Assembly (NCBI RefSeq): GCF_009914755.1
Contig: NC_060938.1
Length of the DNA: 64,000 nt
Direction: 5' to 3' (one strand)
DNA from: the human T2T-CHM13v2.0 reference genome, Homo sapiens
Made by a program: the position numbers and the translations under genes. The notes beneath the pieces are model-generated. The model saw nothing but the letters and a program-made list of their open reading frames with translations, made no database searches and was not told where the DNA came from. This document shows positions 1-64,000 of the stretch, piece after piece; the stretch's first letter is position 1, and each line of letters opens with the position of its first letter.

Positions 1-480
1 GATGGGCGGCCAGGCAGAGACACTCCTCACTTCCCAGACGGGGTGGCGGCCGGGCAGAGGCTGCAATCTCAGCACTTTGGGAGGCCAAGGCAGGCGGCTG
101 GGAGGTGTAGGTTGTAGTGAGCTGAGATCACGCTACTGCACTCCAGCCTGGGCACCATTGAGCACTGAGTGAACCAGACTCCGTCTGCAATCCCGGCACC
201 TCGGGAGGCCGAGGCTGGCAGATCACTCGCGATTAGGAGCTGGAGACCAGCCCGGCCAACAAAGCAAAACCCCGTCTCCACCAAAACCAGTCAGGCGTGG
301 CAGCGCGTGCCTGCAATCGCAGGCACTCGGCAGGCTGAGGCAGGAGAATCAGGCAGGGAGGTTGCAGTGAGCCGAGATGGCAGCAGTACAGTCCAGCTTC
401 GGCTCCGCATGAGAGGGAGACCGTGGAAAGAGAGGGAGACCGTGGGGAGAGGGAGAGGGAGAGGGAGAGGGAGAGGGAGA
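1..480 (-). mobile_element. SVA retrotransposon 5' end: (CCCTCT)n hexamer, Alu-like region, start of VNTR; continues left of the window
   Basis: (GGGAGA)n at about 445-480, SVA-type Alu-like sequence (gggcaccattgagcactgagtg), and the SVA VNTR motif ctcctcacttcccagacgggg at the edge. Confidence 0.93.
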
Positions 481-936
481 GCTGCTTCCAGTTTTTAGTG
501 ATTATAAATAAAGCTGCTGTGAAGATTTATGTGAGTGGCATTTCTGGGTGAGAAATGGCCAATTTCTTTTCCACAACGGCTGCACCATTTTGCATTCTCA
601 CCAGCAGTAGATGAGAATTTCTCGTGCTTCACATCTGTGTCAGCATGTGGCATTGTCATTTTACTTGTGTGATTATGTTTTAGCCATTTCGTGACTGTGC
701 GATGGGATGGCATCGTGCTTTCAATCTGCACTCGCCTAATGAGAAATTATGTTGAGCGTCTTCTCATGTTCTTATCTGCCATCTGTATACCTTCTGTGGC
801 GCTCTGTTTGCGTGGCTGTGCAATGGGATGGCATTGCGTTTAATCTACACTCGCCTAACGAGAAATTACGTGGCGCGTCTTTTCATGTTCGTATCTGCCG
901 TCTGTATACCTTCTGTGACTCTGTTTCTTCAGATCT
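481..936 (-). mobile_element. Old L1 (L1M-type) fragment containing a 121-bp tandem duplication
   Basis: L1 antisense motifs ataaataaagctgctgtgaa and ttttgcattctcaccagcag; duplicated units 690-810 and 811-926. Confidence 0.7.
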
Positions 937-949
937 TTAGCCTTTTTTT

Positions 950-1572
<623 letters not shown>

Positions 1573-2092
1573 TAGCCCATTTTTAAACTGGGTTTTTTTT
1601 TTTTTATTGTTCAGTTCTGAATTCTTTATATATTCTGAATGGAAGTCCTTTATCTGATAAATGATCTGAAAATTTTCCACCAGTCTGTGGTAATTATTAT
1701 CTTTTAAATCTGCAACTTGGCCTTTTTTTGTTCATATTATTTGTGTCTTTCCTTTCTTTGCTCCTTCTTCCCAGAACTGTTGATCCATTTTGTTGGATAA
1801 TTTTTTTCGAAGAACCAATTTTTGTCTTCATTGTTCTTCTCTATTGCATCTTTGCTATTTCATTGATTTCTGATCTTATTTTTATCTCCATTTTCTCAAC
1901 TTTCTGGGCTTACACTGTTTTTGCTTTTGTTTACCTCCCAACTTCCTCTTTTTAAAATTCATTTTTTAAAATTTAAGGTATAATTTACATACAGTGCAAT
2001 TCACTCCTCTGGTATGCACAGTTCTGACTTGACACATGCGTTTAGCTCTGTAACCACCAGCACAACCGAACTGTAAAACATTTCCATCTCCT

Positions 2093-2355
2093 GGCCGGGC
2101 GCAGTGGCTCACGCCTGTAGTCCCAGCACTTTGGGAGGCCAAGGCAGGTGCATCACCTGAGGTCAGGAGTTTGAGACCAGCCTGGCCAACATGGTGAAAC
2201 CCCATCCCTACTAAAAATACAAAAATTAGCCGGGCGTGGTGACGCACGCCTGTAGTCCCAGCTACTTGGAGGCTGAGCAGGAGAATCGAAATTTCGCCAC
2301 TGCACTCCAGCCTGGGTGACAGAGTGAGACTCTGTCTCAAAAGAAAAAAAAAAAA
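2093..2355 (+). mobile_element. AluS with an internal deletion in the right arm
   Basis: ggccgggcgcagtggctcac start; gagaatcg joins almost directly to cgccactgcac; A tail. Confidence 0.9.
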
Positions 2356-2550
2356 TTGCCATCTCCCAAAAGGTTCCCTCATGCCTCTTCACAGTCAATC
2401 CTGCCCCCTAACTTTCTGAGATGGAGACAGCTTACAAACCTTAAGGTTTCTTCTTTTCACTGTAAGCATCTGTAGCAATGCTTCTGGAAGCCCCGCTTCT
2501 GTGGCCCCCCACAAGCTGGGTGTGCAATGTTTTCATGATCATCCAGTTCT

Positions 2551-2880
<330 letters not shown>

Positions 2881-2919
2881 TGATCCCTTCTTTAGCTTAT
2901 GTTATTTAGCAGTGTACAT

Positions 2920-2921
<2 letters not shown>

Positions 2922-2964
<43 letters not shown>
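2922..2964. repeat. (TG)n microsatellite, about 21 units
   Basis: Read directly from the sequence. Confidence 0.97.
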
Positions 2965-2967
<3 letters not shown>

Positions 2968-3099
2968 GTCTTGTCTATAATTTCCCCAACATTGCATATT
3001 TTTAAACATATAGCAACATGAAAAGAATCACACAGTGTAACCCCAAACACTCACCACTTGAATTCTAGTTAACAATTTACTGTACTTGTTCCTTCACAC

Positions 3100-4650
3100 A
3101 TCTCTGCATCTACCCATCCATCTCTCTATACACCCTTCCACTCCTCTATCCACCCCTTCACCCACCATCTACCCATCCATCCATCTCTATCCTTCGATCC
3201 CTCTATCCATCCATCCATCCCCCATCAACCCCCATCCCCCCCTCCAGCCATCCATCTATCCATTTCTATCCATCCTCCCCTCTATCCACCTATCCATTCC
3301 TCTATCCACCCCTCCACCCATCCCCCAGGCATCCATCCATCCACCCATCCATCCATCTCTATCCATCCTTCTATCCACCCATCCACTCCTCTCCACCCCT
3401 CCACCCATCCATCCATCTCTATCCATCCTTCTATCCACCCATCCCCTCCTCTCTCCACCCCTCCACCCACCCCTCCATCATCCATCCATCCACCCATCTC
3501 TATCCATCCTTCTATCCACCCATTCACTCCTCTCTCCACCCCTCCGCCCACCCCTCCATCATCCATCCATCCACCCATCCATCCATCTCTATCCATCCTT
3601 CTATCCACCCACCCACTCCTCTATCCACCCCTCCACCCAACCCTCCATCCTCCATCCACCCATCTCTCTATCCACACATCCATCAATCCCTCTATCTGCC
3701 CTTCCACTCCTCTATTCACCCCTCCACTCACCCCTCCATCCATCCACCCACCACTCTATCCACCCAACCGCTTCTCTATCCACCCCTCTACCCACCCCTC
3801 CATCCTCCATCCACCCGTCTATCCACCCATCTATCCCTCTATCTGCCCTTCCACTCCTCTATCCACCCCTCCACCCACCCCTCCATCCATCCACCCACCA
3901 CTCTATGCACCCATCCACTTCTCTATCCACCCCTCCACCCACCCCTCCATCTTCCATCCACCATCTCTCTATCCACACATCCATCTATCCCTCTATCTGC
4001 CCTTCCACTCCTCTATCCACCCCTCCACCCACCCCTCCATCCATCCACCCACCACTCTATCCACCCATCCACTTCTCTATCCACTCCTCCACCCACCCCC
4101 CAGGCATCCATCCATCCACCCAACCAACCATCTCCATCCACCACTCTATCCACCCATCCACTCCTCTATCCACCCATCCACCCACCCCTCCATCCTCCCT
4201 CCACCCATCCATTCCTCTATCCACCCCTCCACCCTCCATCCACCCATCTCTCTATCCACCCATCCATCTATCTATCTGCCCTTCCACTCCTCTATTCACC
4301 ATCCACCCATCCATCTCTATCCATTCATCCCTGTATCCACCCACCCACTCCTCTATTCATCCATCCATCCATCCTTCTATCCATTCCTGTATCCACCTCT
4401 CCATCCATCCATTTATCCACCCACCCATCCCTCTATCCATCTTTCCATTCCTCTATCTACCCCCATCCATCCATCCATCCTTCCACCCATCCACCCACCC
4501 ATCCCTCTATCCAGCCTTCCACTCCTCTATCCACCCCTCCATACATCCAGCTCTATCCATCCATTCCTCTATCCATTTGTCCATCTTTTCATACATCCAT
4601 ATATCCATCCCTCTATCCATCCACTCACCACTGTATCCATCCACCTCTCC
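3100..4650. repeat. (CCAT/CTAT/CCAC)n low-complexity tract, nearly G-free on plus
   Basis: About 1.5 kb of ccatccatc/ctctatcc/ccaccc motifs with higher-order sub-units. Confidence 0.95.
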
Positions 4651-6114
4651 TCCCTTTGTTTTCCCTACAAGCCCCACGTCCTGGGGGGCTGACTCCAACT
4701 GGGGGTGCTGCTTCCAAGCCTCATGCCTTAGTGAATTGGAGACCAGCAGAGAAAGGCCTGACAGCCAGACCTAAGGGCTGCCACAGATTGCTGGTGCAGC
4801 CCACCCCCACATCCATCCACCACAGGCTGAGGACAGGGATGTCATCCTCTCCATGGGCACAGGGCTCCTCCCAGGAGCCAGCAGAGGCCAGGCTTTTCTT
4901 TGGACTGTGCAGAGTGTGCACTCCCAGGCCTGCTGAGTGACCCTTTTCCACGCAGATTCAGAGAGGGCTCACAGAGGCAGACGTCAAAGCCCAGCTTTGC
5001 AGGGTGAGTGGAGGGAGAGCTTGGAGAGGCTGAGCCCTCGATAGCTGGAACCAGAGGGGAGTGAGGGCAGGCCTTGGACATCCTTTTGTCAAAGTATACA
5101 TTTTGGGTTTGGCTATGTCTAAGTTACTCTGTAATAAAAGTCATTTATTCTGCCCAGAGGTCTGTGGCAGTTCTGCCATCAAGTGATGGTGAGTCTCAGG
5201 ACAGGGAGGACACAACACATCCCACCTGTCCAGTGAAGTGATGCTCAGTGGCCGGTCCCAGGGCTGGGCTTGGACGGGAGAGTGGGGACGCTTTGTCCAC
5301 TAATCACTTTCTAAGTCACCACAGCCTTGGGACAGCCATACCTTGTGGTCTCTAGGGATCCTGGTGTTCTGGCCTGAGGTCTGAGGTCAAACAAGGTCTG
5401 TGCTCTCACACCAACCCTCCACTGGCAAGCAGGACCCAGGGAGGGGGTCAGGAGGCAGCTGGGTGCTCCCCTGGGACACAGGCCTGCCCTCTGCCTTCAC
5501 TTCCCACAGCTGCCCAAGCCCATCATGTTCTGGGCCTCACCCTTCCACATCTGGGACCCTGAACAGCCGCCTGTGAACACCGACAGGAAGAACAGGGGAG
5601 CGTCCAGCATTGAGGCACGCGAAGAGCCCTGACCCCTGGCCCTTCCCTCCAGCTACCTGGGACAGCCTGAAACCAGCCTGAACCCAGCGAGGGAAGTCTC
5701 GGACCCTGGAGACGACCTTGTGTTCTCCCTGCGCGATGGTGAAACTCCAGGCACTGCCACAGCTTGGGAGAGGGGGTCCAGCCAGCCCTGCTCCTCCCTC
5801 CATGGAGCTGGCCCTGGGAGGGCAGACAGCTGGTAGTGCCCACTGCACTGGAGGCAGCAGCCCCTCAGACTCTGTGCCTGCAGCCCAGCCTTGGGAAACA
5901 GCATACTGGGCATGGGGCAGAGGCCCATTCAGTTCCCCGGACACTGAATAACTAATGACCCAGGCTCAGCCATTCATTAGAAATTTTCTTGATTCAGAGA
6001 AACCCCCATCACCCTCAGCCGGAAAATCTCTTGGTCCCCTGGTCACAGTGATTGAAGTACCCCCGACCACAACCACACAACAGGGAGTGATGTGGGGGAG
6101 TCCTGGGCTTCTAG

Positions 6115-6990
<876 letters not shown>

Positions 6991-7289
6991 CCACCTCCCA
7001 TTTTCTTAGAAGAAACTGAGACACAAAGAGCCTGAGAAAGTTGCTTAAGGTCACACAGCCCATCAGAGGCAGGGTGCAGGGTGAGGCACAGGGACCAGAA
7101 ACTTCTTCCACCTGATATCTCTGAGACAGCGGCCTCCCTGTTCCCCTCTTGCCACAGTCTCTCCAGGATAAGGTGAGGGTGTCAGGGGCCTGGGTCCCCA
7201 CTTGCGACCCCACCGGGCTGCTCCTGGGACGGGCTGTGCAGGCCAGGAGACTGGCGGACCTAAGAAACTGAGACGTGTTTCTCAGCTCC

Positions 7290-8830
7290 CCCAACCACGT
7301 CCCCAGCCCCGCCGGTCCCGGAGCTGCCCTGCCGCCTGGTGGCTGCGGCTGCGCTGCGCCCGACCGGCCCGCGCTCCAGGGCATCCGACCTCCAGTTCCC
7401 CCGCCCGCGCCCGGGAGTGCGCCGAGAGCAGCAGAGGTCGAGACAGCAGCCCGGAGGTGGTGTTACTCGCAACCTCGGCTCCTGCGCTCGGGGCCGCTTC
7501 TCTCCTGGGTGCAGTCAGCTCTGCGTGGGGACCCTCAGCACGCCGTCCACGGACACGGCTCCCTCGGCCACAGTCTCCTCCCCGCCATCAGACGCACTGC
7601 AGACCTGGGGCCTTTGTTTCCCAGGCAGGGAAATGGGCGTGCTGCGCCCACGGGCGCAGGGAGGACGGGGGAGCCCGCCCTGGGGGCCTGGAGGATTCGC
7701 GTGGCCTCCGCGGTCCAGAAGTACCCCTCTCCCCTAGCGATCCCCAGGATTCTCTTCCCCAGTTCCCTCCCTGGTCTAGAACCGAGACTCACAGCTCCCC
7801 ACCCCTCGGTCCCGAGTTCCCTGTCCCCTCCCCCCAGGCCGGGAACCACCCAGTCCCCTCCGCGCCTCCCCAACCCCCAGCCCAGAGCATTCCTGCCCGC
7901 ACCGTACCCTTCAATCTCCGCCCCCGGCCAGGAGCCTCCCTGGCCCTTCCCGCCCGGCGGGGCAGGCTCCGGGCAGGCGGGCAGCCTCGCGGCGGCGGCA
8001 TCCGCGCCCACCTTCATGCCGCCGCAGGCTGGAGCGCGCCTGGGCCTGTCGAGGCCGCTGGCGGAGCAGCGGCGGGGCGGGCGGGGAGGCTGCGTCTGCG
8101 CGGCCCGGAGGAGCCCCCGCAGAGGCTGGAGCGAGCCCAGGCAGGCTGGGGCGCTGGCGCGGGGCGAGCTGGCGGGGGCGGGAGAGCTGGCCCAGCGCTG
8201 GGTTTCCTGGGTCCCAGCACGCACGCGCGCCTTAGTGGGGCGCCGGCCCGCTTCCCAGGCAGATCGCCCTTGGCCTCGCCTCTGGCTCTTTTATTTGCAC
8301 AATCACCCCGAGGTGGGTGATGCTATTGTTCCCACTTTTCAGATTCGAAAGTCGAGACACAACTGGAATTCGTATCCAGGTTCCAGACACCGCCCGTCCT
8401 CGGGCAGAGGTTTGCGCAGAAACAAGCATCATTCCTGACCTTAGGGACCTCACCGAGCCTGCCTGCGGGCAGGGCAGGGAGGTGCTGAGAATTCGGGTGC
8501 ACGTGCCAGCACCCGGGGCCCCAGAGCTCCCCTCCCCATGAAGCCCTCCCTCAGCCCCCTCCCTGGAGAAATGGCGAGCCATCTGGAAGAAGGTCGAGAG
8601 GGGACCCGCTCCCGCCAGGACCTCTCTTCTGGGAGTGGAGGAGTGGGCGGAGGAGAAGGGTTCCTGAGTCCCCAACCCGGTCCCAGGCCCTGGGAGCCGC
8701 CCCTCGCCCCCTCGGGAATCTAGTTCTCTTTGCCAAACCGCCAGCCCGGGCGGAGGGCTGGGGGCGGGGGCGAAGCCGAGCGCGCTGACACACGCGCCTG
8801 GAATTCCCAGGAGAGCCGGCCGCGGCCTGT
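7290..8830. promoter_or_regulatory. CpG island 1 (no coding gene attached)
   Basis: Very high GC and dense CpG; GC boxes (ggggcggg at about 8075 and 8760). Confidence 0.75.
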
Positions 8831-11060
8831 GACCTCTTCTGCTCTTGGCCGGCCCCAGCCAGCGGGGCCGAGGGGAGGACAGGCTCCCTCCACGGGGGTG
8901 GGGCGCACACCCACCTCGTTCCTCCTGCTGGAGCCCGCCCTGTCCGTGTCCCTCCCCCTCCCAGGCAGCCTGCCTGGAGGTAGCAGTACCCTCTGTGCTC
9001 CGGACCCAGGCAGATGTGAACTCCCCTCACTCCACAACCACCAGAGACAGCCCGGGGCAGACCCTGTCCAGCTCCTGCCCCAGGGCCTTGAGCACATTAC
9101 CAAATGCTCTGTGCCTGTTTCCCCATCTCTGCAAAGGGTGCTAACGGCCATCTCAGAATGGCTCGTTGAGATTCAAAGTGTCTTGTAAATGGTTGTTACA
9201 ATTGCATGGAAGGTAAACTGAGGCCCAGAGGCCCCAACACCACAGAGCCACGTCTACTCACCAGCCCCCAGCCCCCACCACTCCCCGCACAGTGTCCTCC
9301 ATCATGCTGTGGGTTTTGGAGGTGCAGAGGGCACCCAGCTGGGAGCTCGAGGCAGGCTGAGCTGTACACAGTGGTGTGAATGGGCGTGCATGTCATGCAA
9401 GGCAGTGTGCTGTGTGCCCTCCACGTGTGAAGGTGTGTGCCTGTGTGTGAGTGCTGGTGTGAACATGTGTGTGTACCCTGTGCTCATGCAAGTGTGCATC
9501 GTGTGTATGCTGGAAGCAGTGTGTGCGCGCACGCATACTCTGGGCAATCCACTCCTCGGGTGTGGTGTTGTGTAAACAGTGGAGGTCTCAGATGCCAGTC
9601 CCTGGGGACACTGGGCCCCCGCCCCAGGTTTGGCTGGCCCAGCTTGTCCCCTCCCCTGATCAGCCCTTGCCAAGGAGTGCTTTGCCATCTGGGGGCTAGA
9701 GGGAGTTGTGGTGGGTTCAGCGCCCTGCAAGGGCAGGCCTGTGCCCTGAGAGCAGATGGTCCCCGGCTTACCCTCCAGGCCAAGAAGTCCCCCAGCTCAG
9801 GTGACAGCAGAGCCCAGGAAGGAGGGCCAGCCAGGTCAGCCAACCCCAGGGAACCCCCCACCCCGACGGCGCTGGGCACTCAGGATGGGGGACTCCGCAG
9901 AAGCCTTAAGGACTGACAGTCCAGGGAGCTGGGGTCCTGCCGTGCAGACACACTGGGGGACCCAGGTCTGCAGGGACTCGCTGCAGAACCAGGAGTCCCA
10001 GGGCACACGAGCCTCCCTGCCCAGGTTGCTGGCAAGCCCCTGGGGTGAGTGGGGGCCCAGCTGCCCCGCCCTGAGCAGGCTCAAGCCCGCTTCCCAGATC
10101 CCCCCTGAACCCACTGCCCGCGAAGCAGGGTAGGAGATGGAGCAGGGGACCACAAACTCACAAACTGAGACCTGTCCCTTCACCCTGGGCCCAGAGACCA
10201 GGCAGACCACTTCCCACCCAGACCCAGAGCCCAGAGGGGTCTCATGGGCTGGCCCACCCCACCACATCCCCGTATGGCCTCCGCCCTGACAGCTCCCGAA
10301 GGCCAGGGATGCTCCCTCCCCTGGTGTGGGGGGCTGGGATGGGTGAGCCAGGGCCCCCACCCACCCCTAGCCTTGTCGCTCCTGCCGCAGGTTCCTCAGC
10401 ACCTGCCCATCACAGCCTGCTGACTGACAAGGACCCCATGCTGCAGGAGGCAAGCTGGGGCCCAGGAGGGACCGCAGCCCCGGGAGGCTCCTCATTCATT
10501 CACATCTCCACCAAAGAAGCCCCACGGCTGCCCAGTGCCAGACCTGGCCTGATGCCTGGATGGCTGCCACTGGGATGATCAGGGTCAAGTAGTGTGGGCC
10601 TTTGAGCATCCTGGAGAGGGCGGGGAGGCCTCTAGAGGCACCCAGGGTGCAGGTCTGAAGAGGGATGGGCTCAGCTGGCCAACACACGGACACCTTGGGC
10701 CTGGCCTCCACTTCTCCCAGCCTGGCTGCCCACACTCCCCACCCTAGCAGCGGGCAGTGTCTGGCGCACCAGTCCTGCTCCCCCTGCTGCCATCCTCCGG
10801 GGGATGGTGTCCTTGGGCCCTAATGGGCTTCAACTGCCCATGGAAGCCCTGCCAAGGTCCCGACTTGCAGCCTCCTGGCGGGACCAATGTCCTCTCCAGG
10901 CCCTTCCTGCATGGACCAGCCCCCAGGGGCATTGCTCCAAGCCAGCAGCCCCTCTGCCCTGGCCTGCAGCCCTCCCAGCGCCTGCTCCAGGCTTGACCTC
11001 TCCCTCACCTTCTCCTCCTTCAGCTCCTATCACCCAAGGGCACAGAAAGGCACTGTCGCA

Positions 11061-11074
11061 CCACCAGGGGGCGC
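11061..11074 (+). promoter_or_regulatory. CTCF consensus core CCACCAGGGGGCGC
   Basis: Exact match to the canonical CTCF core motif; binding is not shown by sequence alone. Confidence 0.7.
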
Positions 11075-13169
11075 CCTGCCTCAGGGGCGGGCTTAGGACA
11101 CAGCAGTGCTGCTTATCTGGGAGCCCAGGGGCTGGGGACAGAAGAGGCTAACTGACCTCTGGCTGGTACCTTCCGGGCTTCAGGACAACTCAGCCAGGTG
11201 GTCACTGTGGGCCCACTCCCCAGATGAGGAAACAGGCCAGAGAGGAGGATGCCACCGGCCCTGGCTCTTGGGAGTGGGAGGTCTGTGTCTCCAGGATTCC
11301 TCCAAGCCACCAATTTGGGAAAGTCATCTGACCTCTCTGGGCTTCCGTTTCCCCACCTGTACAGTGGGGGTGGGAAGGCATCACTGCTGGGGCTGAGCAT
11401 GGGACTACAGGACAGAGCTTGGGGCCCTGGCTCCAGCAGGCTGGTCTCCAGCCCCTGGGAGCAGGGACCCACCCCACCCAGCACAGGTGCCTAAAGGCTG
11501 TTGTCTCCGCCAGCAGGTGACCCTGCACCCATGGGTGGGGGTCCACAGGGCCAACTCAGCCCTGCACCTGCCAGCTGAGGACAAACTCTCCTGGGGAGCT
11601 TTTGGGCTGTGGCCAGAACAAGCGAGGCTGCCTTTGAGCGGCTGCCTTTCTGCTTTCTGCTGTGTGCGTGTGTGAGCATATCTGTGTGTGCCAGGGGCCT
11701 GGGCTCGGTGTGACCCCTAGCAGGGATGCCCCAGCTGTCAACACCCTCTCCCTCCTGTGGTCCCCACTGGCCCCAGATGGAGGCCGAGTCCCCCAGCCCA
11801 GAGCGCCCCGGGGGTCGGGAGTGCCCACTGCTTTGAGCCACAGAAACCCAGGCCCCAACCTCCTCAGGACCCCCAGGCCTCCTGGGCCACCAGGATGCAA
11901 ACCCCACCTCCAGGCAAGGTGGAAGCCCATTTGGCAGCTGAGGCCCTGGTGCCTGAGGCCATCAAGGGAGGTCAGAAGGGACAAAGGCCACGGCTCGGCC
12001 GAGAGGAGGGTGCCGTCCGCTCTGCTCAGGCACTGGGCCGGGTGCCAGCAGCACCACGTTCCCACGCTCTATGGTGCCAATCTTGGCACCCCAGCCCTGC
12101 CCCACCCTTGCCTTGCAGGGACCAGGGCACCGGGAATGTGGCTGTGGATTCCGCCCCCTGGGGCCACGGATTCCTGTCTCAGTGGGCGGGGGTGGAGGAC
12201 GGCTTTCCACCCTTTGATCCTTGCCAGTTCCAGGGAGCGAGGCCACGCCCAGGCCCTGCCAGCCAGGCCACAGGGGAGGCCAGGAGGCAGGCCCAGGCGA
12301 GACAGAGCTGACTCCCTCAGCTCAGGAACCCCAGCTCCCAGGGCCTGGGCCTGCTCCCCAGGTGCCCCAGAAGCTCCTGCCTCACCTCTTGCCAGCTGGG
12401 CACGGGGCCTGGTGCCCAGACTAATCGGGCAGAGACCAGCACTGGGCAATGGCCCAGTCCCCACCTTCAGCCTGTGATGGCCACAGCAACCCCTTCCCTC
12501 ACCTCCCCAGTCTGCCACAGGGCACAGAGTCCCAGCCCCTCTCCGCCAGCCTGGCCTCACATGCTCACCCTCCTGCCCTAGCACCCCCCATTCGGCAGCC
12601 ACAACTGCCCCACCCAGAGACTCCTGGGCGCCTGGTGCTGTTCAGGACACTGGCCTGCTCAGCATCAAGACAGATCCCAGAATGTCCTGGGCTTCTGACC
12701 ACAAAGGAGCCAGCATAGGCTAAAGCCTGGCACGCGGCTCAGAACCCTCAACCCTATGTGCTTGTTTCCTGCTCCCCCAGCCTCTGGAGCCGGCTGACAG
12801 CTACCCCCTCAGTACACCTTCATGCGTCCCCGACCCCTGTTCAAGCACCACTGAGCACCCCAACCAGTGGACAAGGGGACAAGGGGTCCCACAGGAAACA
12901 GGACCACCCTCTGAGCCTGGGGGAGGGGAGAGCAATCTCAAAATCCCACGTGGGAGGGGCCCAGGGCCAGGAGTCCAGATAAAGGAGGGGCCCAAGGAAG
13001 GGTCTCGCCCGGGCTCCTGAGAGGCAGGAGGATGGCTCCACTCTGCCAGCCGTCCTGATCTGCTAAGTGGAAATTACAGTCATTAGCGTCCCCTCCCAGA
13101 GGCCCGTGGTGCCCTGTGGGCCTGGAACTTGCCCCACCCCCTCTGCCACATATGGCCCAGGGAGAAGGC

Positions 13170-14480
13170 GCTAAAGGTGAGCGCCGGCTGCAGGGCGGAG
13201 GACTCTGGCCTCTGCGGGGCCGAGCCACGGAGCCACCTGGCTTGCGGGGATCCCTGGGACCCAGCCTTGTTCTACTGCCCACTTGACGCGGCGGGCACCC
13301 TCCTTCCTGGTGGGTCCTTACTCCCAACCCTGGCCTGGCCATGGGATTGCCAGGGTCTGGTGGGGGGGGGTCCCTTTCCAATGGGGCGCCTTCCTATGCA
13401 GACAGAGGAGAGGGGAGTGGTCAGGCTGGGTCCTCAAGGTGCCCAGACAGGGGTGCGAGGAGGCAAGTGCTCACCGGAGCAGCCAGGAACGCTCCCTGGA
13501 GGAGGGGGCCCGGAAGCTCCCTGGCTGCAAGAGTGGATTCCTGAGCAAAAGCTCCGCGGGTGGAGAAAGAGAGTATGGCGGGGGCCACGGGGGTCCGAGT
13601 CCCGACACGCGGCTGCGCACTCGCTCCCCTGCACCGCGGGCGGGGCTGGGGCCGGAAACGCGCGCGGCGGCCTCGGATTCCTGCGCGGTGGGACAAGCCC
13701 GCGCCTGCGCGCCGCCCGGACAGGGCACGTCGCCCGCGAGGGGGGTGGCGGGCCCAGGAGGAGGGGACCCCGACAGCCCCTCACCGCCTGCCGGGGCGGG
13801 CCGCCACGCTGGACGGGGGCAGCGCGGGGCGGGGTCGGGGGGCGGCAGAAGGCGCCTTTGTGCGTCGCGTCCCCGAGCGTGTCGCGGCGGGCCCGGCACC
13901 GGCCCCGCTCCAGCGCCCGCCCCCGGCCCGCGCCCCGGGCCCCGCGCGCATACCTGGCGAGGCCACGAGGGGATTCTGCGGGCCGAGCCCCGCCTGGGCT
14001 GCGCCGCCGCAGGCGGGAGAGGCTGAGGATTCTTTTGGGAAGCCCCTCCGCCGGCTGTAACCCCAGGGCCGTGCCACCCTCCTGATCACCGCAAGCATGG
14101 ACCCCCCAGCACGCTGCGGGTGGGACAGGCAGGGCCCCTGTGGGGTGGCTTGGCTGGCCTGGAGTTGGGGACGAAGTCCCCGGGCTTGGTCCCCCGAGGG
14201 CTTGGTTGGGCGTCCCGGGGTAGGTGGCTGCCGCGGCGATGTGGGCGGCTTGCGTGTGGCCGATCGGGGTCGCTGCTGAGCCCCGGAGAGCGGAGGGTCC
14301 AGGCTAGGCTGGGGGAGCGAGAGGCGAGGGCGGAGCCGCGGAGGTGTGGGCGGCTTTCGTGGTCCGAGAGGCCCCAGGTTCCCGGCAGGGCGGGGAAGGC
14401 TGGGGCGGGGCCAGAGCCGGAGCCGCGAAGCCGCGATGGAGAGGGCCTGGAGGGTGCGCCAGGAGCCGGCGTCAGGGCCT
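13170..14480. promoter_or_regulatory. CpG island 2, candidate promoter of a non-coding transcript
   Basis: Dense CpG, multiple GC boxes, no supportable CDS. Confidence 0.75.
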
Positions 14481-14920
14481 GCCTCCATCTCCTCCAACTC
14501 CCACCCCATTTATTCCTGTAACAAATCCCTACCGGGAGCTGGCACAGCAGCTGTGCGCTGGGGACACACGAGATGCTCACCCTCCCTGCCCTCCAGGAGC
14601 TTGGACTCAGCTGAGGTCTGCAGGGGCCAGCAGGAGCAGGGCCGAGGGCCCTGGTGGGAAGGTCGTGGCCCACTAGGGAAGGCTGGGCCCGGGGGGTCAG
14701 GTGGAGGGCAGGCTGAGCTGCGAGCTGTGTCTTCAGCCTGCAGCAAGGCCACCACTCCCAGCGCCTGGCCTCCTCGCTCCCGAAAGCTCAGCTCAGCCTA
14801 CATGTGCCGACCCCTCTGTCCCCCAGGCCCAGGTTGGGCACTGGTCAGGACGGTGCTCCCAGAGGGACCCAGTAACAGGAGGAGCTAGGGTGAGAGCATG
14901 AGGGTGGGGGGAGCGGCAGA

Positions 14921-15010
14921 GAGGAGGGAGAGGCAGGAGGTGCTCAGGGCAGGAGTGTCTGGAGTGAGGAGGGAGAGGCAGGAGGTGCTCAGGGCAGGAG
15001 TGTCTCGAGT
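14921..15010. repeat. 45-bp tandem duplication at the edge of an L2 fragment (L2 about 15010-15250)
   Basis: gaggagggagaggcaggaggtgctcagggcaggagtgtct(g/c)gagt x2; L2-like gggcattccaggcagaggg and ggggagccattggag follow. Confidence 0.85.
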
Positions 15011-15281
15011 GGGTCTGGACAGGAACAGGAAGGGCATTCCAGGCAGAGGGGCCCAAAGAAGCAAAGGTGCACCAGGGAGAAATGCCCGCTGTGCTCCACC
15101 ACAGTGGAGGTGCAAACCTCAGCATGGAAGATGAGGCTGGAGGGAGGGGCCTGGGCTGGAACATGGCCAGGATGGCAGTGGGGAGCCATTGGAGATGTTT
15201 GAGCCGGGGAGTGACAGGGTCAGATTCGAGTTTTGGAAAGATAACATCTTGAGCCATTAAACAGATTTCTAGGATTTCAGG

Positions 15282-15537
15282 TTTATTTATTTATTTATTT
15301 AGAGACTCACTTCACTCTGTTACCCAGGCTGTAGTGCAGTGGTGCGATCTCTGCTCACTGCAATCACTCAAGGCCAAGTGATTCTCATGCCTCAGCCTCC
15401 TGAGTAGCTGGGACTACAGGCGTGCACCACCATGCCCAGCTAATTTTTGTATTTTTAGTAGAGGCGGGGTTTCGCCATGTTGGCCAGGCTGGTCTCGAAT
15501 TCCTGGCTGGGATTACAGGCGTGAGCCACCACGCCCT
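15282..15537 (-). mobile_element. Alu with internal deletions
   Basis: Antisense Alu consensus. Confidence 0.88.
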
Positions 15538-16464
15538 GCTGGATTTTGGATTCTTGATACGTATCATCAACCACTCTCCAGAGTTTGGCCAGCTTCACGC
15601 TCCATCAGTGGTCTCACCATAGACCTTCTAATCTTGATTGTGTTGGCTGGTGTCTATTTTCTAATGGTGTTTGGTTTTGGAACCTGCATTTCTTTGAAAA
15701 AGAGTGAGCATGTGCATTTTCCCAGATGCCTGGTATCCAACTGCACTTCTCCATGTGTGCATTGTCCCCTGAGCTGGCAAGAAGATCCTACTAGTTGGTC
15801 TGCATGCCATGCCAGCTCGGCCTTGCACCCTGGGGGCCCAGGTAACTAGCTCTCACCAACAGAAAGAGATGTGATGGACATCACCTGAGGCCAGACCCTA
15901 AGACCTCTGTGTGCCCCCTCCGTGTCTCCTGTCTGCAGCTGTTGTCCACACCAAGGGTGGCCTACAGAGGGAAGTGAGGACCTTGGGACTTCCTCCAGGA
16001 CAGCCCTCGCTGTCCAAATCTCCACCTGCTGCAGAGCTGCCTCCAGTCAAGCCCTTGTTTCCAGCTTTCTGTGCCCTAAATAAACTTCTGCTGGGATTGA
16101 GCCATCAGCATTCTGTGGTGGGCGTCGCTGCTGCGAGGTTGCCCTCGTGCACACAAGCTCCTCACAGGTAAAGGTGATCTGCCTGTGGACATACTTGTTA
16201 CAGAAGTTTCCCACCTGCTGTGCGCATCTTGCCTGTGTGCAGTCACCATTCTTTATGCAGTTGGTGCCTCCATCTGCTCCTGTGTGGTTTCTTCTTTTGG
16301 TTCCTTTATTATCTCTCTTTTGGTGCTGTTTCCCAGGGACTTAACTGCTGGAAGTTTGATAAATCCTCAACTCTCAAATTCACCCTTTTCTATAGATTTA
16401 AACAGACATTGAATGTTTCACCTAGCATTGGGGCAGAAGGAAGGTGCAGGCTCGGCCCTTGGCC

Positions 16465-16879
16465 CTTCTCAAGGGTGTGAGATCAATTTGGCCGAGAAGG
16501 GCGCCCTGAACGTCAGGCTGCTTGTCAGGAAGCGCTGCCAGGCCCAGTGAGATGCGGAGATTCGGTTGCGAACACCCGGCCTGAGCCTCGGAGCAGCACT
16601 CCAGGGTGAGCGAGGGCTGTCCCGGAGGAGGACAAATTACACCTTTTCCCCAGTTCCCTCACAACAGGACCATGCCTAGTCCTTGAGGAATCGGGGGAGG
16701 GATGTAATTTGTCCTCCTCCAGGACAGCCCTCGCTCACCCTGGAGTGCTGCTCCGCGGCTCAGGCCGGGTGTTCGCAACCGAATCTCCGCATCTCACTGG
16801 GCCTGGCAGCGCTTCCTGACAAGCAGCCTGACGTTCAGGGCGCCCTTCTCGGCCAAATTGATCTCGCGCCCTTGAGAAG
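16465..16879. repeat. Near-perfect inverted repeat, arms 16465-16641 and 16703-16879
   Basis: 177-bp arms, 173/177 complementary, no gaps; the 61-nt spacer is partly self-complementary. Confidence 0.97.
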
Positions 16880-18959
16880 CTCCAGAATGAGTCTGAGAAG
16901 CCTCACCGGGGCTGATACATCCCTCCAAGGTGGGGGTCGGGAGACTCCCTGGCCAGGGGAGGCCTCCCCTGGGCCAGCTCCAGGCTTTGCCAGGCCCCCT
17001 TGGAGCCTGCACCAGCCGTGCCCACCAGGCACAGGCCAGCACGCACGGAGGCTGGCAGGTCTGTGAGCCCAGGATTAGGGGCCCACAGAGGCAGACCCAG
17101 GGGTCCTGGAGGTCACAGACAAGGCCGTCAGCTTCTCTGAGCCCGTGCAGCCTGGCCCTGGCCCACCAGGCCAGCCCTGTGTGGGTGCGTACACCACCCC
17201 CATCCCGGGGGCCACACCCCACCTGGCTCCCGTCCCATGGCTGCCCCAGGGAGGTCTTCCTCTCTTCTCTGCCCACAATTCACCCTCTCCCTGAGCCCTC
17301 TTCTCTCACCTGGGATCTGATCTTTCCTCCTGGACACTCATGATGCCCACAGCTTGGTCACCAGCTCTGTGCTAGAGATCCTGACAATCCCTAAGCCCCT
17401 TCCCCAGCCTCGGTCTCCCCATCCCGGGAGCAGGGCGGTGATGCCACCCTGTACATGCCTCTGTCCCCAGCCCCGGCTCTTCTCCAAAGTGCGACGCGGG
17501 TATCCAGTGGCCTGGGACCTCCATCTCTCAGAGGCACCCCTCCCCTGGCAGTTCAGGCTCAGGAGCCACCTCTTTCCCTCCGTCTCTGATCAATTCAACC
17601 TCCTAAACGTCTATCCACTCTGAGCCCTACCGGCCCCTACTCCAGTGCTGACTCTTCCTCACCTGTCCCATTCCTGGCTCCCCAACTCACCTTGTCTCCA
17701 TCCTGGCTGCCAAGAGAGCATCTCAAACACACATCTGACATGCCCCCTCCTCTGCTCTGAAGCACACACACCATTGCTCCCCAGTACCCGCAAGATCAAA
17801 CCCAAGCTGTTGTTGTGGCCACAACCTCAATAGAGCCCACACCCCGCCAGGCTATGTCTGGCTATTTACAGGTCCGCCCACCCGGGTTCTGTGCCCCACA
17901 CTGAAACTCAGGTGTTACTGCTTCTGCAAACCCTGTCCTGCCTCTGCCCCCTTCTGAGTCCCACCCAGCTCTACCCCCTCCTTTGTGCCCCCGACCCGGC
18001 CTGTGTCTGCATCAGTTGAGAAGCCCTTGCCTCTCTGGCCTTCCCCGGCTGGGTTTCAGGGCCCTGCCATTTCAGCCCCAAGCCGGAGTCAAATACTGTG
18101 TTTCCCCAAACCACAGCAAGGAGAGCCCTCACCAAGAGCCTGCAGAATGAGATGCTCAGCCCCTGTCTGGGATGCAGCCTCCCAGAGAGGCGGAGTGACT
18201 GGCTTGGTGTCACACAGCACATCCAAGTCCCAGGTAGCTAAACAGAAGGGAGGAGCCCTGGGCCTGTGCCCTTCAAGTCGTCCTGGAAGCTCAAGCTGCC
18301 CTCTGGGCTCAGGGAGCCGACTCCATTCCCTGCAGGTCCAGCCCGTCCCCCTGCCTCCCAACCCTCTACAACACACACACGTACACACACACACCTGAAG
18401 CAGCTTGGTTGAGCCAGGCATTAGACAGGCAGGCTCCAGCACGCCCTGGCATCCTGGCCCAGTGGCTGGGAAGATCCCTGACAGGCCTGGTCAGCACCCG
18501 GCATCTCAGGAGCTCAGGCCCTGGAGGTCTGAACAGAGAGCACCAGCACGGCCCACTGACCTGTGACTGAGCTGTAGGGCCAAGGGGCCAGGGCATCCTG
18601 TCCCTGAACCACGTAGCCCAGCAGGGGAGGGGCTGCCACAGGAAGGCCAGGTCCCAGCATTGCTTATGGGGAGGGCAGAGGGGGCCAGGGCAGCTCAATG
18701 CAGCGCTGGGCCAGCTGGGGTGCAAGGCAGGCCTCGAGGGGCCATGACACCTGCCACGGCCCAGAGCCTCCCCTAGGCCTCCAAACTGCAGGAATGTGAG
18801 CACTGGAACCTGGCAAGCACGGCCAGGGCAATGGTGGGCACCTCCCGCCAGGCCCCTCCACACAGGGCTGAATGGCACTCTCTAGCCCAGTCTTCTGACA
18901 TGGCCTGGAAAGAGATTTCAGGTTGCTTAGTTTTTTGTTTTTGCTTTTTTTCCCCCATA

Positions 18960-20496
<1,537 letters not shown>

Positions 20497-20519
20497 CCAC
20501 CACTCATTCTTAACCTCTT

Positions 20520-20985
20520 CTTCTTTGCCTTTCTCTGTTGCAGAGTCCTGGAAGTTAAATGCTCTATTTCCCAGCCTCCCTTGCAGCTAGGAGCAGTCAT
20601 GTGACTCCATTCTGGCCAACGAGATACAAGAAACACTTGCTGACAGGTGCAATCAGAAAGCGTTTGCTTTTCCAGTAACATGTAGGACCAGTCACCTTTT
20701 TGCATTTCCCCTTTCTTCTTGATTCGAACATTGCATTGCCGTCATGTTTGGAGATGAGTCAGCCATCTTGCAAATAGGAGGCAGCAAGACTGAGGGAAAT
20801 GCCATCCTGCTTCAGAGGGCAGAATGGAAAGAGAAGCCTAAGATGGCAATGGTACGGTTGGGCAGCTGAGTCAGGACTGGGGCCACTGCCTCTCAGTTTC
20901 AAGGGAGAAAAATAAACCCCTGTTTGTTGGCCTCATGCTAGGTTGGATTTTCTTTTACTTAAAGCCAAGACATTTCTAACATACA
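20520..20985. mobile_element. MaLR LTR (MLT1-type)
   Basis: ttcccagcctcccttgcagctagg...catgtgact...tctggccaa, cagccatcttg, aataaacccc. Confidence 0.7.
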
Positions 20986-21124
20986 AAACCAGACACATGT
21001 GCATGCCACACGTACATCACAAGTGATCACATGCTGTCCGACTAGCACCTCGATTTTTCCACTGAACCATCAGTCTTGCAGATCATCCTTTATCAGTGCC
21101 TGGCAACTTGTCTTGCCCTTGTTT

Positions 21125-21433
21125 TCTTGGGTTTTTGTTTTTGTTTTTGTTTAAGACAAGGTCTCATCTGTTGCCCAGGCTGGAGTGCATTGGCACAATC
21201 ATAGCTCACTACAGCCTGGACCTTCTGGGCTCAGCAGTCCTCCGTCCTCAGCCTCCCGAGTAGCTGGTACTAAAGGCATGTGCCACCATGCCCGGCTAAT
21301 TTTCACATGTTCTTTTAGAGACTGGGTCTTGCTTTGTTGCCCAGGCTGGTCTTGAACTCCTGGACTCAAGCAGTCCCCCTGCCTAGGCCTCCCAAACTGC
21401 TGACACTACAGGCATGAGCCACTCCACCCAGCC
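21125..21433 (-). mobile_element. AluJ
   Basis: Alu consensus with J-type diagnostics. Confidence 0.88.
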
Positions 21434-21534
21434 TCGTTTTTGTTAATGGCAGTATACCACCACTCTGGATGTGTAATATGATTTATTTAACCAGCCTCAT
21501 CGACCTTTTGAGTTGTTTCCAAACTCTTTGCTAT

Positions 21535-22006
21535 TGAGGTAGGAAACAGAACTCAACTCTGGAGGTAGGGCTCAGACACTGGACCAAATTGAGGACTAGC
21601 TAAAGCAGGTCCAGGGCAGAGGCACCTCCCTATAAGACACACCCACCAGTGTGCCATGTCAGTTTACCACTACCATGGCAACATCTAGAAGTTATGGCAT
21701 CTTTCCATGGCAATGACCTGGCAACCCAGAAGTTACCACCCTCACCCTAGAAATGTCTGCATAAACTACCCCTTAATTTGCATGTAATTAAAAGTGGGTA
21801 TAAATCTGAGTGCAGAGCTGCCTCTGAGCGCTGCTCTGGGCATACTGCCTGTGGGTGGCCCTGCTCCACAAGGGACAGTTCCTGTGTTGCTGCCATGCAT
21901 GGCTGCTCTGCTATGCACAGCAGCTTGCCTCTGAATTCTTTCCTGGGTGAAGCCAAGAACCCTCCTGGGCTAAGCCCCGATTTGGGGGTGTGCCTGCCCT
22001 GCACCA
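21535..22006 (+). mobile_element. ERV1 solo LTR (MER66/MER41-like), inserted in an L1
   Basis: TG...CA termini, 4-bp TSD ctat/ctgt, TATA-like gggtataaa, MER4-group motifs (aaattgaggactagctaaa; gccaagaaccctcc). Confidence 0.75.
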
Positions 22007-22369
22007 CTGTTATGGACAATGCTACAATGAATAACCTTGCACATACCTCACTTCACACACGAGAACATATCCATAGGATAAGTTCCTCGCAGTGAAGATT
22101 GTTGTCTTATGATGTTCAACCACTGGATCTGAGAACACGATATGCCTTTCATTCTCTCAGGTCTCCTTTCATGTCCCTCAGTGGATTTAAAGTGTTCTTC
22201 TTTTTGATTGTACATGTTTCTTTTTAGGTTTATTCCTAGGTTTTATTTATTTTTTTTTTTGGTGCTGTGGTAAATGAGATATTTTTTCTCATCAATATTC
22301 CTGCTCACAAGTCATTTTTTATGTAGATGAAGGCTAATTATCATGTTACTTTCGTCCCAGCCACAAAAC

Positions 22370-22667
<298 letters not shown>

Positions 22668-23059
22668 CTCCAGCCACAAAACTTAAATATTGTTTGTCAT
22701 AGAAATTAAATTGATTCTCTTGGATTTTCCAAGGACTTAATCATGTCATCTGCAAAAAGTGATATTGTATTTCCTCCTTTGCATTTTTTAAACTTAATTT
22801 CTTTCTCTCTTCCAATTGCAAAAAAAATTAAATAACAGTGATGATAGAAGACACCTTCCTGAGCTTTCACCTTGACAGAGATGCTTCTAGTATCTTCCCC
22901 ATTTGACACAGGAGTAGCTTTGAGGCTGACATAAATGAATGGCAGCACATTGAGAAAGTATTACTGAGAATGCAAGTTGATTCTGGGCACGACGAGTAAT
23001 GAGATTTATACTTAGCCTCCTGCCATAAACAACGATAAAGTTGGGCCAAATGTATAAGG

Positions 23060-26410
<3,351 letters not shown>

Positions 26411-26631
26411 AACTTGAGATAAGGAAAACCGAGGACATCTACAAGCATATTCATTGCAGAAAACCGAAGGCTCAGAGAAGACTAAAGTCATTTGCTGTGG
26501 TTGTAAAATATTTCCTTCTAGTCCTTTCTATGCTTACATAGCCATTGTCAAATTTTTACAAATAAGGGATGGTATCAGAGATATTATTTTATAATGTATA
26601 ATTTTGCTCAATTTACAATTAAGAATAAACA

Positions 26632-28855
<2,224 letters not shown>

Positions 28856-29490
28856 GAAGGCGGCATGTCAAAAAGACACAGAAGCTAGCTTAAAGGCACT
28901 CCCAGTGGCCAAATCTGGGATGATTTGAGCTATAAAATAAATACTGAAAGTTACAATTAGAATGCATTGAATAAATAAGAATTCATGAATCCACACTGAT
29001 AGGTATTAATTACATGACTTATGAGGACTAGGATATTTGCATAGTCTCAATATACCTTCTCACAAAATTCTCAGTAATTACAGAGGGAGAGAGAGCAGCT
29101 TCACATTCTGAGAACTGATCAAGGTGCAGACCGTGTGTAACAGGGCAAAGTGAAATGTGTGTTCACCTGATGGGGTGCCCTGGGAACACAGCCTGTCTTC
29201 TGAGATGTTCCTAACAACAATGTACATCCTGAATCTAACAATGAGGAAACCTCAGGCAGATCCAGACTGAGAAACATCCTACAAAATAACCGGCGTGTGA
29301 TTTTTCCCATGTGTCAAGGACATAAAAGTAAAGGAAATCCTGAAGAACAAATCCAAATGGAAGGAGACTGGAGAGATGGGGCAACCAAATGCAGTGTGGA
29401 GTTCCAGGCGGGATCGTGTGAGGAAAATGATGAAATCTGCAGGGATTTTATCAACTAGAAGGCACTGCTCTATCAGCGTCAGTTTCCTGA

Positions 29491-29805
<315 letters not shown>

Positions 29806-30134
29806 AGTTTCCTGACTTTGAGAGTTGGATTTTTATTATTTAGGAGAATATTCTTGCTCTAACCACACACTAAAGTATCTGAGGGTGATGGGGCATCGGG
29901 TCAGCAACTTACTCTCAAATGGTTCCAGAAACTAAGTTGAAACTTTTCTGTAGGTTTAGGATTGTTTTAAAAATCTGTCCATTTGACTGTATGTAAATTA
30001 CCTCAACAAAATAAAATATGTTAAATTTTATAAAATGCCTCTTCAAGTATCTAAGGAGAGGTTAATAATTTCTGCCTTCTGATTTGTTAATATGGTGAAT
30101 TGTATTAAAATATTCTCCATTAATGAGCCATCCC

Positions 30135-32275
<2,141 letters not shown>

Positions 32276-32454
32276 AGGTTCACATTTAAAAAATGGTCTG
32301 CATCACTTCGTATGCTTAGATTTTTAAATCTCTTCAGAGATCTGCTATAATATTATTATAATCATTCATTATAATATTTTCTGTAAGAATAATGTCATAA
32401 CCAAGGCCTGATTTATTTGCTTGGTGTTCATCAAAATGTGCTCTTGTAATGTAA

Positions 32455-32977
<523 letters not shown>

Positions 32978-33009
32978 GGGAGTGTGTTTAAGAAGTCACG
33001 TGGCACACG

Positions 33010-33760
33010 GGGTGGAAGCAGAGGTAGATGGTCCGCCTGGGTGCTGAAGGCCCTTTCAGAACACAAAGAGAAATTAGGAGAATGGGCAGTGCAGGTTTTT
33101 GGGAAAAGAGCTGGTTTTTGTTGAAAAAGCAGAGGAAACCCCAGACATTGCATGGGTTTAGGCCTTAGCCTCACCACTGTCGAGAGCCTCCTGCCCAGGA
33201 GGGCCAAATTCTAACCTCCAATCTGCTTGGTGAGGACCTTAAGATCCTTTCCACCCTGGCAAGCCACCTGCCAGGGTGAGCTGAGAAATCAGCCAGGGGA
33301 GCAGAGTCACTTATGGCCAAGAGGAATTGTTCTGGGGTTTGGTTAGTAAGCAGGAGAAAGAGGAGAAGAAAACTGCGTATGGGGGTTGAATGCCTCTAGC
33401 AGAAGAAGGTGAGGCATAGAGGCCTCTTACCACTAGGGAACATATTGGAGTCACGCAGCAAAGTATGTTAACAGCAGAAGTTACCCGAGTCACAGAGCAC
33501 CAACATATGCTATTGGTGGCAGGAATCCGAGCTACCGGTGGTGAGTCTGTAGGGGTCTGCAGCAACCTCAATTCTTGCCTCCTCAGAAGAAAGAATTTGA
33601 CTGTGGGGCACAAGGCAGAAGGAGAGACCGAGGCCAGTTTCAGAGCAGAGGCAAAGGTTCATTAAAAAGTTTTAGAGCAGGAAGGAAAGGAAGAAAAGTG
33701 CACTTGGAAGAGGGCCAGGCGGGCGACGTGGAGGGCAAGTGCCTCTTTTCTCTCCTTGAT
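33010..33760 (-). mobile_element. ERV1 (MER50-like) LTR 3' part (33466-33760) plus adjacent internal sequence with a degenerate PBS
   Basis: gggtctgcagcaacctcaattcttgcctcctcagaagaaagaatttgact motif; on minus the LTR end ...taaca is followed by TTGCTGCGTGACTCCAAT. Confidence 0.65.
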
Positions 33761-34164
33761 TGGGTTTTCTCATTGCTTTTCTATTTTATTTTGATTTCAT
33801 CCCCAAATAATTAGCTCCTAGACTTACTTATTTGTTCTAACCAACCTGAGTCCGTTCATTTTTGCTTCTGTCTTTACGATCTGACCCTTTGGGATGTGGT
33901 CGCCCATCATCCCCATGGCAGGCAGGGAGCCGTTTTGACAGCAGCATCTCCCTCTCTCACTCCCACCTGTGGAGGACAGCCTCGGGACTGGCCCAAATGC
34001 CAGCATTTGCTCTCCTGCCTATTTCCCAGGCCGTGGTGAGGGGCTTTTCCTCAGGGTCTTCATGGGGAGAGTCAGGGGATGAGTGCCTCTCTCCTCACTT
34101 TGCACTCCTTCCTCTATGTCATGCCAAGGCACTTCAGCGGCTCAGCCTCCAATGATGGAGGTGA

Positions 34165-34527
<363 letters not shown>

Positions 34528-35673
34528 CACTTCCAGCTTCTTGAACTAAAAATATTGAATTCAGAATCTCTTGTAAATGCACACAGCTCAACAGACTCTA
34601 ATCTTTAAGTTTGTGCTTCCCTCCCAGGTCTAGTGTTTGCAGAAGCCACCCCCCCCACACACACACACCCCCAGTCTTCTAACAATATAAATGACAAATC
34701 TTGCAAACCTTTTGATGTGTAAGCCTTCTTTTCCCAAATTAGGTTTGTGCTGATACCCCTGGGACATGCCGGGATCTGACTGTAATTGCAGGTTTGGAAG
34801 TGGTGAGGTTGGTAGTGGTGGAGTGGGATGGAAATCAGCACCTGCTTGCAAAGTAACCACATCAGGTGAGGTCACAGAGAGGTCTTCAAACAATGCAGGA
34901 CCAGACCCATCAAACAGGGGCTACTTCTCTTGGTGTGATTGTCAGGGTATGCAGCTCATCGCCCCCCTCCTGATTCTGGGGTCCAACACCTTCCCAGTCC
35001 ATGCCCTGATTCTCACAGAAGAGACCTGAGGGAGGGTGAAAGTCCGGTCTACATTGGCATTCAGCAAACCTCCCAATAATGCCCTGAGGCTGACCTGAGG
35101 GCACACCAGACTCAACAGCCTTAAGAGAGAAGAGATTCTTTCAGTGATGATGGAAACCTTGTTCTCTGACCAGGCCTTGAGCTCAGCATTTGAAAAGCCC
35201 AACTGTGTCATCTTGTTTCCTGAGACTCTCCAGTGCAGCTCAGAGCAGCCACCTCAGCCCACAGGCCTGTGCCCCTCCTGCCCGCTGTACTGTGCTGCCA
35301 TCACCAGACCCACACTGCACAGGAGCTTCACTCTAGGTGAGCACAGGTGGTTACTTAATTAACTGTCTCACCAGGTGCCACGGACTCCAAATATCCCTTC
35401 ATCCTCATGGCCCCCAAACCCAACCAGGTCATAGAAACCATCCCAGAATCTCACCCACCAAGGTCTGTTATCTGCAGTCACTTCTGGTGTCAAATACTGT
35501 AGGAGTCAGGATTCAGCTGTGGATAACAAAAACTTATCCTGGCTACTTTGGGTAGAAAGGGATTGAATCAAGGCAGAATGGAGAGAATTAAGGGCACTGT
35601 GACAGCAGGAAGAGCAGGGTTTCAGCTGGGCCTCAGCCACGGCTCTCACAGTGGTACTCCAGAATTGTCCTGC

Positions 35674-36150
35674 TGTGGTAGATTAGAAATGGCCACAGAT
35701 CCTTTGCAGCTCCTGCAGTCAAGAAGTAGATCCATTTCGCCGCCTCCCCCGACCCCCTCATTAGGGACTGACTTGTGACTAGCTTTGACCAAAGAAGGTA
35801 TTGAAAGTAAAGCTCTGGAGCTCCTGCTCTGGTGCTCTTGGAGAGCTGGGACAATGTGAACAAGTATTGGTGAGGCTAAGAAACTGGGTAAGTGTTGAAG
35901 CACCCCAGCCCCAAACCAATCAACTGATAAACCTGTGTGTGATGCCAGTAAGAACCAGCTAGATCCCAGCTGACCCACCGACTAACTACAGAACCAACAG
36001 CTGAGCACAGATGCAAGCGTGAACCCAGCCAAGCCCAGCAGAACCATCCTGCTGAGCCCAGCCCAAATTGTCAACCCACAGAACCATGACCTGAATGCAT
36101 GGTCATTGAGCTTTGGGATGATTCATTACACAGCAAAAAGATATCCAATG
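35674..36150 (+). mobile_element. MaLR LTR (MLT1F/G/H-like)
   Basis: tgtggtagattagaaatggccac start; gctgagcccagcccaaattg...cacagaaccatga...ttacacagca. Confidence 0.7.
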
Positions 36151-38420
36151 CGCCTCTCCAGGAAGCTTCCATTCCTGCCACAATCCAGAAACTGGGGAAA
36201 CCATAAGATGCCCCTATGTTTGGCTCCAGGACCATATTCCCCTAGGCAAGACAAATAACAGCAAAATGAATATCCTATGACATGAGGTCTAGGGGTGAGA
36301 CTCTGAGGCTTCTGTTACTGCCGCCTCAGAAATGCTGACCATCTCCCTGTCTGGGCTTGCTAGTGGAAAACGAGGGAAGCAACAATGACAGATTCTACCT
36401 CATTTTTCCCATCCAACTGTCACCAGAGGGTGTCTGTTGGAGGGGCACACTCCATGGAGCCCATGGCAGCTGCTTATCTAATCCACAGCCTCAACCCAGC
36501 CCTGTCAGTACTGAACCAGATTTTCATTTCCACCAGTTTGACTCATGGGCCTCACTTGGTCTGAATTTGGTGTGTGTATGTGTGGGGGGAGGGATGGGCT
36601 ATCATTCGTGGTCCTCCTCAACAACCCCACCACAAAAGCACAGAAGCCACAAAGAAAGACTGACAGACCTGACTACACAAAAATTCCAAACTTCTGATCA
36701 GTTAAGAGAACCACAGTGAACAAACTGAGGGACGCTTCTTGCAACACACATCCCAAAACGATGGACAGATTCAACCATAAGCATTTAAGACTTTTACTCA
36801 GCAAAGACTCCACCAGGAACTCTGAATTTGCAAAAAAAATATATATACATTTGCAATATACATAATGGAAGAAATGACAGATTTATCCATGTAAAAATTA
36901 AAAATATCTCATGGCAAAAGACATTATAGACAAACATAGCCAGTGCAACCTGTTCTACCAGCTTGGGGTACAAATAAGGTCACATATTTTTGTTCTTCAT
37001 AGGAGCCCCACCCACTCCCAGTGCTGGAAAGGGAACTCTATTCCCTCTCTGGGTGAGCTCACACAGAGCACAGCCTCTGTGCAGAGCAGCGCCACTGCCC
37101 CCACCGACATCTTCAGACGTGTTCACTCTTGACACGGTACACCCACAGTGATAGAGCCATCCCTCAAAAAAACCTGCACACAGGCGGCTCCACAGCAACA
37201 GCTTGAAATGTCCGTCACTGGGGCACCGGGAGAATGTTCTGTGCACAGGTGCTTCCTGACAACGGAATCCTTGCTGTGGTTGGGAAGACTGGAGTGGACC
37301 CCTAGGCCCCAGGCAAAAGGCTGGTTTCTCCTGCCCAAGACGCCTGAACAGGCAGGGCCGAGAGCTCTGTTTATAACCCCAAGCGCCAGAAGTGCTGATT
37401 TTCTAAAATAAGGGTAAAATGCATAGCCAAGTTGGGAGGTCAGAAGGAGGGATGGGGCCAAATGCAGATGAGCCGATGTGGAACCGCAGGGGCAGGGCTG
37501 TCGGACCCAGCTGCGTCTGGGAGGTACTGGGCTCTGGGGACACAGCCAGGCCACAGGCTCTGCCCAGACAGGGACTGGAACTGGGCTCTGCACAAGGCTG
37601 GGCCTGTGAGGGTCTGTCCCGCAGGAAGGGGGACAAGAGAGGGCAGAGGCGCCCAGCAGGGGCACCCTTCCAGAGTTGGCATAGCATCCTTGAGAATCCT
37701 GTCTGCTCTGGGGAGGCTCATGTGCTTCTTGTCCATGTATGTGCTCACAGGACATTTGGAGACCAAATTCATGCCAAGGAGAGAGGTGCGGGCCTGGGAC
37801 CTCTCCCCCTTGTGTGCAGGTGGGAGCTTCATGCTGAGTGACCCGGAAAGGGGTCAGGATGCTCTGTCAGCTCTGTGGCCATGGCCATCCATGTAGCCCT
37901 TTTATGCATTTCTTACCTGCAAAATGGGAATCATAAGAGTATCACCAGCAAAACACCTGTGGTGCTGCGGGTTAAGTGAATTATTTTTGCAAAGTTTTCA
38001 GAGCAAGATCTGGCATAGAGTGAACACTGTGAAGCATTTGTTAAAGGAATGAAGAAATATGACGTGGTTAGCTAGTCTCTGAGGCCGAGCTCTGGAGTAA
38101 AATTCCTTTCCCCATTCAGAGGAAAGGATCCACCCACTAAGAGGTGGGAACATCTACAAGGCATAGAGGTGCAGGGATGAGCTACACAGGACAAAACCGT
38201 TCCAGTATCCCATTCACTAAGCCCTCTCATTCTTTCTCAGCTACACCAGAGGTGTGCTGGCGTCTTGACCTCAGTCAGTGAGGGCCACTGAGTGCATGTC
38301 TCGGCTGTCTAACCAAGCAAACCAGTGACCCCTCCTCACTGGTGAGCAATCACCCACAGGCCAGCAGCTCCAATAAGGAAATACACATGGATAAGCGTGA
38401 CCGGATCCACCCTTGGAAGC

Positions 38421-38772
38421 TGCTATGGACTGAATATTTGAATCCCCCCAAATTCATATGTTGAAGTCTTCACCTCCAAGGTGATAGCCTTAGGAGGTGA
38501 GTTGGGGAGGTGAATACATCATAAGGGCACAGCCTTCATGAGTGGGTTTAGTGCCTTTTAAAAGAGGCCCTAGGAAGCTGTTCACCCTTGGCCACGTGAG
38601 GACAGAGTGAGAAGGCACTGTCTATGAAGAACAAGCCCTCAACAGACACGGAATCTGCCAGCATTTTGATCTCAGACTTTCAGCCTCCAAAACTGTGAAC
38701 AATAAATATCTGTTGTTTATAAACCATTTAGTCTATGGTAGCCTCTTAAAGCAGACCAAACAGACGAAGAGA
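38421..38772 (+). mobile_element. MaLR LTR (MLT1A/MST-like)
   Basis: tgctatggactgaat...ccccaaattcatatgttgaa; cagcctccaaaactgtga; aataaa. Confidence 0.8.
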
Positions 38773-38979
38773 GAAGCCATCCCCACACTCAACCCAAGAG
38801 TTTCTACCCATATGAATTTTGGGGTGTCAACCATCTCTCATTGGGTTTAGACTTTATATGTGTCCCCATGGGGCATGCTGGGCTCTGCCTTGAGTTACGA
38901 ATCTAGAGGCAAAAAGGGATGCTGAGGCTGTTGTGAGAAGGGAGAATCCCCCAGCAAACAACTGCCTTGGGGGAGGTGA

Positions 38980-39610
38980 TTACAGGGCAGGCATGAAGTT
39001 AGGGGGTGCATTCTGCAAGACTGCCCTTATTTCTGACACCCACTGTAGGTTTGGAGGGTTCCCAAGATCACTCTGTGGTTCAACAATTTACCAGAAGGGC
39101 CCACAGAACTCACTGAAAGCTGTTATACTCGTGTTTATGGTTGATTACAGCAAAAAGATATGGATTAAAAGCAGCCAAAGAAAGAGACACTGGGGTCAGG
39201 GGCCAGCAGACACCATGTGCAAGCTTCTAGGTGTCCTCTCCCTACAGAGCTGTAGATGGTGTGACTTCTTGGTATTGATGTGTGACAGTCTGCATGGAGT
39301 ATGGCCAAGCAGGGAAGCTCACTTGAGCCTCAGTGTCCAAAGTCTTTATTGGACTCCATGGTTGATTGCCTTTGTGGCCAACCTCAGTCTCTGGTCCCTC
39401 TGGACATTAGGCAATCCCATGTGACCTGAGACTCCCACCATAAATCACATTGTAAGCGTAGACTCTCTGGTGTGGCCCAAAACCTCCACAGAAACAAAGA
39501 CCCTCTTATTAGGCTGGACATCCTAAGGACCTGGAGATTAGCACCCAGGAGCTGAAGGCAAAGACCGGACTTCCTGTTGGGCAAGGTTAAAAATCTGTAC
39601 CACTCACCTG
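38980..39610 (-). mobile_element. MER21-like LTR
   Basis: cacagaactcactgaaagctgttatactc...gattacagc motif. Confidence 0.6.
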
Positions 39611-40289
39611 TCAAGCAAAGGAAGGCCAGTCTACAAAGGAAGGCCAGTGTAGACACAGTCTACACAGGGGAGGAGAGGCTACTTTGCTAGCCAGGGAGTC
39701 TGGAGGGCGGTTGGAAGTTCAAGTTCATCAGACTCATTCCAACCCAGGTAATATTCTCATTCTGATTCTCAGGACCCTATTCTTCTCCAGATGATGCAAA
39801 CTTTCACATACATGACCTGGTGAGGCTCTAGATTCAGCTTTCCTTGGACTTCTGCAACCTCCAAGGCCAATTTGGGGTGACTTTCAACTAAGTCAGTGCT
39901 GAGGCTACACGAGGTAAGTGGTTAGGGCCACGATAGATGCTCCATTTTTGGTCATTTGTAAATGAAGACGTTTGGCAATAGGATTGGCACTGACTTTCAT
40001 TAAGTTCCCCAGTGCAGGCATCAGCAGCTGCCCAATCCTCATTCCTCATAGTCATCATTCACACCTGTGCTAAAAAGGTGAGAGCAATGGCCACATTTCT
40101 TCACCATCCCCGGATCCACACTCTGTACCACGTGGCCTTGCAATGCTTCCTACCAACAGGGGTAGTCTCTTTCCCCATGTCTTGTATCTGGTGCGTGGAC
40201 CCCAGAACTGTGTCCACAGAGTGTGTTAGACACGTCACGTAACAGTCCCAGGACTGGATCTCAAGACCCCTTGAGCAAGTGCAGTCCTG

Positions 40290-41685
40290 TCCACTGAAAA
40301 TTACAAAATGTTGTTGAAAGAAGATCTAAATGGAGAGACATCCCATGTTCATGGATTGGGCAACTCAACACGGTTAAGATAGCGATAATTCCCACATTCA
40401 TCTACAGATTGATTGTGGTCCTTACCAAAATTCCAGCTGGCTTTGTTTTGTTTTGTTTTGTTTGCTTTCCTAGAAATTGGCATGCCAATAAAGTACCCCA
40501 AATAGCCAATATAATCTTTAAAAAAGGTCAAAGCTGGAAGACTCACACGTCCTAATTTCAAAACTTACTACAAAGCCACAGTAATCAAGACAATGTGGTA
40601 CTAGAAATATGATAGACATACAGATAAACGGAAAAGAACTGAAAATCCATAAGTAATCTTTTACATTTATGGTCAATCGATTTTTCAACAAGGAGCCAGC
40701 CCAGAGAATGCAAGAAAACACTCAAATCTTATATATTCCCTAAAGGACTTATATTAACAATATGTGTTGCCTGTATCATACAACTAAGTAAGAAGACAAA
40801 CATCCCAATTTAAAATGGCTGAAAGATTTGAAGAGCTATTTCTCCAAAGGACATATTCAGATGCTTTCAGAAATGCTTGGCAACATTAGTTAATAGAGAA
40901 ATGCAAATTATAACCACAAGATACCACTAGGCACACCCTGGGGTGCCTGTAATCAGAAAGACGGATAAGAGTTGGAGAGGCTGTGGAGAAGCTGGAACCC
41001 TCGCGCATTGGTAACAGGAATGGAAAATGGTGCAGCAACTGCTTTGGAGACAGTTTGGCAGGTTCTTGGATTGTTAAACATAGAGTCACCATATGGCCCA
41101 GCAATCCCACTCCTAGGTATCCACCCAAGAGAAATGGAAACATATCTGCACACAGAAACTTGTACATGAATATTTATAGCAGCTTTATTCATAGTAGCCT
41201 CCAAACTGGAAATAACCCAAGTGTCTATCCACTGGTGAATGGAGAAACAGTGTGGTCTATTCATGCAGTGGGATATGATATGGCAATAAAAAGGAACAAA
41301 GTTCTGATACATGGAATAACATCACATTATGCTGAGTGGAAGCCATCAGACACAAAAGACCACAGATCTTGTGATCCCACTGATACAAAATGTCTGGAAA
41401 AGGCAAATCTACAGAGACAGGAAATGAATGGAATGGTTCAGTCCCCGGGGACCATGGGTGGGAACAGGGAGTGACTGCAAGGGTGTGCAGCCTCCTTTTG
41501 GGGTGACGGAGGTGTTCTAAGCTTAGCGTCGTTACCATTGCATGACTCTCCATTTGTGAAAAGTAATTGAATTGTATGCCAGAAATGAGTGCATTTTATC
41601 AGACGGGATCAGGCGCGTTCAGGGTGGTATGGCCGTAGATAAGAGTGTATTTTATGGTATGTGAAATATATGTTAATAAAGCTGG
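40290..41685 (+). mobile_element. L1M (L1MB/MC-like) ORF2 end and 3' UTR
   Basis: catcccatgttcatggattgg, caaaacttactacaaagc, ccagcaatcccactcctaggtat. Confidence 0.85.
41598..41640 (-). pseudogene. 5S rRNA 5' fragment (nt 1-43), tailless retrocopy
   Basis: Reverse complement ATCTACGGCCATACCACCCTGAACGCGCCTGATCCCGTCTGAT matches the human 5S 5' end at 40/43; flanked by atgagtgcatttt / aagagtgtatttt. Confidence 0.92.
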
Positions 41686-42629
41686 AAAGAAAGACAGGAA
41701 GGAAAGAGAGAAAGAAGAAGACAGGGCAGCGGTGATCACTCCTCCCTCTGTTCCTGCCGTGCTGCTATGGGAACGAGCCCAGGCTAGAGTGCTGGAGGAT
41801 GAGAGGCATTGTGGCCCGGTCACTCCCATTGCCCCAGCTGACCTTCAGCCACCCCCAGAGGTGATAGTGAGACCACCCTAAACTAGTCAACCCTCAACTG
41901 ACCTGCCAGGTGGCCACAGGCTCATAAGCAAGCTCAGCAAAGACCAGGTCCAGATCAGCAGAACCCCAGCTGAGCCAGAGCCTTTCAAGCAACAGTAAGT
42001 GCCCACTTAATGTCTTCAGCCACGGAGGTGCACGGCTGTGACACAGCTCTGGCTAACTGATGTGCCACCCCAACAGCCTATCGCAGCATTTCATTGCAGA
42101 CAACGCCAGGTGGTAATTTGGGTGAATGTTCGCAGGGGTGATACAGGCCATCGCATTCCATTTTCCATCAGAATGAGGCCATCACCACGTTCGAGCCCAG
42201 TCTTGTGAACCAACCCCAGATTATCATAGAGTCGGACTCCGTTTTTGCTCTTTGACTGCTGACAACTTTCAGGTAAGCCCCTCCCCAGCAACCTTTTGCC
42301 CTGCGTCTGAGCAAGCCAATAAGAAATCCTGTGTTGTCTCTCCCTTGGCAGGAAGTTCAAACCGCTCAAGCTCCAGCCCCGGCCCCGGCCCCAATAAATA
42401 TCAAAGCAATGCACGCCCTCTTTGCTCAGCCATTCGGGACTGCTTGTGCCTGCCCTGCCTCCTCAGAAAGCTCATTATCTGAGCAACACAACTTCCCATA
42501 CACTCTGAGGGTGTGAGCCTTCTTCAGTCTCAACATCTGGACCCCTGGGTGAAGCAACTGCAGAATGCAGGTCGGGATTCTCCACAGAGCACAGATCAGA
42601 GTCCTTCTCTTGGATGCACTCCTGATGCT

Positions 42630-43120
42630 CAGTGTGGATCAGCTCGGGTGCAGACAGGAAACAGAAACCACTCTGCGTGTTTCTAACAGAAAGGGTTTAA
42701 TACAGAGAATCTGTACAGAATACAAGGGGATAGGGGTGTTGCTCAAAGACCCTGACCCATGGGAAGTAGCTACGACGCCTGTAGGAACCTGAGCTAGACA
42801 TCCCACCTGCTGCACAGCCACGACCAGGGATGGGCTTTGGGTGGCCTCCACCCTGCAAATCCTCCATCATCTGAGCCTGAGCTCCTCTGCTACAACGTCA
42901 CTTTGAGACAGCTGCTGCTGCTGCCAAGGTCAAAAGCAGAGTGGTCCTTCCTAGCCCCTGCATTCTAACCCCACATAAGTGCCTCCAAGTACAGAACCCC
43001 ATGGAAATCCATCTGGCAGTGGGTCTGGGGAATGTAGTTTTCAGACTTCTAGCCCCAGTGGTATGGAGGAGAGTGAGAAGAGCTGGTAAGGGCTGAGTAG
43101 CCAGAAACAACACCTGCTAT
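42630..43120 (-). mobile_element. Old ERVL-type LTR (LTR33/LTR16-like)
   Basis: aacagaaaccactctg...gggtttaatacag and ctggggaatgtagttt motifs. Confidence 0.5.
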
Positions 43121-43319
43121 AAATCCTACAGCCACACAGGCAGAAAAATCAAGTTACCACAAGGAGTGAAACAACACTGACCACAAGCTTCTCCACAGCA
43201 ATATGCAAGGCTGAAGGACAGCAGTGATTGAAGCATTTTATACCTGTCTTTTCAAACATGTCAGAATCCAGGTATTAGGGCACCTATGAGTTCTTATTTC
43301 TCACACACACAGTTGGAAA

Positions 43320-44340
<1,021 letters not shown>

Positions 44341-45198
44341 TATTTCCAGAGGAGAGGAAGAAGGATGAGGAAGGTGAGGTCTCCCTGCCCCTCTAGCTGC
44401 TCAGGTTAGGATGCACTTGGTCAGGAAAGGCCGCTGTAAGGAGGGCCCCTCTGTTTCCCATGCTTGGGCCCTGAGGGGCTGCTCGGCCAGGGAACCGCGT
44501 GCGGAGAAAATTGACACTGAGCATCAGCTGCACTTCAATAATTTGGTTGAACTGCACGGAATTGCTGACAGGTGGCTGTTTTGACGAAAAAGAGGCAATT
44601 TCATACCATTCAATCAAGCAGGATGAAAGGCCGCCCAGCTGCGGAGGTTAGGTGGGTGAGCAGAATGCGATGGACTGGGCCCTGGCCAGCAAGGACTGAC
44701 AGGAGGGCGAGAACCAGGTGGGGGAAGTCGCCTCCTCGTCCCTCACTATGGAGTTGCTTGACTCTGTCCAAAGTCCATTAGTTCAATGCCTGCAGCCATT
44801 TGTATTTAGACAACGGCACAAAAAGTGTCCTTTAACATGACACTCCATGCTATAGGACAGGAACTCACACAGAACCCTCTTTCCATTTGTTGACACTCAG
44901 ATAAATCGCCCACAGGATGCCTGGAAAAGCCGTGAGGATGACGCTCGTAGTGCAGAGCCAGGTGCAGGACCGGGAGCTGTTTCACAGACAGCCCCATGGC
45001 TCTGCCCCAAATCCCACAGCCTGCCTAGCGGGATGGGGAAGACAGGAATGCCCGTACTGTAGTAGAAGTCAGCAGCTCTTTTTGGAAGTAGTTTGGCAGC
45101 GCTTATTCAAAATGCTTCATTGTCCTGCAACCCGGCAATTTCATGTCTAGGAAACAGCAGGTTGGCTTGGATGACTCAGGCAACACCTCCATCATTAG

Positions 45199-45698
<500 letters not shown>

Positions 45699-45988
45699 TA
45701 AGGATAAATTTGACAAAAGAGACGTCAGGTGTATAAACTGAAAACTACGAAGCATGAACTGCACACCTAAAGATGGTTAGGATGGTACATCTTATAGTAT
45801 GTGATTTTACCACAATAAAAAATTAAATAGAATAAAAGGACAGAAAACAAAACAAAAATCCCAAAATATTAACTGTGGTTGTTTCTGAGTAGTGGGATGA
45901 TGGATTTTTCCCCCTTAGTTTCTGTATTTTGTCCTTTTCAAATCCTCTCTAATGCACAAGTGTTACTTTTGCAAAACAAAGTAGCAAA

Positions 45989-52280
<6,292 letters not shown>

Positions 52281-52339
52281 TGAGTACAGAAAAAGGGGAA
52301 AAATAGTACAATTAATATAAAAATAGGCCGTCTCAAAAA

Positions 52340-54110
<1,771 letters not shown>

Positions 54111-57100
54111 ACAAGCACAGATCGTATCGTATGGACTGCACCTTGCCTAAAAAAATTTCAATTGTGATAAATACACATAAAATATCTCTCTTAACCATTT
54201 TTTTTTTTTATATGCAGTCTCGCTCTTTCGCCCAGGCTGGAGTGCAGCGGCCCCATTTCAGCAATCTGCGGCAATGTGCTTGCTCCGTGAACCTGCGCAC
54301 TGCCCTGCGAGGCCCCACAGCCCGGTGGCCTCCCCCGTGGTGGCCTTGTCTGGTGCCTGGTCCATGCCATGCGTGGCTGTGCAGCTGCAGCCCTCCTAGG
54401 CCTGGGACCCTCGCGGCTGGCGCTCCAGGTCGCTGCACCGAAGGGCACCTGCATTGGAAACTAGTGGCTTTGCCGGGCGCCTTCCCAAGGGACTGGTGCA
54501 TTTGCCTTCCTTCTGCAGGGTCTGCACCCCACCCCCATCCCACCATCCACAGTGGGCAGGGGCGCTCGTTCTGAGGGGCTCGCCGCACTAGCTCACCACA
54601 CAGTCCGTTCTCTTTCCCCCTCGGCGGGGCATCTGCCTGTGGCTTCGGAAGGTTTCCGTTTCCCCAGGCCTTACCGTGGCGCCAGGTTCCCAGCCTGCAG
54701 CCGGTGGGCCCCTCGCTTGGCCGGCTCGGGTCTTCACTTAGCTCAGAGAAATGCTCTCTTTCATGTAATGTTCTCACCTCCGTCTGTCCCTCCCTTTCCC
54801 TCTGCAGCTCCTGGTACTCAGAGGCTGTGTCCCGAGTCTCCTCTCCCCGTCCCCGGCTCCAGGCCCTCGTGTGAGTCTCGGCACCCGCTCCCTTCCCCCA
54901 ACCCCCGCGCCGTTCTTCTGTTCTGCTGCCCGGTTGATCTTTGGGACCTCAGGGATCTAGCTCCGGAAAGCCATTTTGTGCCGCACTTTGATCACGTCAA
55001 ATGAGCATCTTTGACGATGAGCCAAGCGCCTGGCCACTCCTCTGCGCCTGCACGCTGTGGGTCCAGGCAGGGCCTATCTCTGGCTACCGAGCCCCTCAGG
55101 GCTGTTGTGGCCTCGGGGGCTCCTGGCCTCCATGATGAGTGTGTCCTTGCCAGCTGTCGGGGTCAGGCCCCCTTGGGCCACCCCAAACCTGTGATGGACA
55201 AGGAAGCGACCTGGCCATTCCATCAGAGCAAGGATGCCGGATGCTGCAGCCCCAGAGGCCTCTCGACAGCTTTTTCCAGCCCCTCCGTGCTTCTAGAATC
55301 CTCCTCACCATTTGGGCTTCCTTCTTCCGCAGAAGGCTTTCAAGCAGACGCTTCCTGGTCCCCAGTTCGACAGCAGGATAACAATATTGCTGCAGAACAG
55401 GTGACCCCCACAGGCCACACCTTCTAGCCTAGAGCGAGCTTCCTAGGGCCCCTGCCTCTGCCCCTACACGTGCTCCACAGCGCCACTCTGCCCAGAGGAG
55501 AAGCCCCCGGTGCCGCCTAGCTGCCGCCCTGGCCCCCTGGCCCAGAGCCGCACTGACACCACTGTCCCCAGCAAGCCCTCCCGTGGCTCCATGCCTCCTG
55601 CCGGCTGCCCTCCTCTCAGAACGCCACCCCAAGACTCACATCCTAGCCCCTGAATCCACCAGGGCTGGGGAACCATGAGGAATGTCACAGGGCAGGTCCC
55701 ATCCTCCCGGGCCTCAGTTTCCCCTTTTGTATAAAGGTCTTCAAGTCCTGGCATCCAGATGCTGTCCATCCGAGACCTCACAGGTCCCTGCTGACCTCAG
55801 GGGCTCCTTGGAAGACCCTGGGTCTGGGGGTCTGATGGGGAAGGGGTGAGCCCTGTGGGTCTTGGGACAGCTGGAGTTGGGCCTGTGGCCACCATGAGGC
55901 CCACACCACCCAGCTGCTGCTGCCTGGCCTGCAGGGGTTAATGGGTCTGGCCCCCCCAGGGACCAGGCTCCTTTGTGGAGCCTCCTCTCTGCACCCTGGG
56001 GCCTGGTTTCTTCGGAGACGCAGCTGTCAGAGCTGTCGCCAAGCAGAACCAGCAGACGCAGTCCCAGGGGCCGAACAGCAAGGACGCAGCAGGGGACCCT
56101 GGCAGCAGTGGGTGCGGGAGGTGCTGCTTCACCACCTGAGAGGGGCTCTGCACCCACAGCAGGCCCCTGCCATGACTTGGTCCCAGGCTGGGTCAGACAG
56201 CGCGGTCAGGACGCACCCCTCGGGCCAGGCCAGGCAGGGCCGACCCTTTGCTCCCTGCTCTGACGGTGCAGAATGAGAAGAGGCAGGAGTCTCCGGGGCA
56301 TGTGCGCACATGGCCCCGCCCACGCCGTCTAGCCTGCAGGTTGGCCTTTGTGCACAGGTCACTCTGCCTGGAAAGTGGTGGCAGGGGTGGTGGCACGGCT
56401 CCCTGTAACCCTCTGCCTGAGTGAGCGCCTGCTGCCCAGGGCCGCCTCAGCCAGGCACCCCCCGGGGCTGCAGTGGCCACCTCAAAGTTCCCTCTGCATC
56501 CAGACCCTTCCCATCCGAGCCACAAAGCCAACAGCCATGTAGCCTCTGGGCCCAGCTGGGAGCAGCTCCAAAGTGTGGGGAACAGGCCCTGCCCCGCCAG
56601 TCGCCGGCACATGCCTCGGAGCCTGGTGTCCCCCAAGCTCACTGCCCACCAGGCTTGGGGAGGCCCAGGTGCTCATTTTGGGGACATGTGCCCCAGTGAC
56701 AGAGGAGCTCTCCCTCTGTACGGCAGGTCACAGCCCCAGACCTGTCAACAGGAAGAGCAAAGAGTGGAGGCAGCGGGGAGACTGGCCGTTGGGGGCCCCC
56801 GCTTCATGGCAGTGCAAGACACAGCGGGCTCCAGGAACTTGGCAGCCAGGACGGGTAGCAGGGCACGCCTGCGTGTCCTGAGGGGCAAACAGGAGTGGCA
56901 CAGGTCCCAAGCCCAGCGGCCAGAGTAGGGGTGACCACCGGGGTTCCTGCAGCCACAGCCAGAGGGGCCCCAGGGGCCTAGCACCAGCCTGGGGGTGCCA
57001 GGGAGCCTGCCTTTCTTCGCTAGATTTGCTGACCACACAGCGCCCTCTCTGGGGGCAGCCACTCACCCACCCACCCACCCACCCACAAGGGAACAAGGCT

Positions 57101-58827
57101 TTGGTGGCAGCAGGATGGACCCTGAGGCCTAACCCTCACTTGTGGACCCTGGCCTCTGCATAGCGGACTCTGTGAGGCAGGTGAGTGGCACTCAGGAGGT
57201 GTGGAGGTGGCCTAGGGTCTGAGGGCAGGGACTGCCAGGCTTACCCCAGGGGGTTGGGCCAGAACCTAGCCCGGCTTCATGACCACACCATGGGGGCAGT
57301 AGCACTGAGATGAAGAAGAGCCCCATCGTCTGCCCTGACATGGCGTGAGACAGCAAGCAGGAAGCCTGCTGGCCGGGCCTGGACCTCTTGACACTGCCAT
57401 CCACATGGGCTGGCCATGGCCAGGCACCAGCCAGGCCTGAAAAGGTGCAAGGTCCCCTAAGTGGGGGGTTATGACTGAGTATGGGGTGGAGGGAGGCCAT
57501 GAACTCCCAGTGGGCTCAGGACACTGGATGGCGAGCTCAGGGTGGGGGGCGGCAGGCCCGCCCACCATGGACACACGCAGGCAACTGCAGAGGCTCTCAG
57601 CTCAACCCATGCACACTTGGTGCATGAATGATCCCTGAGTGCCACCCCTCCACCTCCAACAGCCACACACCCTTACACGGGCATGGAGGCCAGACTACGT
57701 CCTGTGAGACTCCAAGCCAGATGCATCTCCCGGAGGTTACAGGGGCTTCCCCAGAATCTGGGGAACACATTGGCACAGCCAGAAAGGGCCAGGCCTGTGG
57801 GACACTTCCTGCAGAAGTAACTGGGCAACCCAGCCCCACCTATGACACCCGCTATACCTGCCGCACCTACTTACTGCTCACCCTATGCCTGATGGGCTCC
57901 TGTGGGCCTCAGGACAGCCCCTGCCAGGCCCTTGCCTGGGGCCCCCTCCTCAGCTGCTGATGCTATTTTCTATCTCTTGTCCTGGGGGGCAGCCTGGATC
58001 ATTTCTTCTCACCTGTCTTCTAGTTCACAAATTCTCTCTTTAGCAGTGTCTAAGCGTGGCTGCCAAACTACTTCTGGAGTGTTTGGTTTGAAGCCTGTAT
58101 TTTTTTTTCCATTTCTAGAAGTTCTACTTGGTGCTAGGTTGAAGTTTGGCCTATCAGCTTTTCCAAGCCATCTTTGAGCACAGCAAGCTTTTTACAATCC
58201 ATGTCTGAGAATTCCAGTACACTCGGATGCCTCTGCACACATTTCTCATGGCTTTCGATCATGGTGCCAGGTTCCCGTGTACTTGGTTTGATTGTGGTCT
58301 ACTCACTGACCTGGAAAACTCATTCATGAGGTGTACAGATGTCTAGGACAAAGGTGATTTGCATTTGGTTCTACCAGGAACCTAGGGAACTGCAAGTTAG
58401 GTACACACCGTTTAAAAGGAAACTCAAAGCCTGCCGTCTTTTTGGCCAACCTGGTGGTGGGAACATGGGCTTCAGGTCCACACGAGTCATGGTGTACACG
58501 ACTCCTCAGTGGCTGCCCTTCTGCCTGAACTGCCTGGCCAACCCCTTGGGGCCACGGCAGGAGGTGGGTTTAACCCTTGCCCCCACCCTGAGGGCACAAG
58601 CCTTGGGCTTGTGAGCAACTGATGGCAAGCAGGGTCTCCTACCAGCTCCTCTGTGTGTCCCTGCAGACCTGGCTCAATACAATGGAGAAGCCGATGGGAG
58701 GACTCCAGCCGGAGTGAGGGAGACCGCCCCTCTAGTGCACACCATAGCTCATTTGCATGGCTTCCTGGAGTCCACAGCAGCAGTGCTCAACAACAGACAT
58801 CCAGAGTAACTTCTGCAGCAACGAGCG

Positions 58828-59258
58828 GGTCTTAAGGAATTACCAGGTCAAAATTTTTATTCGTTCATTCATTTATTCATTTGTTCTGCCTGTGCAAGGC
58901 AGCCTCACTCCCAGGCTGTCAGCAGGACTTTTTTTTTCTCTTTTGTACAGATCTGGTTCTTGGCTTTGCTCCTTGACTCAGTTGACCTCCTACCCCTCAC
59001 AGCAGGGTAAAGACTTGCACATCACTGACAGGCGGCTCGGAGTCAGCCTTGGAGTCGGCCTTCCATGCCCAGCCCTGAGGCCACCATGCCACGTTCCAGT
59101 TGGCTCAAGCAGTGAGGGGCAAAACCAGCTCCAGGGCCAGGTGGAAGGGCTGCTTCTCTCCTGCCTCCATCAAATGCTGACCTTGCCTCTGAATGACCAA
59201 GCAAAACAAAGGAATAAATGAATGAATAAAAATTTTGACCTGTTAATTCCTTAAGACC
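58828..59258. repeat. Degenerate palindrome downstream of JAG2 with high-identity outer arms
   Basis: 58828-58889 matches the reverse complement of 59201-59258 at 55/58 plus one 4-nt indel; weaker symmetry continues inward. Confidence 0.9.
58856..58877 (-). terminator. JAG2: Two AATAAA hexamers, candidate distal JAG2 poly(A) signal
   Basis: tttatt at 58856-58861 and 58872-58877; GU-rich tgtctgttgttg downstream on minus (58788-58800). Confidence 0.55.
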
Positions 59259-59634
59259 TTGATACGTATTCGTGGGTAAGCAATTTTATACTATTTTATA
59301 AAACTGTTTTCAGCTGTTTTAGTCAGGGTCGGGTGCCAGGCACCTAGACACCCCCCTCCCCATTCCCAGGAAGGTTTTGGCCAAACCTGCATCCACCACC
59401 TTGGCATGCCAACGCATTCGAGGCCCTGGCAGGCCCCGACTCAACAGAACCGTCTCGCCCTCTACAGCCACCACAGCCACGTGGGCCAATACCCAGCACG
59501 TGCCCCACTGCCCCAAGCCTCTCTGCCGGCGTGGCTCTCCCCCAACCTCACTCTCAATACAAAAGGGACAGCACCGAAAGAACAAGGGAGGCCGGAATGG
59601 TGGCATTATTCAATCAAATATACAGAGTGCTTCC

Positions 59635-59640
59635 TTTAAT
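59635..59640 (-). terminator. JAG2: Proximal JAG2 poly(A) signal ATTAAA
   Basis: tttaat on plus; preceded in the mRNA by UGUA motifs and followed by U/GU-rich sequence. Confidence 0.75.
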
Positions 59641-60019
59641 ATGTACACATTTACAAAAATGCACTTTCACGAGGAGGGGCGGCCGGGGCCGGCAGGTGGG
59701 CAGCGCCTGGTGCCACGGCACGCGTGGACAGTTGCGAGGGGTCTGTGTGAAGGCACTTGTCACGAGCTTCAATACTGCCGCCGTCCCAGGATGGGAGAAC
59801 TGCGCAGCAGGAAGGGCACTTCTGAAAGCACAGTGGAGAGATCGCTGGAGCGGGCGTTCTGGGCAGGAGGAAGCACAGACGGCAGGCAGGGTGGACTGGC
59901 CAGCAAGCGCGAGGTTGACCTGCCGGCCTTGGGCCACGCCGATGACCTCAGGCCCCACTAACAACCACAGGTGCGTCAACAGCCACGGGCCGTGCCGGCA
60001 GCCAGGGCCACATCAATAA

Positions 60020-60159
60020 CCAGGGTCCCACCGACCACCGTAGGTCCCACCGACAGCCACAGGTCCCATTGACAGCCACGAGTCCTACCGACAGCCACAG
60101 GCCACACCATCAGCCACGGGTCCCACCAACAGCCATGGGCCACACCAACACAGCCATGG
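60020..60159. repeat. Degenerate 19-bp tandem repeat (about 7 copies) in the JAG2 3' UTR
   Basis: Recurring cagccacaggtcccaccga-like unit. Confidence 0.8.
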
Positions 60160-60391
60160 GTCTCACCGGCACTTTGGCCTGGAGCCACAGAGAAACCCGA
60201 GTGAGGAATAAAAGGAAGATTCTGTAAACAGTGCACAACCTCTGGTAACAAACGCTACGATTTGGTGACGACGCAGACACCCTTTGCTCTCTCCTTTCAT
60301 ACAGCGAGTGCCACGCACGGAAACTTTACAAAAATAGCAACTATCCGAGAATACTCCATTGTTTTCAGCCTGACAGTTACTGAATAATTTA

Positions 60392-61961
<1,570 letters not shown>

Positions 61962-62411
61962 TGTGTGGCCCCATTCGCTGACACCTGCTCCGTGATGGCC
62001 ATCCCTTCTTGTCAGTTCCCAGCCCCCACCCCCACCTATGGGCCACACCCCAGGGGCACCACAAACCTAGTGCCTTCACGAGGCCACAGCAACCCGGGGC
62101 TGTGCCCCTGCCTCCACCACATCCCTGATGGCGCCCTGACCTGTGCTGGCACACTTCTTACATCTTCCCCTGCCCCTACTGCCCTTCCATCACCCAGCAG
62201 CACCCATCCATGTCCCCCACCCCCTCTGCGGCCTCAGGGCACCAAAACACTGCACGTCCTTCCTGTGCCTGGCCATGGCCTCCACCAGCCACACTGTGCC
62301 ATGGCCACACCCACTGCTCTGCACACCCACCCACCATGTTCCAGAACATTCCCTCCCCTCTCCGGGCATGTCTCCACCCCAGTCTCACCCGACCCCCTTG
62401 GTATCCATTCA

Positions 62412-62972
<561 letters not shown>

Positions 62973-63590
62973 CTACATCCCTGGACTGGCGCTGTGGGTA
63001 CACGTGGGACACACCCTACAGCCCGCCCAGGAGAGCACAGCAAGGATGCCAAGGGCCTGGGGGGGCAGCTTCCCACCCGGCTGTGCCCTATACCAGGAGG
63101 CAGGAGTGACGGTGCCCACCCGCCCATCCTCAGGGCGGACCCAGCTCCACCTGCAGGCCAGTGGGGGAAGGAGAGGCAGGGCGGGGTACAGTGGGTCTCC
63201 TCCAGTTCTGAGCCCCTCCTGGGAGACAGGGGCCCAGCTCCAAGCACACAGCAGGCAAAGGTGGGTCCTAGGCCAGGGCAAAACTGCCCACGGAGCTGCA
63301 GCCCAAGAGCTGGGGCCAGGCAGCCATGGCGCCGTCAGTCCAGGCCCTCAGGGCAGCTGGACAAACAGGCACCCCCAGCTGGCTGCTCTCCCAGCCTCCT
63401 CTGCCACCTCCACCCAGCACCAGGCCCAATGCCCCTCTCATCTGACCCCACAGGGCCACTCTCTGTGACCAAGAGTGACTCTGCTCAGCCAACCAGGGCC
63501 TCCCTGCCCTGCGGGGCTAGGCTTTCGCCATGCCACGAGCAGATGCCGGCGTGTGGCCTCTGCAAGCTCAGATGCCACCAGGCCCCTCAC

Positions 63591-63833
63591 CTGGGGCACG
63601 TGGTCACGGTTGAAATGCAAGGTGAGGCGGGCACAGTTATTGTCCAGGTGGCCGGAGCGTGGCAGGCAGGGGGTGCTCGGTGGCTCTTCTGCGCCGCACT
63701 CCCCCCAGGCCTCACAGGGTGGTCGCAGACACTGGCCTGGGGCCTTCTCCAGGCACCTTTGCCCCAGTGGGCACTGGGCGCTCAGGGCCTCGGGCTGGCC
63801 GGCCAGCAGACAAGGCTTCCATCCGCACCACAC
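63591..63833 (-). CDS. JAG2: JAG2 coding exon (probably exon 23), cysteine-rich region, 81 codons
   Basis: Acceptor tgcccag|GTGTGG and donor CCCCAG|gtgagg; 243 nt, phase 0/0; translates [27 protein letters not shown]...HFNRDHVPQ, recognised as Jagged-2. Exon number is from recall of a 26-exon gene. Confidence 0.96.
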
Positions 63834-64000
63834 CTGGGCAGGCACGCACAGGAGGGTCAGGCGCAGGCGCACAGGAGGGTCAGATGCAGGCACACAGATG
63901 AGAACCCACAGGCAGGCACGGGCCCCATGCCAAGGAGGGACACCGCCCAAGTCTGTGAGCCCCAGGGCCCAGCCCACCCCCTACCCAGGGCTCCCAGGGA

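What the first reader, a model, noticed from the sequence alone, without database searches (positions are those of the whole stretch)
16465..16879. Near-perfect 415-bp non-Alu hairpin downstream of an orphan CpG island
Seen: arms 16465-16641 and 16703-16879 are 177 bp each, ungapped, with 4 mismatches. Two of these are G:U pairs in a plus-strand RNA, and three are CpG-type transitions. The 61-nt spacer also folds (ccttttcccc/gggggagg, cctca/tgagg, aggac/gtcct), so the whole segment can form one stem. The arms are GC-rich, keep about 13 CpGs, and match no repeat I recognise. Known: long near-perfect dsRNA is a substrate for ADAR1, Dicer (endo-siRNA), MDA5 and PKR, and closely spaced near-identical inverted repeats are unstable in mammalian DNA. 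Inference: the repeat is either very recent or homogenised by arm-to-arm gene conversion or selection. If transcribed from the CpG island 2 kb upstream it would be a hairpin-RNA locus. I recall a lncRNA (LINC02298) annotated near here, but this is unverified.
Basis: partly seen in the sequence, partly recalled or inferred. Interest (0 to 1): 0.82.

Follow-up and report, generated by a model that had tools for sequence, protein, structure and literature searches.

The report
Single-copy inverted duplication in lncRNA intron
A unique 415-base stretch inside an intron of the non-coding gene LINC02298 is an almost perfect back-to-back inverted copy of itself that would fold into a long RNA hairpin, but nothing seen here shows that it does more than ride along in the intron.

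Summary
Arms 16465-16641 and 16703-16879 are 177 nt, ungapped, with 4 mismatches. The RNA folds into about 200 bp (-451.8 kcal/mol, z -37.7).

The arm has no other long copy in T2T-CHM13. It is not masked as a repeat, has no target-site duplication and reaches no Rfam threshold. It is therefore a local inverted duplication, not a MITE or Alu pair.

It lies in intron 3 of LINC02298, 298 nt past exon 3. The "orphan" CpG island is that gene's annotated promoter.

Four differences, three of them CpG transitions, fit neutral decay over roughly 2-30 Myr, using rates I recalled. Homogenisation is therefore not required. No primate orthologue was available, so age and concerted evolution are untested.

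Unexpected: a 21-mer occurs in the genome only in exon 3 of the host and in the two arms.

Most likely this is a replication template-switch or fold-back product, transcribed passively and probably ADAR-edited. It belongs to the catalogued class of sparse non-repetitive dsRNAs enriched near chromosome tips (PMC11838218). Interest is modest.

The parts
16465..16641 (.). Left arm of the inverted duplication (177 nt, 11 CpG, GC 61%)
16642..16702 (.). 61-nt asymmetric centre. It folds as an imperfect small hairpin with an 8-nt loop. It is much less symmetric than the arms and has 1 CpG.
16703..16879 (.). Right arm (177 nt, 13 CpG, GC 62%), 98% complementary to the left arm
16168..19256 (+). Intron 3 of LINC02298 (NR_110546.1), which hosts the hairpin. 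The hairpin starts 298 nt after the exon 3 donor site.
   Evidence: (RefSeq rows) and the annotation given with the finding
15991..16011 (+). 21-mer in LINC02298 exon 3. It is identical to right arm 16715-16735 and is the reverse complement of left arm 16609-16629 with 1 mismatch. It occurs nowhere else in the genome at <=1 mismatch.
13300..14700 (+). CpG island holding the LINC02298 start (14546) and a RefSeq hESC enhancer element (14077-14699). It is the likely source of transcription through the hairpin.

Best explanation
This is a single-copy, local inverted duplication, not a mobile element. A 177-bp piece of LINC02298 intron 3 was copied in reverse orientation 61 bp away.

The most likely cause (inferred) is one replication error: template switching or fold-back (snap-back) synthesis. 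It may have been primed by the small imperfect hairpin that now forms the centre.

The arms are still 98% alike mainly because the event is young on an evolutionary scale, roughly 2-30 Myr. The age and the lineage are inferred, not shown.

Because it lies on the sense strand of an intron, it is transcribed passively with the pre-lncRNA and forms a stem of about 200 bp. Its expected fate (inferred from general knowledge) is nuclear A-to-I editing by ADAR and decay with the excised intron. I assign it no dedicated function.
For: - Structure is shown.
- Single copy: the 233-nt and 177-nt arm queries hit only the two arms in the 3.1-Gb genome. Both flanks are also single copy.
- No masked_repeat row between 15553 and 19477.
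- Sharp outer ends with no duplicated target site.
- Rfam gives only generic sub-threshold miRNA-hairpin hits, best mir-3179 at 43 bits against a gathering score of 90.
- It is intronic on the + strand of an expressed lncRNA.
- Identity drops from 98% in the arms to a barely significant centre. That fits a newer duplication around an older small hairpin.
- Mismatch spectrum: 3 CpG transitions and 1 other, against an expected CpG share of 0.65-0.68 under neutral decay. Point ages are 6-12 Myr.
- Template switching is documented to create perfect hairpins in one event and to expand imperfect inverted repeats (PMC10710096, abstract and passages; PMC13100816, abstract).
- Non-repetitive predicted dsRNAs are sparse, about 2 per Mb, and enriched within 3 Mb of chromosome tips (PMC11838218 section 9). 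This locus is 1.82 Mb from the chr14 q end.
- A second local inverted duplication carrying unique sequence lies in the same window.
Against: - No orthologue, second human assembly, RNA-seq, editing table or small-RNA data could be consulted. Age, mechanism, transcription across both arms and editing are therefore all inferred.
- The template-switch hairpins in PMC10710096 have stems of 30-55 nt, so 177 nt would be an unusually long event.
- I saw no clear microhomology at the junctions.
- The arms are CpG-rich (o/e 0.68 and 0.78) while both flanks and the spacer are CpG-poor (0.13, 0.20, 0.20). A plain young copy of ordinary intron does not predict this.
- The genome-unique 21-mer shared with exon 3 is left unexplained.
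- Matches in closed parts of the reference are not shown, and the genome search misses short matches. The exon 3 21-mer was not listed.
Confidence: 0.58

Rival explanations
1. An old palindrome whose arms are kept alike by recurrent arm-to-arm gene conversion or template switching. GC-biased repair would restore CpGs, while the centre, which is outside the converted tract, decayed.
For: - CpG o/e is 0.68 and 0.78 in the arms, against 0.13 and 0.20 in the 300-nt flanks and 0.20 in the spacer. The change coincides with the arm ends.
- The centre still folds slightly better than chance, as a decayed older core would.
- Template switching between imperfect arms is reported to homogenise and expand inverted repeats (PMC13100816, abstract).
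Against: - CpG-dense 177-nt patches (>=11 CpG) are common in this region: 6.6% of positions in the window and 72 patches in 264 kb. A CpG-rich source segment is therefore not remarkable.
- Four differences fit plain decay.
- Conversion cannot be seen in one haplotype.
Confidence: 0.22
2. A functional hairpin-RNA (endo-siRNA or long miRNA-like) locus. Small RNAs cut from the left arm of the plus-strand hairpin would be antisense to a 21-nt site in exon 3 of the host lncRNA and would regulate it.
For: - A stem of about 200 bp in a transcribed intron.
- The 21-mer at 15991-16011 is found only there and in the two arms, genome-wide, at <=1 mismatch: 3 of 3 hits, 0 for the reversed control.
- The longest k-mer shared between hairpin and shuffled +-3 kb flanks reached 16 in 1 of 300 shuffles, mean 10.6.
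- Intronic sense-strand hairpins are where young miRNAs arise (PMC10710096).
Against: - No small-RNA data were available.
- No RefSeq miRNA gene is annotated here, and all Rfam hits are far below gathering scores.
- Vertebrates are reported to lack long miRNA hairpins (PMC12553114, abstract in the search listing).
- From recall, human somatic Dicer handles long dsRNA poorly.
- The flanks of the 21-mer show no homology to the arm, unlike hairpin loci born from their targets.
Confidence: 0.06
3. A foldback or MITE-type transposon, or a piece of foreign (for example viral hairpin) DNA, inserted as a unit.
For: The palindromic shape, the CpG-rich arms in CpG-poor flanks, and the absence of a donor copy in the genome.
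Against: - Single copy.
- No target-site duplication.
- Not masked.
- The 21-mer scan of viral contigs gave 0 hits, though that blank means little.
- The ORFs have no Pfam family and no homologue.
Confidence: 0.04
4. An assembly artefact or a variant private to CHM13.
For: Only one assembly could be read, and palindromes can arise from chimeric long reads.
Against: Four arm differences and a 61-nt asymmetric centre are not what a fold-back read artefact gives. That is an inference. Nothing was tested directly.
Confidence: 0.04

Closest known systems
Non-repetitive predicted intramolecular dsRNAs of the human genome (dsRNAscan; Andrews & Bass preprint, PMC11838218; sections 7, 9 and 10 read)
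   Same: An inverted, highly paired, non-repeat-derived stem inside a gene locus, with a loop under 100 nt, lying within 3 Mb of a chromosome tip, where that class is enriched.
   Different: Whether this locus is in their catalogue could not be checked, because it is a web resource and the supplements are closed. At about 200 bp it is below their >300 bp 'long, highly paired' set of 2,018.
Template-switch mutation hairpins in primates (Monttinen et al. 2023, PMC10710096; abstract and passages read)
   Same: One-step creation of a perfectly paired inverted copy next to its source, often in sense-strand introns, where it is transcribed with the host.
   Different: Their hairpin class has 30-55 nt stems. 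This one has 177-nt arms. The defining evidence, absence in an outgroup and a four-point switch path, was not testable here.
Long, nearly perfect inverted duplicated sequences in pre-mRNAs (Barak et al. 2020, PMC7006430; abstract and passages read)
   Same: A near-perfect (>96%) inverted duplicate in a pre-RNA, of the kind reported to be depleted, weakly expressed and sometimes heavily edited.
   Different: Their 'long' set is >300 bp (197 in human RefSeq transcripts) and mostly repeat-derived. This one is shorter and unique.
Hairpin-RNA (hpRNA) endo-siRNA loci of Drosophila (PMC10317233, abstract in the search listing; mouse oocyte hairpin siRNAs recalled)
   Same: A long inverted-repeat transcript with a complementary site in another RNA.
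   Different: Those loci share extended homology with their targets and have abundant siRNAs. Here only 21 nt match, and no small-RNA evidence exists.
Large sex-chromosome palindromes with arm-to-arm gene conversion (recalled)
   Same: Near-identical inverted arms around a unique spacer. GC-biased conversion is one possible reading of the CpG-rich arms.
   Different: Those arms are kilobases to megabases long and carry genes. Conversion has not been shown here.

Membership tests
MITE / foldback DNA transposon | Many dispersed copies in the genome | tested here: not met
   The 233-nt and 177-nt arm queries hit only the two arms (the latter at E<=10). No masked_repeat row overlaps the hairpin. 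Caveats: closed regions are not shown, and no Dfam library was available.
MITE / foldback DNA transposon | Target-site duplication flanking the terminal inverted repeats | tested here: not met
   The bases outside 16465/16879 and outside 16460/16884 are not direct repeats of each other.
Canonical pri-miRNA | Stem of about 35 bp with an apical loop, and a match to a described family | tested here: not met
   The stem is about 200 bp. The best Rfam hit is mir-3179 at 43.2 bits against a gathering score of 90. No RefSeq miRNA gene lies in the window (annotation given with the finding).
hpRNA / endo-siRNA locus | A long inverted-repeat transcript | tested here: inconclusive
   The fold and the sense-intron position are shown. 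A transcript spanning both arms was not observed.
hpRNA / endo-siRNA locus | 21-22 nt Dicer products loaded into Argonaute | not testable with these tools
   No small-RNA data were available. The 21-mer is printed in 0 papers in the searched library.
hpRNA / endo-siRNA locus | Complementary target | tested here: met
   Left arm 16609-16629 is antisense to exon 3 15991-16011 at 20 of 21 positions, and the right-arm copy is identical to it. This is complementarity only; regulation is not shown.
Template-switch mutation hairpin | An inverted copy adjacent to its source | tested here: met
   The arms are 61 nt apart and are the only copies in the genome.
Template-switch mutation hairpin | Absent in the ancestor or outgroup and explained by one switch-and-return path | not testable with these tools
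   No primate genomes were available. The flanks have no paralogue that could serve as an internal outgroup.
Gene-converting palindrome | Arms more alike within a species than between orthologous arms | not testable with these tools
   Only one haplotype of one species could be read.
ADAR-edited dsRNA region | A dsRNA of tens of bp or more in a transcribed region | tested here: met
   The longest uninterrupted helix is 123 bp, in an intron of an expressed lncRNA.
ADAR-edited dsRNA region | Observed A-to-G mismatches in RNA reads | not testable with these tools
   No reads were available, and editing catalogues and supplements are closed.
Palindromic AT-rich repeat (PATRR; recalled definition) | AT-rich near-perfect palindrome with no or a minimal spacer | tested here: not met
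   GC is 61% and the spacer is 61 nt.

The most novel reading that the evidence does not exclude
A young, primate-born hairpin-RNA gene nested in a lncRNA intron. Small RNAs from its 5' arm would target a genome-unique 21-nt site in exon 3 of the same lncRNA. That would be a self-targeting endo-siRNA or long-hairpin miRNA circuit of a kind not described in humans. The shared 21-mer would be either the selected guide/target pair or the scar of a second template switch at the same locus.
Probability: 0.06. Interest if true: 0.75.

Novelty: new member of a known kind. Interest (0 to 1): 0.33.

Why it matters
Unique, near-perfect inverted duplications in transcribed DNA are the raw material from which new hairpin RNAs can arise, including miRNAs, editing substrates and immune-sensor ligands. 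They are also potential sites of DNA fragility.

This one is clean: single copy, sharp ends, datable differences, and an expressed host. Ape T2T assemblies and pangenome data could show when and how such a structure is born and whether its arms co-evolve.

By itself, without expression, editing or small-RNA evidence, it is one more member of a catalogued class. It is intronic and under 300 bp, so it is unlikely to matter for cytoplasmic dsRNA sensing.

Tried and rejected
Mobile element. There is no second long copy, no target-site duplication and no masking. Rejected, with two caveats: no Dfam library was available, and closed regions are not shown.

Known RNA family. Rfam at E<=1 over 14000-21000 gave 18 rows. 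The 5 rows on the hairpin are all miRNA models at 25-43 bits against gathering scores of 74-91, which is generic hairpin resemblance. The rest are Alu/SRP-type hits or weak hits.

Exon 3 as a third, diverged copy of the arm. A loose alignment looked suggestive. With the 21-mer removed, however, the flanks score no better than dinucleotide shuffles, and the reverse-complement control behaves the same. Downstream, 42, 26 and 12 of 300 shuffles reached the observed score under three scoring schemes. Upstream, 261-283 of 300 did. Rejected.

Coding exon. The 127-aa and 160-aa ORFs over the right arm have 0 Pfam families at E<=1. The 127-aa ORF found no homologue: 10 candidates, none at E<=0.001, with 174 sample-only candidates left out by the tool.

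CpG-rich arms as proof of gene conversion or foreign origin. A control showed that patches with >=11 CpG per 177 nt are common here: 6.6% of positions in the window and 72 patches in 264 kb. Kept only as weak evidence.

Internal outgroup. The flanks 15600-16464 and 16880-18400 are single copy, so none exists.

Viral origin. The 21-mer scan of viral contigs gave 0 hits. That blank means little.

Literature. 17 of 17 papers naming LINC02298 were seen as a listing. Passages were read in three of them. In what I read, none mentions a hairpin, editing or small RNAs. The 21-mer is printed in 0 papers. Supplements of PMC11838218 (dsRNA tables) and PMC7006430 (Table S8) may list this locus; they are closed.

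Local baseline. In the window plus 20 stretches of 10 kb (264 kb in all), 3 inverted repeats had arms >=60 nt, >=90% identity and a spacer <=1000. Only this one has a spacer under 100 (one search missed it through a script error that one search corrected).

Full report
**Observation.** Arms 16465-16641 and 16703-16879 are 177 nt each and pair without gaps. Four positions do not pair: 16476/16868, 16478/16866, 16588/16756 and 16623/16721. An independent repeat finder reports the same pair, extended to 198 nt at 94% with 29 nt between.

On a plus-strand RNA the first two mismatches are G:U pairs. Three of the four are CpG<->TpG/CpA differences. The fourth is a T/G transversion beside a CpG. The arms carry 11 and 13 CpGs at 61-62% GC.

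RNA 16440-16904 folds to -451.8 kcal/mol on + (z -37.7) and -449.7 on - (z -39.4). None of 100 shuffles does as well. As single-stranded DNA it folds to -273.1 kcal/mol, z -35. Over 16460-16884 there are 200 base pairs in 425 nt. The longest uninterrupted helix is 123 bp and the loop is 8 nt.

The 61-nt centre folds alone (-27.8 kcal/mol) but only marginally better than shuffles: 3 of 200 on +, 8 of 200 on -. Its gapped self-complementarity was matched by 96 of 2000 shuffles. Identity therefore drops abruptly from 98% in the arms to near-chance symmetry in the centre.

**What it is not.** The arm has no other long copy in the 3.1-Gb T2T-CHM13 genome. A 233-nt query and a 177-nt query (the second at E<=10) hit only the two arms. 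Both flanks are also single copy. No masked_repeat row overlaps the hairpin; the nearest end at 15553 and start at 19477. The bases outside the arms are not direct repeats, so there is no target-site duplication.

Rfam gives only generic miRNA-hairpin resemblance far below threshold. The best is mir-3179 at 43.2 bits against a gathering score of 90. The ORFs across the right arm have no Pfam family and no homologue. So it is not an Alu pair, not a MITE or foldback element as far as these tools can see, not a described RNA family and not a coding fragment.

Three caveats apply. No Dfam library was available. Matches in closed parts of the reference are hidden. The genome search misses short matches: it did not list the exon 3 21-mer.

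**Context.** The hairpin lies in intron 3 (16168-19256) of LINC02298, on the gene's strand, 298 nt after exon 3 (and the annotation given with the finding). The CpG island upstream (about 13300-14700, GC 0.70-0.79, CpG o/e 0.67-0.93) contains the annotated start at 14546 and a RefSeq hESC enhancer element at 14077-14699. It is therefore the lncRNA's promoter region, not an orphan island.

LINC02298 is measurably expressed. It was detected by RT-qPCR and knocked down in osteosarcoma lines (PMC11513957, passages), and it appears in a differential-expression table for fibroblasts (PMC11456241, passages). The hairpin should therefore be transcribed as part of the pre-lncRNA. I saw no reads, so this is an inference. 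I saw all 17 papers that name the gene as a listing and read passages in three. In what I read, none deals with a hairpin, editing or small RNAs.

**How rare.** Among the 25 longest pairs shown (arms >=40 nt, within 2 kb), this is the only one with a spacer under 100 nt. Of the other 24, 23 are 71-90% complementary with spacers of 183 nt or more. The remaining one is 96% over 75 nt with a 716-nt spacer.

In the window plus 200 kb sampled nearby (264 kb), 3 inverted repeats had arms >=60 nt, >=90% identity and a spacer <=1000. Only this one has a short spacer.

Published genome-wide work puts it in a known class. Andrews & Bass (PMC11838218, sections 7, 9 and 10 read) predict 5.13 million dsRNAs. 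Non-repetitive ones are sparse, about 2 per Mb, and enriched within 3 Mb of chromosome tips. 31,017 are more than 96% paired, and 2,018 are both over 300 bp and more than 96% paired. This locus is 1.82 Mb from the q end of chr14 (length 101,161,492).

Barak et al. (PMC7006430, abstract and passages) find long, nearly perfect inverted duplicates depleted even from pre-mRNA, weakly expressed and sometimes heavily edited. Their human set is 197 structures over 300 bp and above 96% identity. This stem is about 200 bp and falls below both 'long' cut-offs.

**Origin and age.** Unique sequence, sharp ends, a short asymmetric centre and no donor elsewhere point to a local inverted duplication. I infer a replication template switch or fold-back synthesis. 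Such events are documented to create perfectly paired hairpins in one step. More than 6,000 hairpins are reported in primates, with stems of 30-55 nt, and the resulting miRNAs are mostly in sense-strand introns (PMC10710096, abstract and passages). Template switching is also reported to homogenise and lengthen imperfect inverted repeats (PMC13100816, abstract). The weakly self-complementary centre could have been the primer for the fold-back. That step is conjecture, and a 177-nt event is much longer than the published class.

For the age I counted 14 ancestral CpGs per arm and used mutation rates from memory (about 0.35-0.8e-9 per year at non-CpG sites and 3.9-8e-9 at CpG sites). Four differences then give point ages of 12 Myr (95% 3-32) or 6 Myr (1.6-15). 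The expected CpG share is 0.65-0.68, against 3 of 4 observed.

Plain neutral decay of a duplication born somewhere between the ape stem and the Old World monkey split therefore suffices. No primate genome, second human assembly or paralogue was available, so none of this could be tested.

**A point in favour of homogenisation, and its control.** CpG o/e is 0.68 and 0.78 in the arms, 0.13 and 0.20 in the 300-nt flanks, 0.20 in the spacer, and 0.28 for the whole intron. GC-biased arm-to-arm conversion would predict this. However, this GC-rich subtelomeric region is full of small CpG-dense patches. 6.6% of 177-nt positions in the window have >=11 CpGs, and there are 72 such patches in 264 kb. A CpG-rich source segment is therefore unremarkable. 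I keep the conversion model as the main rival at about 0.2.

**An unexplained detail.** A 21-mer in exon 3 (15991-16011) is identical to right arm 16715-16735. It is the reverse complement of left arm 16609-16629 except at the 16623 arm difference. At <=1 mismatch it occurs in the whole genome only at these three places: 3 hits, and 0 for the reversed control.

In 300 block shuffles of the +-3 kb flanks, the longest k-mer shared with the hairpin reached 16 once, with a mean of 10.6. Chance is therefore unlikely. The flanks of the 21-mer are not homologous to the arm, so exon 3 is not a decayed third copy. It may be the scar of a second short templated copy at the same locus. It may also be a guide/target pair: a plus-strand small RNA from the left arm would be antisense to the mature lncRNA. 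There is no evidence for the latter.

**Likely working.** This part rests on general knowledge and is not shown. An intronic 200-bp stem with a 123-bp perfect run is a good ADAR substrate and would be removed with the intron. It would rarely reach cytoplasmic PKR or MDA5. It is too long for canonical Drosha processing; vertebrates are reported to lack long miRNA hairpins (PMC12553114, abstract in the listing). From recall, human somatic Dicer is inefficient on long dsRNA. At the DNA level, a 61-nt spacer should, again from recall, make hairpin or cruciform extrusion and the resulting instability much less likely than for a spacerless palindrome.

**Verdict.** The feature is real, correctly measured and uncommon. 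It is a new member of a known, catalogued kind: a unique intronic inverted duplication that forms a dsRNA. Its origin and age are plausible but untested, and no function is shown. Interest 0.33.

The boldest reading the data allow is a young self-targeting hairpin-RNA gene, at about 6%.

Noticed in passing
window 15991-16011 (LINC02298 exon 3) vs 16715-16735 and 16609-16629: A 21-mer is shared exactly between exon 3 and the right arm, and with 1 mismatch, in reverse complement, with the left arm. These are its only occurrences in the genome at <=1 mismatch. There is no flanking homology, and shuffles never reached 21 (maximum 16 in 300). It remains unexplained.
   Followed up: partly
window 53283-53418 and 54135-54269: A second local inverted duplication: about 130 nt at about 95% identity with a 716-nt spacer. 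Its arms span an Alu tail, about 50 nt of unique sequence and the head of another Alu. It is therefore a copied segment, not two independent Alu insertions.
   Followed up: partly
window 13300-14700: The CpG island (GC up to 0.79, o/e up to 0.93) coincides with the LINC02298 start (14546) and a RefSeq H3K27ac-H3K4me1 hESC enhancer element at 14077-14699. Several RefSeq 'silent region' elements lie at 10982-14434.
   Followed up: yes
window 16465-16879 vs flanks 16165-16464 and 16880-17179: CpG o/e steps from 0.13 and 0.20 in the flanks to 0.68 and 0.78 in the arms, exactly at the arm ends. Similar CpG-dense patches are frequent in the region.
   Followed up: yes
window 15300-15442, 19496-19642, 20063-20209, 20380-20506: Sub-threshold Rfam hits to Metazoa_SRP, mir-1268, mir-3135 and mir-619. 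They fall in masked repeats and look Alu-derived. Two of them overlap LINC02298 exons 5 and 6.
   Followed up: no
window 16079-16084 (in exon 3): An AATAAA hexamer lies 83 nt before the exon 3 donor site. It is a possible alternative polyadenylation signal upstream of the hairpin (read).
   Followed up: no
LINC02298 locus (position not given in the paper): PMC11435283 (passages) mentions an MLT1 LTR element 'MLT1_14q32.33' located within LINC02298. I did not locate it. The RefSeq mask rows that I saw carry no family names.
   Followed up: no
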